Part shown: one piece after another, positions 1 to 64,000 of the stretch
How positions within the stretch are numbered: position 1 is the first letter of the stretch
Layout of the letters: the number at the start of each line of letters is the position of its first letter
Source of the DNA: an uncultured Erysipelotrichaceae bacterium
GTDB taxonomy: Bacteria > Bacillota_I > Bacilli_A > RF39 > UBA660
Assembly: GCA_902783315.1 (NCBI GenBank)
Contig: CACZQK010000073.1
Location: 2,498 to 66,497 of the forward strand
DNA: 64,000 nucleotides
Reading direction: 5' to 3'
Translations under genes and position numbers: made by a program
The notes under the pieces: generated by a model
Database searches by the model: none
What the model was told of the DNA's origin: nothing
Seen by the model: only the letters and a program-made list of their open reading frames with translations

Positions 1-236
1 ATGATTATGAAAAATTAAGATTAAGTGGAATCACTACTACAAATCTATATAGTTATGCTCTATGTGAATATATGGTTGAGGATAGAATACCTTTAGAAAA
101 AATAATCTCAATTGGTATAGACAGTGATCACTATAATGGTGATGTAATGGATACAATAGAAAAAGTAAAGAATATTAAAGAATATTACGGAATAGATATA
201 CCTTTTGAAGATATAGGACACAAAAAGTTGATATAA
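1..236 (+). CDS. Partial CDS (C-terminal end, 5' end outside window); hypothetical protein
   Basis: Open frame from window edge to TAA at 234-236 (...DYEKLRLSGITTTNLYSYALCEY...GHKKLI*); no recognisable motif. Confidence 0.35.
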   Translation, partial: DYEKLRLSGITTTNLYSYALCEYMVEDRIPLEKIISIGIDSDHYNGDVMDTIEKVKNIKEYYGIDIPFEDIGHKKLI

Positions 237-632
237 AGTTAGAGATAATTAATAGATAATACAGAAAGCAACATACTAGTTGGGATTTAGTTCTAATCCG
301 AAAACATTAGATCGTTTAATATATAGGAAATATTTTTAATGCTGAAACAAGGTTAGAGTACTTAACGCTATACTGATACAATTTATTGCAAATCATAACA
401 GTTTTAGAGAGAAAATAATTAAAATGGAAATAAGAAAAAAGTCAATCAATCAAATCTCAATCTAGAAGAATCAATAAAGTTTATTTTGATTAACCAATTA
501 AATTTAAAGTGAGAAAAGAAATTAGTTAAAAATATAAGAATTTAATGGTAGTATATAGTTTTTCGTGATACTTATGGAATGAAAAAATCTGTTTTTTATA
601 TAATATTGCATACTTATGAGGGGGATAATTGC

Positions 633-1376
633 ATGGCTATTGAAAATGAAAATAAAAGAAAATTGGAAAATATATTAAATAAGTATAAATTAAGTCTCGA
701 AGAAAAAGAAGAGCTTATTAATATGATAAGAACAATATATATTCATGATGAATTTCAAAGGAGAATGACTAGTGAGTTTAAGCATCATGGTGAAATTACT
801 TTAGGAACTCATATACTAGAGGATACAGTTGTAACTTATTTGTTATCAAAAAAACATTTAAATAAAAGTAAAACCTTTAATTATAGTATGGATTCAGCTG
901 TAAAAATTGCAATGTTACATGATTTATATACATTACCATGGCAGAATAATCCAGATGCAGGAACAAGAGATTTCTTTAATGGACATGGATTTAGACATCC
1001 AATAGAATCGGTAATTAATGCTATTGCCTGGTATCCTGAATTATTTAATGATGAGAATTCTAAAATAATAATAGATGGTATAGTTCACCATATGTTTCCA
1101 TTGCCTGTAATAGCTTTTGAAATTGATACGAATAATAAAAACGAATTAAAAAATTTTGAATTAGTTAATAGATTAAGTGAAGAAAATATACAATTATTAA
1201 TAGAAAGTTCAAATAGGAATAGAATTGGATTGATTTCATTTAGTAGAAGTTTATATCCTGAAGGAAGAATTGTGTCTTTGGCAGATAAAACAGTATCTAT
1301 AAATCAAATTAAGAATTGGGACAGTGTTGCTGCACTAGTTACAGGACACAACAAGACTCTTTTAAGAAAAAAATAA
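633..1376 (+). CDS. HD-domain phosphohydrolase (track ORF starts at 579; ATG 633 has the better RBS GAGGGGGA)
   Basis: H...HD-type metal-binding motifs (HHGEITLGTHILED, MLHDLYTLPW, IVHHMFP); RBS before ATG 633. Confidence 0.55.
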   Translation: MAIENENKRKLENILNKYKLSLEEKEELINMIRTIYIHDEFQRRMTSEFKHHGEITLGTHILEDTVVTYLLSKKHLNKSKTFNYSMDSAVKIAMLHDLYTLPWQNNPDAGTRDFFNGHGFRHPIESVINAIAWYPELFNDENSKIIIDGIVHHMFPLPVIAFEIDTNNKNELKNFELVNRLSEENIQLLIESSNRNRIGLISFSRSLYPEGRIVSLADKTVSINQIKNWDSVAALVTGHNKTLLRKK

Positions 1377-1557
1377 TAAGTGAGTTTGACTTTTTAAAGT
1401 TTTGGATTATTCTATTTATAGGAATTAGTTGTATTGATAACTTTCTTTAAAAGAGTAGGTTTTAATTCTTTTAGGTAAGAAGAATTATTACATGCTGTGA
1501 GATATCCCTTCGAGTAATGGAGAGATATCTTTTTTCATATAAAAAATCAAAAAAAGG

Positions 1558-1608
1558 TTGACTTCATACTATGTTATTAGTAAAATGTTAATAACAAGCA
1601 AACGCTTG
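1558..1608 (+). promoter_or_regulatory. Consensus sigma-A promoter (TTGACT-N17-TAAAAT) overlapped by an inverted repeat TGTTATTA-N8-TAATAACA and a second palindrome ACAAGC-AAAC-GCTTGT; putative operator
   Basis: -35 at 1558-1563, -10 at 1581-1586 with exact 17-nt spacer; A-tract upstream; motif recurs at 18667-18719. Confidence 0.55.
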
Positions 1609-1718
1609 TATTGATTAAAAGATATGTTTTTAACATGACGATAATAAGAATTTTTGAGAGGCTATAGTTTTATGATGAAGTGTATTAGAGGATACAAATT
1701 TGTAAGGAGATGGTCAAT

Positions 1719-2080
1719 TTGAAACATATTATAATTGCTGGATGTTTGAGAACTGGTAAAACAAGACTTTCCGGTTTATTTGAAGATGGTGGTTACATTT
1801 AAATAATACTATAATAGTATTTTTAGGATATCAAAATGTAGACAAACATAAAAAACTGTGTGCTATAAAGAAATATGATAAAAAGGGAGTATGGACTTTT
1901 TCTAAAAATGATAATGAATTACTTAATCACATCGAATTAGAAATTAAATATAGTATAGAAGCAAAAGAAAAATGTTGTTTATTAGGAATACCGTTTTTTG
2001 ATACTAGTTATGATTTTAATAAAGCTATAAATGATGCTTACAGTTATATAAAAAGTGAACTTGTTAAAGGAGATAATTAA
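1719..2080 (+). pseudogene. Frameshifted, truncated dNMP-kinase-like P-loop NTPase (paralog of the genes at 43384-44477)
   Basis: TTG-initiated LKHIIIAGCLRTGKTRLSGLFEDGGYI* (Walker A) stops at 1800-1802. The +2 frame continues open from 1784 to TAA 2078-2080 (…GIPFFDTSYDFNKAINDAYSYIKSELVKGDN). Its tail resembles the C-termini of the 43384 and 43932 proteins. Confidence 0.4.
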
Positions 2081-2082
2081 AA

Positions 2083-3330
2083 ATGACGCATTGGCGAGAA
2101 GAAAGAAAAATTGCAAGAAAAACGAATAAACCTTCTAAATTTCTTGAACATCAAAATTATTTGGTTCGTGAAGGCTTATTAAATAATCCAAACACAACTT
2201 TTGAAATGCTAGAAGTATTATCACAGGATGATAGTGTACAAATAAGAGAAAAATTAGCAAAGAAGTTTGTTGAAAATGCCATTAATGACAGGAATTGGCG
2301 TGTTCGATATGCGGCAATTAATGATAACCTAGAACTTTCATGTGAAATTCTTGAAAAATTATTGAGTGATAAGGATATCCGTGTCAGAAAAAAGGCAAAC
2401 CAACTTTTAAAAATACAAAAAGAGTATGTTTATCGAGAAGATTTTGATAATGCAATTACAATAAAGCTTGTTATTCCAGGCTCATGTAATGCTAATTGTA
2501 GTTTCTGCTATAACAAACATAGTAATAAAATGGAAAAATGTACTGCAGAATTAAAGCAATATTGGCTTGATAATTTTTTGTTATCACTTGAACAAATTAT
2601 TCTTAAAATTGATAAAAAACAACCTATATCTATTGATATAACAGGTAATGAGCCTACTTTAGATACCAATTTTTTTATTCAGGTTATGCATAAATTAAGG
2701 GGTTTTTCATTAAGGAATGAAGTAAGTAGAATAACTTGTACCACGAATGGTATAGGTCTTAAAAAAGTTGCTCCATTTATGAAGGGAGTTGTAAATTATG
2801 TTAATATTTCTGTTCACGACTATAATCAAGAAAGAAGAAAACAAATATTTGGTACTTATTTTCCAACAGATAAATATTATGAGAATGCTGTTCAACTATT
2901 ATTAGATAATGGTATTCATGCTTCGGCAATTGCAGTTGTTAGTGAGGAAATAAGTAATTTTTCTTCTTGGAGAGATTCTTTTATAAAGTGGGCTGATAAG
3001 ATTGGATTTGTTAGTTTAAGATTTAGGTATGATGTGTATTGCAATAATAATAGTTTTTTAAATTATATGAATAATACTATTAATGATAAAGCGTTTTATA
3101 CTATACAAAAAGAGAATACACCTGATTCAAATTGGTGCCAATTATCTACAAAAGACGGATTCATGGTTTTTTTTCTAAAAGGTGTTATTGATACATATAA
3201 GGTATCTCCTGGAATTGAATTTATTGTTCACGATGATGGAAAAGCATATGCTGATTTTAATAAAAGCGTGCTATTTGAGGAATATGATTTTCCGGTTGGA
3301 TATATTTTTGATAAAAAGTCTATTAAATAA
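2083..3330 (+). CDS. Radical SAM enzyme with an N-terminal HEAT/PBS-lyase-like repeat domain (novel fusion; function unknown)
   Basis: CNANCSFC (CxxxCxxC) at about aa 136-143, ITGNEPTL (GGEP-like SAM motif), TCTTNGIGL (ribose motif), NISVHD; N-terminal 130 aa carry repeated D..VR...A motifs (DDSVQIREKLA, DRNWRVRYAAIN, DKDIRVRKKANQLL); RBS AAAGGAG. Confidence 0.75.
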   Translation: MTHWREERKIARKTNKPSKFLEHQNYLVREGLLNNPNTTFEMLEVLSQDDSVQIREKLAKKFVENAINDRNWRVRYAAINDNLELSCEILEKLLSDKDIRVRKKANQLLKIQKEYVYREDFDNAITIKLVIPGSCNANCSFCYNKHSNKMEKCTAELKQYWLDNFLLSLEQIILKIDKKQPISIDITGNEPTLDTNFFIQVMHKLRGFSLRNEVSRITCTTNGIGLKKVAPFMKGVVNYVNISVHDYNQERRKQIFGTYFPTDKYYENAVQLLLDNGIHASAIAVVSEEISNFSSWRDSFIKWADKIGFVSLRFRYDVYCNNNSFLNYMNNTINDKAFYTIQKENTPDSNWCQLSTKDGFMVFFLKGVIDTYKVSPGIEFIVHDDGKAYADFNKSVLFEEYDFPVGYIFDKKSIK

Positions 3331-3791
3331 AGTAATTTATTTTGTTTGATGATATGGTACGCGATTGTTTTGTTGTAACTAACTATATAGCAGTAATTTA
3401 CTAGATATTGGTTAGATTCATATTATTTAAGTTTCAGTAAAATAATTCTTGACATAGAAAAAGTGAATTTGTATTTTCTACAGATTCGCTTTTTTGTCTT
3501 AAAAATAAGGTAGCAATTCTCTAGTATTTAGTATAATTTAGCTATCTAAAAAATAATAGTAAACAAAAATAAAAGTTTGTCTTATGAAAAGAAATTTATT
3601 ATATTTTTCTAATTTTATACAATATTGATTATCGATAAAAGATATTATATGATCTTGGGAAGAAGTTAAATGGGTTTGTAGATGCTTTTTATAATGACAA
3701 ACTCTATAAAAAATCTTTATTGATAATGTAAAAAAATAAAAAAATATATCTTAGATAATTGCTGATAAAATTGTAGATAGGTAGGATTATT

Positions 3792-4025
3792 GTGGATTTT
3801 GAAAATGTAAGCATAGCAAGTGAAAAAAACACAAGATATTCAGTAAATGAAAAAGAAATGCAAATACGAGTAACTTGTTTGGATGGTACTGTGCAGTTAA
3901 TTTCATATGCTGATTTTGAACAAGATAAGCGTAAAACACTACGAAGTACTAAAGCCTTGTTAGCGGCTTATGTAGGTTCAGCGGTTGTAGTAACTCTTCT
4001 TCTATACTTTTTTGGTGGTTATTAG
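3792..4025 (+). CDS. Small hypothetical protein with C-terminal TM helix (GTG start)
   Basis: RBS GTAGGA 5 nt before GTG; 77 aa; C-terminal hydrophobic segment. Confidence 0.3.
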   Translation: MDFENVSIASEKNTRYSVNEKEMQIRVTCLDGTVQLISYADFEQDKRKTLRSTKALLAAYVGSAVVVTLLLYFFGGY

Positions 4026-4391
4026 AATATAGTACTAATCATAATATACTTTTACCTTGTTTTGTCTTTGATTCTGCTATGTATTTTGAGTACCAAGGTT
4101 ATTTAGAATTTAGTAAAATAAAAGCGTCTGAAAAAGAGAAAAACTATATGAGTCATGCAACCACAGAGATATTTCTTTTAAAATAAGTAGATTAAATATC
4201 TACTTTTTATCTGTTTTAATAAAGAATGATATTTATAAAATGTTTTTTAATTATTAGTTTTTCTGTTATAATTATATTTAGGAATGGTATGACGAAAAAA
4301 ACAACAAGTGCTTCTTGTATATTGTTGTGACAAATTAGAGTGTAATATACAAATGCTACAGTTTTATGAATAAAATAAGGAGAATAGGAAA

Positions 4392-5168
4392 ATGAATAAT
4401 GAAGTAAATAATGGAAAAATTAAGAATATTATTATAATTATATTAGTTGCATTATTGATAATCGCATCAGGATTTATTTACTATGATAAAATTTTTTCTA
4501 ATAAAAAATCAGTTTGTGAAAAAAAATGCCCTGTTTGTGAAAAATGTAATAGTAAATCAGAAATTATTGGTACTTCTTGGTACATTAATCAATATGAGAA
4601 ATTAGTAGAAAAATATATGATGGGGAATCCTCCTACAAATTGTAGTACAATAGAAATATTTGCTAATGACAAAGTAGTAAAGGCAAATGACATTTCGAAT
4701 TTGTATGCTGCTAATACTGTAATACTAAATTTAGAAAACTTACCTAATACTATCAGTTTAGAAGAATTTGATAACGAAATAAAAAAACTATTTGGTAGTG
4801 ACTATGTTTTTAATCCTGAAACTCTTGTTGATAAGGCAGAATTAGCAGAATATAAATATAGTGATAAAGTGTTTATAAAGAGGTCTAATAATTGGGGAGG
4901 AACCTGTGGGCCAACATCAAGTTATAAAGTGGTCGATTTCAAAAAATATGATAATGTCTTAGAAGTATATCTACGTGTTATATTTGCTGGACTAGATGAA
5001 GAAGGTCTTTATATTAATAAATACTATTCAGATTATAATCGTACTAATTTAATTGTGAGTGATAGATATCCTGATGAAGACGAATATAAAAAAGGTGATT
5101 TATATAAATTAACATTTAATACGGATAGTGTAAATTATAAGTTTATTTCATCTGAATTGTCGAATTGA
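4392..5168 (+). CDS. Membrane-anchored extracytoplasmic protein, hypothetical
   Basis: Strong RBS AAGGAGAATAGG; N-terminal TM anchor (IIIIILVALLIIASGFIYY) followed by a Cys-rich segment CEKKCPVCEKC. Confidence 0.55.
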   Translation: MNNEVNNGKIKNIIIIILVALLIIASGFIYYDKIFSNKKSVCEKKCPVCEKCNSKSEIIGTSWYINQYEKLVEKYMMGNPPTNCSTIEIFANDKVVKANDISNLYAANTVILNLENLPNTISLEEFDNEIKKLFGSDYVFNPETLVDKAELAEYKYSDKVFIKRSNNWGGTCGPTSSYKVVDFKKYDNVLEVYLRVIFAGLDEEGLYINKYYSDYNRTNLIVSDRYPDEDEYKKGDLYKLTFNTDSVNYKFISSELSN

Positions 5169-5214
5169 TTAAATAAGGGTATGTGAGTATCATTATATTG
5201 AAAGGAAGTAATTT

Positions 5215-6102
5215 ATGACAAGTAAATTTGCAATAATAGAAATTGGTAGTTATAATACCAAAACGCATATTTATGAAAAAGGTATGTTAATTTCTGATAA
5301 TACTGCTACTATTAAATTTAAATCGGGCTATGAAAAAAACAGTAAAATATTAAAAGAAGATTTAGAATTGTTGTATAAACAAATAGAAAAGACATTAGAA
5401 TACACTAATAATGTTCACATATATGGTTGCAGTATTTTTAGAAACATTTCTAAGAAAGAACTTGCTGAGATTAACCAAACTATTTATGATAGATATAAAT
5501 TAAAGATTGAAGTTGTAACACAAGAAGATGAGGCTAAATATACAGCATTAGGTTGCTATAGTGATCTGAATTATTCGGGAAATGTTTGCGTATTTATAGG
5601 TGGTGGAGGTTCTATTGAATTAGTATTTGTTAATCAAAAAAAGATAATTGATAGGTATTTTTATAATTTTGGTGTTGTAGATGTTACAAATAAATATAAA
5701 AGTTTAAAGGATGATATACCAACATGTACTTTTGACGAAGTATATGATTATGTTGATGCTCTCATTAATAATATAAAAACAAAGGCGGATGTTTTAATTT
5801 TAGCGGGAGGAGATCATATTTATTGGTATAATAATGCAGGATATAAATTGTTGAAAAATACATTATATAAAAATGAAAAGCAAAAATATATGATAACAAA
5901 AGAAATGAGTGATCAATATGATAGAAATGCTTTTGTAGCATCTTTGAAAATGATTCGTAATAATAGTGATAATCCAAGTTGGTTTGATGGATCAAGGGCT
6001 ATGAAAGTAATTACTAATTTAATATCTACTAGAATAGATGCTAAATATATTATTCCAACAAGTATTAATATGGAGGATGGAATAAAAGATATATTGAAAT
6101 AG
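5215..6102 (+). CDS. Ppx/GppA-like (ASKHA fold) phosphatase family protein
   Basis: N-terminal FAIIEIGSYNTK and internal VFIGGGGSIELV glycine-rich motifs, typical of the Ppx/GppA actin-like fold. Confidence 0.5.
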   Translation: MTSKFAIIEIGSYNTKTHIYEKGMLISDNTATIKFKSGYEKNSKILKEDLELLYKQIEKTLEYTNNVHIYGCSIFRNISKKELAEINQTIYDRYKLKIEVVTQEDEAKYTALGCYSDLNYSGNVCVFIGGGGSIELVFVNQKKIIDRYFYNFGVVDVTNKYKSLKDDIPTCTFDEVYDYVDALINNIKTKADVLILAGGDHIYWYNNAGYKLLKNTLYKNEKQKYMITKEMSDQYDRNAFVASLKMIRNNSDNPSWFDGSRAMKVITNLISTRIDAKYIIPTSINMEDGIKDILK

Positions 6103-6725
6103 ACTAAGATATTTAATATTCAAATATATAGTTTTCTGCAACTTTAGCGAGAAAGTAAAATATGGTTAAAAAGAATTGATAAACTAAATATCATTTATAA
6201 TGGAGATTTGATTATTGGTAATTTAACAAAAAAATAAAAAAGTATGAAAAGTTTTTTAGAAATAGGAATTTGAATGTTTTCTTTGATAGTGATATATATT
6301 TCATTACTAGTATTGATGAGAATGCTTCTATAATTAAGACTTCTAAAACTAAATATTTATGTTTGATATATGCAAAAAAGACTAATAAATGGATAGTTAA
6401 ATAGTATTTTTGCTAAATACATAAGAATTGCTACTAATTATGTATGTATTATATTAAATAATAAGGATAAGCTTAATACAATAATGATTTAGAAAATAGA
6501 TAGAAAAGTGGTATGTCATGTCAGATACTTATTTAGTGGAGTTGTGTATGTAGAAAGCAAAAATACTAACAAGTAGTAAGGAATCTTCCCATAATTTTTC
6601 TCAAAAGAGTATCAACGATGGCTAGCGATGGTGAAGCTAATATTTCATGTTTTTAACTATTATTTTTAAATTAATTATATATTTGAAAATAAATATGATA
6701 AAATAAGATCGTTGAGGTGATAAAT

Positions 6726-9080
6726 ATGGATTATGCACTTGAGAGTGGGAAAACAAAACAAGCTTATGATATGGCAATTATTGATGCTTTTAGGGCACAA
6801 TATGGTCATGAATTGTCTTTTTTGGTGGGGGATGGTCAAAAATCGCCTGAGAATTATGGAAAAAATGATAGAAATACTTATGGTGCAATTTATTATCCAG
6901 AAGAGGCCACTATTAATTATGATAATGTTAAAGAATGGAACAGGACAATCTTAGGTCTCTTACTATTTCACTATTTAAAAGATGGTAAGTATGAAAACTT
7001 TATTCAATTACAAAAAGATGAAGATTTTCAAGGGGATGTTTTATCTAAAGAATCATTTGAGTATCTTAGTAAATTTATGATTGATAATTTTGATACTAAG
7101 GAAAAAGAAAGTTTGCTTTTATATTATATGGTCATCAACGATTTAGGAAAGAGTCAGAAAGTAAAAGATATTTTATCTGAATATGGAATTGTATCAGAAA
7201 ATCATGATAGGCTGTTATCTTATTTGGTAAGTTCTGGAAACAGCGAATTAATAGGTAGAATAATGCCTGGATTTTACTCATTCAATGATGAAAGTAAGCA
7301 AAAACTAATTGATGTTTTATCGTATGGCATAAATGTGGGACAATGTATTCAAGGCGAATGTCCGGGATATATGTTTAATAATCTTGAAAGTCTATCTCTT
7401 GATGCTAGATTATTGATGTTTGGGGAGGCTATATTAGATATTGGTGGTGTTAATGGTCATGGTACTAATTTTAAAGGGACGTCTATTTTAACTGAATCTA
7501 TGACTGAAAATTTTATAACTGCTGTAGATGCTATCGAAACTTGCTCGAAAGTAGAAGATATATATGATACATATTTAGCTCAAAGAGCTAATATGATGCA
7601 GATACAAACTACTGATCTATTATTAAGAAAAGCTATTACTAGAATTTGTTTAATGATGCGCTTATTTAAAAAAGAAGATTTTTATGTGGTTGAAAATGAA
7701 ATTTTTAATAATAGAGATAGATATGCGTTTTTAATTAATGAATTAAATAAGACTGGTTATGAGGGAGAACCTGCAATTTTGTTATATTATGCGCCATCTT
7801 TATTGAGTAATGCTAAAAAGTACTATAGTAATAATGAGACTAGGGTGGCATCTGAAAATCCTATAGTTTCTTCTTTAAAAATTTGTTTACCGTTTATGCA
7901 AAATATAATGATGGAAGCAAGAATGAAAAATAATAGCATTGGTAATGGTATAATGGAGATTATGCTTGAAAAACCAGTAAAGGCTTTTGAAGTGGATCCT
8001 AAATTATTATTTGACATGAAATTAAGTATTATAAATGAATATGAAGGAGTTGTTAAAAAACCTGCCAAGGTTTTAATGTTTAGTCATGTGAGTGATATTG
8101 ATGGTTTGGGAGCAGTTGTTCTTGCACAACTTGCATTTGGAACTGATGATGTTGACTATGTACTTGTGAATGATCCAAACAATTTAAGAGAAATTGTAGA
8201 AAATAAATTAAACAGTGGAGAATTGTCTATATATGACATGATTTTTATTACTGATTTAGCGTTAAAAGATCCAACACTTAATGAAGTGGCTAAAAGTGAT
8301 ATAAAAGATAAAATTCAGATTTTTGATCATCATCAAAGTGCAATCGCTGATGGTTTGGATAGATATCCTTTTACTACTATTATAGAAAAGTTTGAAGATG
8401 GAGAAAAAACATGTGGTACTTCTTTGTTTTATGATTATTTAGTAAGACATGGTCTTATACAACGGTCAGCTTCTTTAGATAAATTTGTGGAGATGACTAG
8501 GATAGAGGATAATTTAATATATGAACGGTATGGAGAGTTTGGAGAAAAGGCCCATAATCTTGCTTTACTTCATTCTAAAGAAGAAAATGGTTATATAAGC
8601 GCAATGCGTGATAAATTAAAGAATAATCCAGAAGATTTTACATTTACAAAAAAAGAATTAAATCTTATTAATTCTAGAAAAGAAGAAATCCATAAATATC
8701 TTTCAGAAATTTTAAATAATATGGTGTATATGGTTGATGAAGCTGGGAACAAATTTGGCACTTGTTTTATTGATTATGCTTTTCGTAATGATGTTTTTAA
8801 ATCTATTGTTGCAAGTAATAAAAACGGTGCTGCATATTTAGTATTAGTTTCATTAGATAAAGGCCCATATGGACGAAAATCATATAGAGCTCTTGATGAG
8901 AATGTTGATGTTGGCGAAATTGCAAGATGTCATGGTGGTGGAGGACATGTTGATGCTGCCGGGGTTGGGATAACGGCTGAACAAAGGGCAGCTATTTGTG
9001 AAATGGATGACTCTTTTGCTCTTGAATATCTAGTGAATTCTTGCTATAAGGATGGATATCCTGTATATGTTAAAAAATGA
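6726..9080 (+). CDS. DHH/DHHA1 phosphoesterase with a ~440-aa N-terminal domain of unknown function (track start GTG 6717; ATG 6726 after RBS GAGGTGA)
   Basis: C-terminal half has DHH motif I (HVSDIDGLGAVV), motif III (IFDHHQS) and the DHHA1 GGGH motif (HGGGGHVDAAG); N-terminal half has no recognisable motif. Confidence 0.7.
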   Translation: MDYALESGKTKQAYDMAIIDAFRAQYGHELSFLVGDGQKSPENYGKNDRNTYGAIYYPEEATINYDNVKEWNRTILGLLLFHYLKDGKYENFIQLQKDEDFQGDVLSKESFEYLSKFMIDNFDTKEKESLLLYYMVINDLGKSQKVKDILSEYGIVSENHDRLLSYLVSSGNSELIGRIMPGFYSFNDESKQKLIDVLSYGINVGQCIQGECPGYMFNNLESLSLDARLLMFGEAILDIGGVNGHGTNFKGTSILTESMTENFITAVDAIETCSKVEDIYDTYLAQRANMMQIQTTDLLLRKAITRICLMMRLFKKEDFYVVENEIFNNRDRYAFLINELNKTGYEGEPAILLYYAPSLLSNAKKYYSNNETRVASENPIVSSLKICLPFMQNIMMEARMKNNSIGNGIMEIMLEKPVKAFEVDPKLLFDMKLSIINEYEGVVKKPAKVLMFSHVSDIDGLGAVVLAQLAFGTDDVDYVLVNDPNNLREIVENKLNSGELSIYDMIFITDLALKDPTLNEVAKSDIKDKIQIFDHHQSAIADGLDRYPFTTIIEKFEDGEKTCGTSLFYDYLVRHGLIQRSASLDKFVEMTRIEDNLIYERYGEFGEKAHNLALLHSKEENGYISAMRDKLKNNPEDFTFTKKELNLINSRKEEIHKYLSEILNNMVYMVDEAGNKFGTCFIDYAFRNDVFKSIVASNKNGAAYLVLVSLDKGPYGRKSYRALDENVDVGEIARCHGGGGHVDAAGVGITAEQRAAICEMDDSFALEYLVNSCYKDGYPVYVKK

Positions 9081-9111
9081 TAAAACGAGATATGGAAGAT
9101 TGGGGGAAGCT

Positions 9112-9669
9112 ATGAATATAAAAATAGATAATATTACTGATAAAAAGAAATATTTGGATGAGTCAATGTATATTAGTCTGTATATTCGTAAAATAATGAA
9201 AAATAGAAATAAAAAAATAAAACTTTATACAAGAAAATTATTGGAAACAATTATTCTTTCCATTATGATTATTGCCTTTTTGATTTTTATTTATGTATCT
9301 AGTGAATATATGAGAGTGTCTTGTATATGTTTAATCGCAATATATACATATATTTTTTTGTTGTATTTGATAAAACTAATAAAAACACATAAATTCTTAA
9401 AAAGACGATGCCAAGAAAAAACAGATTCTATTATAAAAATTAGTGATAAAAAAATAGTGTTAAAAAATAGCAATATTGGAATGTCGGTAGAGCAGGATTG
9501 GAAAGATATTTGTTTTATTAAAGAATCTAAATATTGTATTATATTTATCAATAATCAAGAAAATCAATTAAAACCATATATTGGAATTCCTATTGAATAT
9601 AAAAGTGAGTTAATGAAAGCGATTGAAAAATACAATATAGAAATACCTATAATACAAACTAAAAAGTAA
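9112..9669 (+). CDS. YcxB-like membrane protein (hypothetical)
   Basis: RBS GGGGGAAG before ATG 9112; two TM helices then a C-terminal globular domain; the track ORF from 9052 lies upstream of the best RBS. Confidence 0.45.
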   Translation: MNIKIDNITDKKKYLDESMYISLYIRKIMKNRNKKIKLYTRKLLETIILSIMIIAFLIFIYVSSEYMRVSCICLIAIYTYIFLLYLIKLIKTHKFLKRRCQEKTDSIIKISDKKIVLKNSNIGMSVEQDWKDICFIKESKYCIIFINNQENQLKPYIGIPIEYKSELMKAIEKYNIEIPIIQTKK

Positions 9670-9860
9670 TATCTAAAAGTTTTTAAAAATATCAATAGAA
9701 AGAGATAGTAAGTTTTGCAAAGCTAAGGCTTCTTTTATAGCGTTTTTTTTGCTTATCAGTAAATGACTTTGGTATAGTGAAGAGTGCTATTCAATTGTTG
9801 TAATTGGGGATTTATATATTATCATTAGAGGATGCTTGTTCTTCAGAAGGGAGAAAAAAT

Positions 9861-10550
9861 ATGGTAAGAATTTGTGAGTTGTTATTTCAACTAGAAGATA
9901 AAAACTATCGGGATTTTCAAATGAAATTAATTCCCAATAGTAGTATAAATAATATGATTGGAGTACGGACGCCAGAACTAAGAAATCTAGCAAAAGTGAT
10001 GGTAAAGGAAGTTGAATATCAATCTTTTTTAGAAGAACTGCCACATCAATATTTTGAAGAGTATCAATTACATGCCTTTATTATTTCAGAAATTAAAGAT
10101 TATGATAGATGTATTTCATATGTTAACTGTTTTTTGCCATATGTTAATAATTGGGCAACGTGTGATCAAATGAATCCTAAAGTTTTTAAAAAAAATAAAG
10201 AAAAGTTATTGTATGAAATAAAAAAATGGATAAAGGCTAAGCAAACTTATACTGTAAGATTTGGTATAGAAATGTTAATGAAACATTATTTGGATGATGA
10301 ATTTAGATTGGAATATTTAGAAATGATATCAAAAATTCGTTCTAATGAGTACTATGTTAATATGATGGTTGCTTGGTTTTTTGCAACGGCTTTAGCAAAA
10401 CACTATCAAGAAACTGTTTTGTATTTTGAAAAACCAACCTTAGATGTGTGGACACATAATAAAGCAATTCAAAAAGGAATCGAGAGTAATCGATTATCAA
10501 AGGCTCAAAAAGAATATTTAAGAGGGCTAAAAATAAGTAGTAGAGTATAA
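9861..10550 (+). CDS. DNA alkylation repair enzyme (AlkC/AlkD-like HEAT-repeat glycosylase family)
   Basis: RBS AAGGGAGA before ATG 9861; sequence pattern resembles the DNA_alkylation family (…VRTPELRNLAK…, WATCDQ, helical repeats). Confidence 0.55.
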   Translation: MVRICELLFQLEDKNYRDFQMKLIPNSSINNMIGVRTPELRNLAKVMVKEVEYQSFLEELPHQYFEEYQLHAFIISEIKDYDRCISYVNCFLPYVNNWATCDQMNPKVFKKNKEKLLYEIKKWIKAKQTYTVRFGIEMLMKHYLDDEFRLEYLEMISKIRSNEYYVNMMVAWFFATALAKHYQETVLYFEKPTLDVWTHNKAIQKGIESNRLSKAQKEYLRGLKISSRV

Positions 10551-10693
10551 AAAGATAGTTGAAGTAACTTTTTTATAGTATAGAAAATCGTATTTTATAG
10601 CTAATACTAAAATGTTAGCTATTTTTTAATTTTTATTTACTTACTACTTATATGAGTATAAAATAGTATGTGTATAGAGTAAGGAGAGTGAAT

Positions 10694-12151
10694 ATGAAAA
10701 AAGGTTTTGATAATGCAAAATATGTAAAAATACAAAGTGAGAAAATAAAAGAAAGATTTAAATTGTTTGACAAATTGTATTTAGAAGTTGGGGGTAAGTT
10801 ATTTGACGATTCCCATGCTGCTAGAATATTACCGGGATTTAAAAATGATGTAAAAATCAGTATGTTTCAAGAACTTAAAAATGATTTGGAAATTATTTTT
10901 TGTATTAATGCTGGTGATATAGAAAGAAATAAGACCAGAGGGGAGTATGGGATTACTTACGATCAAGAAACATTATCTTTAATTGATAAATCTAAAAAGC
11001 TTGGATTTATCGTTAATAGTGTTGTAATTACTTTATATAAAAATCAAGTTAGTGTTGATAAGTTTATTAATAAGTTGAATAGAAATGGTATTAAAACTTA
11101 TATTCATACTGCAACAAAAGGGTATCCTACTGATGTGGAAACTATTGTGAGTGATGAAGGTTATGGGGCTAATCCTTATATTGAAACTACAAAACCTTTG
11201 ATATTAGTTAATGCCCCTGGACCTGGTTCTGGAAAACTTGCTACTTGTCTTTCACAAATTTATCATGAAAATAAAAGGGGAGTAAATGCTGGATATGCGA
11301 AGTTTGAGACTTTTCCAGTTTGGAACTTGCCTTTAAGGCATCCTGTTAACTTAGCCTATGAGGCGGCAACCGCTGATTTGAAAGATGTTAATATGATTGA
11401 CTCTTTTCATTTGGAAAAATATGGTGTTCAGGCTGTAAACTATAATCGTGATATTGAAACATTTCCTATTTTAAAGAGTATTTTAAATAAAGTTTCTAAT
11501 GAAGCTGTTTATTATTCTCCAACCGATATGGGTGTTAATATGGTTGGATTTTGTATAACAGATGATGAGGTAGTAGAAGATGCTTGCAAAAAAGAAATTG
11601 TTAGAAGATATTATAATGAGTTAAATAATTATAGAATGGGTTTATGTGATGAGGATACTTATAAAAAAGTTAAATTATTGATGAATGAATTAAATATTGA
11701 TGAATATTATTTAGATATTATTAAACCAGCTCTTGAGAAAAAGAAATTAGAGGGGGACTTACCAGTAATAGCTATGAAAATTAATCGAAAGATTATTACA
11801 GGTAAGCAAACGGATTTACTTACTCCAGCTGGTGCAGTTGTTTTAAATGCCATCAAATATTTGAGTAAAATTCCTGATGATATATATTTACTTAGTCCTA
11901 ATATTTTAGAACCTATTTTAAAATTGAAAAAAAATATGGGTACTGGAGATAGACTTAATTTAAACGAAGTTTTGGTAGCACTTAGTATTTGCTCTGTTAC
12001 AAATCCTGCAGCCAATGAAGCTTTTGTTAGTCTTCGTAAATTAAGAGGAAGTGAAGCGCATGCTACTTATATTGTTACGGGTAGTGATAAGGATGCATTA
12101 AAAGATTTGAAAATTAATCTTACTTGTGAAAGTGAATTTATTGATGAATAA
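10694..12151 (+). CDS. DUF1846 / UPF0371 family protein
   Basis: RBS AAGGAGAG; N-terminus MKKGFDNAKYVKIQSEKIKER…GGKLFDDSHAARILPGF matches my recollection of UPF0371 proteins of Firmicutes. Confidence 0.6.
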   Translation: MKKGFDNAKYVKIQSEKIKERFKLFDKLYLEVGGKLFDDSHAARILPGFKNDVKISMFQELKNDLEIIFCINAGDIERNKTRGEYGITYDQETLSLIDKSKKLGFIVNSVVITLYKNQVSVDKFINKLNRNGIKTYIHTATKGYPTDVETIVSDEGYGANPYIETTKPLILVNAPGPGSGKLATCLSQIYHENKRGVNAGYAKFETFPVWNLPLRHPVNLAYEAATADLKDVNMIDSFHLEKYGVQAVNYNRDIETFPILKSILNKVSNEAVYYSPTDMGVNMVGFCITDDEVVEDACKKEIVRRYYNELNNYRMGLCDEDTYKKVKLLMNELNIDEYYLDIIKPALEKKKLEGDLPVIAMKINRKIITGKQTDLLTPAGAVVLNAIKYLSKIPDDIYLLSPNILEPILKLKKNMGTGDRLNLNEVLVALSICSVTNPAANEAFVSLRKLRGSEAHATYIVTGSDKDALKDLKINLTCESEFIDE

Positions 12152-12172
12152 AAATTATTCTTATTTTAGGAG

Positions 12173-12484
12173 GTGAAATTTATAAAAATAATAACGATTT
12201 GCGGTAGTTTGAAATTTCAAAAAGAAATGATGGAGGAAGCTCAAAGATTAGCTTTTGAAGGTAATTGTGTTCTTACACCAATTTATCCAGTACCAATAAA
12301 CTTTGAAGTAACCAGTGAGATACTATCTTTACTAAAAGTAGCTCGTAAAGAGAGAATAAGAATGTCTGATGCCATATTTGTTATTAATAAAGATGGTTAT
12401 ATTGGTGATAGTACTATATTAGAAATAGAATATGCAAAATCTTTACATAAAGAGATTGATTATTATGTAGATGTATTGAATTAA
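12173..12484 (+). CDS. Small nucleoside 2-deoxyribosyltransferase-like (DUF4406-like) protein; start codon uncertain
   Basis: Motifs ICGS…, DAIFVINKDGYIGDSTILEIEYA (conserved Glu in the E(I/L)GYA context); RBS TAGGAGG overlaps the annotated GTG and there is no canonical start 6-9 nt downstream. Confidence 0.4.
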   Translation: MKFIKIITICGSLKFQKEMMEEAQRLAFEGNCVLTPIYPVPINFEVTSEILSLLKVARKERIRMSDAIFVINKDGYIGDSTILEIEYAKSLHKEIDYYVDVLN

Positions 12485-12789
12485 TAAGATAAACAGAAGG
12501 CTGGCGTTTACAACAAATGTTGAATTTGGATATTGGCTTCGTATAGGGAAAGTATTATACGGAAGATTAGATGATGCTAAAAAGATTCAATATCTTGACT
12601 GGTTAGATGAATTTGATTTAAAAAAGAGCCTTGTACCACTATTGAAGATTTGTTAAAATATTCTATGGAGTAGCCAATACAATTGGTGCCAATAGAAAGA
12701 ATAAACTATTACCTATAGAGGAAATAAAAATTACAAAGGAAGATACTTTATAAAATTGTTCTCTTTTGTATTTATTTAGAAAGGTTGTT

Positions 12790-13839
12790 ATGAAAGAGAA
12801 GTACAAAGTTATCATAATCGGTGCAGGGCCTGCTGGATTATCTACAGCAATCAATTTATATAATAATGGTATCAAAGACATATTAGTAATAGAAAAATAT
12901 AAGTTTCCTAGATATAAATGCTGTGCTGGATACATTACAAACAAAACAAAAGAATTTTATGAGAAATTAGGACTAAATATTATTAAATGCCATTATAGCT
13001 TAATTGAGGATTTTCAAATATATTATAAATTAAAAGCTAAGCAGAAGATAAAAAATAAGTTTTTATATACGAATCAGAAAATTGATAGAGTAGAATTAGA
13101 TAATGAATTTTATAAATTAGCTTGTAGAAAAGGAATTAATGTATTAGAAGAGACTTCTATTATACGTAATGATTTACATGAAAATGGGATTACCATTTCA
13201 AAAGGTAAGAAATTATATTATGAATATTTGGTATTTGCTGATGGTACATATGGTTATAGTAGTATTTATCAAAAAAAGAAAAGGAACAATATTGCTCTTC
13301 AAAAAGTGTTTAAGAGTAATAGAGATGATGGCATTGAAATTCATTTTGGGATAACAAGGAAGGGCTATGCTTGGGTTAGTACATATAATGGAATAACTAA
13401 TGTAGGACTAACAGATTTGTATGACAAAAATATAAATTATCAGAAAGCTTTCTCTAAATTTTTAAAAAAATTAAATTTAGAAGATGATACTAAAGGGTTA
13501 AAAGGATCTTTTACACCATATGGAATAGGAACGCCTTTGATTAATGAAAATGTATATTTTGTTGGTGATGCTGTTGGGGCTTGCGATCCACTAACACTGT
13601 CTGGTCTACGTTATGGTTTGAAATCAGGAGAAGTATGTGCTAAAGCTATTGCCTTAAATGATAGTAAAATATATAAAAGACATATAGCTGTTTTAAAGAT
13701 AAAATTTAATTTTATGAAGATATTGATGAAAATATTTTATTTGAAGGGAACCTTGTTTTTAATATTTAATATTGGATGTATTTGCTTTAGTAGTCTTATT
13801 TCATTTGTATTTAATCATTTTTTTGTTAACAAAAAATAA
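12790..13839 (+). CDS. FAD-dependent oxidoreductase (geranylgeranyl reductase-like flavoprotein)
   Basis: Dinucleotide-binding motif VIIIGAGPAGLSTA; GDAVGACDPLT near the C-terminus; ATG 12790 after GAAAGG. Confidence 0.7.
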   Translation: MKEKYKVIIIGAGPAGLSTAINLYNNGIKDILVIEKYKFPRYKCCAGYITNKTKEFYEKLGLNIIKCHYSLIEDFQIYYKLKAKQKIKNKFLYTNQKIDRVELDNEFYKLACRKGINVLEETSIIRNDLHENGITISKGKKLYYEYLVFADGTYGYSSIYQKKKRNNIALQKVFKSNRDDGIEIHFGITRKGYAWVSTYNGITNVGLTDLYDKNINYQKAFSKFLKKLNLEDDTKGLKGSFTPYGIGTPLINENVYFVGDAVGACDPLTLSGLRYGLKSGEVCAKAIALNDSKIYKRHIAVLKIKFNFMKILMKIFYLKGTLFLIFNIGCICFSSLISFVFNHFFVNKK

Positions 13840-13853
13840 TTGGAGGCTTTTTC

Positions 13854-14279
13854 GTGAAAATATGTTTTGTTTGTTATGGTAATATTTGTAGAAGCCCTAT
13901 GGCCGAGTATATTTTAAAGCAAAGATTACGGAAACTAGGAAGAGAAAAAGATTTTATAGTTGAGTCTAGAGCTATAAGTAATGAAGAAATTGGTAAGGAT
14001 ATATATCCTCCTATAAAAGATGTTATGGATAAATATAATGTTTTATATAGTAAGCATTATGCTTATCCATTAAAACGTACGGACTATGAAATTTTTGATA
14101 GATTTATCTGTATGGACGATGGTAATATAAGAGAAATAGGCTATATTTTTGATAAGATGGATAAAGTATCAAAATTATTAGATAATGATATATTAGATCC
14201 TTGGTATACTAGAGATTTTGATAAGGCTTATTGTGATATTTCTAGGGGAATTGATATATTGCTGGAAGATATAATTTAA
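13854..14279 (+). CDS. Low-molecular-weight protein tyrosine phosphatase
   Basis: P-loop CYGNICRSPMAE (C-x5-R-S) at the N-terminus plus a downstream DP motif (LDNDILDPWY); 141 aa. Confidence 0.85.
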   Translation: MKICFVCYGNICRSPMAEYILKQRLRKLGREKDFIVESRAISNEEIGKDIYPPIKDVMDKYNVLYSKHYAYPLKRTDYEIFDRFICMDDGNIREIGYIFDKMDKVSKLLDNDILDPWYTRDFDKAYCDISRGIDILLEDII

Positions 14280-14647
14280 TTTGATTGATTTTTGGATTTT
14301 ATTGGAAATAGTTGGGTGGTTGTTGCTTTATATTGTAATAATTTATAACTTAAGGAAAGACAATTACATGACTAAAGTAACCACTAATTTACTAAAAAAA
14401 ATAAGATTAAAATAGTTTTAAAATGTTTAAAAGAAAAATAGTTATATAAAAACAGAAGGAATAAGGTATATTAGGATAGACTTTTTTAGTAGGATTTTTT
14501 TGGTAGCAGTACTTTTCATTTGAAAGCTAATGGTAATTAGTGTTTTAATATATAGACTTAGTTAAATAAGAAATGCATCATATATTTTTAATTTACAAAG
14601 ATTTTTTTATAAATTTGGTACAATGTTGATGTGATAGGAGACTGTTT

Positions 14648-15658
14648 ATGAAATCATATTTAGATATATTTATTGATGAAGAATATCCAAATTTTTTGGA
14701 CAAATATTTAAAAACAAAGACGATGAAAAGAATAATGGGGGTTTCTCAGTTTTGTGGTTGTGATTATACAAAATTATATAATCCGTTATTTTTCTTGACT
14801 AGATTTGATCATAGTTTGGTTGTTGCTCATATGGTGTGGCACTTTACTCATGATAAGAAAGCAACTATTGCGGCTTTGCTTCATGATGTTGGAACTCCTT
14901 GTTTTGCTCATACAATAGACATTTTGATGGATGATGCAATTAGTCAAGAATCATCTGAAAAGGATATATTAGAAATAATTAAAAAAGATGCTGAACTTAT
15001 GGAATATCTTATGAATGATAAAATTTTGTTGGCTGACTTAGCTAATTTAGATAAATATTCTATTTTGGAAAACAAATCACCAAAGTTGTGTGCAGATCGT
15101 TTAGATGGAGTTTTGCATACTTGTTATGTTTGGCTTCATACTCATACTTTGGAAGAAATTCAGGATGTTTATTCTGATTTAATTGTTTTAAAGAATGAAG
15201 AAGGAAATTTGGAAATTGGTTTTTCTCATAAAAAAGTAGCCTTAAAATTTGTAAAAATGGTATATGTGTATGCTAAAGAATTACAAGGAAATAGAGATAA
15301 GTATGTTATGAAGTATATTTCAGAAACTATAAAAAAAGCTATTCAAAGTAAGTTTTTAAAAATTGATGATTTATATGTAAGAAAAGAAAAAGATATTATT
15401 AAAGTATTATCAGAATCTTTTTGTTCTTGGAATGATTTTTCTAGTGCTACGGATATTGTTGGTACTAATCAAAAACCTACTAATTTTTCTGTATCTTTTG
15501 AGATTAAAAAGAGAAATGTTATTCCATTAATAAAAGAAAAAAATGATATCAAAAGAATTGATGATGTTTCTAAAAGTGCTTCTATAATTTATAAAAGGTT
15601 GCAAGATTATCATGACTTTAAATATGGCTATATTACAAAGATTAAAAATATTGTTTAG
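14648..15658 (+). CDS. HD-domain phosphohydrolase
   Basis: H…HD motif (HSLVVAHMV…ALLHDVGTPCFAH); RBS AGGAGA. Confidence 0.6.
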   Translation: MKSYLDIFIDEEYPNFLDKYLKTKTMKRIMGVSQFCGCDYTKLYNPLFFLTRFDHSLVVAHMVWHFTHDKKATIAALLHDVGTPCFAHTIDILMDDAISQESSEKDILEIIKKDAELMEYLMNDKILLADLANLDKYSILENKSPKLCADRLDGVLHTCYVWLHTHTLEEIQDVYSDLIVLKNEEGNLEIGFSHKKVALKFVKMVYVYAKELQGNRDKYVMKYISETIKKAIQSKFLKIDDLYVRKEKDIIKVLSESFCSWNDFSSATDIVGTNQKPTNFSVSFEIKKRNVIPLIKEKNDIKRIDDVSKSASIIYKRLQDYHDFKYGYITKIKNIV

Positions 15659-15722
15659 ATTTTTAGAATGTGGTGTTTTGAAAAACGATAATGCTAAATC
15701 TGTATGAAAAAGGAGGGTAATT

Positions 15723-17933
15723 GTGAAAAATGGCATAACATATTATTTTAAATTGGATATTATTAGAGTTTTATCTTGCTTAATTGTAATTTTGTATCAT
15801 TTAAATATTGCTCCAGCAGGCTTTTTAATTGTATGTACTTTCTTTGTTTTAAGTGGGTATTTAGAAGGTCTTTCTGCTTTTAAAAATAATGATTTCTCTA
15901 TCAAAAAATATTATCAGAAACGCTTTGTTAGGCTTTATTTACCTCTTTTGTTTGTGGTTTTTCTTACTTTAATTGTGGCATTTTTTACAGATAATATTTG
16001 GATTGATTTTAAACAAGAAATGATATCTAGTCTTCTAGGATACAATAACTTTTGGCAATTACAAGCTAAAAATAATTATTTTGCAAAACATATTCATTCT
16101 CCGATTGTTCATTTATGGTATATATCTATTTTAATGCAATATGATTTGGTTTTTCCCATTGTTCTTAAATTAGTGAAAAAATTAAGTGAAATAATTCATA
16201 AAAATGTTTCTGTTTTGATTTTTGCAATTTTAAGTATTATTACTACGATATTATTTTATTTTGTTGGGAAAAACGTGGATACTATGACAATGTATTATAG
16301 TTCTTCTCTAAGAAGTTTTTCTTTTGTGTTAGGCGTTTTATTAGCTGTTTATCAGTATCATTCGAGATATAGATTGTCCAGTTTCTTTCATAAATTTGTT
16401 GATGGGGTATTTATAATTTATTTAACTGTTCTTGCATCTATATGTTTCTTTGTTCTTAAGGATCCAACGTATTATGTATTAAATATGATAATTGTTACTC
16501 TTTTAAGTTGTCGGTTAATTGAATATGCAACTTTAAAAGAAAATAAAAGAAATATAATGACTAATATTATTTCTTATTTGTCTAACATTTCATATGAAAT
16601 ATATTTAGTCCATTTTCCTATTATTTTCTTTATGCAAAAGATAAAAGTAAATACTTTTTTTAGAAGTTTATTGATATTTACTTTTAGTATTATAATTTCT
16701 TCTTTTCTTCATTATCTTTTAACCTTCAGAAAGGAAGAAAAAAATAGAAGTATTATTAAGAAGATTTTTATAGGGGTTATTGTTTTTTTAGGAGGAGCTT
16801 TATTTATCATACAAAATGATCCTAAAAAGGATTTGGTGGAATTAGAAAAGTCTTTGATAGATAAAACTAAAATGATGGAACAAAAGAACCAAGAGTATAT
16901 GGATAATACCTTAAAGGAAAATGAAGAATTTGAAAAAATGTTAGAAAATATGGCTCTTGAAGAACAAGATGCTGTTCTTAAGCAATTAGTTGAAATACCA
17001 ATTGTAGGAATTGGTGATTCTGTTTTTTTAGATGCTATTGATAAATTGTATAGAAAATTTCCAAATGGTTACTTTGATGGAAAAGTTTCCCGTTCTTTGA
17101 TTGCTGGTCTTGATATTTTAGCTGATTTAAAAGCAAATAACAGATTACCTAATCATGTGATTTTAGCGTTGTCTACTAATGGCTATTATTCGGAAAGACA
17201 AAATAAAAAGTTAATGGAGATTGTTGAAAATAGGGATATTTATTGGGTTAATTCTGTGGGAGCAGATGATCCAAAATTTAATGATAGATTTGAGGAATTT
17301 GCCAAAAATTATCCTAATATACATATAGTCGATTGGGAAGGAGCTGCTATGGGTCATTCAGAATATTTTTATGCAGATGGAATTCATCCAAAAGGGCTTG
17401 GAATTGATGTATATGTAAACACAATTTATGATACAATTTATAATAATAGTATGAAAAAATATAAAGATAAAAAGAATGAATTGTTGCTGCAAAAAGAGGC
17501 AGATGAAAAGAAGAAAATAACTTTTTATGGAAACGATATTTTAGTAAATTCTTATGATTTATTATATAATAAGTTTGACAAGTCGGCGTTTGTTGCTAAT
17601 ACCAATAATGATTTTGAAAAGGTTTACTATGATGTATCTGAAAAAGTGAATCGAAAAGTTCTAGAATATAAAATTGTTTTTCTGTTTGATAAAGAAATCT
17701 CTATTTCAAAAAAAGAATATCAAAAATTGATTGATTTGTGTGCTGGACATGAAATATATATTTGTAATTTCACTTTAAAAGATCTTTCTTTTTCCTCTGA
17801 TAATGTGCAGGTTATTGACTTTTATGATGAATTAAAGAAACATGATGAGTATTTGTTGCCGGATAAAGTTCATTTGTCTAAAAAAGGAATTGATGCTTTA
17901 GTGGAAAAGTTATTTGTTGAATTAAATAAATAG
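15723..17933 (+). CDS. OatA-like O-acyltransferase (acyltransferase_3 membrane domain plus SGNH hydrolase domain) with an extra ~200-aa C-terminal extension
   Basis: N-terminal multi-TM acyltransferase-3 region; SGNH GDS motif (IVGIGDSVFLDA); GTG start after AAAGGAGGG. Confidence 0.75.
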   Translation: MKNGITYYFKLDIIRVLSCLIVILYHLNIAPAGFLIVCTFFVLSGYLEGLSAFKNNDFSIKKYYQKRFVRLYLPLLFVVFLTLIVAFFTDNIWIDFKQEMISSLLGYNNFWQLQAKNNYFAKHIHSPIVHLWYISILMQYDLVFPIVLKLVKKLSEIIHKNVSVLIFAILSIITTILFYFVGKNVDTMTMYYSSSLRSFSFVLGVLLAVYQYHSRYRLSSFFHKFVDGVFIIYLTVLASICFFVLKDPTYYVLNMIIVTLLSCRLIEYATLKENKRNIMTNIISYLSNISYEIYLVHFPIIFFMQKIKVNTFFRSLLIFTFSIIISSFLHYLLTFRKEEKNRSIIKKIFIGVIVFLGGALFIIQNDPKKDLVELEKSLIDKTKMMEQKNQEYMDNTLKENEEFEKMLENMALEEQDAVLKQLVEIPIVGIGDSVFLDAIDKLYRKFPNGYFDGKVSRSLIAGLDILADLKANNRLPNHVILALSTNGYYSERQNKKLMEIVENRDIYWVNSVGADDPKFNDRFEEFAKNYPNIHIVDWEGAAMGHSEYFYADGIHPKGLGIDVYVNTIYDTIYNNSMKKYKDKKNELLLQKEADEKKKITFYGNDILVNSYDLLYNKFDKSAFVANTNNDFEKVYYDVSEKVNRKVLEYKIVFLFDKEISISKKEYQKLIDLCAGHEIYICNFTLKDLSFSSDNVQVIDFYDELKKHDEYLLPDKVHLSKKGIDALVEKLFVELNK

Positions 17934-17978
17934 AAAAATGTTAAATTGGTGCTATAATGGACAATGTGAGGTGTTAAA

Positions 17979-18365
17979 ATGGTAGAAAAGTTATTAAATC
18001 TGCAAAAAAATGCTTATTGTGAATACTCAAAATTTCCTGTTTCGGCTATTGTTGTTACTAAAGATGGCAGTGAATTTGCTGGAGTAAATGTTGAAGATGC
18101 TTCTTATAGAGCTGGAGCTTGTGCTGAACGTGTTGCCTTATTTTCAATGCTTGCTGCAGGATATAAAAAGGGGGATGTTTCTGAAATTAATGTTATGATT
18201 TCTAATGGTAGAGTTGGTACCCCTTGTTTTGTGTGCCGACAAATGATTCTTGAATTATGTGATCATGATACGCGTATTCACTGCTATTCTACAAGTGGTG
18301 AAAGAAAAACATTTACTATTGATGAATTGTGTCCATTTCCTTTTTCTGAAGATGATTTGAATTAA
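17979..18365 (+). CDS. cdd: Cytidine deaminase
   Basis: Zinc-binding motifs CAERVAL and PCFVCRQ; 128 aa; RBS GTGAGGTG. Confidence 0.9.
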   Translation: MVEKLLNLQKNAYCEYSKFPVSAIVVTKDGSEFAGVNVEDASYRAGACAERVALFSMLAAGYKKGDVSEINVMISNGRVGTPCFVCRQMILELCDHDTRIHCYSTSGERKTFTIDELCPFPFSEDDLN

Positions 18366-18666
18366 TATGTGTTATAAAATGCAAAGAAAATTATGATTGA
18401 TTTAGAGATAGTGGGTAAAGATATGAAAAATCCTTAAACAAAGAAGTCTTGTAACACAAATTATTATAAGTAACATAAGATTGATGTCTAATATCAGTAA
18501 GGTTATTAGGTTTATTAAATGATTCTAGTAAATATTTATCTTTTCTTAATTCTCTTCTTTTTTTTTGCGATTCATTATTATATACCCCTTTCCTATTATG
18601 TAATAATTATATCAAATTTTATTGCGAAGAAAATTTACTCTTTTTCACTGAAAATTGAAAAAAAAC

Positions 18667-18719
18667 TTGACAAACTTGTTTGTTATTAATATAATGTTAA
18701 TAACAAACAAAAAAGTTTG
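18667..18719 (+). promoter_or_regulatory. Perfect consensus sigma-A promoter (TTGACA-N17-TATAAT) embedded in a ~49-bp palindrome (CAAACTTGTTTGTTATTAA / TTAATAACAAACAAAAAAGTTTG); putative operator. A related half-site TGTTATTAACA lies at 18737
   Basis: -35 at 18667-18672, -10 at 18690-18695 with exact 17-nt spacer; inverted-repeat arms centred on the -10; same core as 1558-1608. Confidence 0.6.
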
Positions 18720-18774
18720 CTGTTATTTATATCCTCTGTTATTAACATATGGATATTAAGAAAGGGTGATTAGT

Positions 18775-19380
18775 ATGAATCTTGGTTATAAAATCATAGA
18801 TCAGTATAGTTATATTACAAAAGAAGGGAAAGCTAAAAATAATTATTATCTTAAGAGAAATTTTAGTAAAAAAGAGATAGAAAAAACAAAGTTATTGCAA
18901 AAAGGTTTTTTAGACTTTGAACAAAAAGTAAGGGGAAGTGATGAACTGTTATGTAATTGTATTCAAGGAATAAAATATTATAGTGATAAAGGGTATATTT
19001 GGTGGGTTAATGCGGATAGATCTTTGGTTGATATTTACTATTTTGGAAACGAATATGATGAAGCATTAGTAAATGGTCTTATAGAATATGAATTTCGTAT
19101 CAATTTGCATAGAGAATTAATGCGTCGAGAAAAGTTAAATCGACAATTTGCAAAAAGATTTCCAGAAATAGATGGAGATTATCATGGACCATTCTTTTTT
19201 GCAGAATTTGCATTACAAGACTTTCGAAAATATTATGGAAATAATATACCTTATTATCTTGTTCGATATTATGAAGATTATTTGGAGGCTGTCGAAGGAG
19301 AAAATTATCCTAATCGATATGATTTCTTCGAGAATAAATTGGTATTACAAAAAAAATTAACCAGACATTATAAATTGTAA
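18775..19380 (+). CDS. Hypothetical protein (no recognisable domain)
   Basis: RBS GGGTGA before ATG 18775 (track ORF from 18766); 201 aa, aromatic-rich; its 3' end abuts the IS remnant. Confidence 0.5.
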   Translation: MNLGYKIIDQYSYITKEGKAKNNYYLKRNFSKKEIEKTKLLQKGFLDFEQKVRGSDELLCNCIQGIKYYSDKGYIWWVNADRSLVDIYYFGNEYDEALVNGLIEYEFRINLHRELMRREKLNRQFAKRFPEIDGDYHGPFFFAEFALQDFRKYYGNNIPYYLVRYYEDYLEAVEGENYPNRYDFFENKLVLQKKLTRHYKL

Positions 19381-19980
19381 TCAATGGAAGGATAAAAAAT
19401 AGTTTTTTGTATAATTGTAAATGATGTGATACCAATAAATTAGGAAAAGTATTAATTAGAAGCAATGCGTTAACGTTCTTTTTAAGTTGTTCTCTCTTTT
19501 GAATAGGTGATAACCAATTAAGTACTTGCATTGGTATATTATTAGAACGTTTAAGATATTCTTTCATTTGAACTAGTAAATCATCATAAGAATAGAATCA
19601 GAGATATGAATAAAATTTTTGTTGATTCTTTCTTTTACGTCTTTCAACTTTTCCATTATGTTTTAGAGTTCATTGCTTTATTGATTTATGATGAATGTTA
19701 ATTTGTTACATAAAGAGTCCAGAAGATGGATTCTTTTAGTGTTAGAAATATGATATTTTCTATAAATCATCTTCAAAGGATATCCTTTCAATTATAATTG
19801 AACAGCATAAAATTTAGTATTTAAATCATGTGGATAATAACGCATATTTTGTGCTATATTATTCATAGCAAAAAGGCCTTTCGATAAATAGATTTTGTTT
19901 CAATTAATATTTTATCGGATTTTTTGCTTTTTTTGTACTTAATTGGTGTCACATCAATTATAACTCTACAACTATGTATT
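19381..19980 (-). mobile_element. Degenerate IS3-family transposase (OrfB/rve C-terminus) remnant, multiple stops
   Basis: Minus-strand translation FYSYDDLLVQMKEYLKRSNNIPMQVLNWLSPIQKREQ matches the conserved IS3 integrase C-terminus (…F.S.eL…eYI..fYNnRRHSALGYLSPVEFEkQ); upstream frames are broken by many stop codons. Confidence 0.5.
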
Positions 19981-20056
19981 GTACAAAATTATTTTTTTAT
20001 TGCTTTTTTATTGCTTTTTTGATAGAGTAATGTTCGGCGGAGGGAGGAGTATTACG

Positions 20057-21007
20057 ATGTATTTTAATAATGGAGTGAACCGTAATGTATCGGTTCGTAA
20101 GACCGTTTTTCCTAATCCTAAAGATATACAATTAAGGGTTGCTGCAATTGGTGATATTCATCTTTCTCGTTTGGTTGGAATGAATGATGTAATACAAATT
20201 CTTGAATTATTAAAGGAAGTTAAATCTGATTATATATGTTTGTTGGGGGATTTAATAGATTCCCCTACAGTGTTATATGATTCAAGAAAAGTTGATGAAC
20301 TATTGTATTTAGTGGAAGAATGTAGCAAAATTGCGCCAACTATGATAGTTTTGGGGAATCATGATTTTATTAATCAAGAGATTTTGGGATTTCCTAGTGT
20401 ATTAAAGGATATGAGTATTTGGAATGAATTAGATAGCATTAAAGATGTACATTTTTTAAACAACACAACATATACTGATGGCAATGTTTTTTTTGGAGGC
20501 TATTTACAACCAAGAGAATCTTATTTTGTGGAAGGTGAAAAGTACCAAAGAGATGCAGGACCTTTATATGATGATTTAAAAAAACAAAGGGTTTTGTTGA
20601 ATGATTTACCAAGTGACATGGTGAAGATTTTATTAACTCATTCTTTAGAATATTTAGGGGATACAAGGATTAAAGAATTGCTTGTTCCAGCTTATAATTT
20701 GGTACTTGGTGGACATGATCATAATGGGTGTGTTCCTACACTAATTGATGGCTTTTGGCCAGGAAATGGTGGGATAATATCTCCTAAAAAACAATTATTT
20801 CCTAAACAAGTTAGGGGAATTGTAAAAGCTGATTCGTGTTTATATTATGTATATAGTGGTGGTTGGTCGAAAATAACAGCTTGTGCACCATCTGCTCTTC
20901 AATTTCTCAATTTTTTTTGTGATCCTCAAATTGATATTATAGATTTTATTCCTGGAGGACAATACCAAACTGAAAATAAAAGGTATGTTTTACGAAAACA
21001 TTGGTAA
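20057..21007 (+). CDS. Calcineurin-like metallophosphoesterase
   Basis: Motifs GDIH, GDLID, GNHD, GGHDH; strong RBS GGAGGGAGGAG before ATG 20057. Confidence 0.7.
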   Translation: MYFNNGVNRNVSVRKTVFPNPKDIQLRVAAIGDIHLSRLVGMNDVIQILELLKEVKSDYICLLGDLIDSPTVLYDSRKVDELLYLVEECSKIAPTMIVLGNHDFINQEILGFPSVLKDMSIWNELDSIKDVHFLNNTTYTDGNVFFGGYLQPRESYFVEGEKYQRDAGPLYDDLKKQRVLLNDLPSDMVKILLTHSLEYLGDTRIKELLVPAYNLVLGGHDHNGCVPTLIDGFWPGNGGIISPKKQLFPKQVRGIVKADSCLYYVYSGGWSKITACAPSALQFLNFFCDPQIDIIDFIPGGQYQTENKRYVLRKHW

Positions 21008-21049
21008 AAATACAGAAAATGTGATATCTTATATTAAGATGGTGATTTT

Positions 21050-21697
21050 ATGAAGAAAAGAAAGAATATGAAAGTAGTACTTATTTTATTATTTATAATT
21101 GTAACTATGTACATCATTTTGGTTAAAACAGTTGACGTTCAAGCAATTGGTCCGAATGGATCTGCTGTTGGTTTTGCAACTATTAATGGTTGGTTTCATC
21201 AGATGATTGGTTTGAATGATACTTGGTATAAAATAACGAAATATTTAGGTGTTTTACCATTCCTTTATGTGCTGTTTTATGGGATTATTGGTATGAGACA
21301 GTTACTTAATACAAAGAGTATCAAAAAAATGGATAAAAAAATAATTGCTTTAGGATGCTTTTATGTTGCGGTTGGACTTGTATATATATTATTTGAAAAA
21401 GTAATTATTAATTATAGACCAGTTATATTGGATGGTAGTTTAGAAGCTTCATTTCCATCATCTCATACGATGCTAGCTATTTGTGTGTGTTTATCTGCTA
21501 TGTTTATGAACTCTTATTATATTAAAAATGATAGTCTGAGAAAAAAAGTAAATATTGCAACGTGGATTTTAATGATATTACTGGTCCTTGGAAGATTGTT
21601 GTCGGGGGTGCATTGGTTTACTGATATTTTAGGTGGTGTTATTATTTCACTGTTTTTAGTTTTTGGTTTTTATATGGTCTGTCAAAAATCGAAATAA
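21050..21697 (+). CDS. PAP2-family (type 2 phosphatidic acid phosphatase) membrane phosphatase
   Basis: PAP2 motifs PSSH and SGVHWFTDILGG; several TM helices. Confidence 0.75.
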   Translation: MKKRKNMKVVLILLFIIVTMYIILVKTVDVQAIGPNGSAVGFATINGWFHQMIGLNDTWYKITKYLGVLPFLYVLFYGIIGMRQLLNTKSIKKMDKKIIALGCFYVAVGLVYILFEKVIINYRPVILDGSLEASFPSSHTMLAICVCLSAMFMNSYYIKNDSLRKKVNIATWILMILLVLGRLLSGVHWFTDILGGVIISLFLVFGFYMVCQKSK

Positions 21698-21704
21698 TTG
21701 TCAT

Positions 21705-21733
21705 AAAAAAAGATATAGTGATATATCTTTTTT
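21705..21733. terminator. Rho-independent terminator (bidirectional-looking hairpin)
   Basis: AAAGATATA-GTGA-TATATCTTT followed by a T-run. Confidence 0.55.
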
Positions 21734-21796
21734 AGTTGATATTTTTAATCTATAAGAGTAGAATGTAATAGAATGTTTTAATAGAGAGGAATAAAT

Positions 21797-23527
21797 ATGA
21801 GATTATTAAAAAATTTGTTTACTCATTTGTTTAAAGCTAAAAGTAGAAATGAGCCTTGGTTAGATTATTATTCTAGAGAAGAGCGTAGTATTAAATTTAC
21901 TACTAAGTCTATTTATAGTTATATGGTAGACCGAGTAGGAGTGGATACAGACTTTGTTGCATTAAACTATTTTGGTACTAAAATTAGTTATAATGAATTA
22001 TTTGATAATATTAATATTTGTGCTAGAGCTCTTAGATGCTTTGGAGTGAAAGAGAAAGATGTGGTTACTATTTGTTTGCCTAATATGCCTGAGGCTATTT
22101 ATGCTTTTTATGCTTGCAACAAAATTGGGGCTATTGCGGATATGATTCATCCTTTAAGTAGTAAGGAGCAAATTAAATTTTATTTAAAAGAAAATAAAAG
22201 TAGATTTTTATTTTTAGTTGATTTTGATTATGAAAAAGTAAGGGATATTCTTGATGAAACTGTTGTTTATAAGACAATTTTGGTATCGCCTAAATTGAGT
22301 ATGCCTTTTGGAATAAGTATTGGTTATACATTAACAAGAAGTATTAAAATGAGACGACCTAGTTTTCGTGATAGCGATTATATGTCATGGAGAGAATTTA
22401 TGTTAAAAGGTACTACCTATAGTAAAACCTATCAAGCAAATGTGAAAAAAAATGATATTGCAGTTATTCTTCATAGTGGAGGAACCACAGGGACTCCTAA
22501 AGGAATCATGATTTCTAATTTTAGTTTTAATGCTTTAGCTCAGCAATCATCCGTTAATGTTATTGATGTTCGTCCAAAAGATAAGATTGTAACAATCTTG
22601 CCCATTTTTCACGGTTTTGGTTTAGGAATTTGTGTACATACTCCATTATGTCTTAAAGTAGAAACAATTTTAGTTCCAGAATATAATGCTAAACAATTTT
22701 ATAAAATATGGAAGAATGATAAACCACATGTCATTTTAGGTGTTCCCACTCTTTGGGAGGGAATGATGAGCAATAAATACTTTGATAAAATTGATATGAG
22801 TCAATTAAAATATATTATAAGTGGTGGTGATTATTTATCTGTTTCTACTGAGATGAAAATTAATGACTATTTACATAAGCATGGTGCCCATGTTAATATC
22901 TCTAAAGGCTATGGAATGACAGAGTCTGTTGCAGCTACAGCTTATACTTTTCCAGGAACAAATGAACCTGGAAGTATTGGAATTCCAATGGTTGGAAATT
23001 CTTATAAAATATGTGACCCCAAAACGGGAAAAGAACTAAAATTGGGTGAAGAAGGTGAAATTTGTGTTAATGGACCTACTTTAATGAAGGGGTATTTAAA
23101 TAATATAAAAGAGACAAGAAAAGTGTTAAGAAAGCACAATGATGGGAAAATTTGGCTTCATACAGGTGATGTTGGTTATATTTCTTCAAATGGGGTGGTT
23201 TACTATACTCAAAGAATTAAACGAATGATTATCGTATCAGGATTTAATGTTTATCCAAGTATGATTGAACAAGTTTTAGAATCTCACCCGGCTATTAAAA
23301 AGGCTTGTGTAGTTGGAGTTCCACATCCTTATAAAATGCATGTTCCTAAAGCATTTTTGATATTAAATGATGGATATAAAGAGACTGGAAAATTAAAAAA
23401 AGAGCTACAAAGTTTGTGTAAGGAAAAATTAGCAGTCTTTTCTGTTCCAAAGATGTTCGAATTTCGATCTGAATTTCCTAAAACGCTTTACAGTAAAACG
23501 GATTATAACAAATTAGAAAAAGAATAA
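21797..23527 (+). CDS. AMP-binding enzyme, long-chain fatty-acid--CoA ligase-like
   Basis: AMP-binding signature ILHSGGTTGTPKG, GYGMTE, and a C-terminal conserved Lys context. Confidence 0.85.
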   Translation: MRLLKNLFTHLFKAKSRNEPWLDYYSREERSIKFTTKSIYSYMVDRVGVDTDFVALNYFGTKISYNELFDNINICARALRCFGVKEKDVVTICLPNMPEAIYAFYACNKIGAIADMIHPLSSKEQIKFYLKENKSRFLFLVDFDYEKVRDILDETVVYKTILVSPKLSMPFGISIGYTLTRSIKMRRPSFRDSDYMSWREFMLKGTTYSKTYQANVKKNDIAVILHSGGTTGTPKGIMISNFSFNALAQQSSVNVIDVRPKDKIVTILPIFHGFGLGICVHTPLCLKVETILVPEYNAKQFYKIWKNDKPHVILGVPTLWEGMMSNKYFDKIDMSQLKYIISGGDYLSVSTEMKINDYLHKHGAHVNISKGYGMTESVAATAYTFPGTNEPGSIGIPMVGNSYKICDPKTGKELKLGEEGEICVNGPTLMKGYLNNIKETRKVLRKHNDGKIWLHTGDVGYISSNGVVYYTQRIKRMIIVSGFNVYPSMIEQVLESHPAIKKACVVGVPHPYKMHVPKAFLILNDGYKETGKLKKELQSLCKEKLAVFSVPKMFEFRSEFPKTLYSKTDYNKLEKE

Positions 23528-23531
23528 AAAT

Positions 23532-24299
23532 TTAATGTAAAATAGAAAGACACAGTATCATAATTAGGCTTCCTAGAGCAAATCCCAATAATGAAGTTTT
23601 TTTCTTTTTGTATTGAAATGAATTTGGCAAAAGATCAATGAAAGATAAATGAAGCATAATTCCTGCTGTTGTAGAAAAAAGATAGAAAAGTAATAGCTTA
23701 TTTATATAGTTTTTAAAAAATAGATATGCAAAAATGGCTCCTAAAAATTCTGAAAAGCCTGAAATGAATGTGTAGTTGAACGCTTTTTTCTTATCTTTTG
23801 TAGAATAATAAATAGGAATAGCAATAGCAATACCTTCTGGAATATTATGTAGGGCAATAGCAAATGCTAAAGATATTCCTAGTGAATAGTTTGCTTCTGT
23901 TGTAAGATAAGTTGTTATTCCTTCTGGTATGTTATGAAGTATTAATACAATAATTGATAATATCCCTAGCTTATAAAGTGAGTTTGTTTTTATTTTTGTT
24001 TCTATTTTCATATCGATATAGGAGGATAGAAAAAAACCGATTAGAATCGAAATTATTGTTAATAAAATTTGATGCAAAAAGTCTCCTGTTTTTAAACATA
24101 AAAATGCTTCTGGTATTAATGAAAAACAAGATAAGAAAATCATTACACCGGCAGAAAATGATAACGAAAACGGAATTAAAATATTTTGGTATTTCTTTGA
24201 AATAAATATTGGAAGAAAACCTATCGTTGTTGATATTCCAGAAAAAAATGGAATCAAAAGGGAATAAAATTTTGTATTCATATTAGATTTTATTCTCAA
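23532..24299 (-). CDS. zupT: ZIP family metal (zinc) transporter
   Basis: Repeated HNIPEGI motifs (LHNIPEGITT, LHNIPEGIAIA) and multiple TM helices. Confidence 0.8.
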   Translation of the reverse strand: MRIKSNMNTKFYSLLIPFFSGISTTIGFLPIFISKKYQNILIPFSLSFSAGVMIFLSCFSLIPEAFLCLKTGDFLHQILLTIISILIGFFLSSYIDMKIETKIKTNSLYKLGILSIIVLILHNIPEGITTYLTTEANYSLGISLAFAIALHNIPEGIAIAIPIYYSTKDKKKAFNYTFISGFSEFLGAIFAYLFFKNYINKLLLFYLFSTTAGIMLHLSFIDLLPNSFQYKKKKTSLLGFALGSLIMILCLSILH

Positions 24300-24343
24300 A
24301 TTGGTATAAATATGTTATAATTAGGACGTTTAGGAGAAACAAT

Positions 24344-24946
24344 ATGAATTATGATTTGGAAATGGAAAAACAGATAAAGAACATAAAAAAAGGTACTAAG
24401 CTTTTTTTACACGTTTGTTGTGCTCCTTGTTCATCGGCTGTACTTGAAAGGTTAGGAAATTTTTTTGAGATTACTCTTTTTTATTATAATCCAAACATTA
24501 CGGAAAAGGATGAATATTTAAAGAGAATCGATGAAGTTAAAAATCTAGTATCTTATCTTGAATGTGAACATAAAATTTCTGTAATAGAAGGAGACTATGA
24601 CCCAAATATCTTTTTTGAAATGGCTCGTGGGTTGGAAAATGAGCCGGAGAAAGGGCGAAGATGCTTTAAATGTTATGAACTTCGTTTGAGGGAAACAGCT
24701 AGAATGGCTAAGGCCTTGGGTTTTGATTATTTTTGCACTACTTTGACATTATCTCCTCATAAAAACTCTAACTGGATAAATGAAATTGGAATGAATTTAA
24801 GTGAAGAGTATTATGTTAATTATTTGTATTCTGATTTTAAAAAGAAAGGTGGATACAAAAGAAGTATTGAGCTTTCTCATCAATATCATCTATATAGGCA
24901 GGACTATTGTGGTTGTATTTATTCTAGAAAGAAAAAAAATTCGTGA
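24344..24946 (+). CDS. queH: Epoxyqueuosine reductase QueH (DUF208)
   Basis: Hallmark LHVCCAPCSSA motif and conserved Cys pairs (CFKCYELR…, YCGCIY); ~200 aa. Confidence 0.8.
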   Translation: MNYDLEMEKQIKNIKKGTKLFLHVCCAPCSSAVLERLGNFFEITLFYYNPNITEKDEYLKRIDEVKNLVSYLECEHKISVIEGDYDPNIFFEMARGLENEPEKGRRCFKCYELRLRETARMAKALGFDYFCTTLTLSPHKNSNWINEIGMNLSEEYYVNYLYSDFKKKGGYKRSIELSHQYHLYRQDYCGCIYSRKKKNS

Positions 24947-25020
24947 TTTTTAGAAATAGAAAACCCATTCTTTACTTGATACATAAATTATAATATAATC
25001 TTAATAAAGAGGGTGTTACA

Positions 25021-26343
25021 ATGAAATATTATTGTATAGGAATTAAAGGGACTGGAATGTCTGCGTTAGCACAAATTTTACATGATTTGGGTCATGAAGT
25101 ATCTGGATATGATGATGCTAAAGGTTATAAGTTTACACAGGTTGGATTGGAAGAGAGGCATATACCAATTTATACTGATCAATCTCATGAAATTGATTCT
25201 GATACTATTGTAACTTATAGTGTGGCTTTTTGTGATAGTCATCCAGAGTTGCAAAGGGTAAGAAATTTGGGATTAAAGATTGTCAAATATAGTGCGTTGA
25301 TGGGTGAAGTAATTGATATGTTTTGTTCTATTGGTGTAAGCGGAACTCATGGTAAAACAACAACTTCCTCACTTGTTCGACATATTTTAGAAGAGAATGG
25401 TGGTTGCAATTATTTTATTGGTGCTGGAGATGGCTATGCTGCTGCAGATAGTGATTATTTTGTAGTTGAATCAGATGAATTTAATCGTCATTTTACTGCT
25501 TATCATCCTATGTATTCCATTATTACAAATATTGAAAGAGAACATATGGAATGTTATCAAGATATTGATGATATTCGAAATGCTTTTGAAATTTTTGCTA
25601 ACCAAACAAAGAAATTAGTAATAGCCAACGGTGATAATGATGAAGTAAGAAAAATAAACTATAAAACTAAAGTTCAATTTTATGGTTTTGGATTTACTAA
25701 TGACGTTGTTATCAAAAATTTGAAACCTTTGGAAAATGGCTCTAGATTTGATGTATATATAAAAGAAACGCTATATGGTTCTTTTGAGGTTCCTTTATAT
25801 GGTAAACATATGGCCTTAGATACTTGTGCAGCTATTTTGATTTGTAAAGATTTGGGAATTCCAAAAGAGAAAATTTACGAAGCTTTGAAAACATTTAAAA
25901 ATGCTAAAAGAAGGTTTGCGGTTGAGAAGATTCGAAATACAATTATTATTGATGACTATGCCCATCATCCTACAGAAATAAGGGCTACTTTGGAAGCAGC
26001 AAGACAAAAATATCCTACAAAAAGATTGGTGGCTATTTTTAAACCAAATACATATTCTAGAACAAGAGATTTTCAAGATGAATTTATAGAAGCGTTAAAA
26101 GTTGCGGATAGAGTTTTTTTGACTGAGATTGATTGTAATAGGGAGAATCCAATGGATTATCCTGGTGTTAGTTCTAAAAATATAGTTAATCAAATTGACG
26201 GTGCGGATATCATTAGCGAAGATACCATCTATAAATTAGGGGATGAGATGGATTCTGTGATTTGTTTTATGAGTTGTGCTTATGTTGATCAGTTGATTGA
26301 AAGTTTAAAGGTATATATATCTAATTTCGCTAAAGAAGAATAA
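25021..26343 (+). CDS. murC: UDP-N-acetylmuramate--L-alanine ligase
   Basis: GIKGTGMSALAQIL N-terminus, GTHGKTTTSS ATP-binding loop, Mur ligase central and C-terminal domains. Confidence 0.9.
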   Translation: MKYYCIGIKGTGMSALAQILHDLGHEVSGYDDAKGYKFTQVGLEERHIPIYTDQSHEIDSDTIVTYSVAFCDSHPELQRVRNLGLKIVKYSALMGEVIDMFCSIGVSGTHGKTTTSSLVRHILEENGGCNYFIGAGDGYAAADSDYFVVESDEFNRHFTAYHPMYSIITNIEREHMECYQDIDDIRNAFEIFANQTKKLVIANGDNDEVRKINYKTKVQFYGFGFTNDVVIKNLKPLENGSRFDVYIKETLYGSFEVPLYGKHMALDTCAAILICKDLGIPKEKIYEALKTFKNAKRRFAVEKIRNTIIIDDYAHHPTEIRATLEAARQKYPTKRLVAIFKPNTYSRTRDFQDEFIEALKVADRVFLTEIDCNRENPMDYPGVSSKNIVNQIDGADIISEDTIYKLGDEMDSVICFMSCAYVDQLIESLKVYISNFAKEE

Positions 26344-26407
26344 TTCTTCTTTTTTTCTTGATTTATTAAAAGGAAATCGATAAAATAATTTGTAGGGAGA
26401 GTTTGGT

Positions 26408-27163
26408 ATGAAAAAATGGTTTAGAAGAGAAAAAAAAGAAGAAGTTTTTAATTATGAAGAAGAATTGAAAGAGGAGTTAAAAAATAATAGTATTGTCTTG
26501 TCTTTTGCTATATCTATTATTATTATTGGTTTTATTTCTATATTTTATAAAAATAATCATACTTTATTGATAGGAATTGCAATCAGTTCATTATTGTTAA
26601 CTATTATTCAGTGCTTTAGCAATGGAAATACTATATTGAATATATTTCCAATATTTACATTGTTAATTTTTGGCTTTTTTGAAAAATCTATAAAGAATAT
26701 TCCAGTTATTAATGTTTTGCTACAAGAACAATATGCTGATTTTATTATCTTTTTAGCGTTTAGTTTAACTTTTTTGACTCAAGCGTATAAAAATATCTTA
26801 TTTAAACATAGCTTAAAAGAGGAAAGTGTTAATTATAACGATGAGAAAAATAAGATGATTTATTCTGAATTACAGGTTATTAAGAATATAAAAGAAAAAT
26901 CTTTAAATATAAAGAAAACTTTAGATGATGAAAAAGTCAGTAATGCCACTATAAATGAGGCTATTGAAGATTTGTTAAAGTATATAGAAGATGAGGGCTT
27001 TATTAGTAATGTAAAAGCAACTCTAATTACTCGTGGTAGTGAAAATAAAAAAGTAACATTTAATATTGAAGAGGTTGAAGAGTCTATTATGCTAAATAGT
27101 TCTTTAATTAGAAATCGTGAAATTAATGCTAATGAAAATATGGAAGAAGATTTTTCATTATAG
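26408..27163 (+). CDS. Membrane protein with a C-terminal coiled/acidic region, hypothetical
   Basis: RBS GGGAGAG; three or four TM helices then a K/E-rich region. Confidence 0.45.
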   Translation: MKKWFRREKKEEVFNYEEELKEELKNNSIVLSFAISIIIIGFISIFYKNNHTLLIGIAISSLLLTIIQCFSNGNTILNIFPIFTLLIFGFFEKSIKNIPVINVLLQEQYADFIIFLAFSLTFLTQAYKNILFKHSLKEESVNYNDEKNKMIYSELQVIKNIKEKSLNIKKTLDDEKVSNATINEAIEDLLKYIEDEGFISNVKATLITRGSENKKVTFNIEEVEESIMLNSSLIRNREINANENMEEDFSL

Positions 27164-27278
27164 TGAAGGAGAAAACTAGAGTAGTCTAGTTTTTTATATT
27201 AATGGTCTAGCTGTTAATTGATTTACATCTGAATCTATATATGATACAATATATTTGCTTTTGTCATGAGGTGATAAA

Positions 27279-28721
27279 ATGAGGAAAAAGAAAGAACTAA
27301 AAGGTGTTTCTTTTTGGAAAAAGAATATTTTAAGTTTAGTATGTTTAATCTTAACAGCTTGGTTTATAGTATCTTTAATGGCTGTAAATATTTTACCTTT
27401 TAGATATATTTTAATAATTTCGTTTTTATTATTATTTTTAGATATTATTGGTATTGTTTTAATTAATATATCTAAGAAAAAAGTTTTAAAAGTAATAGGA
27501 ATTATGGTGGTGTTATTCTCTATTGTTGGAAATTTGGTAGCACTATATTATTTATCTAGTACACAAAAATTTGTAAGTAAATCTTTTATGGTATCTTCTA
27601 AGAAAATATATCAGAAGAATACTTATTACATTTTGGCTTTAGCAAGTAAAAATAGAAAGAAAGCAGATATATCTTCTGAAATTTCAACTTACACTGAAAC
27701 AGTGTATTTGGATAAAGCTATGAAAAAATTAAAGGAAAAATATGAAGTTTCAGAAAAAAGATATGAAGATATAGATTCTATGTTTGACAATTTAAACAAC
27801 GAGATTGATGAGTTTTTATTGATAGAAAAGTCGGCGTATGAAATAATTTTGAGTATTTCAGAAAAGGTGAATAAAAATAATTATGATATAATATACAAAT
27901 TCGATGTAATTACGGAAAGAGAAAATGCTAGTAGTAACGATACAGAAAAGTTCAATATCTATGTTGGCGGAACAGATTTTGCTGGATTAATGGATTTTAA
28001 TATGATTGCTACAGTAAATACTGCTACTCATAAAGTACTTTTAACAAGCGTCCCAAGAGATTATTATATTGAAGTTGCTAATAAAGGCGGAAGACGCGAT
28101 AAGCTTAGTTTTATGAAAACTTATGGGGAAGATGTTAATAGAAATTCGTTAGCAAACTTTTTTAATACTAATATAGATTATAGTGTAATTGTTAATACTG
28201 ATAGTTTAGTTGAAGTAGTAGATTATGTTGGAGGAATTGATTTCTGTAGTAATTATACTTTTACTACGACCCATGCTTTGGTAAAAGATACTTATATTGA
28301 TACAGGAAAAAAACTAACAATACATAAAGGATGTCAACATCTAAATGGGATTGAGGCGTTGACTGTTGCTAGGGAAAGAATAGCTTTTCCTGGAAGTGAT
28401 GTAGCAAGGCAAGAAAATTGTCAAAAAATATTGTTAGATATTCTTAAAAAATTAATAAGTGCTGATACATTACTACATTATAATAGAACTCTAAATACTT
28501 TAAGTTCTTTGTACAATACTAATATTCCTAAAGAGATTGTTACTAATATTACCAAAGACTTATTAGATAATAGAAATGTTTGGCAAATTGAGACACAGGC
28601 TGTATATGGGGAGGATACCAAGGATAAAGTTTACCTATCTAATCTTATTGATTGGGTAATGTATCCTGATATGGATAGCGTTGAGAAAGCAAAACTAAAA
28701 ATAGGGGAGACACTAAAATAG
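27279..28721 (+). CDS. LytR-CpsA-Psr (LCP) family cell-envelope phosphotransferase
   Basis: N-terminal TM segments; LCP core (…NIYVGGTDFAG…LTSVPRDYYIEV…GGRRDKL…VDYVGGIDF). Confidence 0.75.
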   Translation: MRKKKELKGVSFWKKNILSLVCLILTAWFIVSLMAVNILPFRYILIISFLLLFLDIIGIVLINISKKKVLKVIGIMVVLFSIVGNLVALYYLSSTQKFVSKSFMVSSKKIYQKNTYYILALASKNRKKADISSEISTYTETVYLDKAMKKLKEKYEVSEKRYEDIDSMFDNLNNEIDEFLLIEKSAYEIILSISEKVNKNNYDIIYKFDVITERENASSNDTEKFNIYVGGTDFAGLMDFNMIATVNTATHKVLLTSVPRDYYIEVANKGGRRDKLSFMKTYGEDVNRNSLANFFNTNIDYSVIVNTDSLVEVVDYVGGIDFCSNYTFTTTHALVKDTYIDTGKKLTIHKGCQHLNGIEALTVARERIAFPGSDVARQENCQKILLDILKKLISADTLLHYNRTLNTLSSLYNTNIPKEIVTNITKDLLDNRNVWQIETQAVYGEDTKDKVYLSNLIDWVMYPDMDSVEKAKLKIGETLK

Positions 28722-28867
28722 ACTTTTACGTAGTATTAGATGATGAAGCATTGCATATATATTATGTTTGAGATATAGTGAAAGGGTATTATTGTGTTTA
28801 ACTAAATACAAGGACAAAAAATATAGTTATCTACTTTAGAAAAACATATTGACTATTTAGTAATAAG

Positions 28868-28889
28868 ACGGATAAAAGATCCGTTTTTT
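28868..28889 (+). terminator. Rho-independent terminator
   Basis: ACGGAT-AAAAG-ATCCGT followed by TTTTT. Confidence 0.5.
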
Positions 28890-29144
28890 GTTTGGTATAA
28901 TAAATAGTAAGAAAATCATTATATTACGATATTTTAATAATTTGGATATTGCTATTTGTTTTTATAGATCGTGTCAGCTACTATTAGTGTCTTTTTATCT
29001 GATCTCTTTGATTCATTTGCAAGATATTATTTTTGATATTCTAGAGAACTCCACTTTTTTCTTAAACGCTTGTTTATGATGCTAAAGTGTTTTTTTTCTT
29101 GATTATTTTAGTATAATGTGATAAATTATTAATGTAATTTGTAT

Positions 29145-29221
29145 GGCCTGTTGGTGAAGTGGCTTAACACATTACCCTCTCAAGGTAACATTCACGGATT
29201 CGAATTCCGTACAGGCTACCA
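29145..29221 (+). tRNA. tRNA-Glu, anticodon CUC (77 nt including encoded CCA)
   Basis: Manual cloverleaf: acceptor GGCCTGT/ACAGGCT, D-arm GTG…CAC, anticodon stem TTACC/GGTAA with loop C-T-CTC-A-A, T-arm ACGGA-TTCGAAT-TCCGT, discriminator A, CCA. Overall close to Firmicute tRNA-Glu, but the anticodon is CUC rather than UUC. Confidence 0.75.
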
Positions 29222-29232
29222 ATTAAATATTA

Positions 29233-29257
29233 CTAGATTTTGTATCTAGTTTTTTTT
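29233..29257 (+). terminator. Rho-independent terminator of the tRNA gene
   Basis: CTAGAT-TTTGT-ATCTAG followed by T8. Confidence 0.7.
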
Positions 29258-29259
29258 GT

Positions 29260-30090
29260 GTGCGTGCATGGCATATATCTAGGCAGTCAGAATAAATAAG
29301 TAGGAAAGATTAGCGTATCTAAAGAAAAGTCCTATAAAAGATATTAGTCTATGAGCGAAATTAGAAAGGATGAAATAAATCAAGATAAACTAATAGGAAT
29401 AATAAGAAGAACAATAAAAGAGGTAATCTTGTATCTCTAATTAGGAAATCCTTACAAAGTAGAGTAATGGAAAATGGCGTATTACAACCAACTAAGAAAG
29501 AAACTCCACAAGGAGGAAACTTAAGCCCCTTATTATCTAATATAATGCTTAATGAATTAGATAAAGAACTTGAGGCAAGAGGACTTAACTTTGTTAGATA
29601 CGCCGATGATTGTTTAATAATGGTTAAATCAGAAAAAGCAGCAAATAGTGTTATGGAAAGTATAACTAAGAAATTAGGATTAAAAGTGAATGTAGAAAAG
29701 AGTAAAGTAGCAAGACCAGATGATATAAAATACCTAGGATTTTGATTTTACAAGAAAATGAATCAGAATATATGGAGACCAAAACTACATATTAAGTCAG
29801 TACATATGAAAAGTATATTAACAAACATAGACAAAAATATTCTTAGAAAACTGGAATATTACATAGAGATGCATATGTGATAGTAAACTCTAGAAGAGGT
29901 TATTATCACATTGCTCATACAAGAGTACTAGAAACTGCAATAACCAAAGAAAGATTAAATAAAAGAGACCTAGTAAATTCGATAGACCACTACTTAAAAG
30001 TTCATATTATTACAAATTAAAACGCTGTATATCGAACAGTACGTATGATGGTGTGAAAGGGTATCATATCAATAAATGTCGAAAACTTTT
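29260..30090 (+). mobile_element. Internally deleted, decayed group II intron (probably bacterial class C type), inserted immediately after the terminator T-run; 3' boundary approximate
   Basis: GTGCG at 29260-29264 (group II 5' consensus GUGYG) directly after T8. Truncated RT ORF (RT domains 5-7) and frameshifted X/maturase remnants (…FYKKMNQNIWRPKLHIKSVHMKSI…, …YYHIAHTRVLETAI…). A GAAA-tetraloop hairpin near 30030-30060 is a possible domain V remnant. Confidence 0.55.
29428..29745 (+). pseudogene. Group II intron reverse transcriptase fragment (RT domains 4-7 only)
   Basis: LIRKSLQSRVMENGVLQPTKKETPQGGNLSPLLSNIMLNELDKELEARGLNFVRYADDCLIMV…KVNVEKSKVARP..YLGF; YADD active-site motif. No RT domains 0-3 upstream (an open low-complexity frame runs back to the TAA at 29386-29388, then junk). 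Confidence 0.7.
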
Positions 30091-30171
30091 ATTGAAAATT
30101 TACTCTATTTGATTGTAAAATTATGTTTAAAATTTTTAATACTGACCATATTAATTATGGGAGGAATATAA

Positions 30172-30363
30172 ATGACACAAAAAGAATTATTATATGTTGA
30201 AGATGCTATTTGTCATGAACAAATTATTATTAAAGTATTAGTAGATGCTTTAGAGCAATTAGAGGATGAAAAATTAAAAGTTTATATGGAAAATCAAAAG
30301 AAAACTCATGAGAAGATGGAAAAGAAATTGAAGAAGCTTTTGGAGGGAATAAAAAATGAATGA
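30172..30363 (+). CDS. Small CotF-like / ferritin-like spore coat associated protein (first of an overlapping pair)
   Basis: RBS GGGAGGAATATAA; 63 aa, helical; stop overlaps the next start (ATGAATGA), suggesting coupling. Confidence 0.4.
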   Translation: MTQKELLYVEDAICHEQIIIKVLVDALEQLEDEKLKVYMENQKKTHEKMEKKLKKLLEGIKNE

Positions 30364-30604
30364 TCAAACTTTATTAAATAATTATTTGTTAATATTAAAA
30401 AGTACTGTAGAAGTGTATGTTCATGGTACTTTAGAAAGTGTTAATCAGAAGGTAAGGGATTTGTTAAAAGAACATTTAAATGAAACTATCCAGATGCAAT
30501 CAGATACTTATGATATAATGACTGATTATGGTTGGTATCAAATCAAAAATGTTGATTCTAAAGTAATTGGGGATACCCTTACTAAGTTAGATAAAGGAAA
30601 TTAG
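30356..30604 (+). CDS. Spore coat protein F (Coat_F domain) family protein
   Basis: LLNNYLLILKSTVEVYVHGTLESVNQKVRDLLKEHLNETIQMQSDTYDIMTDYGWYQ matches the CotF pattern (…L.E.H.LQ…gWY). Confidence 0.55.
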   Translation: MNDQTLLNNYLLILKSTVEVYVHGTLESVNQKVRDLLKEHLNETIQMQSDTYDIMTDYGWYQIKNVDSKVIGDTLTKLDKGN

Positions 30605-30682
30605 TGATTTTTTCCTTTTTTTTTGGCTTGAAAAAAAGGAGAAAATAGTATAGAATCATTAATAGTAGGATAGGTGAAAAGA

Positions 30683-31789
30683 ATGAATAATAATGGGGTT
30701 ACAAATTCAAATAAGAATGAACAAGTTGGCTTATCACCGATGGAAGGTGTTCGAATAGCACCAGTTGTAGAAACTCCTAATAATACTGGACAAAGTCAGC
30801 CGGTATTAGTCAATACGAGTAATCAGATGATGCAAAATACAAATGCATCTCAAGGGAGTTATCAGAGTGTGAATGCTAACACTATTCAACAAAATGTATT
30901 AACAACTTCTAATACACCAGGACAGCAGATTAATACGATGCAAAATGTAGCTACTCCTGTGCAGAATGAACAAGTTCACCCTTCTCAATCGGCTTTAACG
31001 CCACCACCTCTAAGTAGTGATGGGGTAGGAAAGAATGCTACTCAAAAAAAGAAGAGGGGAGGGAAATTAACTTTTATTTTCATCTTAATTATAATTGGTT
31101 TGGTTGCTTATATTTATTATTCTTCTAAAAACTATATGATTGTTTTAAGACAATTGCAGTATGAATGTAGCCCTATTCAGGGGGATAAGAAAGAAATAGA
31201 TTTAGACTTAAATTCTACTTTAGTAAAAGATTTATATAGTAAAGTTTCAACAAATATAAGAGAAGATCTAGCACAGCCACAGTTTAATGATCAAATGAAA
31301 TTGTATTTAGCATATAGACAAATACTTGATAAAGATAAATATGATTCTAACTGTAACTTATTTAGTCCAGTTAGTATGGAGCCTTATCGCTGTGAAGAGT
31401 CTACTGCTTTTGTACCGAAAGCTTTTAAAGAAGAAACTTTACGGCATGAGTTTAGGAAACTGTTTGGGGAAAACACGGATATCTCTTTACAAAATATCCA
31501 GCTAGGAAATTCTTGCTTGGTTGGATATCAATATATATCTGATAGAGGTGAGTTTGTTCAGGGTTTTTGTAATCAACAAACTGCTACATCTTATAAGGCT
31601 ACCAAAACATTAGTAGAAGCAAAAAGTATGGGGGCTACTATTGTTTTGATAGAAGAAGTAAAATATCATGAAAATGAGAGAATGCCATTGCCAGAATATT
31701 TAAAAAGTGGAACGTATAAATATACTTTTCGATTAGATATGAACTATAATTATATATTTCTTGATAAAAGATATGAGGAAAAGTATTAA
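30683..31789 (+). CDS. Membrane protein with a Q/N/T-rich disordered cytoplasmic N-terminus and an extracytoplasmic C-terminal domain, hypothetical
   Basis: RBS AGGTGAAAAGA before ATG 30683; low-complexity N-terminus, one TM (LTFIFILIIIGLVAYIYY), ~230-aa C-terminal domain. Confidence 0.5.
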   Translation: MNNNGVTNSNKNEQVGLSPMEGVRIAPVVETPNNTGQSQPVLVNTSNQMMQNTNASQGSYQSVNANTIQQNVLTTSNTPGQQINTMQNVATPVQNEQVHPSQSALTPPPLSSDGVGKNATQKKKRGGKLTFIFILIIIGLVAYIYYSSKNYMIVLRQLQYECSPIQGDKKEIDLDLNSTLVKDLYSKVSTNIREDLAQPQFNDQMKLYLAYRQILDKDKYDSNCNLFSPVSMEPYRCEESTAFVPKAFKEETLRHEFRKLFGENTDISLQNIQLGNSCLVGYQYISDRGEFVQGFCNQQTATSYKATKTLVEAKSMGATIVLIEEVKYHENERMPLPEYLKSGTYKYTFRLDMNYNYIFLDKRYEEKY

Positions 31790-31801
31790 GGAGGGGCTTT
31801 A

Positions 31802-32329
31802 ATGGAAATTAAAAAGATAGTTACTGGATATTTAGATGAGAATTGCTATTTATTAATAGATAATAAAACATGTTTGGTTGTTGATCCTGGAGATGATTAC
31901 AACAAAATAAAAGAAGAAATTGCAGATAATAAGGTTCTTGGAATATTAATAACGCATTCTCATGCAGATCATATAGGTGCATTAAGAAATTTTTTAACAA
32001 AGAGGAGTATTAAAATCTATAAAAAAAGCAATCTAGAAGATTGGAAAAAGTATGAAATTGGTTCCTTTCAATTTCAATGCCTTTTTACTCCAGGACATTC
32101 AAAAGATTCTGTTACTTTTTATTTTGAAAATGAAAATGCAATGTTTGTGGGTGATTGTATTTTTAAAGAAAGTATTGGACGAACAGATCTTCCTGGTGGA
32201 AATGAAGCTGAAATGGAGCAAAGCTTAAAAAGAATTTTAGAATTTAGTGCTGATATTACTTTATATACAGGGCATTATGATATTACGACGTTAGCTTATG
32301 AAAAAGAAAATAATCCTTATTTAAAGTGA
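31802..32329 (+). CDS. MBL-fold metallo-hydrolase
   Basis: THSHADHIG (HxHxDH) motif; strong RBS TAAGGAGGGG. Confidence 0.8.
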   Translation: MEIKKIVTGYLDENCYLLIDNKTCLVVDPGDDYNKIKEEIADNKVLGILITHSHADHIGALRNFLTKRSIKIYKKSNLEDWKKYEIGSFQFQCLFTPGHSKDSVTFYFENENAMFVGDCIFKESIGRTDLPGGNEAEMEQSLKRILEFSADITLYTGHYDITTLAYEKENNPYLK

Positions 32330-32390
32330 TTATTTTTTCTTTAAAAAAAAGTTGTTTTATGATATTATAAAGAACCGTAAGAGGTGTTTT

Positions 32391-32693
32391 ATGAAAGTTT
32401 GGACAAAAGTATTAATAACGGATAAGAATAAAGATGTTGACCAAATTGCAAGGTCTTTAACGAATTACTTGTATGGATATGGACCAATATTAGATATTTG
32501 TAGAAAATATAAAATTACTAGAAAAGATAGACGAACACTTGATCAATATACAGCTAATAGAATAGCAGGATTATTGATGTTGTACTTGTCAAAGGATACA
32601 AAAAGAATTAATGATATTATTAATAAATATGATTTGCCTGTTATAAATTGTTCTGATATCATCCCACAAATAGAGGGGTATATAAATAAATAA
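32391..32693 (+). CDS. Hypothetical small protein
   Basis: RBS GAGGTG before ATG 32391 (track ORF from 32352); 100 aa, no motif recognised. Confidence 0.4.
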   Translation: MKVWTKVLITDKNKDVDQIARSLTNYLYGYGPILDICRKYKITRKDRRTLDQYTANRIAGLLMLYLSKDTKRINDIINKYDLPVINCSDIIPQIEGYINK

Positions 32694-32730
32694 ACGAATA
32701 ATAGAAACATACATATTACTCGTTTATTTA

Positions 32731-32817
32731 TTAAAAGTTCAGCAAGACACTGAAGAATCCCATAATCATGGCAATTAGCATGATTATAGCAACAACTTTA
32801 ATTATTTTATTGTTCAT
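32731..32817 (-). CDS. Putative 28-aa hydrophobic peptide (MNNKIIKVVAIIMLIAMIMGFFSVLLNF)
   Basis: Minus-strand ATG preceded by GAGGTGAAG at good spacing; single predicted TM helix; not in the ORF track (too short). Confidence 0.3.
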   Translation of the reverse strand: MNNKIIKVVAIIMLIAMIMGFFSVLLNF

Positions 32818-32920
32818 CTGTTCTTCACCTCAGCTTTAATTATATATTATTTGTCTAAAAAAGTAAATTTATTTCTAGCATACATATTGGAACTATGAAT
32901 AAAGTTTATTGGGTGATGTT

Positions 32921-33511
32921 ATGCTATCTTTTTTTAAAAGAAATAAAATACTATCTATCCTATTCATAATAACAGTTTTAACAATTATACTAGGAGTTTT
33001 TTTAACTGCTTTTTTTGATAAGACATTAAATGAGGAAATTACTTTTCATATAACACAGATTGTTCAATATATCAAAAGTGGTAACTACAATTCTCAAATA
33101 TTATTTAAAAATGAAATAAAGAATAATACTATTTATTTACTGTTTATGTGGCTTATAGGTATGTCAATAATAGGTATACCTATACTTTTATTTTTGTATT
33201 TGGTGAAACTTTTAACTCTATCATTTGAAATAGTATTTCTTATTAAAAATATTAAAATAACGGGTATACTATTTTCATTTTTATATGTTATTCCAAAACT
33301 TGCACATATTATTTTATATTTTTTCTTATTAAATCATGCTATACGATTTTCGATTGTTCTTATAAAAATGATATTTTTTAAAAAAAGTTATAATCTACAT
33401 TTAATAATAAAGAGATATAGTTTTATTTTTTTGATAATTGAATTTAGTTCTTTACTAGTAACTTTTATTGAAACTTGTCTAATGCCTAAAATTTTTACTT
33501 TTATTATTTGA
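32921..33511 (+). CDS. spoIIM: Stage II sporulation protein M-like (SpoIIM / DUF95) membrane protein
   Basis: Architecture and segments parallel B. subtilis SpoIIM (…LLFMWLIGMSIIGIPILLFLYLVK…, C-terminal …ETCLMPKIF); multiple TM helices. Confidence 0.6.
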   Translation: MLSFFKRNKILSILFIITVLTIILGVFLTAFFDKTLNEEITFHITQIVQYIKSGNYNSQILFKNEIKNNTIYLLFMWLIGMSIIGIPILLFLYLVKLLTLSFEIVFLIKNIKITGILFSFLYVIPKLAHIILYFFLLNHAIRFSIVLIKMIFFKKSYNLHLIIKRYSFIFLIIEFSSLLVTFIETCLMPKIFTFII

Positions 33512-33591
33512 TAGTTTTGCCTAAAAAAGTGTCAATTTACACTTGAAAATTTACAGCTAAAGCCCTATAATTATATAAGGAGGGTAGAAGC

Positions 33592-34359
33592 ATGAAAGAA
33601 TTGAACACAGTATTAACTGAATTGGGAATTAGTAAAGTAAGATTAGCAAAATATTTGGGTGTATCTAGGCAGATGCTATATAATTATTTAGGAATTGAAG
33701 ATCTTAATAATTGGCCAAAAGAAAAAGCTGCTAAATTATTAAGTTTATTAAATGTTAATAGTATAAAAGAGTTGAAAAACTTAAAAATAAATGGCGATTA
33801 TATTATAGAAGTTGAAAAGCGCTTAAATGAGGGTGTAAAAGATGTTTCTAATAAAGATATAATTGCTGATTTGAAAGGCTTTAGTAAAAAGGAACAAGAA
33901 TTATTATCTGATATTATCAATTTATTGAAAGAAAAGTTGGCTAATGATAAAACAAAAAATACTTTTAATACATATAACTATCTTTATCACTTTTTGCAGT
34001 CAATGGAAACTAATGAAGAATTGAAATATATTTTGGCATATATATCAAAGTCTTTAGGTTTTGTTGATCCAATGGAATTTTCTTTTAGTAAGGAGAAACA
34101 GTTTGTGTTTGAAAGTATTATGTTTAGTGCGATGACCTTATATAATAATGGGGGAGCCTCAAAAAATAAATTAGGGGAGTCTCATAAGCGCTTTGTTCAG
34201 AATATTGAACAAAAAAAGGAAGAAAAAATGTCTCGTACTCAAGAATTGAACACTGTAAAAATACAAGCTTTAAAAGAATTAGGTTATACGGAAATTAATG
34301 AGGATAATGCTAAAGAAGTATTTGAAAAAATTGCGGAGATTCAATCAAGAAAAGTATAA
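33592..34359 (+). CDS. XRE-family helix-turn-helix domain protein
   Basis: N-terminal HTH LTELGISKVRLAKYLGVSRQMLYNYL; RBS AGGAGGG. Confidence 0.6.
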   Translation: MKELNTVLTELGISKVRLAKYLGVSRQMLYNYLGIEDLNNWPKEKAAKLLSLLNVNSIKELKNLKINGDYIIEVEKRLNEGVKDVSNKDIIADLKGFSKKEQELLSDIINLLKEKLANDKTKNTFNTYNYLYHFLQSMETNEELKYILAYISKSLGFVDPMEFSFSKEKQFVFESIMFSAMTLYNNGGASKNKLGESHKRFVQNIEQKKEEKMSRTQELNTVKIQALKELGYTEINEDNAKEVFEKIAEIQSRKV

Positions 34360-34365
34360 AATAGG

Positions 34366-34406
34366 AAGAGGGTATTATATAAATATCAATATAACATCCT
34401 CTTTTT
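34366..34406 (+). terminator. Rho-independent terminator
   Basis: GGAAGAGGGTATTATAT…ATATAACATCCTCTT stem followed by TTTTT. Confidence 0.5.
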
Positions 34407-34827
34407 AGTCGTTTATATAAACTTCCTATAATTGATATTATGTTAACTTCTATGTTTTGCTGATACCTATATTTATATTATAATGTGTGTAATTATAATA
34501 TTTTATTTTTTCTTCTTCTCTTTTTATATTATTATAATCTAATTAACTAATATATAAATGTATTTCTAAGAATATTATCAGACTGATTAGAATAAATTAA
34601 AGTTATACTTTAATTATTGGTAATTTATATTTATGGATTGTCTTTATTGAAATAAAACACATGTCATTCTTTCTTTTATTATAATTAAAGGAAATTCATT
34701 TTAAGCCATTTATAGTGTTTTAAATGGACTGTTTTATACAGCTAAATCTTTTAAAATTAACATATTAATATTAAAGTGTATAAAATTCATTTTATTACTC
34801 ATAATAATTAAAAAGGAGGAATTTAAT

Positions 34828-35046
34828 ATGAGTAATAAAAAGTCTTGTAATCAAGCAAATTGTTGTAGTGGCAAAGAGAGAGCCGAGGAAAATACTATTA
34901 AAAACTGTTCTGGTAGTAGTATGAAAAAACGTGCTAATTCCCCTACTTCTTTTTGCCAAAGTTTTGAAAAAAATAGGGGAATAATAACTGATAATGAATA
35001 TGAGGTAAAATCTGAGATGGATGATAACATAAAGGAAGTTAACTAA
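34828..35046 (+). CDS. Small Cys-rich hypothetical protein (72 aa)
   Basis: Very strong RBS AAAAGGAGGAATTTAAT; Cys clusters CNQANCCSGK…NCSGSS…FCQSF; followed by a terminator. Confidence 0.45.
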   Translation: MSNKKSCNQANCCSGKERAEENTIKNCSGSSMKKRANSPTSFCQSFEKNRGIITDNEYEVKSEMDDNIKEVN

Positions 35047-35074
35047 AAAATAGGGTGTATGCCCTATTTTTTTA
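35046..35074. terminator. Bidirectional rho-independent terminator shared by the 34828 ORF and deoB
   Basis: TAGGG-TGTAT-GCCCTA flanked by an A-run and a T-run. Confidence 0.7.
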
Positions 35075-36241
35075 TTATTCTAGTTCTTCTAAAATACTTT
35101 CCCCTATTTCTGTTTCTTCTACATCAAAATTATTGGCAATTAAAGCCCCTATATTGGCTAGTGTATCAAATTTTTCTAATCTTCGTGGGTGCTTAAAGTT
35201 TCTGCTATATAAGATGACAGGAAGGTTTTCTCTGGTATGATCATTTCCAGGAAACGATGGATCATTTCCGTGATCAGCTGTAATGATAAGTAAATCATCT
35301 AATTCTAACTTGTTAATAATAATTGGAATATTTACGTCTAGCTCTTCAATTGCCTTGGCATATCCTTCTATATCTCTCATATGTCCATATAATGAATCAA
35401 AGTCTGGTAAATTGACCATGCAAATTCCGATAAAGTTTTTATCTATGATGTCTGTAAACTTATTGATAGCTTCAGCATTGGTATTTGCTTTAATCATTTT
35501 ATTAATACCTTGACCATCAAAAATATCATTTATTTTTCCTATTCCGATAACACTATAATCTCTACTATTTAAACTATCTAAAACAGTCTTTTTTGGGGGT
35601 TTTATTGCATAGTCTCTTCTGGCTGTATTTATTAGTTTATATTTTCCTGGAGTGCCAGTAAACGGTCTAGCAATGATTCTAGCGATTCTCCAATCTTCTT
35701 TCAAGGTTAATGCTCGAATTCTTTCGCAATATTCATATAAACTAGCAATTGGAATACAGTCTTCATGGGCTGCAACTTGCAAATCTGAATCTGCTGATGT
35801 ATAAATAATTAGAGAACCATAATTATATTGTCTTTCTCCTAATTCTTGAATAATGGAATTGTCATGAGAACATTTATTTCCAATTACTGTTCTTCCAGTA
35901 ATTTCCTCAATTCCTGCTAATACATCATAGGTAAATCCCTGATTAAAAGCTCTAAATGGAATATCATTTTTTATTCCTACCATTTCATAATGACCATTTA
36001 AAGTATCTTTACCGGCGTTTATTGGTTTAGCAATTGTATAGTAAGCATCTACATTTTTGTTTTCATTCATATTTAATGTATCTAGAAACCCAATTTTTTT
36101 CAAGTTTGGAATAAATAAATTATATTTTTCTACTATATGTCCTAATGTGTTAGCCCCTACATCACCAAAATCTACTGCATCATTGGTTTCCCCTACTCCC
36201 AGTGAGTCTAAAACCATTAAAAATATTCTTTTGAATTTCAT
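35075..36241 (-). CDS. deoB: Phosphopentomutase
   Basis: MKFKRIFLMVLDSLGVGE… N-terminus and alkaline-phosphatase-like metal site motifs (TADHGNDP); 388 aa. Confidence 0.9.
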   Translation of the reverse strand: MKFKRIFLMVLDSLGVGETNDAVDFGDVGANTLGHIVEKYNLFIPNLKKIGFLDTLNMNENKNVDAYYTIAKPINAGKDTLNGHYEMVGIKNDIPFRAFNQGFTYDVLAGIEEITGRTVIGNKCSHDNSIIQELGERQYNYGSLIIYTSADSDLQVAAHEDCIPIASLYEYCERIRALTLKEDWRIARIIARPFTGTPGKYKLINTARRDYAIKPPKKTVLDSLNSRDYSVIGIGKINDIFDGQGINKMIKANTNAEAINKFTDIIDKNFIGICMVNLPDFDSLYGHMRDIEGYAKAIEELDVNIPIIINKLELDDLLIITADHGNDPSFPGNDHTRENLPVILYSRNFKHPRRLEKFDTLANIGALIANNFDVEETEIGESILEELE

Positions 36242-36246
36242 AAGTA

Positions 36247-37140
36247 TTACTCCTTCTTACTTCGCAAATGGTATTGAATATAGTCATCGACTACTTTTTG
36301 ATTACTAACTTGAGTGTAGATTTTCGTAGTTGAAATGTCTGAATGTCCTAGCATCTCTTGAATACTTCGAAGATCAGCTCCCCTATTAATTAAATGAGTT
36401 GCAAAACTATGTCTTAATGTATGTGGGGAAATATTTGGATTTAGTTTTTTTTCTAGAAGTAGAGCTTTTAAAATTTTAAAGAAGCCTTGTCGACTTATAC
36501 CTGTTCCGTGATTATTTAAAAACAGCTTTGTACAATTCTTTTTCTTTAACAAATGTTCTCTTTGATTTAAATAAAGTTTTAAATAGTGAATTGCATATTC
36601 ACCTATGGGAACTTGTCTTTCTTTTCCACCTTTTCCAAAATATATATGGATTAAACAATTATGTATATCAATATCATTTGTTTCTAAATTTATTAATTCG
36701 CTTATTCTTAAACCACATCCATACATTAATTCTAACATAGCTTTATTACGATAGTCAAATGGCGTGTTTAAAGGAATATCTAATAGTAAATTAATATCAT
36801 CTAGGCTAATTGCTTTGGGGATACTTTTTTTTAGTTTTGGTCTTTCAATAAATTCAGCTATATTTTCTTTTACTATATTTTCTCTGAATAGATAGACATG
36901 GAAATTTTTGATTACGGTTAGATTGTGAGCAATTGTTGTTATTTGTTCTTCGTTCCGTACTTTTAAAAATTCTTGGATATGATGATTTTTAATATCTTCT
37001 ACTAATTTTATATTTTTCTTTTTTAAAAAGATATTATAGATTTTTAAATCGTTTGAGTAAGAGGCTATTGTTTTATCAGATAATCCTTTTTCAAATACAC
37101 AATAACTTAAAAAGTCTTTAATGGCATCTTCTATTTTCAT
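36247..37140 (-). CDS. xerD: Tyrosine recombinase XerD/XerC-like
   Basis: C-terminal catalytic motifs HTLRHSFATHL…GADLRSIQEMLGHSDISTTKIYTQV; start ATG at 37140 after AGGTGA (track ORF from 37185). Confidence 0.85.
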   Translation of the reverse strand: MKIEDAIKDFLSYCVFEKGLSDKTIASYSNDLKIYNIFLKKKNIKLVEDIKNHHIQEFLKVRNEEQITTIAHNLTVIKNFHVYLFRENIVKENIAEFIERPKLKKSIPKAISLDDINLLLDIPLNTPFDYRNKAMLELMYGCGLRISELINLETNDIDIHNCLIHIYFGKGGKERQVPIGEYAIHYLKLYLNQREHLLKKKNCTKLFLNNHGTGISRQGFFKILKALLLEKKLNPNISPHTLRHSFATHLINRGADLRSIQEMLGHSDISTTKIYTQVSNQKVVDDYIQYHLRSKKE

Positions 37141-37353
37141 GTAATCACCTATTTTAAGTATACATAAAATAATATAATTTATCAAATATATTGATAGCAG
37201 AATAACTTAGAACTATTTGTGAAAAACAAAAAGTAAAGATTAATGTATTCCAAATAATGAAGGTTTAATAGACTTTGTTTATTTATAATGAAAAATAAAA
37301 GCCACTCATAAATTTGAGTCGCTATATTAAATTTTCATTCATTATTAAATTTC

Positions 37354-37962
37354 TTACTTTCTTTTTTTGACATAAGGAGAATTATAGTATTCTTTTTGAA
37401 TCTCGCTAGCAGTGGATAAATAATCATTAATTGTTGCAGAAGAAAATGGTCTATTTACCCTAGAACATTTACTTTCTTTATCAGGTCTGAACGTATTTAA
37501 TTCTAAATTTTTTTCCCTCATATCATTAACAATATCCATATAAAATGATAAGATATAATCAGCTTGGTTAGCAGAATCCAATGTTTCATATCTACCTTCA
37601 ATAGTTATTTTAATAATATCTTCTTTATCTTCAAACAGAAGATTAAGCTTTCCTGGACTATGATCATATTTGAAAAATTCATAAGAGAAATACGCATTTG
37701 AATGATTTGTATGCAATTTAAACTCATGTCCATCTTTATCAAGTTCAAGCTCTAATGTGTTACCATATCTATTTTTAAGAGGTAATATTATATTATTTTT
37801 TGAATCATATCTTGCATGATTACTCATAAATTTTAATCCATCAATATGCCATAAATTTATACCATTAATTATTTCTATACTTTGATAAAATGCATCTCCT
37901 AATTTAATTTTTTCATTTTTTGCTATTGCTATAATCATGTCTTCTAAAGAAGCATATCTCAT
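37354..37962 (-). CDS. Hypothetical protein
   Basis: 202-aa ORF, no recognisable motif. Confidence 0.45.
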   Translation of the reverse strand: MRYASLEDMIIAIAKNEKIKLGDAFYQSIEIINGINLWHIDGLKFMSNHARYDSKNNIILPLKNRYGNTLELELDKDGHEFKLHTNHSNAYFSYEFFKYDHSPGKLNLLFEDKEDIIKITIEGRYETLDSANQADYILSFYMDIVNDMREKNLELNTFRPDKESKCSRVNRPFSSATINDYLSTASEIQKEYYNSPYVKKRK

Positions 37963-38165
37963 TCAAACCACCTCAGGTAGTTATTATATATATAAATATT
38001 TTTACTAAATTGTTGAAGAATAAAGGATTTGAATATCATTATTTATATTCTGAACAAGATTTTTTGCTTGATTAGGTAAAGTGCAATTTTAATAATTAAA
38101 GATGTTATTTTATTTTAATGTGGATTTTTAAAGGAAATTTTTATAAAATAATATTGGTGAAGTAA

Positions 38166-39389
38166 ATGAGTGAACCTTTAGCTTTGAAATTAGCTCCTAA
38201 TTCTTTGGATGAAATAATAGGACAAAATCATTTAATTGGGAAAAATAAGATTTTTACCAATCTGGTTAAAAATAAGAAATTATTTTCTATGATATTATAT
38301 GGGAAACCCGGTATTGGCAAAACTTCTATAGCAAATGCTTTAGTAAAAGAATTGGGGGTTCGTTATCGCTTTTTGAATGCAACGATGAATACTAAAAAAG
38401 ATTTGGATGTTGTTATTGAAGAGGCAAAGATGTATGGAGATATTGTTTTAATAATGGATGAGATTCATCGTCTAAACAAGGATAAACAGGATGTTTTATT
38501 ACCACAATTGGAAAGTGGTCGAATCATATTGATTGGAATGACGACCTCTAATCCTTATCATTCTATTAATCCTGCTATTCGTAGTCGCTGTCAGTTATTT
38601 GAATTACATGAGCTAGATGTTAAAGATATTGTAAAAGGCCTTAAAAGGGCTATAATGCATCCTAGTTTAGAAGGAATAAGTATTGATAAGGAAACAATCG
38701 AATTTATTGCTAAAATGTCTGGGAATGACTTAAGATATGCTTATAATCTATTAGAAATAGCTTTTTATTCAACTGATGATAAAAACATTACGATTGAAAA
38801 AATAAAAAATATTCATAATCGGCCAGTATTTTTCTCTGATAAGAATGGTGAAGGGCATTATGATGTTTTAAGTGGATTACAAAAATCGATTCGTGGTAGT
38901 GATGTTGATGCAGCTCTTCATTATTTGGGAAGATTAATCATAGAGGGAGATTTGGATTCTATTTGCCGAAGACTCAGTGTTATTGCTTATGAAGATATAG
39001 GTCTTGCTAATCCTGCTATTGGCCCTAGAGTTGATGCGGCAATTAATGCAGCTAATCGTGTTGGATTTCCTGAGGCTAGAATCCCTCTTGGAACAGTTGT
39101 TGTTGAAATGGCTTTATCACCTAAGAGTAATACAGCTCATATTGCTCTTGATCAAGCTTTAAAAGATATAGAAGAAGGCAATGTTGGCACCATTCCTAAA
39201 CATATAAAGACAGACTCGCCTGATTATTTATATCCACATGATTATCCTGGTTCTTATGTTGCTCAACAATATTTGCCAGATAAAATAAAAAATAGAAAAT
39301 ATTATATTCCTAAAGATTTAGGATATGAACGAAATCTAAAAGCTATTTATGAACGATTAAATAGTTTAAAAAATATTAATAAGTCTTAA
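38166..39389 (+). CDS. rarA: Replication-associated recombination protein A (AAA+ ATPase RarA/MgsA)
   Basis: Walker A GKPGIGKTSIANAL, Walker B IVLIMDEIHR, C-terminal MgsA domains. Confidence 0.9.
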   Translation: MSEPLALKLAPNSLDEIIGQNHLIGKNKIFTNLVKNKKLFSMILYGKPGIGKTSIANALVKELGVRYRFLNATMNTKKDLDVVIEEAKMYGDIVLIMDEIHRLNKDKQDVLLPQLESGRIILIGMTTSNPYHSINPAIRSRCQLFELHELDVKDIVKGLKRAIMHPSLEGISIDKETIEFIAKMSGNDLRYAYNLLEIAFYSTDDKNITIEKIKNIHNRPVFFSDKNGEGHYDVLSGLQKSIRGSDVDAALHYLGRLIIEGDLDSICRRLSVIAYEDIGLANPAIGPRVDAAINAANRVGFPEARIPLGTVVVEMALSPKSNTAHIALDQALKDIEEGNVGTIPKHIKTDSPDYLYPHDYPGSYVAQQYLPDKIKNRKYYIPKDLGYERNLKAIYERLNSLKNINKS

Positions 39390-39630
39390 TATTTTTTGGG
39401 ATAGTGTGTAGAAATATTTTGTTAGTCAATTGAGCGGGATTGACTAGCTTGGGTCGATATATAGTAGATAATGAAACTTTTATTAAATATATATAATAGA
39501 GTATGTAGAAAAACACAATAAAGAAGTATATAAGAGAACGGGAAACCGAGAATATGTTCAAGACAAAAGAAGTGTAAAAGAATACGAGGCCCCTTTTAAG
39601 GATTGTTAGAGAGAAAAAGGCGATTGGCAA

Positions 39631-39655
39631 ATCAAAAAGCTCTCATGTGAGAGCT
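39631..39655 (-). terminator. Rho-independent terminator downstream of holA (minus strand)
   Basis: AGCTCTCA-CA-TGAGAGCT followed by TTTTTGATTT on the minus strand. Confidence 0.6.
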
Positions 39656-39758
39656 GCCAGTAAATAGAAAAATCACTAGTTAAACTAATGATTTTTATTC
39701 TTTATAAGATTATCTTGTTTGTCTAAATTTTTATACAATTTCTCTTGCTTATTGATAG

Positions 39759-40694
39759 CTAAATATTTAAGATGAACATCTCAATTAAGTGATTGGCATT
39801 TATATCACTTGTTTTTAATTCTAAATCTATTTTACTTAATTCTTGCATAAGAAGTAGCAATTCTTCTTCGGAATAGAGATGTGTTAGTTCTTTTGTCTTT
39901 TTTATTCTAAACTCTTTTTCTTCCAGGGTATTTGCTATTTCTTTATTATTCATTCTTTTGTTCTCTAATAATTTTACTTGGTAAATAATTCTTATTTGAC
40001 TGGCAAGCAGTCCAATAATACCAAAAGGTTCTATATTGTATGATAGAAGCTCTCGATACTTTCTTAAAGCATCTTCTTTGTCTTTACTTGCTAAACTTTT
40101 AGAAAAAGCAAATACTAAATCTTTGGAATCTCCTAATTTTTTCACTACTATTTCTTTGATATCTTCTTTTGTTATTTCTCTGGTATCTAGCTTATAATTT
40201 TTTAGTTTTTCACATTCTTGAGATATTTTTGTAATATCATCTAGACAATATTCTTTTAAAAAAGAAATGGTATTAGCATCTATTTTATAGCCTTTTAGGG
40301 CTGCTTTTATGTAATCGGTTGAGTCTAATGATATTTGTTTATATTGACAAAGTTTTTTTAGTGTTTTTGTTATTTTACTTGTATTATTTAATTTTTTTGC
40401 TTCTATAATTAATAGATTATCGGGATTTGGATTTTCTATGTATTTGAATAAATGGTCACACTCTTTTTTTAAGTCATCATATTTTATATTTTCAATATTT
40501 TGAATAACGACTATTTTTTTCTTACTTATAAATCCATAGGTATCTAAATCTTCTAGAACTTGGTCTAAGGTGTTTTCTTCTAAATCATAATGACTAGTTG
40601 TTGCTTCTTGAAATTTGTTTTCTTTGATAAGATATTTTCTTTCTTTTTGGAGGGAAAGGGAGTCTGTACATTCTAATAAATAATTATTATTCAT
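39759..40694 (-). CDS. holA: DNA polymerase III delta subunit
   Basis: C-terminal region (…EPFGIIGLLASQIRIIYQVKLL…EEELLLLMQELSKIDLELKTS) fits the HolA pattern; start overlaps the alaS stop by 8 nt. Confidence 0.7.
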   Translation of the reverse strand: MNNNYLLECTDSLSLQKERKYLIKENKFQEATTSHYDLEENTLDQVLEDLDTYGFISKKKIVVIQNIENIKYDDLKKECDHLFKYIENPNPDNLLIIEAKKLNNTSKITKTLKKLCQYKQISLDSTDYIKAALKGYKIDANTISFLKEYCLDDITKISQECEKLKNYKLDTREITKEDIKEIVVKKLGDSKDLVFAFSKSLASKDKEDALRKYRELLSYNIEPFGIIGLLASQIRIIYQVKLLENKRMNNKEIANTLEEKEFRIKKTKELTHLYSEEELLLLMQELSKIDLELKTSDINANHLIEMFILNI

Positions 40695-43380
40695 GAGTTT
40701 TTATTGTTTTCTTGATGTGAGAGATAATTTCATCTATATTCTCTGTTGTCTTTCCTCCACCTTGTGCAAATGTTTTAGAACCTCCTCCATTTCCTTCTGA
40801 AGAGATGGCTGCTTCTTTTACAACTAATCCAGCATGAACAAATGAATTACTTTTAGCAATAAAATTAACACTATTATCCTCTTTAATATTAATAAAGAAA
40901 ATAAATCCATTTTTCATTTCATTTAGAATTGTATCAGCGATACTTTTTAGCAGATTATTATCTTTATCATGGACTTCCATAATAAGCGTTTCTACATTAT
41001 TAATGGTTTCCATATTTTCTCTGTAAATATCTAAGTTTTGCAAAACAGCTTTTTCTTTTAATTCATAGTATTTTTTTTCTAATACCTTTACTTCATGATG
41101 AACATATTGAAGTTCATTTCTATTTAAAATAATGTCTTTGTAAGATGTTGGTTTATCATTGTTAATATCAACATCAAATTCTAAAATTATGCCACTGTTT
41201 TTAGCCTTATCTAGAATTTCTCTTGCCTTTAGGAGTAGTTTAACTTTTTCGTCAGTATATGTTTTTATTGTTTCATACATAGTGGACTCAATTCTATCTT
41301 TTGTTACTGCTTCAATTCTGTAAACATTACTTCCTTTTGATTCACAATTATAAATTGCTAAGGAACCTATTTCTTTGGTGTTTGTTGCATGAGTACCACC
41401 ACATAATTCAATAGATTTTCCTATTTTTACAACTCGTACCTTTTCTCCATATTTTTCATTAAATAAGGCCATTGCACCTAATTTTTTTGCTTTATCTAAT
41501 GGTAATACTTCAGTCGATACAATTAAATTTTCCTTTATCATATCATTGGCAAATTTTTCTACTTCTAAAATATTTTCTTCTGTCATTTTTCCTGAATATG
41601 TAAAGTCAAAGCGTAATCTTTCATTGTCAACATAGCTTCCTGCTTGACGAATGTTTTTTGATACTACTTGTTGTAAGGCATATTGAATAATATGAACACT
41701 TGAGTGATTTGCTTCTATTTGTTTTCTTCTTTCTTTATCAATAACTAATTCGCAAGTATCTCCTACTTTTATTTTTCCATCTAATAAGCGAACTTTATGA
41801 ATATGTTGACCATTTGGTGCTTTGAAGACATCCACTACTCTAGCTTTAAAATTATCTCCTATAATCATGCCTGTGTCACTAACTTGTCCACCACTTTCAG
41901 CATAGAAACAAGTACGCTTAATAGCAATATAAGTATCATGATCAATGGATTCTACTTGTTTATCTTGTGAGAAAATAGCTAAAACACTACTGCGTAAGCG
42001 ATAAATTCCATAGACAAATTCACTATCATCTTTGAAATCTAATAATACTTTTTTTTGGCTTGCCATTGAGGCATTATTTTTTGCATTTTTCTTTGCTAAT
42101 TCTTTTTGAACATTCATGTAATAATCAAATTCTTCTTTTGATACCTTGTATCCTAAGTCCATTAAGTATTCTTCTGTTAGTTCAAATGGGAATCCATATG
42201 TATCATATAGTTTAAATGCCTCTTCTCCACTAATATATCCATCATTAGATTGCGAAACTAACTCTTTTAATCTTCTTTCGCCTGCTTCTAATGTTTTTAA
42301 GAATAATTTTTCTTCTTCCATTACTTTTACTTCTACTTCAGCTCTTTTTTCTGAAAGGTATGGATAAGCATCTTTCATGACATCAACAACATCAGAAACA
42401 ATTTTGTACATGAATGGGCATTCTAGGCCGATTGCTTTTCCGAAGCGGACACTACGTCTTAAAAGTCTTCTTAAAACATAGCCTCTGCCAACATTTTCAA
42501 AACATGCACCATCAGATAAAGCAAATGTTATTGCTCGAATGTGGTCAGCTATTATTTTAAATTCTTTTTGACCTTCATAGTTGTATGGTGAAAGCTCTTC
42601 AATGTGCTTTATGATAGGTTTAAATAAATCTGTCTCAAAGTTACTATCTACATTTTGAAAGATGCAACACCATCTTTCAAGACCAGCTCCGGTATCGATA
42701 TTCTTGCTTGGCAATTCTTTATAGTCTTTACGATTGACACCTTCTTTTGAATTAAATTGTGAGAAAACATTATTCCAAATTTCAACATATCTTTCTTGTT
42801 CTTCATCTTTTTTTAATTTTTCTAATGCATCCCCATTTGGATCATATTTTTCTCCACGGTCAAAGAAAATTTCAGAATCTGGACCACAAGGTCCTTCCCC
42901 TATTTCCCAAAAGTTTCCTGGTAGTGGGACAATATGATCTTCGGCCAAACCAACTTCAAGCCATCTTTCTCTGGCTCTTTTGTCATCAGAATAGACCGTT
43001 ACATATAATAGGTCTTTAGGAACGTCAAAATAGTCTTTCGATGTTAGTAATTCAAAAGCAAATTCAATTGCTTCATCTTTAAAATAATCTCCTATACTAA
43101 AGTTTCCCATCATTTCGAAGAATGTTTGATGTCTTTTGGTAATTCCTACATTATCAATATCATTAGTACGAATGCATTTTTGAATATTAACAATTCTCCT
43201 ACTATCCGGTATTTCTCTTCCGTCAAAGTATTTTTTTAAAGGTGCTACCCCAGCATTAATCCATAATAAACTGTTATCGTTTATTGGTACCAATGGAGCA
43301 CTTTCATAAATTTTGTGATTATGCTTGGTAAAAAAGCGAAACCACATATTTCTAATTTCGTTATGATTCATATATTTCAT
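40687..43380 (-). CDS. alaS: Alanine--tRNA ligase
   Basis: Class II aaRS motifs; editing-domain HxxxH/CxxxH (HSSVHIIQYAL…CGGTHATNTKEIG); DHHA1-like C-terminus; 897 aa. Confidence 0.95.
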   Translation of the reverse strand: MKYMNHNEIRNMWFRFFTKHNHKIYESAPLVPINDNSLLWINAGVAPLKKYFDGREIPDSRRIVNIQKCIRTNDIDNVGITKRHQTFFEMMGNFSIGDYFKDEAIEFAFELLTSKDYFDVPKDLLYVTVYSDDKRARERWLEVGLAEDHIVPLPGNFWEIGEGPCGPDSEIFFDRGEKYDPNGDALEKLKKDEEQERYVEIWNNVFSQFNSKEGVNRKDYKELPSKNIDTGAGLERWCCIFQNVDSNFETDLFKPIIKHIEELSPYNYEGQKEFKIIADHIRAITFALSDGACFENVGRGYVLRRLLRRSVRFGKAIGLECPFMYKIVSDVVDVMKDAYPYLSEKRAEVEVKVMEEEKLFLKTLEAGERRLKELVSQSNDGYISGEEAFKLYDTYGFPFELTEEYLMDLGYKVSKEEFDYYMNVQKELAKKNAKNNASMASQKKVLLDFKDDSEFVYGIYRLRSSVLAIFSQDKQVESIDHDTYIAIKRTCFYAESGGQVSDTGMIIGDNFKARVVDVFKAPNGQHIHKVRLLDGKIKVGDTCELVIDKERRKQIEANHSSVHIIQYALQQVVSKNIRQAGSYVDNERLRFDFTYSGKMTEENILEVEKFANDMIKENLIVSTEVLPLDKAKKLGAMALFNEKYGEKVRVVKIGKSIELCGGTHATNTKEIGSLAIYNCESKGSNVYRIEAVTKDRIESTMYETIKTYTDEKVKLLLKAREILDKAKNSGIILEFDVDINNDKPTSYKDIILNRNELQYVHHEVKVLEKKYYELKEKAVLQNLDIYRENMETINNVETLIMEVHDKDNNLLKSIADTILNEMKNGFIFFINIKEDNSVNFIAKSNSFVHAGLVVKEAAISSEGNGGGSKTFAQGGGKTTENIDEIISHIKKTIKTHE

Positions 43381-43383
43381 AAT

Positions 43384-43935
43384 TTACACCTCTTCTAAAA
43401 TATGTTTTAATTGATTGATTGTATTTTCGATAGTTCCATTATTCAAAATGTAGTAATCTGCATAGGCTATTGGGCCACCTTTATATAAGTTCTCAATTTC
43501 AGATAAATCTCGATAGCAAATGGCTTCTAAGTTGAACGGTCTCTCATGACGTTTTTCCACTCTTGTGTAGCGGATCTTTTTATCGGTAACAATACATATT
43601 AATTTTAACGTTGGGAATTTTTTAATTAAATATTTGTATTCGTACCAGGAATATAAACCATCAACTATTACGTTGTTTTCCTTTATTTCTTTTGCGATAT
43701 CTTTTTCTATAAATTTGGCATAACATTCAGGACCATGTTCTTTCCGAAGGTTTTCACGAAAGTTTTTTTCACTAACTCCATCTTCTGTTCTTTCTATTCC
43801 AGCCTCTTGCATTAGTTTATAGGTAATTCCTCCCATATATAATTTTTTCCAATTGTTTTTTTCTAAATATTCGGTGATAATGCTTTTACCAGCTCCACTC
43901 ATGCCAACAACTGCAATTAGTTTATTCATAATCAA
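43384..43935 (-). CDS. P-loop NTPase, dNMP-kinase-like (paralog A)
   Basis: Walker A VGMSGAGKS; C-terminus …YADYYILNNGTIENTINQLKHIL resembles the phage-T4-type dNMP kinase tail. Confidence 0.55.
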   Translation of the reverse strand: MIMNKLIAVVGMSGAGKSIITEYLEKNNWKKLYMGGITYKLMQEAGIERTEDGVSEKNFRENLRKEHGPECYAKFIEKDIAKEIKENNVIVDGLYSWYEYKYLIKKFPTLKLICIVTDKKIRYTRVEKRHERPFNLEAICYRDLSEIENLYKGGPIAYADYYILNNGTIENTINQLKHILEEV

Positions 43936-44477
43936 TCCTCATAATTTTCTTCACTTCTTACTATCTCTAATGCGGCATTTTTTAGATCTGCAAGAGATCT
44001 ATTTTCAATAACATAGTCAAATTGGTTATAGTCTAATATTTCTTTTTCGGTTATATGATTAGCCTCTTCTTCTGATAATTTGGCATCATAATTTTTTCTT
44101 TCTAATTTAATGGTAACGACATCATCATATTTATTTTTTATTCCTTCAAATTCACGGATTAGTCTAGCATCAACAATAATAAATGTATCAAAGAAATTCA
44201 AAAGGATCTCAATATCTTCATATAATCGTCTTAAAAGAAAATCTTTTTTACCCATTTTTTCAGAAATAATTTCAATTCCCATTTTTTGTAAAAATTCGCG
44301 GGGCTTATCTTCTTCTCGCCCGTCCCAGTCAAAATAGTTTTTGGCAAAAGTATAAAGTGGTTCCGTAATATGCATTACACAAGGCTTATAACCATAGTCT
44401 TTTAATTCCTCTCTTAAATATTCACCAAAAGTGTTTTTCCCTGTTTTTGCCAAACCACCTATTACAAATATTTTCAT
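43932..44477 (-). CDS. P-loop NTPase, deoxynucleoside-monophosphate-kinase-like (paralog B)
   Basis: Walker A IGGLAKTGKNT; overall resemblance to T4 gp1 dNMP kinase (N-terminus MKIFVIGG…GK.T, C-terminus FDYVIENRSLADLKNAALEI); RBS AAGGAGGA; 4-nt overlap with paralog A. Confidence 0.55.
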   Translation of the reverse strand: MKIFVIGGLAKTGKNTFGEYLREELKDYGYKPCVMHITEPLYTFAKNYFDWDGREEDKPREFLQKMGIEIISEKMGKKDFLLRRLYEDIEILLNFFDTFIIVDARLIREFEGIKNKYDDVVTIKLERKNYDAKLSEEEANHITEKEILDYNQFDYVIENRSLADLKNAALEIVRSEENYED

Positions 44478-44491
44478 AAATCCTCCTTAAT

Positions 44492-44722
44492 AAAAAAAGA
44501 ATGATACCTAAGGAGTGCATCATGCACGGTACCATCCTTTTATAACTTTATTTTGAATAACGGTCTCCCGATTAAACTCCTTGAGTAGCTTCTTGAAAGT
44601 ATTATCGCTTTTTGCACCAACCAAAGCGTCTCTAAAATAATTTCTTTCAATACTCATCTCAAATCATCGTTTATTGATTTATTACGTCTTTTATTTTAAC
44701 AAATATTAAGTAATTATTCAAT
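44492..44722 (-). ncRNA. T-box riboswitch leader with alanine specifier (GCU), including promoter TTGAAT-N17-TAAAAT (plus 44722..44694) and terminator (plus ~44492..44548)
   Basis: Minus strand: specifier-loop context AAGAA-GCU-A (…CAAGAAGCTACTCAAGG…). T-box sequence AAAAGGATGGTACCGTG (consensus AATTAGGGTGGTACCGCG). An 11-bp terminator stem AGGATGGTACC/GGTATCATTCT followed by U7 lies just before the RBS of paralog B. Confidence 0.7.
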
Positions 44723-44755
44723 CCTAAATTTTAAAATTTTATTACTTATCTCTGA

Positions 44756-45979
44756 CTATTCTGCTTTTATGTTGTCCTTTTTCTCTTTTAAAAAATCTAT
44801 AACCCCTGTTTCCTCTGAAATAAACACTAGGATTACTTTAATACAAGCAATACAAGGAGTTGCAATGACCATACCAAATATCCCTAAGAAATGTTGGAAA
44901 ATTAATAGTCCTAAAATGATTGTAACTGGGTGTAATTTTAAAGTATGTCCCATTATTAGTGGCTGATAGAAATTGTTTTCTAATAGTTGAACTACAAGTA
45001 TTGATATAATTACACAAATCCCTGTTATAGGGGAAATAGTAAAGCCAACAATGACAGCTGGAATTCCTCCTATATATGGACCAAAATATGGAATTATATC
45101 AGTTACGGCACAAAACATGGCAAATAATATTGGTGCTTCCATACCAGCTAGGGTAAGACCAATACTTTGAGTTACAAAGACTAATAACATTACTGTTAAA
45201 ACTCCTTGAACATAATTTCTTAGTGATGTATTAATTCTATGTATTAATTCTTCATATCCTTCACGCCATGAAATTGGTATAAGATCATAGATTGTATTAT
45301 TGACTTTTTCAAAATCAAATAATAAATAGAACCCAATCATTAAACCTAATGTAAAATTAAGACCCTTATTAATAATACTTTTTCCAAATGTAAATAAATA
45401 CTTTGGCATATCAGAACCGATATGTATGCCATAATCTGTGATGATTGATGTTAATTCTTTCTTTATATTGTTGATATCAATCATATGATTGGTATCGACT
45501 TTCTGAATTAAGTTTAGTAAAAAATTACTAATACTTTCAAATATATCTGGTGCTACATTTAAAAAATCTTTTAATTGGGAAACTAAAGCTGGTATTAATA
45601 GGTATGAGACTAAAAATATACCTCCTATTATAACTAAATAAACGAGAATACAACTAATAAGTCTTGGTATTTTTCTATTTTGCATTTTTAATACTAGAGG
45701 TTCAAAAAACCAGGCTATTAGAAAACCAATAAAGACGGGGGAAATAACCATAAATAAATCTTTTACATATTTTAGTATATTCCATTCTTTTATTAAGTAT
45801 GTTCCTAATAAAATTAAACATATAATAGCCATAAAATAGCCAATATTCATTAGTTTTTTTCCTATTTTTAGAATGTGATTTAAGCTTCCTATATCTATGT
45901 TTACTTCTTTTTCTTTTTGTTTACGAAACATCTTTCTCATCTCCAATTTAATTGTATCAAAAATTTTTTTATTTTTCAA
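44756..45979 (-). CDS. AI-2E family (UPF0118, PerM/YhhT-like) transporter
   Basis: 8 TM helices with the family-typical …PYFGPYIGGIPAVIVGF… segment. Confidence 0.7.
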   Translation of the reverse strand: MKNKKIFDTIKLEMRKMFRKQKEKEVNIDIGSLNHILKIGKKLMNIGYFMAIICLILLGTYLIKEWNILKYVKDLFMVISPVFIGFLIAWFFEPLVLKMQNRKIPRLISCILVYLVIIGGIFLVSYLLIPALVSQLKDFLNVAPDIFESISNFLLNLIQKVDTNHMIDINNIKKELTSIITDYGIHIGSDMPKYLFTFGKSIINKGLNFTLGLMIGFYLLFDFEKVNNTIYDLIPISWREGYEELIHRINTSLRNYVQGVLTVMLLVFVTQSIGLTLAGMEAPILFAMFCAVTDIIPYFGPYIGGIPAVIVGFTISPITGICVIISILVVQLLENNFYQPLIMGHTLKLHPVTIILGLLIFQHFLGIFGMVIATPCIACIKVILVFISEETGVIDFLKEKKDNIKAE

Positions 45980-46041
45980 AAAAATAATTTGATTTATTTT
46001 TTTTAATTTGAAGATACGTTATAATAGTTTTAGGTGGGAAA

Positions 46042-46623
46042 ATGAAAACAGTAAAAAATGATGTTTCTGATGAAATGGTAATAAAAAATTCAAGATTTAT
46101 TACTGTCATTAAAAATATAAATAGTGCTAACAAAGAAGATATAGAGATTATATTAGAAAATGTAAAAAGACAGTATCCTAAAGCTACACATTATTGTTAT
46201 GCTTACATTTGTAATGACGAAAAAAAATGTAGTGATGATAACGAACCTAGTGGGACTGCTGGATTTCCTATGCTAAATGTTTTAGAAAAGGAATGTCTTA
46301 GTAATGTAATTGTTATTGTTGTTCGATATTTTGGTGGTATTAAGCTTGGCGCTGGAGGCTTGGTTAGAGCTTATACAAAAGCGGTAACAGAAACTTTAAA
46401 AAAAGCTTTTTTTATCGAACTTGTTTTAGGTTATAAAATAAAACTTCAATTTTCATATAATAATCAAAAACAAGTGGATTATCTACTAGGTGGAAAAATC
46501 TTGGAAAAAGATTACTCCCAAGATATTACCTATATTGTTTTAATAAAAAAAGAAGATTTAGAAAAATTTTATGATTATTCTTATGAAATATTAGAAGAAT
46601 TATACATAGAAGATTATTCATGA
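46042..46623 (+). CDS. yigZ: IMPACT/YigZ family protein (UPF0029)
   Basis: KNSRFITVI…ATHYCYAY…DDNEPSGTAGFPML…VVRYFGGIKLGAGGLVRAY. Confidence 0.8.
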   Translation: MKTVKNDVSDEMVIKNSRFITVIKNINSANKEDIEIILENVKRQYPKATHYCYAYICNDEKKCSDDNEPSGTAGFPMLNVLEKECLSNVIVIVVRYFGGIKLGAGGLVRAYTKAVTETLKKAFFIELVLGYKIKLQFSYNNQKQVDYLLGGKILEKDYSQDITYIVLIKKEDLEKFYDYSYEILEELYIEDYS

Positions 46624-47313
46624 CTAAGTGTTAATGAGGTTTTTTAATTTTTTGATGACCTTCTTTTCAATTCTTGAAATATAAGATTGCGAAATTCCTA
46701 ATTTTTTAGCTACTTCTTTTTGTGTATATTCTTCATTTCCTAATAAACCATATCGCAAAATCATAATTTCCCTATCTCTATTTTTTAGACCTAATATTTC
46801 TTGAATCATTAAATTGCGATTATCTTTTTCTTCAATATTTTTTGGAACTTCATCTTTATCTGTTCCAATTACATCTTCTAAATGTAATTCATTACCATCA
46901 CAATCATATGAAAGTGCTTGATCAATACTTACTTCACATTTTACTTTTTTATTTTTTCTTAAATACATTAATATTTCGTTATCAATACAACGGGAAGCAT
47001 AAGTTGCTAATTTTATATTTTTGTTGCTGCTAAACGTATTTATTCCTTTGATGAGTCCGATACTTCCAATACTTACTAAATCCTCTAAATCTACTCCTGT
47101 GTTTTCATATTTTTTGGCTAAAAATACTACTAGACGTAGGTTGTGTTCTATTAATTTGTCTTTGGCAAACAAATTCCCGGTTTCTTTCAAATGAATGTAT
47201 TTTTCTTCTTCTTCCTTAGTTAACGGTTCTGGCAATATGTCTGTTGCTCCTACGTAAAAGCAACTACCTACTTTTAAAAATATTTTTTTTATGAATTGTA
47301 TTAGTTTTAACAT
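46624..47313 (-). CDS. sigE: RNA polymerase sporulation sigma factor SigE (pro-sigma-E)
   Basis: Near-collinear with B. subtilis SigE: …YVGATDILPEPLTKEEEEKY…NLRLVVFLAKKYENTGVDLEDLVSIGSIGLIKGINTF…KLATYASRCIDNEILMYLR…SQSYISRIEKKVIKKL. Confidence 0.9.
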   Translation of the reverse strand: MLKLIQFIKKIFLKVGSCFYVGATDILPEPLTKEEEEKYIHLKETGNLFAKDKLIEHNLRLVVFLAKKYENTGVDLEDLVSIGSIGLIKGINTFSSNKNIKLATYASRCIDNEILMYLRKNKKVKCEVSIDQALSYDCDGNELHLEDVIGTDKDEVPKNIEEKDNRNLMIQEILGLKNRDREIMILRYGLLGNEEYTQKEVAKKLGISQSYISRIEKKVIKKLKNLINT

Positions 47314-48038
47314 AATTCCTCCTTTAATTTATTGGGTAAAATACAATTGGCATCTGAAAAGGCAAATTTTTCAGTGGCTATGCCAATTAAACAGTGTGAT
47401 ATTTTTTTGTTGTTTATTATTATTTTGTCTGGTCTAATACATGGGATAATTCCCGAAGTATTTAAGGCTTTATATGGTACATAAATAACTTTCTTTAGTG
47501 GTATTTTTAAATTTACTAGAATGACACTTTCTTTCTTGATTGGAGATACTAGTCTATTTCCTGTATCAATAAAGCCTTCTAATAAATATTCTTTTTTTTG
47601 ATATACTATTTTTACCAAATATTTGTTTACTATTTTTTCTTTATAACTTAAAAACTCTTTGCAAAAAATAAAAATAATAAAAGCACTACCAATAATCAAA
47701 AGTAAGTAGTAGCAATAAATGTTTTTGGAAAAATCTAATAAATAGAAACTACCTCCTAATATGATGCTTATCAAATAAAAATAACCGGTATTTTTTATTA
47801 TATTCTTTTTTCCAAAACTTGCATAATTTATAAAAAAGCTAAGCACTATTTTTAGAATAATTAGTGTAAAATTAGATATTTTGATAAATAAAAATAAAGT
47901 TGTACTAGTTCCTATAAGGGATCCAAATATTAATCTAAAATTCTTTTTATTTATTTTTAGTATTCTTTTAGTTCCGTAAAGAATCATAAAATCAAGTAAA
48001 AAGTTTAAAAGAAAAATAAACTCATAATATATTTTCAT
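47307..48038 (-). CDS. spoIIGA: Sigma-E processing peptidase SpoIIGA
   Basis: Five N-terminal TM helices and a C-terminal aspartic protease motif GFIDTGNRL; located immediately upstream of sigE. Confidence 0.85.
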   Translation of the reverse strand: MKIYYEFIFLLNFLLDFMILYGTKRILKINKKNFRLIFGSLIGTSTTLFLFIKISNFTLIILKIVLSFFINYASFGKKNIIKNTGYFYLISIILGGSFYLLDFSKNIYCYYLLLIIGSAFIIFIFCKEFLSYKEKIVNKYLVKIVYQKKEYLLEGFIDTGNRLVSPIKKESVILVNLKIPLKKVIYVPYKALNTSGIIPCIRPDKIIINNKKISHCLIGIATEKFAFSDANCILPNKLKEELC

Positions 48039-48093
48039 CTTATCACCAAAAATAGTATAAAAAGAAAAAAGCGATTTTATTGTCGCTTTATCG

Positions 48094-48423
48094 TTAAATT
48101 TTCTTTTTTTTCATGAAAATTTTTATACAATATGATAAGAATATAGCCATGATGCCTACAAATGTCCATTTTAAAATAGTATTTAATAATGGTATTTTGA
48201 TGGTATACTTATTAATAATATCAAACATATTCTCGGGGAAATATTTACCTATGATGAATGCTACATCTTTTAGACCTATATTATACTTTATAAAAGTAAG
48301 AATTCTTAAAAATATTTCTATGATTGCCATAAGAAAGACAAAGGAGGAAAAGTGTTTGAAAAACATCAATACAACTACAATTAATATAATTAATACAATT
48401 AAATCTATATACATACCACACAC
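48094..48423 (-). CDS. Small membrane protein, hypothetical
   Basis: 109 aa, three hydrophobic segments. Confidence 0.4.
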   Translation of the reverse strand: MCGMYIDLIVLIILIVVVLMFFKHFSSFVFLMAIIEIFLRILTFIKYNIGLKDVAFIIGKYFPENMFDIINKYTIKIPLLNTILKWTFVGIMAIFLSYCIKIFMKKKKI

Positions 48424-48481
48424 TCCTACTCTATTAATACTTTATCATAAATTCAAACAAAAAACAATTAAAGAAATATCT

Positions 48482-49129
48482 TTAATTGCTTCCTCGAGTT
48501 TTATAAAACGTTTTTGCAAGTACATCACCAGTTTTTACTTTCTCAAGAGCTTTGCCATAGGCCGCTTTGGCAAAGTTTACAGCTTGAGCATTTAACAAAA
48601 TTAGAAACTCCTTTAGATATTTAAGATTATTTAAAACTTGTTCCATTTCTTCAGGGCTAACGCTATAGAATTTTGTTGCAGATTCAAAACAACGTATTGC
48701 TATAGGATAATGGGAAAAATGCGATACAGCCATCACCGCTTCTAGTGACATACTGTCTAATGGTCGTTCTTTTGTTAATATAGAATTTTCAACATCTTCT
48801 CTATATCCCCATCCACCCCAATTTCCAAGAGATAAATATACTCCTGATTGTGGTTCTTGGACAATAATACCCCCAACTTTTTTTAATGGCAAAATCATTT
48901 TAGACACATCAAAATCGACATCTTCTACCTCATTCATCGCCCTATAACCTGGTACTAACTTTCTAAAATGTTCAAAACTAATCTGGTCTTCAGATATAAA
49001 TGGTCTTATAATACGAAAGTCCATTTTACTAGGTTCTAAAAGAAAATTCTCACCATCCCCAATATTGCCATAATCCACTTCTTCAGCAGTAGATGGTATA
49101 ATTATATTATTCATAAAATAAATCTCCAT
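48482..49129 (-). CDS. Hypothetical protein (no motif recognised)
   Basis: 215-aa ORF downstream of spoIVB. Confidence 0.45.
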   Translation of the reverse strand: MEIYFMNNIIIPSTAEEVDYGNIGDGENFLLEPSKMDFRIIRPFISEDQISFEHFRKLVPGYRAMNEVEDVDFDVSKMILPLKKVGGIIVQEPQSGVYLSLGNWGGWGYREDVENSILTKERPLDSMSLEAVMAVSHFSHYPIAIRCFESATKFYSVSPEEMEQVLNNLKYLKEFLILLNAQAVNFAKAAYGKALEKVKTGDVLAKTFYKTRGSN

Positions 49130-49181
49130 TTCTAGTGCGTATTATAACATATTATATCGATAAATTCAAGAAAGAACTATA

Positions 49182-50162
49182 TTAATTGTCTTTTATTAAA
49201 ATTTTATCTCCTTCTTCTAACATAGTAGTAATAAATATTCCATATCCTTTTTTCACATCTTCTACAATAACATAATTTACAACCCCTATTAGTTTATTAT
49301 CTTGAATTATTGGTGATCCACTCATTCCTTGAATTATGCCACCAGCTTTTTCGAGCAAGCGTTTATCTGTAATTTCGAATAATATATTTTTACTTGTAGA
49401 ATCTTCATCTAATGAAAGAATTTGAATGGAGTAGTCTTCAATTTTATCTTTTTTTATCGACGTTCTTATAAAGGCCTCTCCTTTTTTTATGGCTTCTTTC
49501 GGAGCAACTTCTAAGGTTGCGGCTTCTGGTATTTTTTGATAAACTCCAAAAATACCTTCAGATTCATTTAGCTCAATTGTTCCAAGAATAATATTTTGAC
49601 TTATAGTAGCGTTTTTTTCTCCAGTAATACCATTTTGACTTTTCTTTATTGTTGAAACTTCCGCCTTATAAATGTTTCCGTTTTCTATTTCAAACTTTGA
49701 GAAGCTTGAGGTTTCTAGTATTTCGTGTCCTAAAGAGCCGTAGATACCGGTACTAGGATCTATATACGATAAAGTTCCAATACCTTGTATTTGATCTTTT
49801 ACATAAAGCCCAGTTTTTAGAATGTTGTCTTCCTTTTTTAAAGTTAAAGGAATAGAAATTAATTTGTGACTTCTTTCTACTGTAAAATTGTAAGACATTT
49901 CTTCACTCAATGAATTATTTAATGAATTAATATCTTTTATTGGTTGATTATTTACACTTTTTATTATGTCTCCAACTTTAAATCCGGCGTTTTCTCCTAT
50001 GTTTTTACCAGATACAGGATAGAATCCTACTATATAGACACCGTTTGAATGGACCTCAATTCCAATTGTTTCTCCACCTACAATTACTTGGTTTGAATAT
50101 GCAAAAACATTGAATGGAAATAGTAATAAAAGTAAGATTGTAATAATTTGTCTTTTTTTCAT
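49182..50162 (-). CDS. spoIVB: SpoIVB peptidase (S55 serine protease with PDZ domain)
   Basis: Signal/TM N-terminus, PDZ region (GFKVGDIIKSVNNQPI), catalytic region GGIIQGMSGSPIIQDNKLIGVV; collinear with B. subtilis SpoIVB. Confidence 0.85.
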   Translation of the reverse strand: MKKRQIITILLLLLFPFNVFAYSNQVIVGGETIGIEVHSNGVYIVGFYPVSGKNIGENAGFKVGDIIKSVNNQPIKDINSLNNSLSEEMSYNFTVERSHKLISIPLTLKKEDNILKTGLYVKDQIQGIGTLSYIDPSTGIYGSLGHEILETSSFSKFEIENGNIYKAEVSTIKKSQNGITGEKNATISQNIILGTIELNESEGIFGVYQKIPEAATLEVAPKEAIKKGEAFIRTSIKKDKIEDYSIQILSLDEDSTSKNILFEITDKRLLEKAGGIIQGMSGSPIIQDNKLIGVVNYVIVEDVKKGYGIFITTMLEEGDKILIKDN

Positions 50163-50214
50163 AATGCCACCTCAATAATAGGATGCTCATATTTCGACAA
50201 ATTATTCGAAAAGT

Positions 50215-51555
50215 TTAATTTGCTTTATACTTTTGTTTTGCTGGTAAAAAGAGTCCTTCTATATTATTCTGATATTTCTCAGCTAAAATATATAGCTTAT
50301 TTTTTATATTTTCGTCTGAAATAAAACGATTTAGTGTTTCTAAATCACTTATTGTGGTTTCTGATTCTTCAACTAATTTCATAGCAATATTATAAATACT
50401 TTCTTTATGCTCATAGTATATATCTTCTTTGGTAAGAGTTCGTTGAATGTAGTATAGCAAACACATTTTGATTTCGTTAAAAAGAGTCTTTTCAATCCAA
50501 TATATAAATTTAACATTTGGATATTTTCGTTCCTGCAGTAAACATTTTAAGTATGGAATTATCATATCTTCTGTACCATACCAAGTATCAAGGTAAATGT
50601 AATTATATTGACTTAAATTTTTGCTTTGAAGAAAATCATAGGCATCACATTTTTCTATGCTAACACTAGTATTTTTTGGAAAATATGGTTTAACTTGTTT
50701 TTCAAATAATTTAATTATATCATTATCTTTTTCTAAAATTGTTATATTATTTACACTATCTTTTAAAGCTGCTCTATATGCTGCATATCCAAGACCACAT
50801 CCAGCAATTAATACATTTCCTTCTACACTATTCAAAAAAACTTTTAGTGTATTTATTTCATATGGTTCTGTACTCATATATGCTTGAATTTGTCTACTAT
50901 CAAAAAGTGTTGGAAAGCAAATTCCTACTACGTTTTCTTCTTTTGGACAATATTTGTAGTAATGTAATTGCGGTAAATAAGGATTTGATAACAATCCTAT
51001 TACTTCTTCATCATAAAGTGCTGTTTTCCCAACAAGAATACCTTTTTTCATAGTTACTGGTGCATCAATCGATGGGTGCGGTTTTTTTTCAGTATTACTA
51101 TATATTATTTCAAATTCGGAATAATTCATAAAATTTTCTGTAGAGTTCTTGAGCTTGACATTTTTGTTATAAGGATCATTTTCTAATTGTCTTGTATCTA
51201 AATTTTCCATTTTTATAGAATCGTTAATTTTTTGAAAAATATTATTTTCTTTTGTGGCAATCAACAAGCGGAGTAGAATGTCATTGTTTCCCGTAACAGC
51301 ACCCGTATTTGAATTATTGTTTAATGGATTGAGTAGATATTTAATGCTACCATATTGGCAGTTCTCTATAGATATATTACAGTATTTTTGATATTCTTCC
51401 CATATGGTTTTTATCCAAGACTGAGTATTCATGGATTGTTCTTCTGATTTTTTCACAATATTTGTAGCAAGTTGATGTACAATCAATGCTTCACTGATAT
51501 TTTCTATAACTTCAGTGATTTCTGGACTTTTAGAATCTAGTTCAATTTTTAACAT
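50215..51555 (-). CDS. Protein with a C-terminal spermidine-synthase-like (class I SAM-dependent) fold and an N-terminal domain of unknown function
   Basis: GNVLIAGCGLGYAAYRAALKDSVNNITILEKDNDIIKLF…YNYIYLDTWYG parallels the PABS motifs VLIIGGGDGG…EID and D(V/I)IIxD. Confidence 0.45.
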   Translation of the reverse strand: MLKIELDSKSPEITEVIENISEALIVHQLATNIVKKSEEQSMNTQSWIKTIWEEYQKYCNISIENCQYGSIKYLLNPLNNNSNTGAVTGNNDILLRLLIATKENNIFQKINDSIKMENLDTRQLENDPYNKNVKLKNSTENFMNYSEFEIIYSNTEKKPHPSIDAPVTMKKGILVGKTALYDEEVIGLLSNPYLPQLHYYKYCPKEENVVGICFPTLFDSRQIQAYMSTEPYEINTLKVFLNSVEGNVLIAGCGLGYAAYRAALKDSVNNITILEKDNDIIKLFEKQVKPYFPKNTSVSIEKCDAYDFLQSKNLSQYNYIYLDTWYGTEDMIIPYLKCLLQERKYPNVKFIYWIEKTLFNEIKMCLLYYIQRTLTKEDIYYEHKESIYNIAMKLVEESETTISDLETLNRFISDENIKNKLYILAEKYQNNIEGLFLPAKQKYKAN

Positions 51556-51789
51556 ATATTTTCTCCTTTACTTTGATTGTTAATTTATGAAACAAAAGAA
51601 AAGTATCTCGAATAATATTTTATCTTTGATTATTATGATTGAGCATACTTTATGTCTTATGCAGACTGTTAATCATTTTAAATATTATTTAAGTCTTTTA
51701 ATTCTTTTGTTTAGTCCTTTAGGACTTTCATGTTAACTGTTTTACTAAATGCTATGTATCATATCATGTATTAGGGAAAAATACAACAA

Positions 51790-51822
51790 AAAAATGAAGT
51801 AGATTGTTTTACTTCATTAGGG
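51790..51822 (-). terminator. Rho-independent terminator after xseB
   Basis: Minus strand AATGAAGTA-AAACAATC-TACTTCATT followed by a T-run. Confidence 0.55.
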
Positions 51823-51847
51823 AAATTATGAAATGTTGAGGTGATTA

Positions 51848-52081
51848 TTATTCTTCTACCTGGAAATCTACAACTTCGCCATTTTCTTTGACAACTTTTG
51901 TAATTGCTTCTTCGGCTTTTTTTAACTTATCATCACATATTTTTGATATTTTTATAGCTTCATTAAATTCATTAATTGCATCATCTAATGGTACATCGCC
52001 AGTTTCTAGTTTCTTTACTATTTCTTCTAATTTTTCTAAACTTTCTTCAAAATTTAATTCTTTTTTTGCTTCTTTTGACAT
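51848..52081 (-). CDS. xseB: Exodeoxyribonuclease VII small subunit
   Basis: FEESLEKLEEIVKKLETGDVPLDDAINEFNEAIKISKICDDKLKKAEEAI; 77 aa. Confidence 0.9.
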   Translation of the reverse strand: MSKEAKKELNFEESLEKLEEIVKKLETGDVPLDDAINEFNEAIKISKICDDKLKKAEEAITKVVKENGEVVDFQVEE

Positions 52082-52096
52082 ATAAAATTCTCCTTT

Positions 52097-53350
52097 TTAA
52101 ATTACTTTTGCTTTTATTTCACCATCATAAAATTGAATCTCAAGAATCTGACCTTTTTTAGCTTTTTTACAACTATTAATTACTTTATTATCTGTTTTTG
52201 TTATTGCATAGCCTCTTTTTAATGTTAATAGTGGATTTAGTGGTTCTAATTTAGATATTACTTGGAGATATTTAGTGCTTTTTTTATCTAATAATTGATA
52301 TGGTTTTTGTAATACATATGAACCTTTTAATCGAAGAAGTTCTTTTTCTTTTATATGCTTTAAATTGATAAGACCATATCTTAATCTTTCAAACAAATTA
52401 TCAAAAATCATTTCTTTTGTTTGATAGATAGTTGCTGGATTTTTGAAAATATTTCTGTTTTGAAAATTTTCTAGTTTGGTGCGATTTCTTTTTATCTGAT
52501 TTTTAATTGTTTGATATAAACGAATATCAATATTTTTTAAGTAAGCTAGAACATCGTTTAATTGTGGAACTGACATTTCTGCAGCCCCGGTTGGGGTTGG
52601 AGCTCTTAAATCGGCAACAAAATCAGAAATTGTAAAATCAATTTCATGTCCTACAGCACTAATAACCGGTGTTTGGCAGTTGTAAATTGCTCTAGCCACT
52701 ATTTCTTCGTTAAAGGCCCATAAATCTTCAATCGAACCGCCACCACGGCCTACGATCAAGGTGTCCAACCCAAAATTATCTGCTCTTTTTATCTGTTTTA
52801 CAATATCTTCCTTGGCGTTTTCTCCTTGTACTAATGCTGGAAATAGATAGATTTCGGTTAAAGGCCAACGCCTTTTTATTGTAGAAACAATATCTTTAAT
52901 TGCTGCTCCAGTTGGAGCTGTTACAACACCTATTTTAGAGGGGATTTTTTTTATTGCTTTCTTTTTTTCTTTAACAAATAATCCTTCATCTTCTAACTTC
53001 TTTTTTAATTGTTCATAAGCAATATACAGATTTCCTACGCCATCTTCTATCATATCATTGATGTAAATTTGATAACCACCATTAGCTTCAAAAACACTTA
53101 TTTTCCCAGTCACTAGCACTTTCATACCATCTTGAGGTAAAAATTTTATCTTCTTTGTATTTGAAGAAAACATAATTGCATTAATTCTGCTGCCTTCATC
53201 TTTTAAAGTAAAATAATAGTGACCTCTACTATGAGCTTTAAAATTTGATATTTCTCCCTTTAAAAATACTTCGTTTAAATGGATGTCATTATCAATTTTA
53301 TACTTAATATAGCGCGTTAGTTGGGTAACTGTTATGTATTTATCATTCAA
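52097..53350 (-). CDS. xseA: Exodeoxyribonuclease VII large subunit
   Basis: N-terminal OB-fold (VTQLTRYIKYKIDND…LKGEISNF), catalytic core GVVTAPTGAAIKDI…IVGRGGGSIEDLWAFNEE. Confidence 0.9.
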   Translation of the reverse strand: MNDKYITVTQLTRYIKYKIDNDIHLNEVFLKGEISNFKAHSRGHYYFTLKDEGSRINAIMFSSNTKKIKFLPQDGMKVLVTGKISVFEANGGYQIYINDMIEDGVGNLYIAYEQLKKKLEDEGLFVKEKKKAIKKIPSKIGVVTAPTGAAIKDIVSTIKRRWPLTEIYLFPALVQGENAKEDIVKQIKRADNFGLDTLIVGRGGGSIEDLWAFNEEIVARAIYNCQTPVISAVGHEIDFTISDFVADLRAPTPTGAAEMSVPQLNDVLAYLKNIDIRLYQTIKNQIKRNRTKLENFQNRNIFKNPATIYQTKEMIFDNLFERLRYGLINLKHIKEKELLRLKGSYVLQKPYQLLDKKSTKYLQVISKLEPLNPLLTLKRGYAITKTDNKVINSCKKAKKGQILEIQFYDGEIKAKVI

Positions 53351-53371
53351 TTATATCACTCCTATAGCAAT

Positions 53372-53782
53372 TTATTTGTCTTCATCATGATATATTTTAT
53401 CCAATACACCATTAATCATCTTAGTAACTGATTCATCACTATATTTTTTTGATAATTCAATAGCTTCATTGATTGCTACTACAGAAGGGGTATCTGTATA
53501 TAATAATTCATAGATTCCTAATGAAAGAATTGCTTGATCGACTTTATTTAAACGATTCATTGTCCAATCTTTTAAGTACTTATTGGCATATTTTACAATA
53601 TCTTCTTGATGTTTTATAACACCGTCAATACTTTCCTTAACAAATTTATTTTCTACTTCTATTTGTTCTTTTATAAGGTCTTCAATATTATATTCTAATT
53701 TGGCATCATTTAAAATATTTACTTGATATAGTATATGCATTATAATTTCTCTTAATTCGCTTCTTGTTTTCACACTTATCAC
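53372..53782 (-). CDS. nusB: Transcription antitermination factor NusB
   Basis: 136 aa, MISVKTRSELREIIMHILYQV… all-helical NusB pattern; conserved nusB-xseA-xseB arrangement. Confidence 0.8.
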   Translation of the reverse strand: MISVKTRSELREIIMHILYQVNILNDAKLEYNIEDLIKEQIEVENKFVKESIDGVIKHQEDIVKYANKYLKDWTMNRLNKVDQAILSLGIYELLYTDTPSVVAINEAIELSKKYSDESVTKMINGVLDKIYHDEDK

Positions 53783-53888
53783 CTACCTTATTTTAATATA
53801 TATTTTATATTTATATTCTTATTTTAAAAAGTATATAACATTTTTGTATTTTAATCAATTAGCATTATCAAATAGTTTTACTGATATT

Positions 53889-54431
53889 TCAATATTTAAC
53901 CTTTTTTAGAACGGCTTTTACCTCTCTCATAGAAATATCATCCCCATTATTTAAGCCAATACCAAGTGATTTAAGGGTTTGTTCTTGGCTCAAAATTAAT
54001 TCACTTTTTTCCATATCATTTGCTATTTTTAGAGTATTCAAAAAATTTGTAAAGCCCTTACATGTTATTACAAAAGGTGGAATAGCAGGAATAATCATTT
54101 CTAGTTGAGCAGAGGGAACCATTAACTTAATTATAAATGGTGTTCCTATTGTTGCTCCAGTAAAGAAAATTGTTGCACATAGATATCCAAGATATGTTGC
54201 TTTCCAAAATCGTTTATAATCACTGTTAGAGATTCCTTTAACTTGGTTTATCATTATCTTATTTAGTTTTTCTATATCTTCTTCACTATATGGTATCCTT
54301 TTTGTAGAATTATCAGCCTGTTTTATTATGATTTCTTTTCCGTTTCTTGTAATATCATATCTTGATACAAAGTCTTGTTTACGATGACCTGATTTATAAT
54401 AGTATTCCATAAATTTCTCCTTCCGATTCAT
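53889..54431 (-). CDS. Membrane protein, hypothetical
   Basis: 180-aa ORF with two central TM helices. Confidence 0.45.
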   Translation of the reverse strand: MNRKEKFMEYYYKSGHRKQDFVSRYDITRNGKEIIIKQADNSTKRIPYSEEDIEKLNKIMINQVKGISNSDYKRFWKATYLGYLCATIFFTGATIGTPFIIKLMVPSAQLEMIIPAIPPFVITCKGFTNFLNTLKIANDMEKSELILSQEQTLKSLGIGLNNGDDISMREVKAVLKKVKY

Positions 54432-54481
54432 TATTACATATTTGATATTATATCATTTGCGTTTTTGTTTTCAAACAATTA

Positions 54482-57061
54482 TTAATTATTTTTATCTTGA
54501 TTAATACTTTTTAATTCTTTTTTTAAATCATATAAATAATTTAGTGCTTCCATTGGTGTCATTTCTAGTGGGTTTATTTCTTTTATCTTTTCTTCGATTG
54601 GATTTACTTTAGGTGTAGAGTCATTCTCATTCCATTCAAAAAGACTGGTTTGAGTAAATGTTTCTTTTTTGATATTTTTCTTTTCATAAACGTCCAGGAT
54701 ATCCCTTGCTCTTTCAATTAGACTATTTGGTAGATGAGCTAGAGATGCTACATGGATACCATAACTTTTGTCTACTGCTCCATTTTTTACTTTATGAAGA
54801 AATGTTACTTTACCATTTTCTTCTAAAGCCGATACATGAACATTTTTCAGTTTTTTTAAATCTTTTTCTAAAGCAGTTAACTCATGATAATGTGTTGAAA
54901 ACATTGTTTTAGCATGTATTGTATCATGAATATATTCTAAAATAGCTTGAGCAAGACTCATACCATCATAGGTAGCAGTACCCCTCCCTAATTCATCAAA
55001 AAGAATTAGGCTTTTTTCTGTAGCACTGCTAATAGCACGATTTGCTTCTTTCATTTCAATCATAAAAGTTGATTCTCCACTTACTAAATCATCGCTAGCG
55101 CCAATTCGGGTAAAGATTTTATCGAAGATTGGCAATGTAGCACTTTTACAAGGTACAAAGCATCCCATTTGAGCCATAATAATTGTAATAGCACATTGTC
55201 TCATATAAGTTGATTTTCCAGCCATGTTTGGACCTGTAATGAGTAAAATATTGGTTGTTTTATCCATTATGATATCATTGGGAATATATTTTTCTTTCAT
55301 TACTTGCTCTACAACCGGATGTCGACATTCTACTAATTTTAAAACGGATTCAGTTGTGATTTCTGGTCTTGTAAATTTATAAAGATCTGATGTGATTGAG
55401 AATGATTGTAGCATGTCTATCTCGCTAATTATTTTAGCTACTTTTTGTAAATCAGAAACATATCGTTTTATAACTTCACGAATATCCATAAAAATTTTAT
55501 ATTCTAAGGATATTATTTTTTCTTCGGCACCTAAAATAATATTTTCTTTTTCTTTTAATAGAGGTGTAATAAATCGCTCACAATTTGCTAATGTTTGCTT
55601 TCTTTCATATTTATATTCTTCTTTTACTAATCCAACTTGTCCTTTTGAAACTTCAATATAATATCCAAATACTTTATTAAAACCTACTTTTAAATTTTTT
55701 ATTCCTGTCTTTTCTTTTTCTTCTTTCTCTAGTGATAAAATAAAGTCTTTAGAACCACTTCTAATTTTTTTTAGTTCATCTAATTCTTGGTTATATCCTT
55801 CTTTAATTAAATGTCCTTCGTGTAAAGTAAATGGTGCATCTTCTAAGATTGTACGGTCTAGCAAGGAATATAGTTCTTCAAATGTCTCTATTTTTTTATC
55901 ATAATGAAGCTCTTCTAAGATATTTTTTATTGTTGGCAATTCTTTTAAAGAGCTTTTTAGTTGTAATAAATCTTTGGCATTTAAATTCCCATAAGTAATT
56001 CTTCCAACTAATCTTTCTAAATCATATACGTTTTCTAGACACTTAATTAAGTCATCTCTTAGAATAAACTCTGTACTAAGAAGTGATACCATATCATAAC
56101 GTCTTTCGATTTCTTTTTTGTTTGTTAATGGGTTTAGAATACTATTTTTTAGATAACGGCTCCCCATGGCTGTCTTACATTTGTCTAAAAGCCATAATAA
56201 GGAATATTGTCTTTCTCGATTACGGAGTGTTTCTACCAATTCTAAGTTCTTTTTTGTATTAATATCAAATTCTAGATACATGGAACTTTTGATAATTTTG
56301 CAAGACTGAAGATGATGAAGATTCCCTTTTTTAGTTTCTATTATATAGTACAATAAATGTTGAAGAGTTTTCACTATTCTTGTATCTTCAATATCTTTAT
56401 AAATGTATGAGTATTCCGTGCTTTCTAATAGATCTTTTTCAATAGAGACTAAAATATCATATTTTTTTCTGAGAGTATCTACTATTTCTCTATCAATCGT
56501 TTCATTAACCAGAACTTCTTTGAATCCATTTCTTGTTATTTCTTGAATAACATTGTCTTGTTCTCCTTCTACTAAAATTGCATATACTTCTCCTGTTGAA
56601 ACATCTGCATAGCTAATTCCGTAGCAATAGGAAAAATCATAAATATTGGCAATGTAATTATTGCTTTTTGAATCTAAGTTAGAATCTAATCTAGTCCCTT
56701 TTGTAATTACTTGAACGACATCTCTTTTAACCATGCCCTTTGTTTCTTTAGGGTCTTCTAATTGCTCACAAATGGCTACTTTATATCCTTTATCTATCAA
56801 TTCATCAACGTAAGAGGCATAAGCATGATGTGGAATGCCACACATCGGTACTTTTTCTTCTAAGCCAGCTTGTTTTCCAGTTAGAGTAAGTTCTAATATT
56901 CTAGAAGTTAAAATTGCATCATCAAAAAACATCTCGTAAAAGTCTCCAAGTCTAAAAAATATGATGCAGTCTTCATATTTATCTTTTATGTCCATATATT
57001 GTTGCATCATAGGACTAAGTTTGTTACGGTCTACTTCACTTCTTTTCACGTTTATCACCAA
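54482..57061 (-). CDS. mutS: DNA mismatch repair protein MutS
   Basis: Mismatch-binding N-terminus (…YEDCIIFFRLGDFYEMFFDDA…), Walker A ITGPNMAGKSTYMRQ, STFMIEM, dimerisation HTH region. Confidence 0.95.
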   Translation of the reverse strand: MVINVKRSEVDRNKLSPMMQQYMDIKDKYEDCIIFFRLGDFYEMFFDDAILTSRILELTLTGKQAGLEEKVPMCGIPHHAYASYVDELIDKGYKVAICEQLEDPKETKGMVKRDVVQVITKGTRLDSNLDSKSNNYIANIYDFSYCYGISYADVSTGEVYAILVEGEQDNVIQEITRNGFKEVLVNETIDREIVDTLRKKYDILVSIEKDLLESTEYSYIYKDIEDTRIVKTLQHLLYYIIETKKGNLHHLQSCKIIKSSMYLEFDINTKKNLELVETLRNRERQYSLLWLLDKCKTAMGSRYLKNSILNPLTNKKEIERRYDMVSLLSTEFILRDDLIKCLENVYDLERLVGRITYGNLNAKDLLQLKSSLKELPTIKNILEELHYDKKIETFEELYSLLDRTILEDAPFTLHEGHLIKEGYNQELDELKKIRSGSKDFILSLEKEEKEKTGIKNLKVGFNKVFGYYIEVSKGQVGLVKEEYKYERKQTLANCERFITPLLKEKENIILGAEEKIISLEYKIFMDIREVIKRYVSDLQKVAKIISEIDMLQSFSITSDLYKFTRPEITTESVLKLVECRHPVVEQVMKEKYIPNDIIMDKTTNILLITGPNMAGKSTYMRQCAITIIMAQMGCFVPCKSATLPIFDKIFTRIGASDDLVSGESTFMIEMKEANRAISSATEKSLILFDELGRGTATYDGMSLAQAILEYIHDTIHAKTMFSTHYHELTALEKDLKKLKNVHVSALEENGKVTFLHKVKNGAVDKSYGIHVASLAHLPNSLIERARDILDVYEKKNIKKETFTQTSLFEWNENDSTPKVNPIEEKIKEINPLEMTPMEALNYLYDLKKELKSINQDKNN

Positions 57062-57102
57062 GATATATTATACAGAATTTTCTTTATAAAAAAAAGATAG
57101 AA

Positions 57103-57234
57103 TCATTTTTTTGTTGATTCTATTTTATTTTCTTCATCATAACTATCATATTCATCACATTCATGGGCTACTCTTAGAGAACAATAAATAAATAAGATGA
57201 AAAAGCAAAGTGCAGATATTAAAAATAGTTTCAT
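57103..57234 (-). CDS. Putative 43-aa small membrane protein (MKLFLISALCFFILFIYCSLRVAHECDEYDSYDEENKIESTKK)
   Basis: Minus-strand ATG after GAAAGGGAGAG; N-terminal TM plus acidic tail; immediately upstream of mutS; below the track size cutoff. Confidence 0.3.
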   Translation of the reverse strand: MKLFLISALCFFILFIYCSLRVAHECDEYDSYDEENKIESTKK

Positions 57235-58132
57235 AAACTCTCCCTTTCTCCCAATGAATGTTGTTTTATCATATTTTTTATTATATGTAAAACTTAGAAT
57301 TTTATTAATTTAGTCACTATTTTTTATGAATTTTTGTTTTTCATTTAAAGGAAAAATTGCTATTGCAAAGAAAATGTTTGTTAAAATACTATTTTTACTA
57401 TATTTTGTGTATATAGAAAAAGGAAATACACTTAATCTTAACTTATTAAAGTATTTCCTTCATGTTTTAATTATAACACATTTTCTTATCGTTGTCAAAA
57501 AGTAGTAACGTGAATAGCATGTAATTGGTTAGAAAACTTACTATCAATGGTATATTAAATTAGTTTTCTCTTTTACAAATGTATAACAATTTATATACTT
57601 TAATTATAAAGTCTTGTTAATTGATTAATTAAAATGCCATTTTAATGGTAATAGTAGTAAAATATTTTACCAATTCAATATTCATGTTTTATTACTTTAT
57701 ATTCGTCAATTTCTATCAATATAAAAGATATTATATTAATAATAATTAAGTTTTATATTATTAAATAATTGTTGTCCCACTGTTTATAGATCTTACTTGT
57801 CCTGTGGTACTAGTATCTTCTGCAAGCTATAATACACATTTTGCAATGTCGTTTGGTTCCGTAATTTTGTGTGGGGGTTTTTCTTTTTTTATGCTTTCTT
57901 ATTCATTATCAGTTAAGTCTTTATTTAGGTCTGTGTTCATTCCCCCCGGGAGCAATAGAATTAGTTCTAATGTTTTCTTTTCTAAGGGCTTTGTAGTTGC
58001 TTATCTTAATAATAATACTTGCTTTTTTATTATATTTGATACTTTTTAATTCTAATATTCAATGAATTGTTCTATATAAAAAACTACTACTTTGTATTAA
58101 TGTTATGAATACTTTAATTCATTATGCTTTTT

Positions 58133-59128
58133 TTACCAACCTGTCCATGAAAAATGCATGTAATCTTTTGCAGAATTCCAATCACCACCCCAATAAAATC
58201 CCTGTTTGGCAAAGGCTTTAACTACATCTTCATTAACAACGTAAGGGTTGTTTCCGTCATCTTTTGGGTTTGGTCCTGAATCTACCATAGGATTATCATC
58301 ATAGTTTATATCAATTGTTCCACCATAAGCGTGATCAGATAATCTACTGCCACTTACTGTACTTCTATATTCGTATGCATCTGTATTATTTGGTTTTATT
58401 GGATATTTCATATCAGTAAGTTCTCTAAACACATTTTGATAGTTTTGTTCTAAGTTTATATTTACTTTTATTTTCATTTTATCTTCTTTTTCTCCATCCC
58501 AGTATGGAACCTCAATGTAATCCATATTACTGCTATCTTCTCCACCAATTGCATTAATTCTTCGGCTGCGTTCATCTTTATCTACTCGGGAATGTGCCTC
58601 AATTGCTGAAGAGGAGGCCAATACAGATGCTGTTCCTCCTGTGCTTTGGAAACTTCCAACTGCAGATACAGAACTGCTACTAGATGAGGCAGTTAACTTA
58701 ACAGACGAAGCACTTTGCAAGTTTGCTTCAATTTGAACTTTTTTTTCTTCCATTATTCTGGTATATTTATCGATTTCAGTTTTAGCTTGATTCATATCAC
58801 TTTTAGCTCTACTCATACCAGCAGAGTCATTACAGTTGGCAGCACGATTATAATAGTCAGTAGCTTTTCCATAATTATCTTGGGCAATTTTCAAATTATC
58901 TTTTGCATTCTTATATTCCAAATATAAATCACAAGCGGTAGCAAATGCGTTCATACAACTTTCTAATGCACTTTTATATTCTGAAACAAATTCTTCTGCT
59001 TTTGGAGAAAAAGAATCATAAGAAGGGCCTTGCCAAGATCCAGCTAAACTCCCTGTTTCTGAACTATAATTTGACAAACTAGAACTAATAGAACTTAAAT
59101 CACTATGAACTGTACCACTACTTACCAT
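58133..59128 (-). CDS. Two-domain protein: N-terminal WXG100/LXG-like helical region, Ser-rich linker, C-terminal peptidase M15 (VanY-like zinc D,D-/L,D-peptidase) domain
   Basis: N-terminus …SLAGSWQGPSYDSFSPKAEEFVSEYK… (W-x-G between two predicted helices, no signal peptide). C-terminal M15 motifs SDHAYGGTIDIN (SxHxxGxAxD) and GFYWGGDWNSAKDYMHFSW (D/ExxH). Confidence 0.7.
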   Translation of the reverse strand: MVSSGTVHSDLSSISSSLSNYSSETGSLAGSWQGPSYDSFSPKAEEFVSEYKSALESCMNAFATACDLYLEYKNAKDNLKIAQDNYGKATDYYNRAANCNDSAGMSRAKSDMNQAKTEIDKYTRIMEEKKVQIEANLQSASSVKLTASSSSSSVSAVGSFQSTGGTASVLASSSAIEAHSRVDKDERSRRINAIGGEDSSNMDYIEVPYWDGEKEDKMKIKVNINLEQNYQNVFRELTDMKYPIKPNNTDAYEYRSTVSGSRLSDHAYGGTIDINYDDNPMVDSGPNPKDDGNNPYVVNEDVVKAFAKQGFYWGGDWNSAKDYMHFSWTGW

Positions 59129-59456
59129 TAAATCACCACTTTCTTAACAATTTTCGATTTTTCTAACATAATAGCCATAGTAAATGAGGTTTATCTGTAC
59201 CTCTTTGTTTCTTTTAATCTCTATTATGATTATAAATAAATCCTACCACACAAAACAACAAATGTCCATCCTATTTCCGCAAGTGTTAATTTTTTTGACT
59301 GTAACTTATGGGTAAAAAATACTAGATAGTTTGATATTTTTTGTTCACTTGTTTTTTATTATCTATTTTATAATGAAATTGTATTTTGTAAATAAGTTAA
59401 ATTTAAAGCTATCATAAGTAAAGAATTCTATTTTGTTTTAAACAATTTTAAAAATG

Positions 59457-59476
59457 ATAGAATACTCTATCATTTT
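59457..59476 (-). terminator. Hairpin immediately after the giant surface-protein gene (weak terminator)
   Basis: ATGATAGA-ATAC-TCTATCAT perfect 8-bp inverted repeat followed by TTTTAAAATT on the minus strand. Confidence 0.35.
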
Positions 59477-59490
59477 TATATGATGAAATC

Positions 59491-62400
59491 CTACTCTATT
59501 ATGTAAGGAGTCTCATAACTTCCGTTTCCATCTTTGTAATAGGTATTAGGTTTCATTGAAACAACTGGGCGAAGTCCCTTTTCATAATTCGTATGATACA
59601 TTGAAATATTTCCATTTGCTAAAATAAATGCCACTTGGACAGTCCCTTTGCCATAACTACCACTAACAGTTAAATAGTATGGTGACATGGTCCAATAATC
59701 AAATCCTGACTTTCTGGCGTTCAAACCTAATAAATAGGCTTCTTGGTAAGATAATAATCCTACTGGATAAGTAAGTTTTCCATTCCCGTTATCAGGGCTC
59801 ACAGTAAATCTGTCAGCCACATTTTCACATGATAATCCTGCGGTATTAAAATAGGCTGGATAAAACAGAGAACTCTCTTTATTCCACCCTCCTAATGATC
59901 TGATACTTCGATTGTTGCAGTATTCTGTGTCTTCTAAATAAGCCGTTTTGGAAAACATTTTTTCTTTATACCATAAATCCATTGCACTTTTTATACTTGA
60001 ACTTTCTTTATTAACATCTTCTGCTGAAAACATATTTTTTAAGGCATCTTCTACTTTTTCACCATTGTTAAGGCTGATGTAATTGGCTTGATACATAGAA
60101 TTACTGTTATTTAAATAGTTTATATAATAAACTTGGTCACATTTTCCACTTTTATTAAAACAGGTGTAATGAGTTTTGTTACTATTAATGGTATTATATG
60201 AATGTACCCAATCATAAATGGGGGCACTCTTATTTGTTAAGACATACTTTTCACCGTCTGGATTATTTGGATGATACTCAACATCATTTCCATAGACAAA
60301 TCCTACTTCAACATATTTAAGATTATTGTTGTTCACACCCACTATTTGATATAGATTTGAACAAGTATTATCACTACCTAAACATAAATAATTACTAAAT
60401 GCCATTTTTGATCTATTTTTATCCCATTCTGTTCTTTTGATCGTCGTAGCTGGAGAAGATTCATTACTAACTGTGTAGGTTCCATTTCCATTATCAACAA
60501 ATTTTTCGCCAAATGTATAATAACTTTCAAATTTTGATAGTTCTTCTCCGTTCGCAATTCTAATTGTATATGCAGTACTTCCATCTACTGCTACGATATA
60601 AAATGCATACTTTCCATATGTTGCATCAATAGATGAGCCGTTAGAGGAATTGGAAACGAGATACTTTCCAACTAATGATGTATAATTATCTGGAGAAGAT
60701 ATTTTAAATGCATCATTTAGGTTATATGTTTTTGTATTTGGAGTATTCCAATCCACACTATTGGCATAATATCTCGTTGTGTTTAAAGTTACATTTTGAG
60801 TACTCATGTTATATGTAATTGTTCCTTTTCCGTTGTATGTATAAATTCGATTATACATAAATCCCGCATAGGCAGGAGAACTATTCGAAGTATTATAGGT
60901 TGTGCTTCCAGCCGAAGCATAAGGGACTTCACTATTTAATGAAATTTGCGTAAAATTATTCCCGCTATTGTGACTTTCAATATAATACAAGGTTTTACAA
61001 GAGGTGGTTTTATTTCTGCAAGTATATTTTCCTATTAATTCAGACGGTTTGTTTTCGTCATACGTATATAAATCTTCTAAAATAAATGCTCCATTGCTCA
61101 GTGTATAACTGGATGCGTATTTATATGATGTTGCTAAGGTAGAAGAACTCTTTGAACCATATCCTTGGTGAGCTTGGCGGTTTTTTCCACATTCATTGTT
61201 TTCATCAACTTCACCATTGTATAGAAGTTTGACGCCTCCCGTAGCTGTAGTTCTTACCATCTGCCAACAGATTCCATTAAATAAAACGTTGCTTTTTGAG
61301 GCATCACTCATGGAATTATAATAATATATTTTATTATCATCTGTTAAACCATTTTCAGAATATATTGAAGCAATATAGTCTATAGTTGCATCTCTTTTTA
61401 TTATATCATATAAAGTTCTTGCTATATTAACTGTATATGCAGAGCTTACTGTACTTTTTTCATCCGACTTTTTTGCTCTAATTATGCCATCACTTTCAAA
61501 TAAAACTGTTGTTTCTTTACTATCCACGATAACTTCTTCGTTATTATCTTTTATATAAGAACATTTATATTCTTTGCAATCACCGAAGTCAATGACGACA
61601 GTACTTTTTTTACCATTTGCTTTTTCTGTAAAGGTGGGCTTGTCTATATCTAGGGTGGATGCTGTAATTATTTTGTTTGCACTACCCTCCTTGGAAGATA
61701 CTTTAACCATAATATTATAATTAGTTATTAACTCTAAATCTTTAAATGTATATGTACTTCTTTCTGCAGTTTGATTAGATTGTTCAAACCAGGTATTTCC
61801 ACCATCTATTGAAAATTCATACTTGTCAATTTTTGTAGAATCTCCTGCAATTCCAGCATCGACTTTAACAGTAATACTATATTTAGAACTTGTCGTTGAA
61901 ATGTTTTTGATAAATGGATGTATACCGTCTGTAAAATATCCTACTATAGATTCTTCACTTCCATCTATTTTTGCGTAACTTTTATCTATAAATGAGTTAT
62001 CGTATTGTGTACCATTTCCTCCAACAAGGTTTGTAGCGTTTAGAAACATTTCTGCAAAAGCAGTCACATTATCTGTCACAAATGTAGGAGATGCATAGAT
62101 TGTTTTTAAAAGATTGCAATTGGAAAACATGTTTGACATATCTGTTACTTTATTGGTGTTAAAGTCTTTTAGATCAAGTTCAGTTAGACTTCTGTCATTA
62201 TGAAATAAATGCGACATGTTGGTAACCATACTTGTATTAAACAAATTGTTAAAAGTTATTTTTTTTACTTTTGGAAAATCAGCGAACAAATAAGAAGAAT
62301 CGTTATTTCCTAATACTCCTCCTTGACCCGCGATATAGAGTTTTTTTTCTTCTCCATTTTCTAAAATCCAGGCAATAATACTTTCATTTTGTTTTTCAGA

Positions 62401-63519
62401 CAAATCCCATACTGTGATATTGTCTACTTTTTTGGGGACCGAAAGTGAAGTGTCTGCTAAATCTATGAATTCAATAGATGTTATTGTATTTCTTATTGAA
62501 GCATTGTGAAAGTCTGGTGCATTATCATTCCATGAAAAGCCTGATATATAATCACTATAACTTCTTAAGATAGGAATTGTTTTTTTCCATTTCGCTATAA
62601 TTTTAATATCTTTATAAATTGGATTGTTCGGATTAAAAGAAGTTCCATCTTCATATTCCCATCCAATAAATGTATATCCATCTTTTGTTGGGATTTCTAA
62701 TCCTTTTATAGGAGATCCAAACTCACTGTTAATTTTTTTTTCATCCTCATCAATTACATAGGTAATGATTATTTTATCATATAATCCTATTGTGGTCTTT
62801 AACGTCATATTAAATAATATTGTAGAGGCATTAACAAGCATTGTGTTTAAAATGATTCCGATGACTATCAATGTTGCTATTTTAAATGTGCTTTGTATTT
62901 TTCTTTTCTTTTCTACTATGATAGCAAGTATTAAACCAATTGAAGATATAATTAAAAAAATATAACTCTTATTTCTTTTGTCTCCGGTAGTTGGATTAAT
63001 AAGAATTTCCCCTTCTTTTTTTTGATTGTCTTCTAGATATTTAATCGTAAATTTGACATTATTTGTTTGATTTCTTTTTGAAGTGTCTATCAGTTCATTC
63101 TTGTATATTACCTTCACTATAAAGTCTAATGAAGATTTGGCATTTATTCTTTTATTCTCATGAGGATTGTATTGATATTCTATATAGGGGTTTGAATTGT
63201 CATCTATTATTTTTAATATTGTTATGTTTTTATTTAAAGTACTATTTATATCTAGTTTATAAATTACATAATCATTTAGTTTATGAAATGTAATCGTACT
63301 CATAATTTCATCTGCACTAAAGTTGGTAATATCCCCTGTCGTACTTTCCGATTTTTCAGTAATTGTTACTCCTTTTATAGTAAACGGTAAATCTGAGGCT
63401 AATACTACTATATTTAAAAGCAAAGCTACTACAAATATAAAAATAAGTATTAATGTTATATAACTGATTTTTCCTTCTTTAAATATATGATTCTTTTTCA
63501 TCTTTATAAATCGCCTCAT
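59491..63519 (-). CDS. Giant (1342 aa) multidomain cell-surface protein. N-terminal TM/signal, an internal sortase-B-like sorting signal, a Listeria-Bacteroides (Flg_new) repeat, DUF285/BspA-like LRR repeats, an FN3-like domain, and three C-terminal Cys-pair repeat modules
   Basis: Signal/TM (ITLILIFIFVVALLLNIVVLA). Internal NPTTGD plus hydrophobic helix plus KKRK at aa ~178-215. DGYTFIGWEYEDGTSF…IIAKWKK. FNTSMVTNMSHLF…NKVTDMSNMFSNC (DUF285 pattern). YEFSIDGGNTWFEQS. Repeated KYTCRNKTTSCKTLYYI / NYLCLGSDNTCSNLYQIV / HYTCFNKSGKCDQVYYINY. Confidence 0.8.
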   Translation of the reverse strand: MRRFIKMKKNHIFKEGKISYITLILIFIFVVALLLNIVVLASDLPFTIKGVTITEKSESTTGDITNFSADEIMSTITFHKLNDYVIYKLDINSTLNKNITILKIIDDNSNPYIEYQYNPHENKRINAKSSLDFIVKVIYKNELIDTSKRNQTNNVKFTIKYLEDNQKKEGEILINPTTGDKRNKSYIFLIISSIGLILAIIVEKKRKIQSTFKIATLIVIGIILNTMLVNASTILFNMTLKTTIGLYDKIIITYVIDEDEKKINSEFGSPIKGLEIPTKDGYTFIGWEYEDGTSFNPNNPIYKDIKIIAKWKKTIPILRSYSDYISGFSWNDNAPDFHNASIRNTITSIEFIDLADTSLSVPKKVDNITVWDLSEKQNESIIAWILENGEEKKLYIAGQGGVLGNNDSSYLFADFPKVKKITFNNLFNTSMVTNMSHLFHNDRSLTELDLKDFNTNKVTDMSNMFSNCNLLKTIYASPTFVTDNVTAFAEMFLNATNLVGGNGTQYDNSFIDKSYAKIDGSEESIVGYFTDGIHPFIKNISTTSSKYSITVKVDAGIAGDSTKIDKYEFSIDGGNTWFEQSNQTAERSTYTFKDLELITNYNIMVKVSSKEGSANKIITASTLDIDKPTFTEKANGKKSTVVIDFGDCKEYKCSYIKDNNEEVIVDSKETTVLFESDGIIRAKKSDEKSTVSSAYTVNIARTLYDIIKRDATIDYIASIYSENGLTDDNKIYYYNSMSDASKSNVLFNGICWQMVRTTATGGVKLLYNGEVDENNECGKNRQAHQGYGSKSSSTLATSYKYASSYTLSNGAFILEDLYTYDENKPSELIGKYTCRNKTTSCKTLYYIESHNSGNNFTQISLNSEVPYASAGSTTYNTSNSSPAYAGFMYNRIYTYNGKGTITYNMSTQNVTLNTTRYYANSVDWNTPNTKTYNLNDAFKISSPDNYTSLVGKYLVSNSSNGSSIDATYGKYAFYIVAVDGSTAYTIRIANGEELSKFESYYTFGEKFVDNGNGTYTVSNESSPATTIKRTEWDKNRSKMAFSNYLCLGSDNTCSNLYQIVGVNNNNLKYVEVGFVYGNDVEYHPNNPDGEKYVLTNKSAPIYDWVHSYNTINSNKTHYTCFNKSGKCDQVYYINYLNNSNSMYQANYISLNNGEKVEDALKNMFSAEDVNKESSSIKSAMDLWYKEKMFSKTAYLEDTEYCNNRSIRSLGGWNKESSLFYPAYFNTAGLSCENVADRFTVSPDNGNGKLTYPVGLLSYQEAYLLGLNARKSGFDYWTMSPYYLTVSGSYGKGTVQVAFILANGNISMYHTNYEKGLRPVVSMKPNTYYKDGNGSYETPYIIE

Positions 63520-63827
63520 ATCTTAATCATATTCTATATATATTATAGAAATAATGCCCAAATCTGGCAAGATGTTTTTTAGAGCTTTGCATTTTGTGAT
63601 GGCGTTGTAGCACTTTTTTTGAAGTAAAAATGATACTGTTTTTAAGGCGCTCCTGTTAAAAATAAAATCAAATACTAATTACTATAAGTATTATGAAACA
63701 GCCAAATAGTCAGCTAATAACATGTTAAATAACAAAATAAAAAGAGGATACTAAATCCTTGAGACTATCATCTACACAGATTGTAGCACTGTATATTTCT
63801 CAGTGTTATTTAACAATATCTTACTAT

Positions 63828-64000
63828 TTAATGCAATTTATCAAGTAATGATAGTTTTTTTATTTTAATGTTGTTGTCTTTACCAGTTCCTAACTCAATA
63901 TCTGGTTTAATAGTTTTTCCATGAAAATCACTACCGCCACTCATTAATAAACCATATTTATTTGCTGTTTTTATATAATAATCAGTTTCTTCTTTTGAAT
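63828..64000 (-). CDS. Partial CDS (C-terminal end; 5' end outside window): PHP-domain phosphoesterase
   Basis: Minus-strand translation …YGLLMSGGSDFHGKTIKPDIELGTG…LLDKLH*; the GGSDFHG motif is typical of the PHP family. Confidence 0.55.
   Translation of the reverse strand, partial: SKEETDYYIKTANKYGLLMSGGSDFHGKTIKPDIELGTGKDNNIKIKKLSLLDKLH

Follow-up and report, generated by a model that had tools for sequence, protein, structure and literature searches.

The boxes that occur in pairs at two promoters in the window, i.e. the whole 64-kb stretch of DNA that was analysed, most probably constitute a lineage-specific operator pair for a repressor of the NrtR family that would control these promoters, as judged by sequence comparison. 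At both sites, designated A and B, a near-consensus sigma-A promoter has its -10 box in the centre of a 25-bp palindrome, TGTTATTAA-N7-TTAATAACA (1572-1596 and 18681-18705). Co-localisation with nrtR, implied autoregulation and a regulon specific for one pathway are evidence of the same kinds as originally defined the NrtR regulons (PMC2330246). The system is a lineage-specific instance of a known one, and its mechanism is conventional.

Promoters and putative operator boxes at sites A and B

Sigma-A promoters with 17-nt spacers had been recognised at both sites in the first-pass annotation, and reading of the sequence confirmed them, with 12 of the 12 sigma-70 consensus positions matched at site B and 10 of 12 at site A (Table 1). 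The annotation had also placed the -10 box at the centre of an inverted repeat, and a scan of the window found the repeat TGTTATTA-N9-TAATAACA to be exact at the two positions given above. The repeat core that had been described is present, but it is represented better as 9-N7-9 with a total length of 25 bp. Both at the two sites and in the family of related sites, the box has the -10 hexamer at its positions 10-15, and this overlap with the promoter is compatible with repression.

When up to two mismatches were allowed, the inverted repeat was matched six times in the window as compared with 0.39 matches expected, and none of 100 shuffles gave six. Two of the four additional, inexact matches are non-random and follow the exact copies at distances of 53 and 56 bp. 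Scoring of the 64-kb window for the two 9-bp half-sites revealed only four boxes with at least 15 of 18 matches, starting at 1572, 1625, 18681 and 18737; those with 13-14 matches are about as frequent as in shuffles (57 versus about 50). The 11-bp palindrome TGTTAWTAACA was considered as an alternative unit. It has three exact copies, all at the two sites; its one-mismatch count is not significant, and the unit was rejected because the 25-bp reading fits the family better.

An alignment of sites A and B showed modular similarity over ~120 bp, in the order A-tract, -35 box, box 1 with the central -10 box, short hairpin, box 2 and ribosome-binding site. Hence, the ~45 bp of shared sequence noted in the first-pass annotation are real but form only part of a longer architecture that includes a second box 53 or 56 bp downstream. 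Likewise, a putative operator does lie over the -10 box, as had been suggested, but each promoter has two of them rather than one. The second operator (O2) is a weaker copy of the box, and at both sites it stops just short of the ribosome-binding site.

The hairpins at the two sites share their position, beginning within the final 2-3 nt of box 1, and differ in sequence. The remainder of a 49-bp palindrome that had been reported at site B proved to be such a local hairpin. What stands of the palindrome is the 25-bp box with 5-bp symmetric extensions (35 bp). Beyond it, CAAAC (18704-18708), a loop of six A residues and GTTTG (18715-18719) form a separate structure, and the CAAAC located upstream is shifted by 4 nt from the register required for GTTTG; thus, local pairing of GTTTG with CAAAC gave rise to the appearance of a longer palindrome. 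Transcription is predicted to start near 1593-1594 and 18702-18703, about 7 nt past the -10 box, and the hairpin would then be at the very 5' end of the mRNA.

Table 1. Features of sites A and B and of the genes that follow them. Matches are to the two 9-bp half-sites (18 positions).
Feature	Position	Strand	Remarks
A-rich tract (UP-element-like), site A	1541-1557	+	Upstream of the -35 box
-35 hexamer TTGACT, site A	1558-1563	+
-10 hexamer TAAAAT, site A	1581-1586	+	17-nt spacer
Operator O1-A, TGTTATTAG-TAAAATG-TTAATAACA	1572-1596	+	17/18; -10 box central
Hairpin ACAAGC-AAAC-GCTTGT, site A	1594-1609	+	Arms 1594-1599 and 1604-1609; -7.1 kcal/mol, z = -3.8; overlaps last 3 nt of O1-A
Operator O2-A, TGTTTTTAA-CATGACG-ATAATAAGA	1625-1649	+	15/18; 53 bp downstream of O1-A
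Shine-Dalgarno-like GAGAGG and 16-codon ORF	1656-1722	+	GAGAGG 1656-1661; ORF 1672-1722
P-loop kinase pseudogene	1719-2068	+	N-terminal part 1719-1802; C-terminal part 1796-2068, in another frame
HEAT-repeat/radical-SAM gene, 415 aa	2083-3330	+	14 nt after the pseudogene
A-tract, site B	18658-18665	+	Upstream of the -35 box
-35 hexamer TTGACA, site B	18667-18672	+
-10 hexamer TATAAT, site B	18690-18695	+	17-nt spacer
Operator O1-B, TGTTATTAA-TATAATG-TTAATAACA	18681-18705	+	18/18; identical to family consensus; -10 box central
Hairpin CAAAC-AAAAAA-GTTTG, site B	18704-18719	+	Weak, -3.3 kcal/mol
Operator O2-B, TGTTATTAA-CATATGG-ATATTAAGA	18737-18761	+	15/18; 56 bp downstream of O1-B
Gene for 201-aa protein of unknown function	18775-19380	+	First gene after site B

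Conservation of the cassette and its association with NAD genes

Related loci were sought with the pattern TTGAC-N17-19-TANAATGTTAATAACA in one genome per species (GTDB representatives), the left arm of the box being deliberately left free. Further genomic copies, whose absence would have spoken against the reading given in the first-pass annotation, are numerous: the same cassette was matched in at least 120 loci, as compared with fewer than about 10 chance matches estimated from base composition. Independent information is not provided by the columns that the search pattern prescribes, namely those of the two promoter boxes (-35 and -10) and of the right arm. The left arm is conserved in 110 of the 119 matches listed, though it lies outside the pattern; the remaining 9 lack it and are chance-like. 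Among the matches listed, its positions are T (75%), G (77%), T (75%), T (96%) and A or T (98%), followed by the last four, T (95%), T (94%), A (94%) and A (98%). The sixth base of the -35 box is also conserved among these matches, and an AAAAA tract upstream of the -35 box, again outside the search pattern, is conserved to at least 70% in the 119 related promoters listed. The consensus of O1 in the family, derived from the matches listed, is TGTTATTAAyAwAATrTTAATAACA. Conservation of the palindrome in more than 100 species-level genomes supports the earlier proposal that one dimeric repressor binds over the -10 boxes of the two strong promoters.

The hosts of the matches listed are nearly all MAGs of AT-rich gut Bacilli or Mycoplasmatota. 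Nearly all carry labels of uncultured Bacilli, Erysipelotrichaceae, Mycoplasmatota or Tenericutes, or of the Candidatus genera Onthousia and Faecimonas. A literature text search for the motif strings gave unrelated primers only, and experimental data on regulation in this uncultured group were not found in the literature.

A second box is the rule in the family. At least one downstream box is present at 98 of the 110 left-arm sites among the matches listed, and two or three extra boxes were found at 16 sites. From the start of box 1 to that of box 2 there are in most cases 52-58 bp (mode, 54-57 bp), and the consensus of box 2, TGTTATTAAyAAAATGTTAATAAGA, runs into the Shine-Dalgarno sequence (matches listed).

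The hairpin that follows box 1 is conserved in structure and not in sequence. A stem of at least 5 bp is present at this position in 89 of the 113 related sites listed, as compared with about 30 in shuffles, and its arms have 49 different sequences among these sites. By analogy with known Gram-positive examples, the hairpin is probably a stabiliser stem-loop. Such elements are found at the 5' termini of Gram-positive mRNAs, e.g. in the B. subtilis aprE and ermC leaders. The hairpins described here resemble them in being short stem-loops located a few nucleotides from the predicted 5' end with the structure kept and the sequence not. In contrast to them, the stems have a length of only 5-7 bp, and some, such as that at site B, are weak.

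Genes downstream of the boxes were identified from crude gene calls, BLAST clusters and Pfam names, except that pncB, a PncC-like protein and an ABC ATPase were named by reading the sequence rather than by a Pfam scan. Among the matches listed, one or more recognised NAD genes are present in 97 of the 104 downstream operons that could be called, and the genes for NAD salvage include pncA, pncB, Nudix, nadE, nadD, nadK, prs and pnuC. A typical operon consists of genes for a pncA-like isochorismatase, pncB, a Nudix hydrolase, nadE, nadD (often in two copies), nrtR and nadK. Other genes preceded by a box are prs, pnuC and those for NMN-adenylyltransferase-like, ADP-ribosylglycohydrolase and PncC-like proteins, several radical-SAM proteins and a family of 120-140 aa of unknown function. 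For this large group of uncultured gut Bacilli and Mycoplasmatota with AT-rich genomes, a probable regulator, signal and operator consensus can be named. The sharpness of the motif allows its use in annotation, and genes located behind it can be tied provisionally to NAD or ADP-ribose metabolism.

NrtR as the candidate regulator

NrtR is the only DNA-binding family that recurs near the boxes among the matches listed. In 8-kb loci, 30 full-length nrtR genes were found in 29 of the at least 120 loci, and all of the products have NUDIX and NrtR_WHD domains. Three more copies that are cut by the end of the locus were detected by tblastn, giving 32 loci among the matches listed. Nineteen of the nrtR genes in the matches listed lie inside the operon directly behind the box, which implies autoregulation. 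The best NCBIfam match of these proteins is the 'ADPR responsive transcriptional repressor', a match at the family level that is below the equivalog cut-off. In the PDB, sequence matches were found to AraR (5bs6) and to two entries under the name 'MutT/nudix family protein', 2fml and 3gz5, both of which are presumably structures of the NrtR family. The winged-helix region is highly conserved in the 30 proteins, and this fits a near-invariant operator. Neither nrtR nor another regulator gene was found within the 64-kb window, in agreement with the first-pass annotation, which had placed the regulator elsewhere; hence, the link to NrtR is drawn from related genomes.

Most NrtR sites are 21-bp palindromes with a GT-N7-AC core, and several lineages diverge from this pattern (Rodionov et al. 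2008, PMC2330246). The box described here does not follow the common core, as it has GT-N19-AC, and AA and TT flank the N7 centre. The half-site (T)GTTATTAA is lineage-specific. In size and centre, the box (9-N7-9, with an 8-N7-8 core) is typical of NrtR operators, which are about 21-23 bp with a 7-bp centre. The same layout is found in the experimentally verified mycobacterial NrtR palindrome GTTTTCGA-N7-TCGAAAAC (M. smegmatis, Gao et al. 2019, PMC6800001), which shares with GTTATTAA-N7-TTAATAAC the 8-N7-8 arrangement and the outer GTT...AAC. Known NrtR operators are also palindromes with a 7-bp centre over promoter elements. Known NrtR regulons have their sites upstream of pncA/pncB, nadD/nadE, prs, pnuC and nrtR, as here, and the regulator, composed of a Nudix domain and the NrtR winged helix, is often encoded in the same operon. 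Unlike in those systems, the operator is centred almost invariantly on the -10 hexamer here, a second operator at about +55 near the Shine-Dalgarno sequence is usual, and several uncharacterised families and radical-SAM enzymes are included in the regulon.

Three further operators were compared with the box and rejected. The Streptococcus NrtR motif, ATA-N-TTTA-N3-TAAAA-N2-ATA, differs from it and does not fit. NiaR (YrxA) of Bacillus and Clostridium is likewise a Firmicutes repressor of NAD genes with sites overlapping promoters. NiaR acts mainly on nadABC and niaP, and as its type I motif it has an imperfect repeat of 22 bp whose core is TGT-N4-ACA (PMC2330245). This core is absent from the box, and a NiaR-like gene is not recurrent near the sites listed. 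The enterobacterial NadR operator is similar in that it serves an NAD regulon and has a TGTT(T)A half-site, but its spacing and half-site length (18 bp, TGTTTA-N6-TAAACA, with a 6-bp centre) differ from those of the box. NadR-like proteins encoded near the boxes are only small NMN-adenylyltransferase-like enzymes among the matches listed.

In the proposed mechanism, NrtR, which has a Nudix-like sensor and a winged-helix DNA-binding domain, would be encoded outside the window and act as a dimeric repressor. A dimer bound to O1 over the -10 hexamer would exclude RNA polymerase, and a second dimer on O2, adjoining the Shine-Dalgarno sequence, may serve as a roadblock or bind cooperatively with that on O1. 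As the O1-O2 spacing of 54-57 bp does not correspond to whole helical turns, strict face-of-helix cooperativity is disfavoured, and no claim for phased cooperativity is made. By analogy with characterised NrtR proteins, accumulation of ADP-ribose would release NrtR from the boxes; ADP-ribose is a cleavage product of NAD. The derepressed strong promoter would then give a transcript that starts within the right arm of O1 and opens with the short stem-loop, which probably stabilises the mRNA. With its -10 box lying in one operator, another operator located at the ribosome-binding site and a 5' stem-loop, such a promoter would be compact in layout and tightly repressed although intrinsically strong.

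It is unlikely that the boxes are operators of an NAD regulon that are bound by another repressor, e.g. a factor resembling NiaR or NadR or an HTH protein that escaped recognition, with its gene elsewhere in these genomes. The absence of NrtR from about three quarters of the 8-kb loci listed and from the window would agree with such a factor, as would the motif lacking the published GT-N7-AC core, and the half-site TGTTA resembles TGTTTA of enterobacterial NadR. However, further DNA-binding families do not recur near the sites listed, and the other clusters with at least five members are enzymes or transporters, identified by Pfam or by sequence, or proteins of unknown function. The geometries of the NiaR and NadR operators given above are different, and NadR bearing an HTH domain is confined to Enterobacteria (PMC2330245, PMC2330246). 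NrtR is favoured over such a factor also by the 19 nrtR genes in box-controlled operons and by the match between the conserved winged helix and the near-invariant operator.

The second box is part of the transcript, directly adjoins the Shine-Dalgarno sequence and, as a palindrome, is able to form a hairpin; pairing of its UGUUAUU with AAUAACA at the 5' end is conceivable, and the hairpin after box 1 is structurally conserved with many compensatory arm variants. These features would suit a 5' leader (right arm of box 1, hairpin and box 2) that acts as a riboswitch-like or protein-bound RNA, senses an NAD-related metabolite and controls translation. Such a leader is nonetheless very improbable. 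All plausible transcription starts are downstream of the left arm of box 1, which is nevertheless conserved like the right arm. In 92 distinct downstream boxes, departures in the arms are one-sided, e.g. G/G at positions 2/24 and A/A at 3/23, 5/21 and 9/17; G at position 24 is opposite G2 in about two thirds of the box 2 copies and breaks the RNA pair. There are hardly any compensatory double changes in the arms, and variation at position 10 is independent of that at position 16 (Fisher p = 0.82). One-sided deviations in arms that do not covary fit a box that is read by a protein as half-sites, as had been proposed with the dimeric repressor, rather than an RNA helix. Furthermore, whole predicted leaders fold no better than shuffled sequences (z = 0.04 and -0.54), only the 5' hairpin standing out. 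Rfam gave no match in the window at the gathering threshold, and even at E ≤ 1 NAD+ riboswitches and other cis-regulatory families were not matched. At E ≤ 1, nothing was found at site B, and near site A there were two sub-threshold sRNA matches (E 0.098 and 0.55; 21-23 bits as compared with gathering thresholds of 50-60). Modular similarity over ~120 bp between unrelated flanks might also be explained by a small promoter cassette that has been duplicated or is mobile, either like a MITE or through recombination, with no common regulator, and an orthologue of the 201-aa gene (79% identical) retains the whole cassette in a different genomic neighbourhood. This explanation is extremely improbable: the similarity is limited to functional blocks, the hairpin and spacers varying in sequence and length; neither terminal repeats nor target duplications were seen; and one pathway dominates the downstream genes. 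An origin as a phage element was also rejected, as the seed TANAATGTTAATAACAA matched 106 stretches of viral contigs, none of which has both the left arm (at most two mismatches) and a TTGAC -35 box, and real copies of the cassette are thus absent from these matches.

Genes predicted to be controlled by the two promoters

Canonical NAD genes are not among the targets within the window. These targets are linked to the NAD regulon through two other loci, L157, which has a homologue of the 201-aa protein, and L196, which has an intact kinase. That the NrtR switch extends in this clade beyond NAD salvage to uncharacterised enzymes is a tentative suggestion and, on balance, doubtful. Candidates may be the P-loop kinase together with the MoaA/viperin-like HEAT/radical-SAM enzyme, and the 201-aa family, which has no recognisable fold. 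The 120-140-aa family may be a further candidate, as may several more radical-SAM proteins, of which one carries a fused Nudix domain. If these are true members of the regulon, they could represent a branch of the metabolism of pyridine nucleotides or ADP-ribose that is new, or, alternatively, a response induced by ADP-ribose to cleavage of NAD, e.g. upon phage attack or toxin action. The 201-aa protein and the kinase/HEAT-radical-SAM pair, for which there was otherwise no functional lead, gain a provisional one through the motif.

The 201-aa protein encoded after site B had no match in Pfam or NCBIfam. Its AlphaFold model has a mean pLDDT of 79, and a Foldseek search of the PDB with this model gave nothing below E = 1. 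In the NAD operon of L157, a homologue (34% identity, E = 2e-20) is encoded between pncB and a Nudix gene, and in L119 a domain weakly similar to the 201-aa protein is fused to a Nudix hydrolase (E = 8e-5). Retention of the whole cassette by the 79%-identical orthologue, in other genomic surroundings, also links the gene to the regulon. Hence, the 201-aa gene is a credible uncharacterised member of the regulon. Boxes were looked for and not found upstream of the genes for distant homologues of the 201-aa protein (L005 and L006) or for homologues of the radical-SAM protein (L235-L243), some of which are in phage-like contexts. Thus, genes of these two types do not belong to the regulon universally.

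At site A, the 16-codon ORF is located where the first gene of the cassette normally begins, and its TGA stop codon overlaps the TTG start of the kinase at 1719. Conservation of the ORF was not seen in related loci, and it is a putative gene of doubtful significance. The kinase pseudogene has lost about 66 central codons and changed frame as compared with the intact kinases of L238 (186 aa) and L196 (L196_g8, 177 aa). No terminator was found between the pseudogene and the HEAT/radical-SAM gene, which is probably co-transcribed from the site A promoter. The intact kinase gene of L196 lies within an NAD operon. The kinase and radical-SAM pair is conserved in L238, there with a divergent LysR gene and without the box. 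The intact L238 kinase had no match in the PDB or NCBIfam, and its homologue L196_g8 has only a weak match to AAA_18 in Pfam. The core of the HEAT/radical-SAM enzyme weakly resembles MoaA, viperin and NrdG. The window as a whole is metagenomic DNA from a spore-forming Firmicute with a GC content of 27%.

The degenerate kinase gene behind the site A promoter

The P-loop kinase gene that follows the site A promoter is a pseudogene: ~66 codons are deleted from its interior, and the reading frame changes. An intact orthologue (3436–3996), partnered by the same HEAT/radical-SAM gene (4001–5251), is found in L238, a radical-SAM homologue locus lacking the box. A further homologue of the kinase lies within the NAD operon of L196, one of the box-containing loci of related metagenome-assembled genomes (MAGs).

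The kinase pseudogene is preceded by a 16-codon ORF (MMKCIRGYKFVRRWSI) located downstream of a Shine-Dalgarno-like GAGAGG; the TGA stop of this ORF and the TTG start codon of the kinase overlap in the sequence TTGA. This layout is typical of translational coupling. Conservation of the 16-codon ORF was looked for in the related loci and none was found. On the 3' side of the radical-SAM gene, ~1 kb has no convincing ORF, which is unusually long; the only ORF within it, of 77 aa, gives no match in Pfam.

Coordinates of features in the window
Feature	Position	Strand
16-codon ORF	1672–1722	
P-loop kinase pseudogene	1719–2068	
Region without convincing ORF	3331–4391	
77-aa ORF	3792–4025	
92-aa ORF	29467–29745	
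dif-like site	34421–34448	
XerC/D-type recombinase gene	36247–37185	minus

Radical-SAM enzymes and small proteins behind the operator

In related loci, the same operator recurrently precedes radical-SAM enzymes, which belong to at least five distinct families (L231, L221, L133, L234, L120, L154, L155 and L189). These include a radical-SAM-Nudix fusion of 417 aa in L231, a 230–241-aa family, a MiaB-like protein and HemN-like proteins. In L196, two consecutive genes of the chain behind the box, g9 and g10, both inside the NAD operon, look like those for a RiPP precursor and its maturase: g9 encodes a protein of 148 aa whose C-terminus is rich in Cys and Ser, and g10 a radical-SAM protein of 305 aa.

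Among the matches listed, a family of 120–140-aa proteins (e.g. MKINFTEEQMKKILTLYFKE...) that has no match in Pfam is present in 16 loci (L118, L127, L133, L138, L153, L163 and others) and is the first gene after the box in 12–15 operons. Its genes occur either singly or upstream of pncA or prs. A ~157-aa protein with a phosphoribosyltransferase-like motif, FIFIDDSFWAGRT, is encoded in four of the loci listed, L117 (1758–2255), L136, L200 and L217; in each, its gene is the only one separating the box from nrtR.

The dif-like site and the probable replication terminus

The replication terminus probably falls within the window. The sequence ACTTCCTATAATTGATATTATGTTAACT is identical at 24 of 28 positions to the B. 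subtilis dif site. It sits in the gap separating convergent gene blocks, where GC skew switches sign, and 2 kb from a gene for a XerC/D-type recombinase. Elsewhere in the window, the 92-aa ORF has a reverse-transcriptase (RVT_1) match in Pfam and is probably what is left of a group II intron or retron.

Follow-up and report, generated by a model that had tools for sequence, protein, structure and literature searches.

A HEAT-repeat radical-SAM enzyme of gut Firmicutes and their large phages, with a possible place in NAD salvage

Many radical-SAM enzymes have no known function, and clues to their substrates are usually missing. MoaA and viperin both act on nucleoside triphosphates. On strand 2 MoaA carries Lys/Arg and viperin Lys/Asn, and the conserved Lys contacts the triphosphate; in mouse viperin the nucleoside-triphosphate-binding residues are K120, K220, R245 and K247. 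NAD depletion and reconstitution form a central battleground between hosts and phages (NARP1-3). The paper on the NrtR regulon (Rodionov et al. 2008, PMC2330246) describes no radical-SAM component; the published NrtR motif is a 21-bp palindrome with the core GT-N7-AC, and it diverges in some Firmicutes. The abstract on phage NARP3 names two genes only, with no radical-SAM component among them (PMC13464706).

The locus described here lies in a 64-kb stretch of DNA, the whole of which is called the window; L numbers denote the loci compared with it. The locus comprises the following features.

1558-1586, + strand: predicted sigma-70-type promoter of the kinase-remnant/radical-SAM operon, by consensus match
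1571-1597, + strand: putative operator site 1, ATGTTATTAGTAAAATGTTAATAACAA, overlapping the -10 box, with 2 mismatches to the palindrome
1624-1650, + strand: putative weak operator site 2, with 4 mismatches, 53 nt 3' of site 1, non-significant when taken alone
1710-1802, + strand: 5' fragment of a kinase pseudogene, corresponding to aa 1-27 of intact homologues, with Walker A GCLRTGKT and a stop after it
1796-2079, + strand: remaining 3' part of the kinase pseudogene, read in the -1 frame and corresponding to aa 94-184 of intact homologues
2083-3330, + strand: intact gene of the HEAT/radical-SAM enzyme (415 aa and a stop codon), with every family-invariant residue kept
2083-2427, + strand: N-terminal HEAT / leucine-rich-repeat-variant-like alpha-solenoid (about aa 1-115, nine helices)
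2455-3030, + strand: radical-SAM partial barrel (about aa 125-316)
3031-3327, + strand: family-specific beta-rich C-terminal domain, without conserved cysteines

ORF 2083-3330 is an intact single-[4Fe-4S] radical-SAM enzyme with a MoaA/viperin-like core. It belongs to the radical-SAM superfamily by its cluster motif, its Pfam score and the barrel fold of its model. The CX3CX2C motif at 2485-2508 reads CNANCSFC (aa 135-142, with C135, C139 and C142), Pfam Radical_SAM (PF04055) matches aa 133-281 (E 6e-14, 52.9 bits, cut-off 29.5), and in the AlphaFold model (mean pLDDT 95.2, pTM 0.90) strands and helices alternate over aa 125-316. The other barrel motifs are GNEP (aa 188-191, within GNEPTL), TTNG (aa 220-223), NISVH (aa 241-245, within NISVHD) and LRFR (aa 312-315); CNANCSFC, GNEPTL, TNG and NISVHD are invariant or nearly so in an alignment of 44 family members. 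The N-terminal region scores 30.7 bits with Pfam HEAT (PF02985, cut-off 23.5), forms nine helices in the model (aa 4-114) and matches proteins annotated 'Leucine rich repeat variant' in BFVD. HEAT repeats joined to a compact core without a SPASM domain had been the reading of the initial annotation, and it stands: in the 44 family sequences no cysteine beyond C135, C139 and C142 is conserved, so the protein has no SPASM, Twitch or MoaA-type auxiliary cluster, and the NCBIfam SPASM models give at most 26 bits (cut-offs of at least 225).

The C-terminal beta domain is unique to this radical-SAM family. A phmmer search with aa 287-415 against 1.84 billion representative proteins returned only 27 matches; in the full-length ones the domain is C-terminal, as in the window protein, and two long proteins align over short repeated stretches only. 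The domain conserves W351, G377, E379, D385, G386, Y389, D391 and K394, and its invariant polar or charged residues include E379, D385, Y389, D391 and K394. At the strand ends of the barrel K128, D185, T187, N222, N241, H245, R313 and R315 are invariant. So dense a set of invariant polar residues appears typical of small-molecule active sites.

All top 50 Foldseek matches in the PDB are radical-SAM enzymes or complexes with one (probability 1.00), with MoaA (E 6e-10) and viperin at the top and SuiB and SkfB also among the top folds. MoaA (GTP 3',8-cyclase; 1TV7, 2FB2) is the best structural match (target-normalised TM-score 0.52-0.57) and also the best NCBIfam match, at about 36 bits against cut-offs of 284 (TIGR02666), 325 (TIGR02668) and 231 (NF001199). 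The two share a compact partial barrel with the CX3CX2C motif near the N-terminus of the core and, presumably, a basic residue that precedes the first Cys by seven positions (K128 in the window protein, R17 in S. aureus MoaA) and the conserved Arg of strand 6 (LRFR here, IRFIE in MoaA). However, identity is only 14-15%, the C-terminal domain is unlike that of MoaA, there are no molybdenum-cofactor genes nearby, and the second, C-terminal [4Fe-4S] cluster of MoaA, with its three conserved cysteines, is absent from the 44 family sequences. By motif alignment, Ser183 and Asp185 would occupy the strand-2 positions of the MoaA Lys/Arg pair and of viperin K120/N122, and on strand 6 R313-x-R315 would presumably stand opposite viperin R245/K247.

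Viperin (5VSL, 6Q2P) resembles the window protein in being compact and single-clustered, with a target-normalised TM-score of 0.44-0.61, and a P-loop kinase lies beside some copies of the family. It differs in sequence (10-15% identity), and the family is mainly phage-encoded, with a kinase partner that is NAD-linked and optional. The NCBIfam model viperin_w_prok (NF038283) scores 34.0 bits, against a cut-off of 180, over aa 131-255 only, and the PADLOC pVip models give 39.2 and 32.0 bits (model positions 3-113 of 257 and 5-141 of 262), covering aa 128-258 only. The alignments end at about aa 258, leaving the C-terminal extension of viperin unmatched in the window protein; the MoaA models, too, align over the generic N-terminal half alone. 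The initial annotation had proposed a viperin-like nucleotide module; its nucleotide theme is supported by folds and genomic links, whereas the viperin (pVip) identity is not, and that label can be discarded whether or not the NAD reading developed below holds. The SPASM/Twitch maturases (CteB, 5WGG; YydG/EpeE, 8AI1-6; SuiB; SkfB) combine good folds with the best PDB sequence matches: in the profile search CteB reached E 5e-10 and YydG/EpeE E 3e-5, viperin about 0.008. The matches of CteB and YydG/EpeE span the generic N-terminal half only, and the position of the C-terminal beta-hairpin recalls a Twitch domain. Unlike these maturases, the window protein lacks both auxiliary-cluster cysteines and an RRE recognition domain, and its gene has none for a precursor peptide, a protease or a transporter nearby.

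The P-loop gene upstream is a real pseudogene. Its frame 0 (1710-1802) translates as MVNLKHIIIAGCLRTGKTRLSGLFEDGGYI*; the remainder, about 1796 to 2079, is read in the -1 frame, and no start codon of its own was found in this 3' fragment. Compared with intact homologues of 186-198 aa, aa 1-27 and aa 94-184 alone survive. The 5' fragment is 69% identical to the N-terminus of the L009 kinase; the 3' fragment is 58% identical to the L009 kinase and 50% to the NAD-operon kinase of L028. In a DNA alignment to the L009 kinase gene, window positions 1719-1786 correspond to nt 15-82 and 1799-2062 to nt 300-563, which places a net internal deletion of about 205 nt, some 66 codons, between 1786 and 1799; as this length is not a multiple of three, the frame is shifted. 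The gene is thus broken and internally shortened, as the initial annotation had it. A sequencing error as the source of the frameshift is contradicted by two other assemblies (L177 and L178), 99.4% identical to the window with SNP differences, which carry the same deletion; shared by assemblies that differ in SNPs, it is truly inherited and not a single-base error. The kinase is lost, but the radical-SAM gene with its ribosome-binding site remains intact, as do promoter and operator. The overlap noticed earlier is confirmed: the GGAG (2069-2072) sits within the last codons of the kinase. The split kinase of L176 was considered as a second pseudogene and rejected; its break is a scaffold gap, a run of N.

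An intact kinase lies directly 5' of the radical-SAM gene in L001, L002, L007, L009, L097, L098, L099 and L132, as a two-gene operon (gap of at most 4 nt) restricted to the window's subclade. It is present in five of the nine 90%-identity groups with a full HEAT region and in no phage group, so that kinase plus radical SAM is not supported as an obligatory signature. The other homes of the kinase homologues are NAD-salvage operons, next to pnuC, NMNAT, cinA and nrtR, with the order pncA-pncB-nudix-nadE-NMNAT-pnuC-kinase-nrtR. The L009 kinase, encoded beside a radical-SAM gene, shows 60% identity to its NAD-operon counterpart in L028, and the figure between two NAD-operon kinases is 61%; judged from these identities, the two sets look like one orthologous family. 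The kinase has a generic nucleoside-monophosphate-kinase fold (Foldseek TM-score about 0.6). An intact homologue scores 14.7 bits with Pfam AAA_28 (cut-off 27) and 14 bits with Pfam DNMK (PF21448, cut-off 27.1), a search of NCBIfam gave no match, no significant match was found to NadR/AAA_28 or any named kinase, and a profile search of the family against the PDB returned P-loop noise only. Neither sequence nor fold places it among the nicotinamide riboside kinases (NadR C-terminal domain / AAA_28, Nrk1); from operon context alone, we infer a nicotinamide-riboside-type nucleoside kinase. The dNMP-kinase identity proposed earlier fits neither the DNMK score nor the NAD-salvage homes, and BLASTP did not bear out the likeness supposed between the C-terminal tail of the kinase and the two dNMP-kinase paralogues encoded at 43384-44477, aligning the P-loop alone (24 aa) in one of them and nothing in the other.

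The predicted promoter consists of a -35 box TTGACT (1558-1563), a 17-nt spacer and a -10 box TAAAAT (1581-1586); it matches 10 of 12 consensus positions, joint best in 1300-3800, and the same layout is found in L009, L179 and L180. The putative operator is a 27-bp palindrome, TTGTTATTAA-N7-TTAATAACAA, made up of two TGTTAWTAAC copies 14 bp apart (GT-N5-AC). The window contains two matches against 0.00 expected from 100 shuffles, an expectation that covers the sites in the window, L026 and L009. The operator also stands before the intact kinase/radical-SAM pair of L009 (5373) and before pncA in three NrtR-encoding NAD-salvage operons: L026 (52), L179 (4733 and 4791) and L180 (3931 and 3988). 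Paired sites 53-58 nt apart are found again at window 18680/18736, L179 4733/4791 and L180 3931/3988. Before the kinase/radical-SAM pair the operator was found in the window and L009 lineages only; in L001, L007, L097, L098 and L099 a divergent LysR regulator takes its place. The window operator does not fit the NrtR core GT-N7-AC (PMC2330246) and matches neither the published NrtR motif nor that of NiaR, so that its assignment to NrtR follows solely from co-occurrence. No NrtR gene was found among about 30 ORFs scanned in the 64-kb window, and Rfam (window 1-7000, E up to 1) gave no riboswitch or leader, with chance snoRNA matches only.

The radical-SAM gene belongs to a small, unnamed and uncharacterised family found in gut Firmicutes and their large phages. 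Of the 123 homologues found, the ones about 300 aa long have no HEAT region. The HEAT/LRV fusion is found in chromosomal and MAG copies, plus a few in phage context; on large gut phage contigs the majority of copies consist of the core without HEAT (about 300 aa), a form common on those of 90-250 kb. At least 64 IMG/VR loci encode the family, most members of which are phage-encoded. Window 1-6000 had no megablast match in phage genomes, and tblastn with the core gave just partial matches (24-29%) in Erwinia, Dickeya and Yersinia jumbo phages. Full-text literature searches turned up no account of the family, either as a HEAT fusion or near PurZ, NAD-salvage or gut-phage genes. In the neighbourhoods of the 51 90%-identity groups no gene family (ORFs of at least 60 aa clustered) recurs in more than 7.

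Several other neighbours are NAD-related. In L104 a PncC-domain gene (81 bits, cut-off 69) lies 80 nt 3' of a radical-SAM gene 78% identical to that of the window, and in L101 an AAA_28 P-loop protein is encoded upstream of the HEAT/radical-SAM gene. In phage loci pncA-prs-NAMPT (L046), NMNAT-like plus NadE (L038, L117) and half-size PnuC-like genes (L017, L018) lie within 6 kb; the small PnuC-like genes, in 2 of the 51 groups only, count for little. NAD genes are this close in only about five phage groups, and their proximity may simply come from auxiliary metabolic genes lying together. Another MoaA-like family of radical-SAM enzymes ('rSAM-B') occurs beside NAMPT/PncB within NAD-salvage clusters of the bacterium L180 and of the jumbo-phage-like contig L181, in the latter adjoining NAMPT. 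Two further candidates were dropped. Only 87 N-terminal residues of the radical-SAM gene upstream of the family member in L096/L006 align with the NAD-operon radical-SAM gene of L028, which removed the proposed orthology and the three-way argument built on it; L008 10817-11806, taken by eye for a nicotinamidase, has no Pfam match.

Three independent genomic signals point to NAD and nucleotide salvage: the partner kinase, the two-site operator and the NAD genes beside bacterial and phage copies. We tentatively favour a nucleotide-directed radical-SAM enzyme that forms part of an NAD-salvage regulon; the nucleotide theme fits the closest folds, MoaA and viperin, and the genomic links to nucleotide and NAD metabolism. 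The likeness to the NrtR regulon (PMC2330246) lies in the NAD-salvage operons in which both kinase family and operator occur, and that to phage NARP2/NARP3 (PMC13464706) in the phage copies near NAMPT, NMNAT, NadE and PnuC-like genes; unlike these NAD-salvage systems, the locus has a kinase that is not NadR-like in sequence and an operator that departs from the published NrtR consensus. NrtR would bind the putative operator, so that a build-up of ADP-ribose or a shortage of NAD would induce the operon. The enzyme would cleave SAM reductively, and the 5'-deoxyadenosyl radical would abstract a ribose hydrogen from a small phosphorylated nucleoside, most plausibly a pyridine nucleotide or some other common ribonucleotide. 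The kinase might assist by supplying or trapping the substrate and be dispensable wherever there is an alternative route, and the HEAT domain might be a partner-binding or regulatory addition. Against this NAD reading stand the presence of the kinase in only five of nine full-HEAT groups and its decay in the window, the sparse neighbourhood (no family in more than 7 of the 51 groups), the few phage groups with NAD genes, the restriction of the shared operator to the window and L009 lineages, the peptide maturases CteB and YydG as best PDB sequence matches, the presumed Ser/Asp in place of the strand-2 residues of MoaA and viperin, and the poor fit of kinase and operator to any named kinase or to the published NrtR core.

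A bolder version, which we regard as doubtful, is that this family and 'rSAM-B' are the first radical-SAM enzymes of pyridine-nucleotide metabolism, acting on NR, NMN, NAD or ADP-ribose, induced along with the NAD-salvage regulon in gut Firmicutes and carried by phages with NAD reconstitution. The radical step could serve salvage, repair or the making of a modified NAD analogue, and large gut phages carrying the enzyme with NAD-reconstitution genes might possibly survive NAD-depleting defences. If true, this would reveal an unrecognised radical step in the NAD metabolism of anaerobic gut bacteria and their phages; if the NAD reading is wrong, the family still is an orphan enzyme that phages encode widely, being present on at least 64 IMG/VR contigs.

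Other functions have to be weighed against the NAD reading. The enzyme might modify tRNA or RNA nucleotides, the bacterial HEAT solenoid binding RNA and the phages adjusting or protecting tRNAs. In phage loci L080 and L082 the gene sits within tRNA arrays, with tRNA genes ending about 30 nt upstream, the commonest neighbour family (7 of the 51 groups) is a Thg1-like tRNA 5'-end repair protein (Pfam Thg1, E 4e-27), genes for an RNA ligase and a KTI12/AAA_33 kinase lie near the radical-SAM gene in L003-L005, and Elp3, which acts on tRNA, is among the weaker Foldseek matches. We nevertheless consider this unlikely: tRNA genes are missing at 38 of the 41 loci scanned, the protein has no TRAM, THUMP, PUA or other RNA-binding domain, the majority of phage homologues carry no additional domain, tRNA-modifying radical-SAM models score poorly (best a QueE-type model, E 1e-3), and the kinase and the NAD-operon operator are left unexplained. 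The operator and the homes of the kinase family are equally unaccounted for by modification of nucleotides or DNA precursors unrelated to NAD (phage DNA hypermodification, or purine/pyrimidine metabolism), with bacterial copies domesticated or derived from prophages. This, too, seems unlikely. Its neighbours are suggestive, namely dUTPase-like, NrdG-like and deoxyribonucleotidase-like genes (by eye) near the core-only gene of L018, a dNMP-kinase-like gene near that of L021, a PurA/PurZ-like gene (Adenylsucc_synt, E 1e-29) that lies directly 5' in L085 and L109 and no more than 4 kb away in two more groups, and MazG directly 5' in L011, and the extra small radical-SAM genes adjoining in several loci and the MoaA/viperin-like fold agree with it; yet each neighbour type occurs in at most 4 of the 51 groups.

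HEAT repeats are classic protein-binding modules, and in a peptide or protein maturase of SPASM/Twitch descent they would replace the N-terminal recognition domain and hold the peptide or protein substrate. Besides the sequence and fold matches given above, the C-terminal 'S.GIE(Y/F)V(I/V)..DG..Y.D' resembles a cysteine-less SPASM/Twitch hairpin, and the C-terminal segment aligns with the D210 region of EpeE at a non-significant score. We judge a maturase distinctly improbable, given that the auxiliary-cluster cysteines are not conserved, the sequence matches are restricted to the generic half, and there is no conserved small ORF or other neighbour, the phage copies lacking precursor and transporter. 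The 16-aa ORF at 1671-1721, once suggested as a peptide substrate, has no counterpart in L001, L007, L009, L098 or L099 and differs by a non-synonymous substitution in the strain that is 99.4% identical; the small-peptide alternative found no supporting evidence, no small neighbour recurring among the clustered ORFs of at least 60 aa. Least credible of all is a viperin-like defence, with a chain-terminating ddh-nucleotide as product and the kinase supplying the nucleoside triphosphate. Viperin's place among the top folds, the weak viperin and pVip model matches and the patchy distribution of the gene in diverse, partly mobile contexts (L096, L006) speak for it, but NF038283 falls far below its cut-off, the C-terminal extension is unmatched, MoaA and the peptide maturases score as high as viperin or higher, most members are themselves phage-encoded (64 IMG/VR loci), and the kinase is of a dispensable, NAD-salvage-linked family rather than a CMP/UMP kinase.

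Finally, the gene at 633-1376, annotated initially as an HD phosphohydrolase, gave no sequence match in Pfam, NCBIfam, PHROG or the PDB and has no homologue in related loci; with no such support and not being a conserved neighbour, it was dropped as part of the module. Further small radical-SAM genes adjoin the family gene in L003-5, L096, L010 and L111. A serine recombinase is found near the gene in L096, and a LexA/CI-like repressor (by eye) in L006.

The ORF at 2083-3330 (+) is real and intact, and its 415-aa product matches the Pfam families Radical_SAM (aa 133-281, E 6e-14) and HEAT, both above thresholds. The radical-SAM motifs listed in the initial annotation are present and fall in invariant or near-invariant columns of our 44-member family alignment. 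The three cysteines of CX3CX2C are the only conserved ones in that alignment, so a SPASM, Twitch or MoaA-type second cluster is absent.

None of the curated NCBIfam families claims the protein, as all models score below cut-off: about 36 bits for the MoaA models (cut-offs 231-325), 34 bits for viperin_w_prok (cut-off 180) and 29 bits for NrdG2 (cut-off 131). The PADLOC pVip models align with the first half of the protein only (39 and 32 bits), and the PHROG match, to family 1802, is a generic one ('radical SAM domain'). When the family profile was compared with PDB sequences, the matches to CteB (E 5e-10), YydG/EpeE (E 3e-5) and viperin (E 0.008) were confined to the generic N-terminal half. 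The C-terminal 129 residues alone retrieved only 27 proteins from 1.84 billion representatives; in the full-length matches the domain is C-terminal too, as in the window protein. The lack of a curated family, the restriction of matches to the N-terminal half and the scarcity of the C-terminal domain together define a small, distinct family.

AlphaFold modelled the protein with very high confidence (pLDDT 95.2, pTM 0.90); the solved structures closest to the model are MoaA (E 6e-10), SuiB/SkfB and many viperins, with 10-15% identity and TM-scores near 0.5. The family thus sits in the MoaA/viperin/Twitch-like part of the superfamily, with a single cluster and its own C-terminal domain. Judged by eye, this domain looks like a SPASM/Twitch hairpin minus its cysteines; it aligns with the D210 region of EpeE with a non-significant score. 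The radical-SAM family is new and unnamed, and the fusion of its core to HEAT repeats is novel.

In genome collections the closest relatives are found in MAGs of uncultured Bacilli and Clostridia, for instance from rabbit gut. Proteins with the complete HEAT fusion share 46-81% identity with the window protein and come from chromosomal, MAG or mobile-element contexts and from a few phage-like contigs. They are far outnumbered by copies of about 300 aa without the HEAT region, which share 43-48% identity over the core. The loci comprised 80 from metagenomes, 20 from GTDB genomes and 64 from IMG/VR viral contigs, many of the latter 90-245 kb long and from human gut samples. Clustering of the ORFs within 5 kb of the gene (157 loci, 51 groups at 90% identity) yielded no neighbour family in more than 7 of the 51 groups, which indicates that the gene is essentially autonomous. 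The commonest neighbours were Thg1-like genes (7/51) and, each in 4/51, the kinase discussed below, a LysR regulator, a second radical-SAM protein and a PurA/PurZ-like protein. One HEAT fusion (P0041, 400 aa, contig up to 72.8 kb) is otherwise full-length, has lost the CX3CX2C segment by internal deletion and carries many substitutions within conserved motifs; this copy has probably become inactive or been repurposed. Extra small radical-SAM-like genes of several unrelated types lie beside some family members (L003-L005 5349-5999 and 8809-9708, 10630 in L005; L096 5045-5950; L010 1123-1980; L111 2382-3083), and some phages may have a pathway that uses several radical-SAM enzymes.

Directly upstream of the window gene lies the remnant of a P-loop kinase. 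Its Walker A segment is read in frame 0 (1710-1802) up to a stop, and the rest continues in the -1 frame to 2079, without a start codon. Eight related loci carry an intact homologue of 186-198 aa directly upstream of the radical-SAM gene, which answers a question raised by the initial annotation. Compared with these, only residues 1-27 and 94-184 are left; in a DNA alignment with one such locus (L009), the window has 12 nt where L009 has 217 nt, which amounts to a net deletion of about 205 nt. The lost part held most of the invariant kinase residues (H28, Y29, K30, D32, K35, R36, W49, S53, P54, D81, P87 and D89). The same junction recurs in two other assemblies that are 99.4% identical and differ from the window by SNPs, and the deletion is therefore inherited and not a read error. 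The broken frame and the internal shortening that had been noticed are thus genuine, and both stem from this deletion. The kinase precedes the radical-SAM gene in the window's subclade only (groups 0, where it is decayed, 1, 3, 4 and 5) and is absent from groups 2, 6, 7 and 8. Two other proposed partners fared poorly: the upstream 'HD' gene found no support in profile searches and is not conserved beside the radical-SAM gene, and the 16-aa ORF at 1671-1721 is not conserved.

The predicted fold of the kinase is the generic nucleoside-monophosphate-kinase fold (pLDDT 93.5), and profile searches matched it to no named kinase family. Homologues are located within NAD-salvage operons of three different contigs:

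Gene order of the NAD-salvage operons
L026: pncA-pncB-nudix-nadE-NMNAT-pnuC-kinase-nrtR
L179 (L031 extended): layout of L026 plus a second NMNAT-like gene and cinA
L180 (L028 extended): pncA-pncB-nudix-rSAM-nadE-...-NMNAT-kinase-cinA-methyltransferase-nrtR-NAD kinase

At 60% identity, the radical-SAM-linked kinase of L009 matches an NAD-operon kinase as well as two kinases from NAD operons match one another. Since the kinase directly follows pnuC in L026 and an NMNAT-like gene in L179 and L180, the most parsimonious assignment is a nicotinamide-riboside-type kinase.

The same operons share a regulatory element with the radical-SAM gene. The window promoter (TTGACT, 17 nt, TAAAAT) is overlapped by ATGTTATTAGTAAAATGTTAATAACAA, and a palindrome, TTGTTATTAA-N7-TTAATAACAA, is present with 0-3 mismatches in the window, L009, L026, L179 and L180:

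Positions of the predicted operator
window 1571: ahead of the kinase remnant
L009 5373: ahead of the pair of intact kinase and radical-SAM genes
L026 52, L179 4733, L180 3931: directly ahead of pncA in each of the three NAD-salvage operons
window 18680-18706: perfect copy, preceding the ORF at 18766-19380; weak second copy at 18736-18762

The copies in the window, L179 and L180 overlap a -10 box and are followed, 53-58 nt downstream, by a weaker second copy. In shuffles that preserved dinucleotides, the number of sites expected by chance in the window, L026 and L009 was 0.00. NrtR is the obvious candidate for the binding protein, because all three NAD operons encode it. The element does not fit the published NrtR core GT-N7-AC; NrtR motifs are divergent in some Firmicutes (PMC2330246). 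Nor does it fit NiaR sites (PMC2330245). In six loci of one subclade (L001, L007, L097, L098, L099 and L176) the kinase/radical-SAM pair has, in place of the operator, a divergently transcribed LysR-type regulator gene (e.g. L001 4468-5346 (-)), separated from it by about 90 nt. In L015, too, a related LysR gene lies next to the radical-SAM gene. The ORF at 18766-19380 (204 aa), with no Pfam match and no homologue among the fetched loci, is presumably a further member of the same regulon. The gene before it (17979-18365) looks, by eye, like a cytidine deaminase.

In the window, the single-cluster radical-SAM enzyme is thus intact, its accessory kinase is dead, and the operator is one that NAD-salvage operons also carry. 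Reductive cleavage of SAM would give a 5'-deoxyadenosyl radical, which would abstract a hydrogen from a small phosphorylated nucleoside. Such a substrate is suggested by the nearest folds, MoaA and viperin, which both act on the ribose of nucleoside triphosphates, and by the invariant polar residues that crowd the C-terminal domain and the ends of the strands. Phage copies that stand alone point to a ubiquitous substrate, and the genomic context favours a pyridine nucleotide. By motif alignment, strand 2 of the window protein has Ser/Asp where MoaA has Lys/Arg and viperin Lys/Asn, so the substrate may be bound differently than in these two enzymes. Most phage copies lack the HEAT solenoid, so its role is probably in regulation or partner binding and not in catalysis.

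Further, weaker links with NAD exist. In L104 a 78%-identical radical-SAM gene is followed after 80 nt by a gene with a PncC domain, and in L101 an AAA_28 P-loop protein is encoded upstream of a HEAT fusion. In phage loci, pncA-prs-like-NAMPT (L046) or NMNAT-like and NadE genes (L038, L117) occur within 6 kb of the core gene, as do genes for PnuC-like membrane proteins of 83-87 aa (L017 5785-6036, L018 5254-5517). The latter score 31 and 43 bits against NMN_transporter (cut-off 27.3), correspond to the C-terminal third of the PnuC family and may, from sequence, be half-size NR transporters. PnuC/NadR and NAMPT/NMNAT modules of phages are known as countermeasures that reconstitute NAD (PMC13464706). 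A second compact MoaA/viperin-like family of at least 187 clusters (here rSAM-B) has no specific name in any source; it is related to the window family across the whole barrel, yet distinct (hhalign probability 95%, E 2.5e-8). One member (L180 6693-7520) lies inside a bacterial NAD operon between nudix and nadE; another (L181 8001-8855) directly follows NAMPT, near an NMNAT-NUDIX fusion, on a 249-kb jumbo-phage-like contig.

Other roles have to be weighed. The core gene is found inside phage tRNA arrays (L080 94-12283, 14 tRNAs; L082 2309-5966, 8 tRNAs), and this, with the Thg1-like genes in 7 of the 51 groups, would fit an enzyme that modifies tRNA, which we consider unlikely. We are equally sceptical of a nucleotide or DNA-precursor role unrelated to NAD, to which neighbours of PurA/PurZ, MazG and dUTPase type (the last assigned by eye) point. 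The adenylosuccinate-synthetase-like gene (Pfam E 1e-29; L085 4865-6082, L109 131-1348) immediately precedes and overlaps the core gene in two phage groups and is no more than 4 kb away from it in two others (also L050, L063 and others); it may hint at 2-aminoadenine (Z) genomes.

The best sequence matches, CteB and YydG, and the HEAT repeats would suit a peptide or protein maturase, a slightly less probable role still, and the viperin-like defence enzyme proposed initially is very improbable; both also fall short on features tested for membership. All four roles leave the homes of the kinase family and the shared operator unexplained. The initial annotation had seen something real and interpreted it only partly correctly: more interesting than a pVip look-alike, the family has a specific link to an NAD-salvage regulon and to phage NAD genes that is open to experiment.

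The window itself is the chromosome of a low-GC spore-forming Firmicute and not a phage, with a G+C content of about 27% over 64 kb; its genes for housekeeping and sporulation include those for AlaRS, MutS, a Mur ligase, a LytR-CpsA-Psr protein, DNA polymerase III delta, MgsA, SpoIIGA, a sigma factor, SpoIVB and SpoIIM. The likeness claimed between the kinase tail and the two tandem dNMP-kinase-like genes at 43384-44477 (-) was not borne out by comparison, and this pair is unrelated to the decayed kinase. It lies beside alanyl-tRNA synthetase in a bacterial chromosome; one gene matches PF21448 (DNMK) and phrog_139 (E 9e-19), the other AAA_18 and phrog_139 (E 2e-7). Other genes, with no link to the finding, encode a DUF6829+DHHA1 protein (6717-9080), a DUF1846 protein (10670-12151) and the epoxyqueuosine reductase QueH (24344-24946).

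Follow-up and report, generated by a model that had tools for sequence, protein, structure and literature searches.

A T-box upstream of alaS is textbook, but the alanine-specific leader on the minus strand of the 64,000-nt stretch analysed here (hereafter the window) is followed by two small P-loop kinase genes before alaS is reached. Passengers of this kind are unusual, and they hint at what an uncharacterised kinase family may do. The locus thus raises the question of which gene the leader serves, and what the two kinases are.

In a covariance search, the Rfam T-box model RF00230 matches positions 44676..44508 of the minus strand with 88.8 bits and an E-value of 3.6e-20 (model positions 1-219), in agreement with the Ala T-box leader that the original prediction had placed on this strand. 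The score is 4 bits short of the RF00230 gathering score of 93. At that threshold there were 0 matches in the whole window and 12 related loci, and an E-value threshold was needed. The leaders of six relatives score 65-87 bits against the same model, with E-values, that of the window included, between 3.6e-20 and 7e-12. The missing bits are accounted for by the Rfam alignment of the window leader, in which both Stem II with its S-turn and Stem III are deleted; Stem III is not detectable, and Stem I is separated from the IIA hairpin by only 1 nt. Neither stem is strictly defining; glyQS and some alaS leaders lack Stem II (PMC4695836).

Based on the RF00230 match and an alignment of 79 non-redundant related leaders, the leader spans 44492..44676 (minus strand) and comprises Stem I, a IIA/F-box hairpin, an antiterminator/terminator region and a U-tract. 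Stem I carries the GA/K-turn, the specifier loop (GAA, codon, purine), the AG bulge (AGAGA) and the distal loop (GGUGNRA). Both the sequence and the RF00230 alignment place the specifier codon GCU (Ala), as originally read, at 44589..44587 in the context GAA-GCU-A. A hairpin CGG-GAGA-CCG followed by UUA (44558..44570, minus strand), with an F-box-like CCGUUA, aligns to the Stem IIA/F-box of the Rfam model. The T-box sequence AAAAGGAUGGUACCGUG was read at 44541..44525 (minus strand), again as predicted, and this conserved sequence forms an antiterminator whose 7-nt bulge is UGGNACC. Its UGGU (44531..44534, minus strand) is expected to base-pair with the 3'-terminal ACCA of tRNA-Ala, a tRNA with A73 as discriminator base (PMC4695836). 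Within the window we found no tRNA-Ala gene. Characterised alaS leaders use the same GCU specifier and UGGU bulge (PMC4695836). Judged by its sequence, the leader is a genuine T-box, specific for Ala and of the kind that attenuates transcription.

The related leaders demonstrate that this element is maintained. In the 79-leader alignment 94.3% of the cells are paired, compared with 43-54% in slid-partner controls, and covariation is 0.524 versus 0.08-0.12 with slid partners; the observed level was attained by 0 of 500 shuffles. Compensatory changes were observed in 34 of the 41 RNAalifold pairs and in all Stem I helices, while the Stem I motifs are invariant or nearly so. The specifier is GCU or GCA in 78 of the 79 leaders, the exception (L079) carrying a small insertion there. 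The UGGU bulge and AGGAUGGUACCG are invariant, pairing in helices A1 and A2 reaches 99%, with covariation in A2, and in the IIA-like hairpin 95% of the relatives' cells pair, C-G having changed to G-U in some.

Minimum free energy (MFE) folds predict an intrinsic terminator at 44492..44541 (minus strand), in which AAAAGGAUGGUACC pairs with GGUAUCAUUCUUUU around a GUGCA/UGCAC hairpin; the U-run that follows the stem is the U7 tract, at 44498..44492, that the original prediction had also read. The alternative antiterminator consists of AAGGA/UCCUU together with GUGCA/UGCAC. The MFE fold of the window leader is the terminator, and blocking UGGU flips it to the antiterminator. The two structures are mutually exclusive in the window, since the terminator uses the T-box strand itself. 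The 3' strand of the terminator captures that strand and not the 3' half of the antiterminator, in contrast to the alaS leaders of Bacillus subtilis and Clostridium acetobutylicum. In 72 of 83 related leaders, however, the predicted base helix of the terminator is compatible with the antiterminator, so that the simple switch holds in prediction for the window-type subclade only. For the majority-type terminator we found no convincing helix among alternative pairings that could compete with it. If the terminator helix of these leaders does enclose the antiterminator and not compete with it, tRNA-dependent read-through must work by a route besides the textbook strand exchange, perhaps by capturing the purine-rich 5' strand AAGACCAA in a tertiary contact.

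Downstream of the leader, four genes follow on the minus strand. Gene A (43932..44477, Shine-Dalgarno AAGGAGG) and gene B (43384..43929, Shine-Dalgarno GAGGA) each encode a 181-aa P-loop protein. They are followed by alaS (40687..43380), encoding an alanine--tRNA ligase of 897 aa with Pfam tRNA-synt_2c, tRNA_SAD and DHHA1 domains, and by holA (39759..40694), encoding a DNA polymerase III delta subunit of 311 aa with DNA_pol3_delta and DNA_pol3_delta_C. Both score above the cutoffs of their equivalog models (827.7 bits for TIGR00344, cutoff 457; 193.3 bits for TIGR01128, cutoff 80). The intergenic spacings are +2 nt (A/B), +3 nt (B/alaS) and -8 nt (alaS/holA), each gene has its own Shine-Dalgarno sequence, and the start of holA overlaps the stop of alaS by 8 nt, as the original prediction stated. 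The operon likely ends at a terminator-like hairpin, AGCUCUC-ACAU-GAGAGCU (39638..39655, minus strand), behind which a U-run lies. Upstream of the leader, a hexamer scan found the predicted promoter as a sigma-70-type promoter-like site, TTGAAT-17-TAAAAT with a TG extension, at 44721..44693 (minus strand). Some of the relatives have a comparable TG-extended site equally far from the leader, and 29 of 83 leaders pass a strict scan; promoter-like hexamers are common in this AT-rich genome (47 found versus 39.7 expected). From the gene spacing and the lack of a conserved internal promoter, we infer that the leader, gene A, gene B, alaS and holA form one tightly packed, co-transcribed four-gene operon.

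The same layout is found in relatives, all of them from uncultured gut or rumen Bacilli. Of 95 related loci that were fetched, 87 keep the order gene A, gene B, alaS, holA, with cassette variants. In these 87 loci, and also in L088-L093, an AI-2E transporter gene is followed by the leader, the cassette, alaS and holA. The cassette between leader and alaS is A+B, A+cmk, A, B or cmk; gene A is missing from this site in L077 and L083-L085, and gene B in L069. Two genes upstream, many relatives carry a thymidine kinase gene. Across the 87 loci AlaRS is 67-92% identical over its full length, and the arrangement is also present at a locus whose gene A shares only 40% identity, which argues against a recent insertion of the kinase genes without co-regulation.

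The original prediction regarded the two P-loop genes as 181- and 183-aa paralogs resembling the T4 gp1 dNMP kinase and overlapping by 4 nt. The two genes and their position between the T-box and alaS, which begins 3 nt after the second, were borne out, but most of the finer description was not. A BLASTP comparison aligns only their Walker A region (E 0.019), and they belong to different families, the likeness to gp1 holding marginally for gene A and not for gene B. The size of 183 aa and the 4-nt overlap depend on a TTG start of gene B, which is unlikely: in 60 of 65 distinct relative B sequences a Met aligns to the ATG at 43929, which is preceded by the GAGGA Shine-Dalgarno. This ATG, with a 2-nt gap after gene A, is thus most likely the start. 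A third, decayed paralog had been suggested beside the radical-SAM gene near 1.7 kb. The radical-SAM gene was found at 2083..3330; the candidate paralog is a 30-aa open reading frame (1710..1802) with a Walker-A-like AGCLRTGKT that scores about 1 bit against both family profiles. A tblastn search there returned nothing at E <= 10, the family HMMs gave about 1 bit on the six-frame translation of 1377-2083, and no Pfam domain was matched, so the paralog was rejected.

Gene A, named 'hypothetical protein' at NCBI, best fits the DNMK/phosphomevalonate-kinase-like branch of P-loop kinases. Its match to PF21448 is marginal (29.3 bits, cutoff 27.1) and covers residues 60-166 only, in the C-terminal half. 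Profile searches of the PDB matched 7xnd, 3ch4 and 1dek, with E-values of 1e-6 to phosphomevalonate kinase (PMK) and 1.4e-4 to gp1, and the AF2 model (pLDDT 85.6) gave Foldseek TM scores of 0.64-0.70 to the same three structures. Animal phosphomevalonate kinase (3CH4, 7XND) thus matches gene A as well as, or better than, phage T4 gp1 (1DEK, PF21448), and the fold is common to all three. The identity to these structures is 14-19%, and gene A, with 181 aa, is shorter than the 241-aa gp1, to which only its C-terminal half aligns. Unlike the phage gene, gene A is chromosomal and conserved in the clade. A phage origin was considered and dropped, with no tblastn match (E <= 1e-3) in 50,697 phage records. 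These likenesses point to a DNMK/phosphomevalonate-kinase-like P-loop protein, presumably with kinase activity.

Gene B carries PF13238 (AAA_18), and its profile matches 3lw7/3h0k over residues 3-180 with an E-value of 8e-18. The AF2 model (pLDDT 89.8) superimposes on the SSO1041 structures with Foldseek TM scores of 0.80-0.85 and an rmsd of 2.6 Å. By full-length sequence and by predicted fold, gene B is a bacterial homologue, of NMP-kinase fold, of the archaeal UPF0200/SSO1041 ('AdkA-like') family. A UPF0200 structure has been solved since 2009. In the literature searched, nothing relevant to the function of UPF0200/SSO1041 was found. SSO1041 of Sulfolobus solfataricus (UPF0200 'adenylate kinase-related protein'; 3LW7, 3H0K) aligns to gene B over its full length, and the two share the Walker A motif, a DG..S motif and an Arg-rich lid. 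The ligand in 3LW7 is AMP, whereas the genomic context of gene B points to (d)CMP kinase activity.

This context is an exchange with cytidylate kinase. A canonical cmk occupies the exact slot of gene B, between gene A and alaS, in 20 fetched relatives of the locus (15 from the initial set of 87 and 5 sampled later), and the cmk-bearing lineages are scattered over the AlaRS tree. All five clade-level cmk homologues sampled lie in this slot and none elsewhere; from these sampled contexts cmk appears to be absent elsewhere in A+B genomes. Within the 64-kb window itself there is no cmk and no extra copy of A or B. Cmk (PF02224) has the same NMP-kinase fold class but 215-217 aa, compared with 181 aa for gene B. 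Gene B has no PF02224 match and scores 19.7 bits against the archaeal CMP-kinase model TIGR02173 (cutoff 102.1), and by these models is not a Cmk family member. Since cmk takes the slot of gene B in scattered lineages and was never seen elsewhere, gene B is probably a non-orthologous (d)CMP kinase, a functional substitute for Cmk, as far as positional displacement can indicate. The compound proposition that UPF0200 is a (d)CMP kinase that has repeatedly replaced Cmk in situ, and that in most leaders of the clade the terminator helix encloses the antiterminator, is more tentative, and we would put it somewhat short of even.

We then propose a model in which the Ala T-box serves alaS, and the kinases and holA are housekeeping passengers on one mRNA; we consider this the best explanation and hold it with good confidence. 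Transcription from the promoter near 44721..44693 would yield a 5' leader with a reduced tRNA-Ala-specific T-box, made up of Stem I with the GCU specifier, the IIA/F-box hairpin and the UGGU bulge, without Stem II. When tRNA-Ala is charged, AAAAGGAUGGUACC would pair with GGUAUCAUUCUUUU and transcription would stop at the U7 tract. When it is uncharged, its anticodon would pair with GCU and its ACCA end with UGGU, which would favour the AAGGA/UCCUU antiterminator and allow RNA polymerase to read through into a single mRNA of four translationally coupled genes: A, B (probably the (d)CMP kinase of the cell), alaS and holA. The regulatory logic would belong to alaS. The kinases and holA would have been fixed between and behind leader and alaS in an ancestor of the gut Bacilli clade, and are presumably sustained by basal read-through, which must be substantial for any essential aaRS gene.

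One alternative is adaptive coupling, in which tRNA-Ala sensing deliberately ties dNTP/NTP precursor supply and clamp-loader synthesis to translation in a small-genome organism. Every cassette variant fills the slot between leader and alaS with genes of the nucleotide-monophosphate-kinase fold, holA always comes after alaS in the related loci, and both the upstream thymidine kinase of many relatives and the persistence of the arrangement down to 40% gene A identity would fit. However, T-boxes induce on starvation, when tRNA is uncharged, and would raise replication and nucleotide functions just when growth stalls. Moreover, gene A and gene B are each dispensable at this site, no precedent for T-box control of cmk, a dNMP kinase or holA turned up in the literature searched, and an operon fusion of unrelated housekeeping genes is simpler. 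We regard deliberate coupling as unlikely.

Co-regulation could also be nominal, if promoters inside A, B or the 3' end of B supplied most alaS and holA transcription and the T-box effectively controlled the small kinase genes only, or were a decaying relic. The hexamer scan did find TTGAAT-17-TACAAT inside the 3' end of gene B (43446..43418, minus strand), 38 nt upstream of the alaS ATG, from which alaS and holA might be transcribed independently in this genome, and promoter-like sites lie within 150 nt upstream of alaS in 30 of 87 loci. These sites are only modestly above the 20.6% coding-region background, and across the 87 loci no positionally conserved internal promoter was found ahead of alaS. 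Nor is there a second T-box, as the 3-nt gap before alaS is too small for a leader, a point on which the original prediction was right. The Rfam scores, sub-threshold throughout the clade, might suggest decay, but the low score stems from a known Stem II-less architecture (PMC4695836), and the compensatory changes, invariant T-box sequence and conserved Ala specifier demonstrate strong purifying selection on the leader. This explanation is therefore quite improbable. Least credible, with very little chance of being correct, is the notion that one or both of A and B have tRNA or some alanine-related compound as substrate (say, as a tRNA or aminoacyl-tRNA kinase), which would make T-box control substrate-logical and could appeal to their position between an Ala T-box and alaS, to the resemblance of gene A's generic P-loop kinase fold to O-phosphoseryl-tRNA kinase (PSTK; TM about 0.5) and to Wels et al., who used T-box specificity as a guide in annotating unknown genes that precede aaRS genes (PMC2494555), but meets the exchange of gene B with a canonical cytidylate kinase, gene A's clearly higher scores to the small-molecule kinases PMK and T4 dNMP kinase than to PSTK, the more distant A-family members that adjoin pgk-tpi without any T-box, and the lack of an RNA-binding domain in A or B.

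The preferred reading, an alaS leader with passengers, has parallels in known systems. The alaS leaders of Bacillus subtilis and Clostridium acetobutylicum have the same GCU specifier and the same UGGU bulge matching the tRNA-Ala ACCA end, and likewise act by transcription attenuation upstream of alaS (PMC4695836). Natural deletion variants are known among them (PMC4695836): B. subtilis has both Stem II and Stem IIA/B and C. acetobutylicum has neither, while the window leader lacks Stem II and keeps the IIA/F-box-like hairpin (CGG..CCGUUA). Unlike in these two species, two kinase genes lie between the window leader and alaS. T-box operons that begin with a gene other than the ligase are on record (PMC2494555); in streptococci, a 'hypothetical' gene (SAG0809, spr1241) separates an Ala T-box from alaS (Wels et al. 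2008, PMC2494555). In comparison with these, the passengers in the window are two NMP-kinase-fold enzymes and, downstream, the replication gene holA.

Together, our results suggest that a reduced T-box, missed at the Rfam threshold, is present throughout a widespread clade of uncultured gut and rumen Bacilli, where T-box regulons are thus under-counted. In this clade, the expression of essential nucleotide-kinase and replication genes apparently hinges on read-through of an attenuator that senses an amino acid. Such an extension of T-box control beyond amino-acid metabolism is rare and bears on regulatory organisation in small genomes. The repeated in-place exchange of gene B and cmk provides a concrete candidate function for UPF0200/'AAA family ATPase' proteins, which public databases leave unannotated.

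The whole window gave no Rfam match at gathering thresholds. Rescanning 44400-44800 with an E-value threshold, we found the T-box covariance model RF00230 at 44676..44508 on the minus strand (88.8 bits, E 3.6e-20), and thus the original prediction of a T-box ahead of the alanyl-tRNA synthetase gene alaS is borne out under this looser setting. The match covers model positions 1-219 and stays below the gathering score of 93, because Stem II is wholly and Stem III almost wholly deleted. The GA motif, the AGAGA bulge and the GGUUGGUG distal loop are conserved in the alignment, and a CGG-GAGA-CCGUUA hairpin aligns to the IIA/F-box region. The specifier context is GAA-GCU-A, with GCU at 44589..44587, and the T-box sequence is AGGAUGGUACCGUG. 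The promoter, specifier, T-box sequence and terminator that had been read by eye were all found where they had been placed.

To characterize the leader across genomes, we fetched 87 related loci and aligned 79 non-redundant leaders, in which AGGAUGGUACCG is invariant. In 78 of the 79 the specifier is GCU (GCA in four of these), and the remaining leader, L079, carries a small insertion there. Of the 41 pairs predicted by RNAalifold, 34 show compensatory changes. On the same alignment we also scored a structure specified by hand (Stem I, IIA hairpin and antiterminator): standard pairs make up 94.3% of cells versus 43-54% when the 3' partners are slid by 1-3 columns, the covariation score is 0.524 versus 0.08-0.12 in the slid controls, and 0 of 500 shuffles equalled the observed value. 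Judged from these aligned sequences, the leader RNA is a functional, selected T-box. RF00230 gave no match at the gathering threshold in twelve relatives (L002, L008, L011, L013, L031, L053, L058, L066, L069, L077, L079 and L083), and six relatives representing every variant of the cassette, i.e. the genes between leader and alaS, all fall short of the gathering score at 65-87 bits. The Ala T-box of the clade, including that of the window (44508-44676), scores 65-89 bits against the required 93; therefore, routine Rfam annotation would miss the alaS leader in these genomes.

In the minimum-free-energy fold of the window leader, AAAAGGAUGGUACC (44541..44528) pairs with GGUAUCAUUCUUUU (44508..44495) as a terminator, which surrounds a GUGCA/UGCAC hairpin and has the remainder of the U7 run directly 3'. 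When UGGU is blocked, as by a bound tRNA 3' end, the fold becomes an antiterminator of AAGGA/UCCUU and GUGCA/UGCAC, and the two predicted structures are mutually exclusive. This topology is unusual, as the 3' strand of the terminator competes for the T-box strand itself, and such a terminator (window 44492-44541) is restricted to one subclade. In most relatives (for example L002:5793-6000, and most of L001-L087), AAGACCA...UGGUCUU brackets the entire antiterminator and is followed by UUUAUUUG. The predicted terminator stem beside the U-tract is compatible with the antiterminator helices in 72 of 83 related leaders, and a search of the majority-type leaders for a helix competing with the antiterminator found none. 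Since the base helix of the majority-type terminator encloses the antiterminator, secondary structure alone gives no switch there.

All genes of the locus lie on the minus strand. An AI-2E-family transporter gene (45979..44756) is followed by a 278-nt non-coding leader with a promoter-like TTGAAT-17-TAAAAT with TG extension (44721..44693), the P-loop genes A (181 aa, 44477..43932) and B (181 aa, from ATG 43929), alaS (43380..40687; TIGR00344, 828 bits), holA (40694..39759; TIGR01128, 193 bits) and a terminator-like hairpin. A Met aligns to ATG 43929 in 60 of 65 distinct relative B sequences and a GAGGA Shine-Dalgarno sequence lies upstream; therefore, the 4-nt A-B overlap originally described gives way to a 2-nt gap, and the three junctions are +2, +3 and -8 nt. 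The 3-nt gap before alaS is too short for any leader. In 30 of 87 loci the 150 nt ahead of alaS contain promoter-like sites, compared with 20.6% of control windows, and these sites have no conserved position. The site in the window, TTGAAT-17-TACAAT at 43446..43418 (-), falls within the 3'-terminal part of gene B and precedes the alaS start by 38 nt; its TTGAAT comes from conserved ILNN codons, and neither the -10 element nor the site as a whole is conserved in relatives. The parsimonious reading of the sequence is that one T-box-controlled transcript would span the operon.

The order transporter, leader, cassette, alaS and holA is common to the fetched loci where the contig extends, and is kept across genomes whose full-length AlaRS is 67-92% identical to that of the window, with records labelled Bacilli, Erysipelotrichaceae, Mollicutes or 'Candidatus Faecimonas'. 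In L036, a 736-aa ORF (1335-3545) is inserted between the transporter gene and the leader, with leader and operon otherwise intact. In L002, alaS (7103-9788) is called as two ORFs (598 and 283 aa), probably a sequencing or assembly frameshift, as it is intact in the near-identical contigs L003 and L004. A sigma-70-family factor, extended at its N terminus, adjoins the operon (window 46624-48038 (-); L001:1986-3403; L088:938-2337); in relatives a Peptidase_U4 (SpoIIGA-type) gene immediately precedes it and a Peptidase_S55 (SpoIVB-type) gene lies nearby. These sporulation-type genes lie near the operon, yet the labels of several records read Mollicutes, Tenericutes or Mycoplasma.

Gene A, named 'hypothetical protein' by NCBI, matches the dNMP kinase family PF21448 marginally (29.3 bits, cutoff 27.1, limited to the C-terminal half). 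Its family profile matches animal-type phosphomevalonate kinase over the full length (7xnd, E 1e-6; 3ch4) and T4 dNMP kinase (1dek) over half (E 1.4e-4), and the same three structures are the best Foldseek matches of its AlphaFold model (pLDDT 85.6; TM 0.64-0.70). This is a broad family, with 1099 clusters at 50% identity (E <= 1e-3), and tblastn found no phage relatives. The locus of a 40%-identical homologue is still T-box(GCU)-A-B and a 33%-identical member adjoins pgk-tpi without a T-box; thus, the arrangement is a trait of the clade and not of the protein family. Gene B, an 'AAA family ATPase' in NCBI, matches only AAA_18 in Pfam, and its sequence places it in neither Cmk (cytidylate kinase) family. 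Its profile matches Sulfolobus SSO1041 (UPF0200, PDB 3LW7/3H0K) over the full length (E 8e-18), and superposition of its model (pLDDT 89.8) on SSO1041 gives TM 0.80-0.85 and 2.6 A rmsd. The alignment of A with B is limited to the Walker A motif; the two share a fold class and are not, as had been proposed, paralogs in any useful sense. The supposed third paralog at 1.7 kb is a 30-aa ORF (1710..1802, +) without measurable similarity to either family. It carries a Walker-A-like AGCLRTGKT (HIIIAGCLRTGKTRL) followed by stop-riddled frames, lies a short way upstream of the radical-SAM/HEAT-repeat gene at 2083-3330, and looks like a P-loop gene remnant.

We mapped the cassette variants on a tree of 83 AlaRS sequences: 65 loci carry A and B, 13 carry A and canonical cmk, three B only, one A only and one cmk only. 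One more locus, L017, is partial, with cmk immediately before alaS where the contig ends. Lineages with cmk fall in at least six separate places on this single-gene NJ tree, which is only indicative. The top 120 homologues of the clade's Cmk are 60-71% identical, and five of five sampled on large contigs occupy the A-cmk-alaS-holA slot, with none elsewhere. Since there are about four A+B genomes for every A+cmk genome, a cmk retained elsewhere in the former would put most matches in other contexts. These results support the view that Cmk and B, which are not orthologous, have repeatedly replaced one another, and this genomic context predicts (d)CMP kinase activity for gene B and, by extension, UPF0200. 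In many relatives, a thymidine kinase gene (PF00265) two genes upstream of the operon (L002:3291-3896, L005:3292-3918, L092:1784-2395) adds a further nucleotide-salvage gene to the local cluster; the window has none in that position.

In principle, the element is an ordinary alaS T-box. Its combination of GCU and UGGU is precisely that of the alaS leaders characterised in B. subtilis and C. acetobutylicum, natural deletion variants of alaS leaders are also known (PMC4695836), and Ala T-boxes prefer U-ending specifiers (TBDB, PMC7778990). T-box operons with the ligase in a later position have been described, and streptococci have an Ala T-box, then a 'hypothetical' gene, then alaS (PMC2494555). 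It differs in the reduced leader, sub-threshold in Rfam, in the nucleotide-kinase cassette and replication gene as passengers, and in the non-canonical terminator arrangement of most relatives. Full-text searches of the literature yielded no paper that connects T-boxes with cytidylate kinases, dNMP kinases or holA, and none on UPF0200 function. The original prediction was largely right in its observation and partly right in its interpretation. The most likely explanation, which we hold with good confidence, is tRNA-Ala attenuation centred on alaS, in which the kinases and the replication gene would be housekeeping passengers. That nucleotide and replication functions are deliberately coupled to tRNA charging is possible but seems unlikely, since the direction in which T-boxes regulate speaks against it. 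The most valuable by-products of the analysis are the predicted function of gene B and UPF0200 and the odd expression platform.
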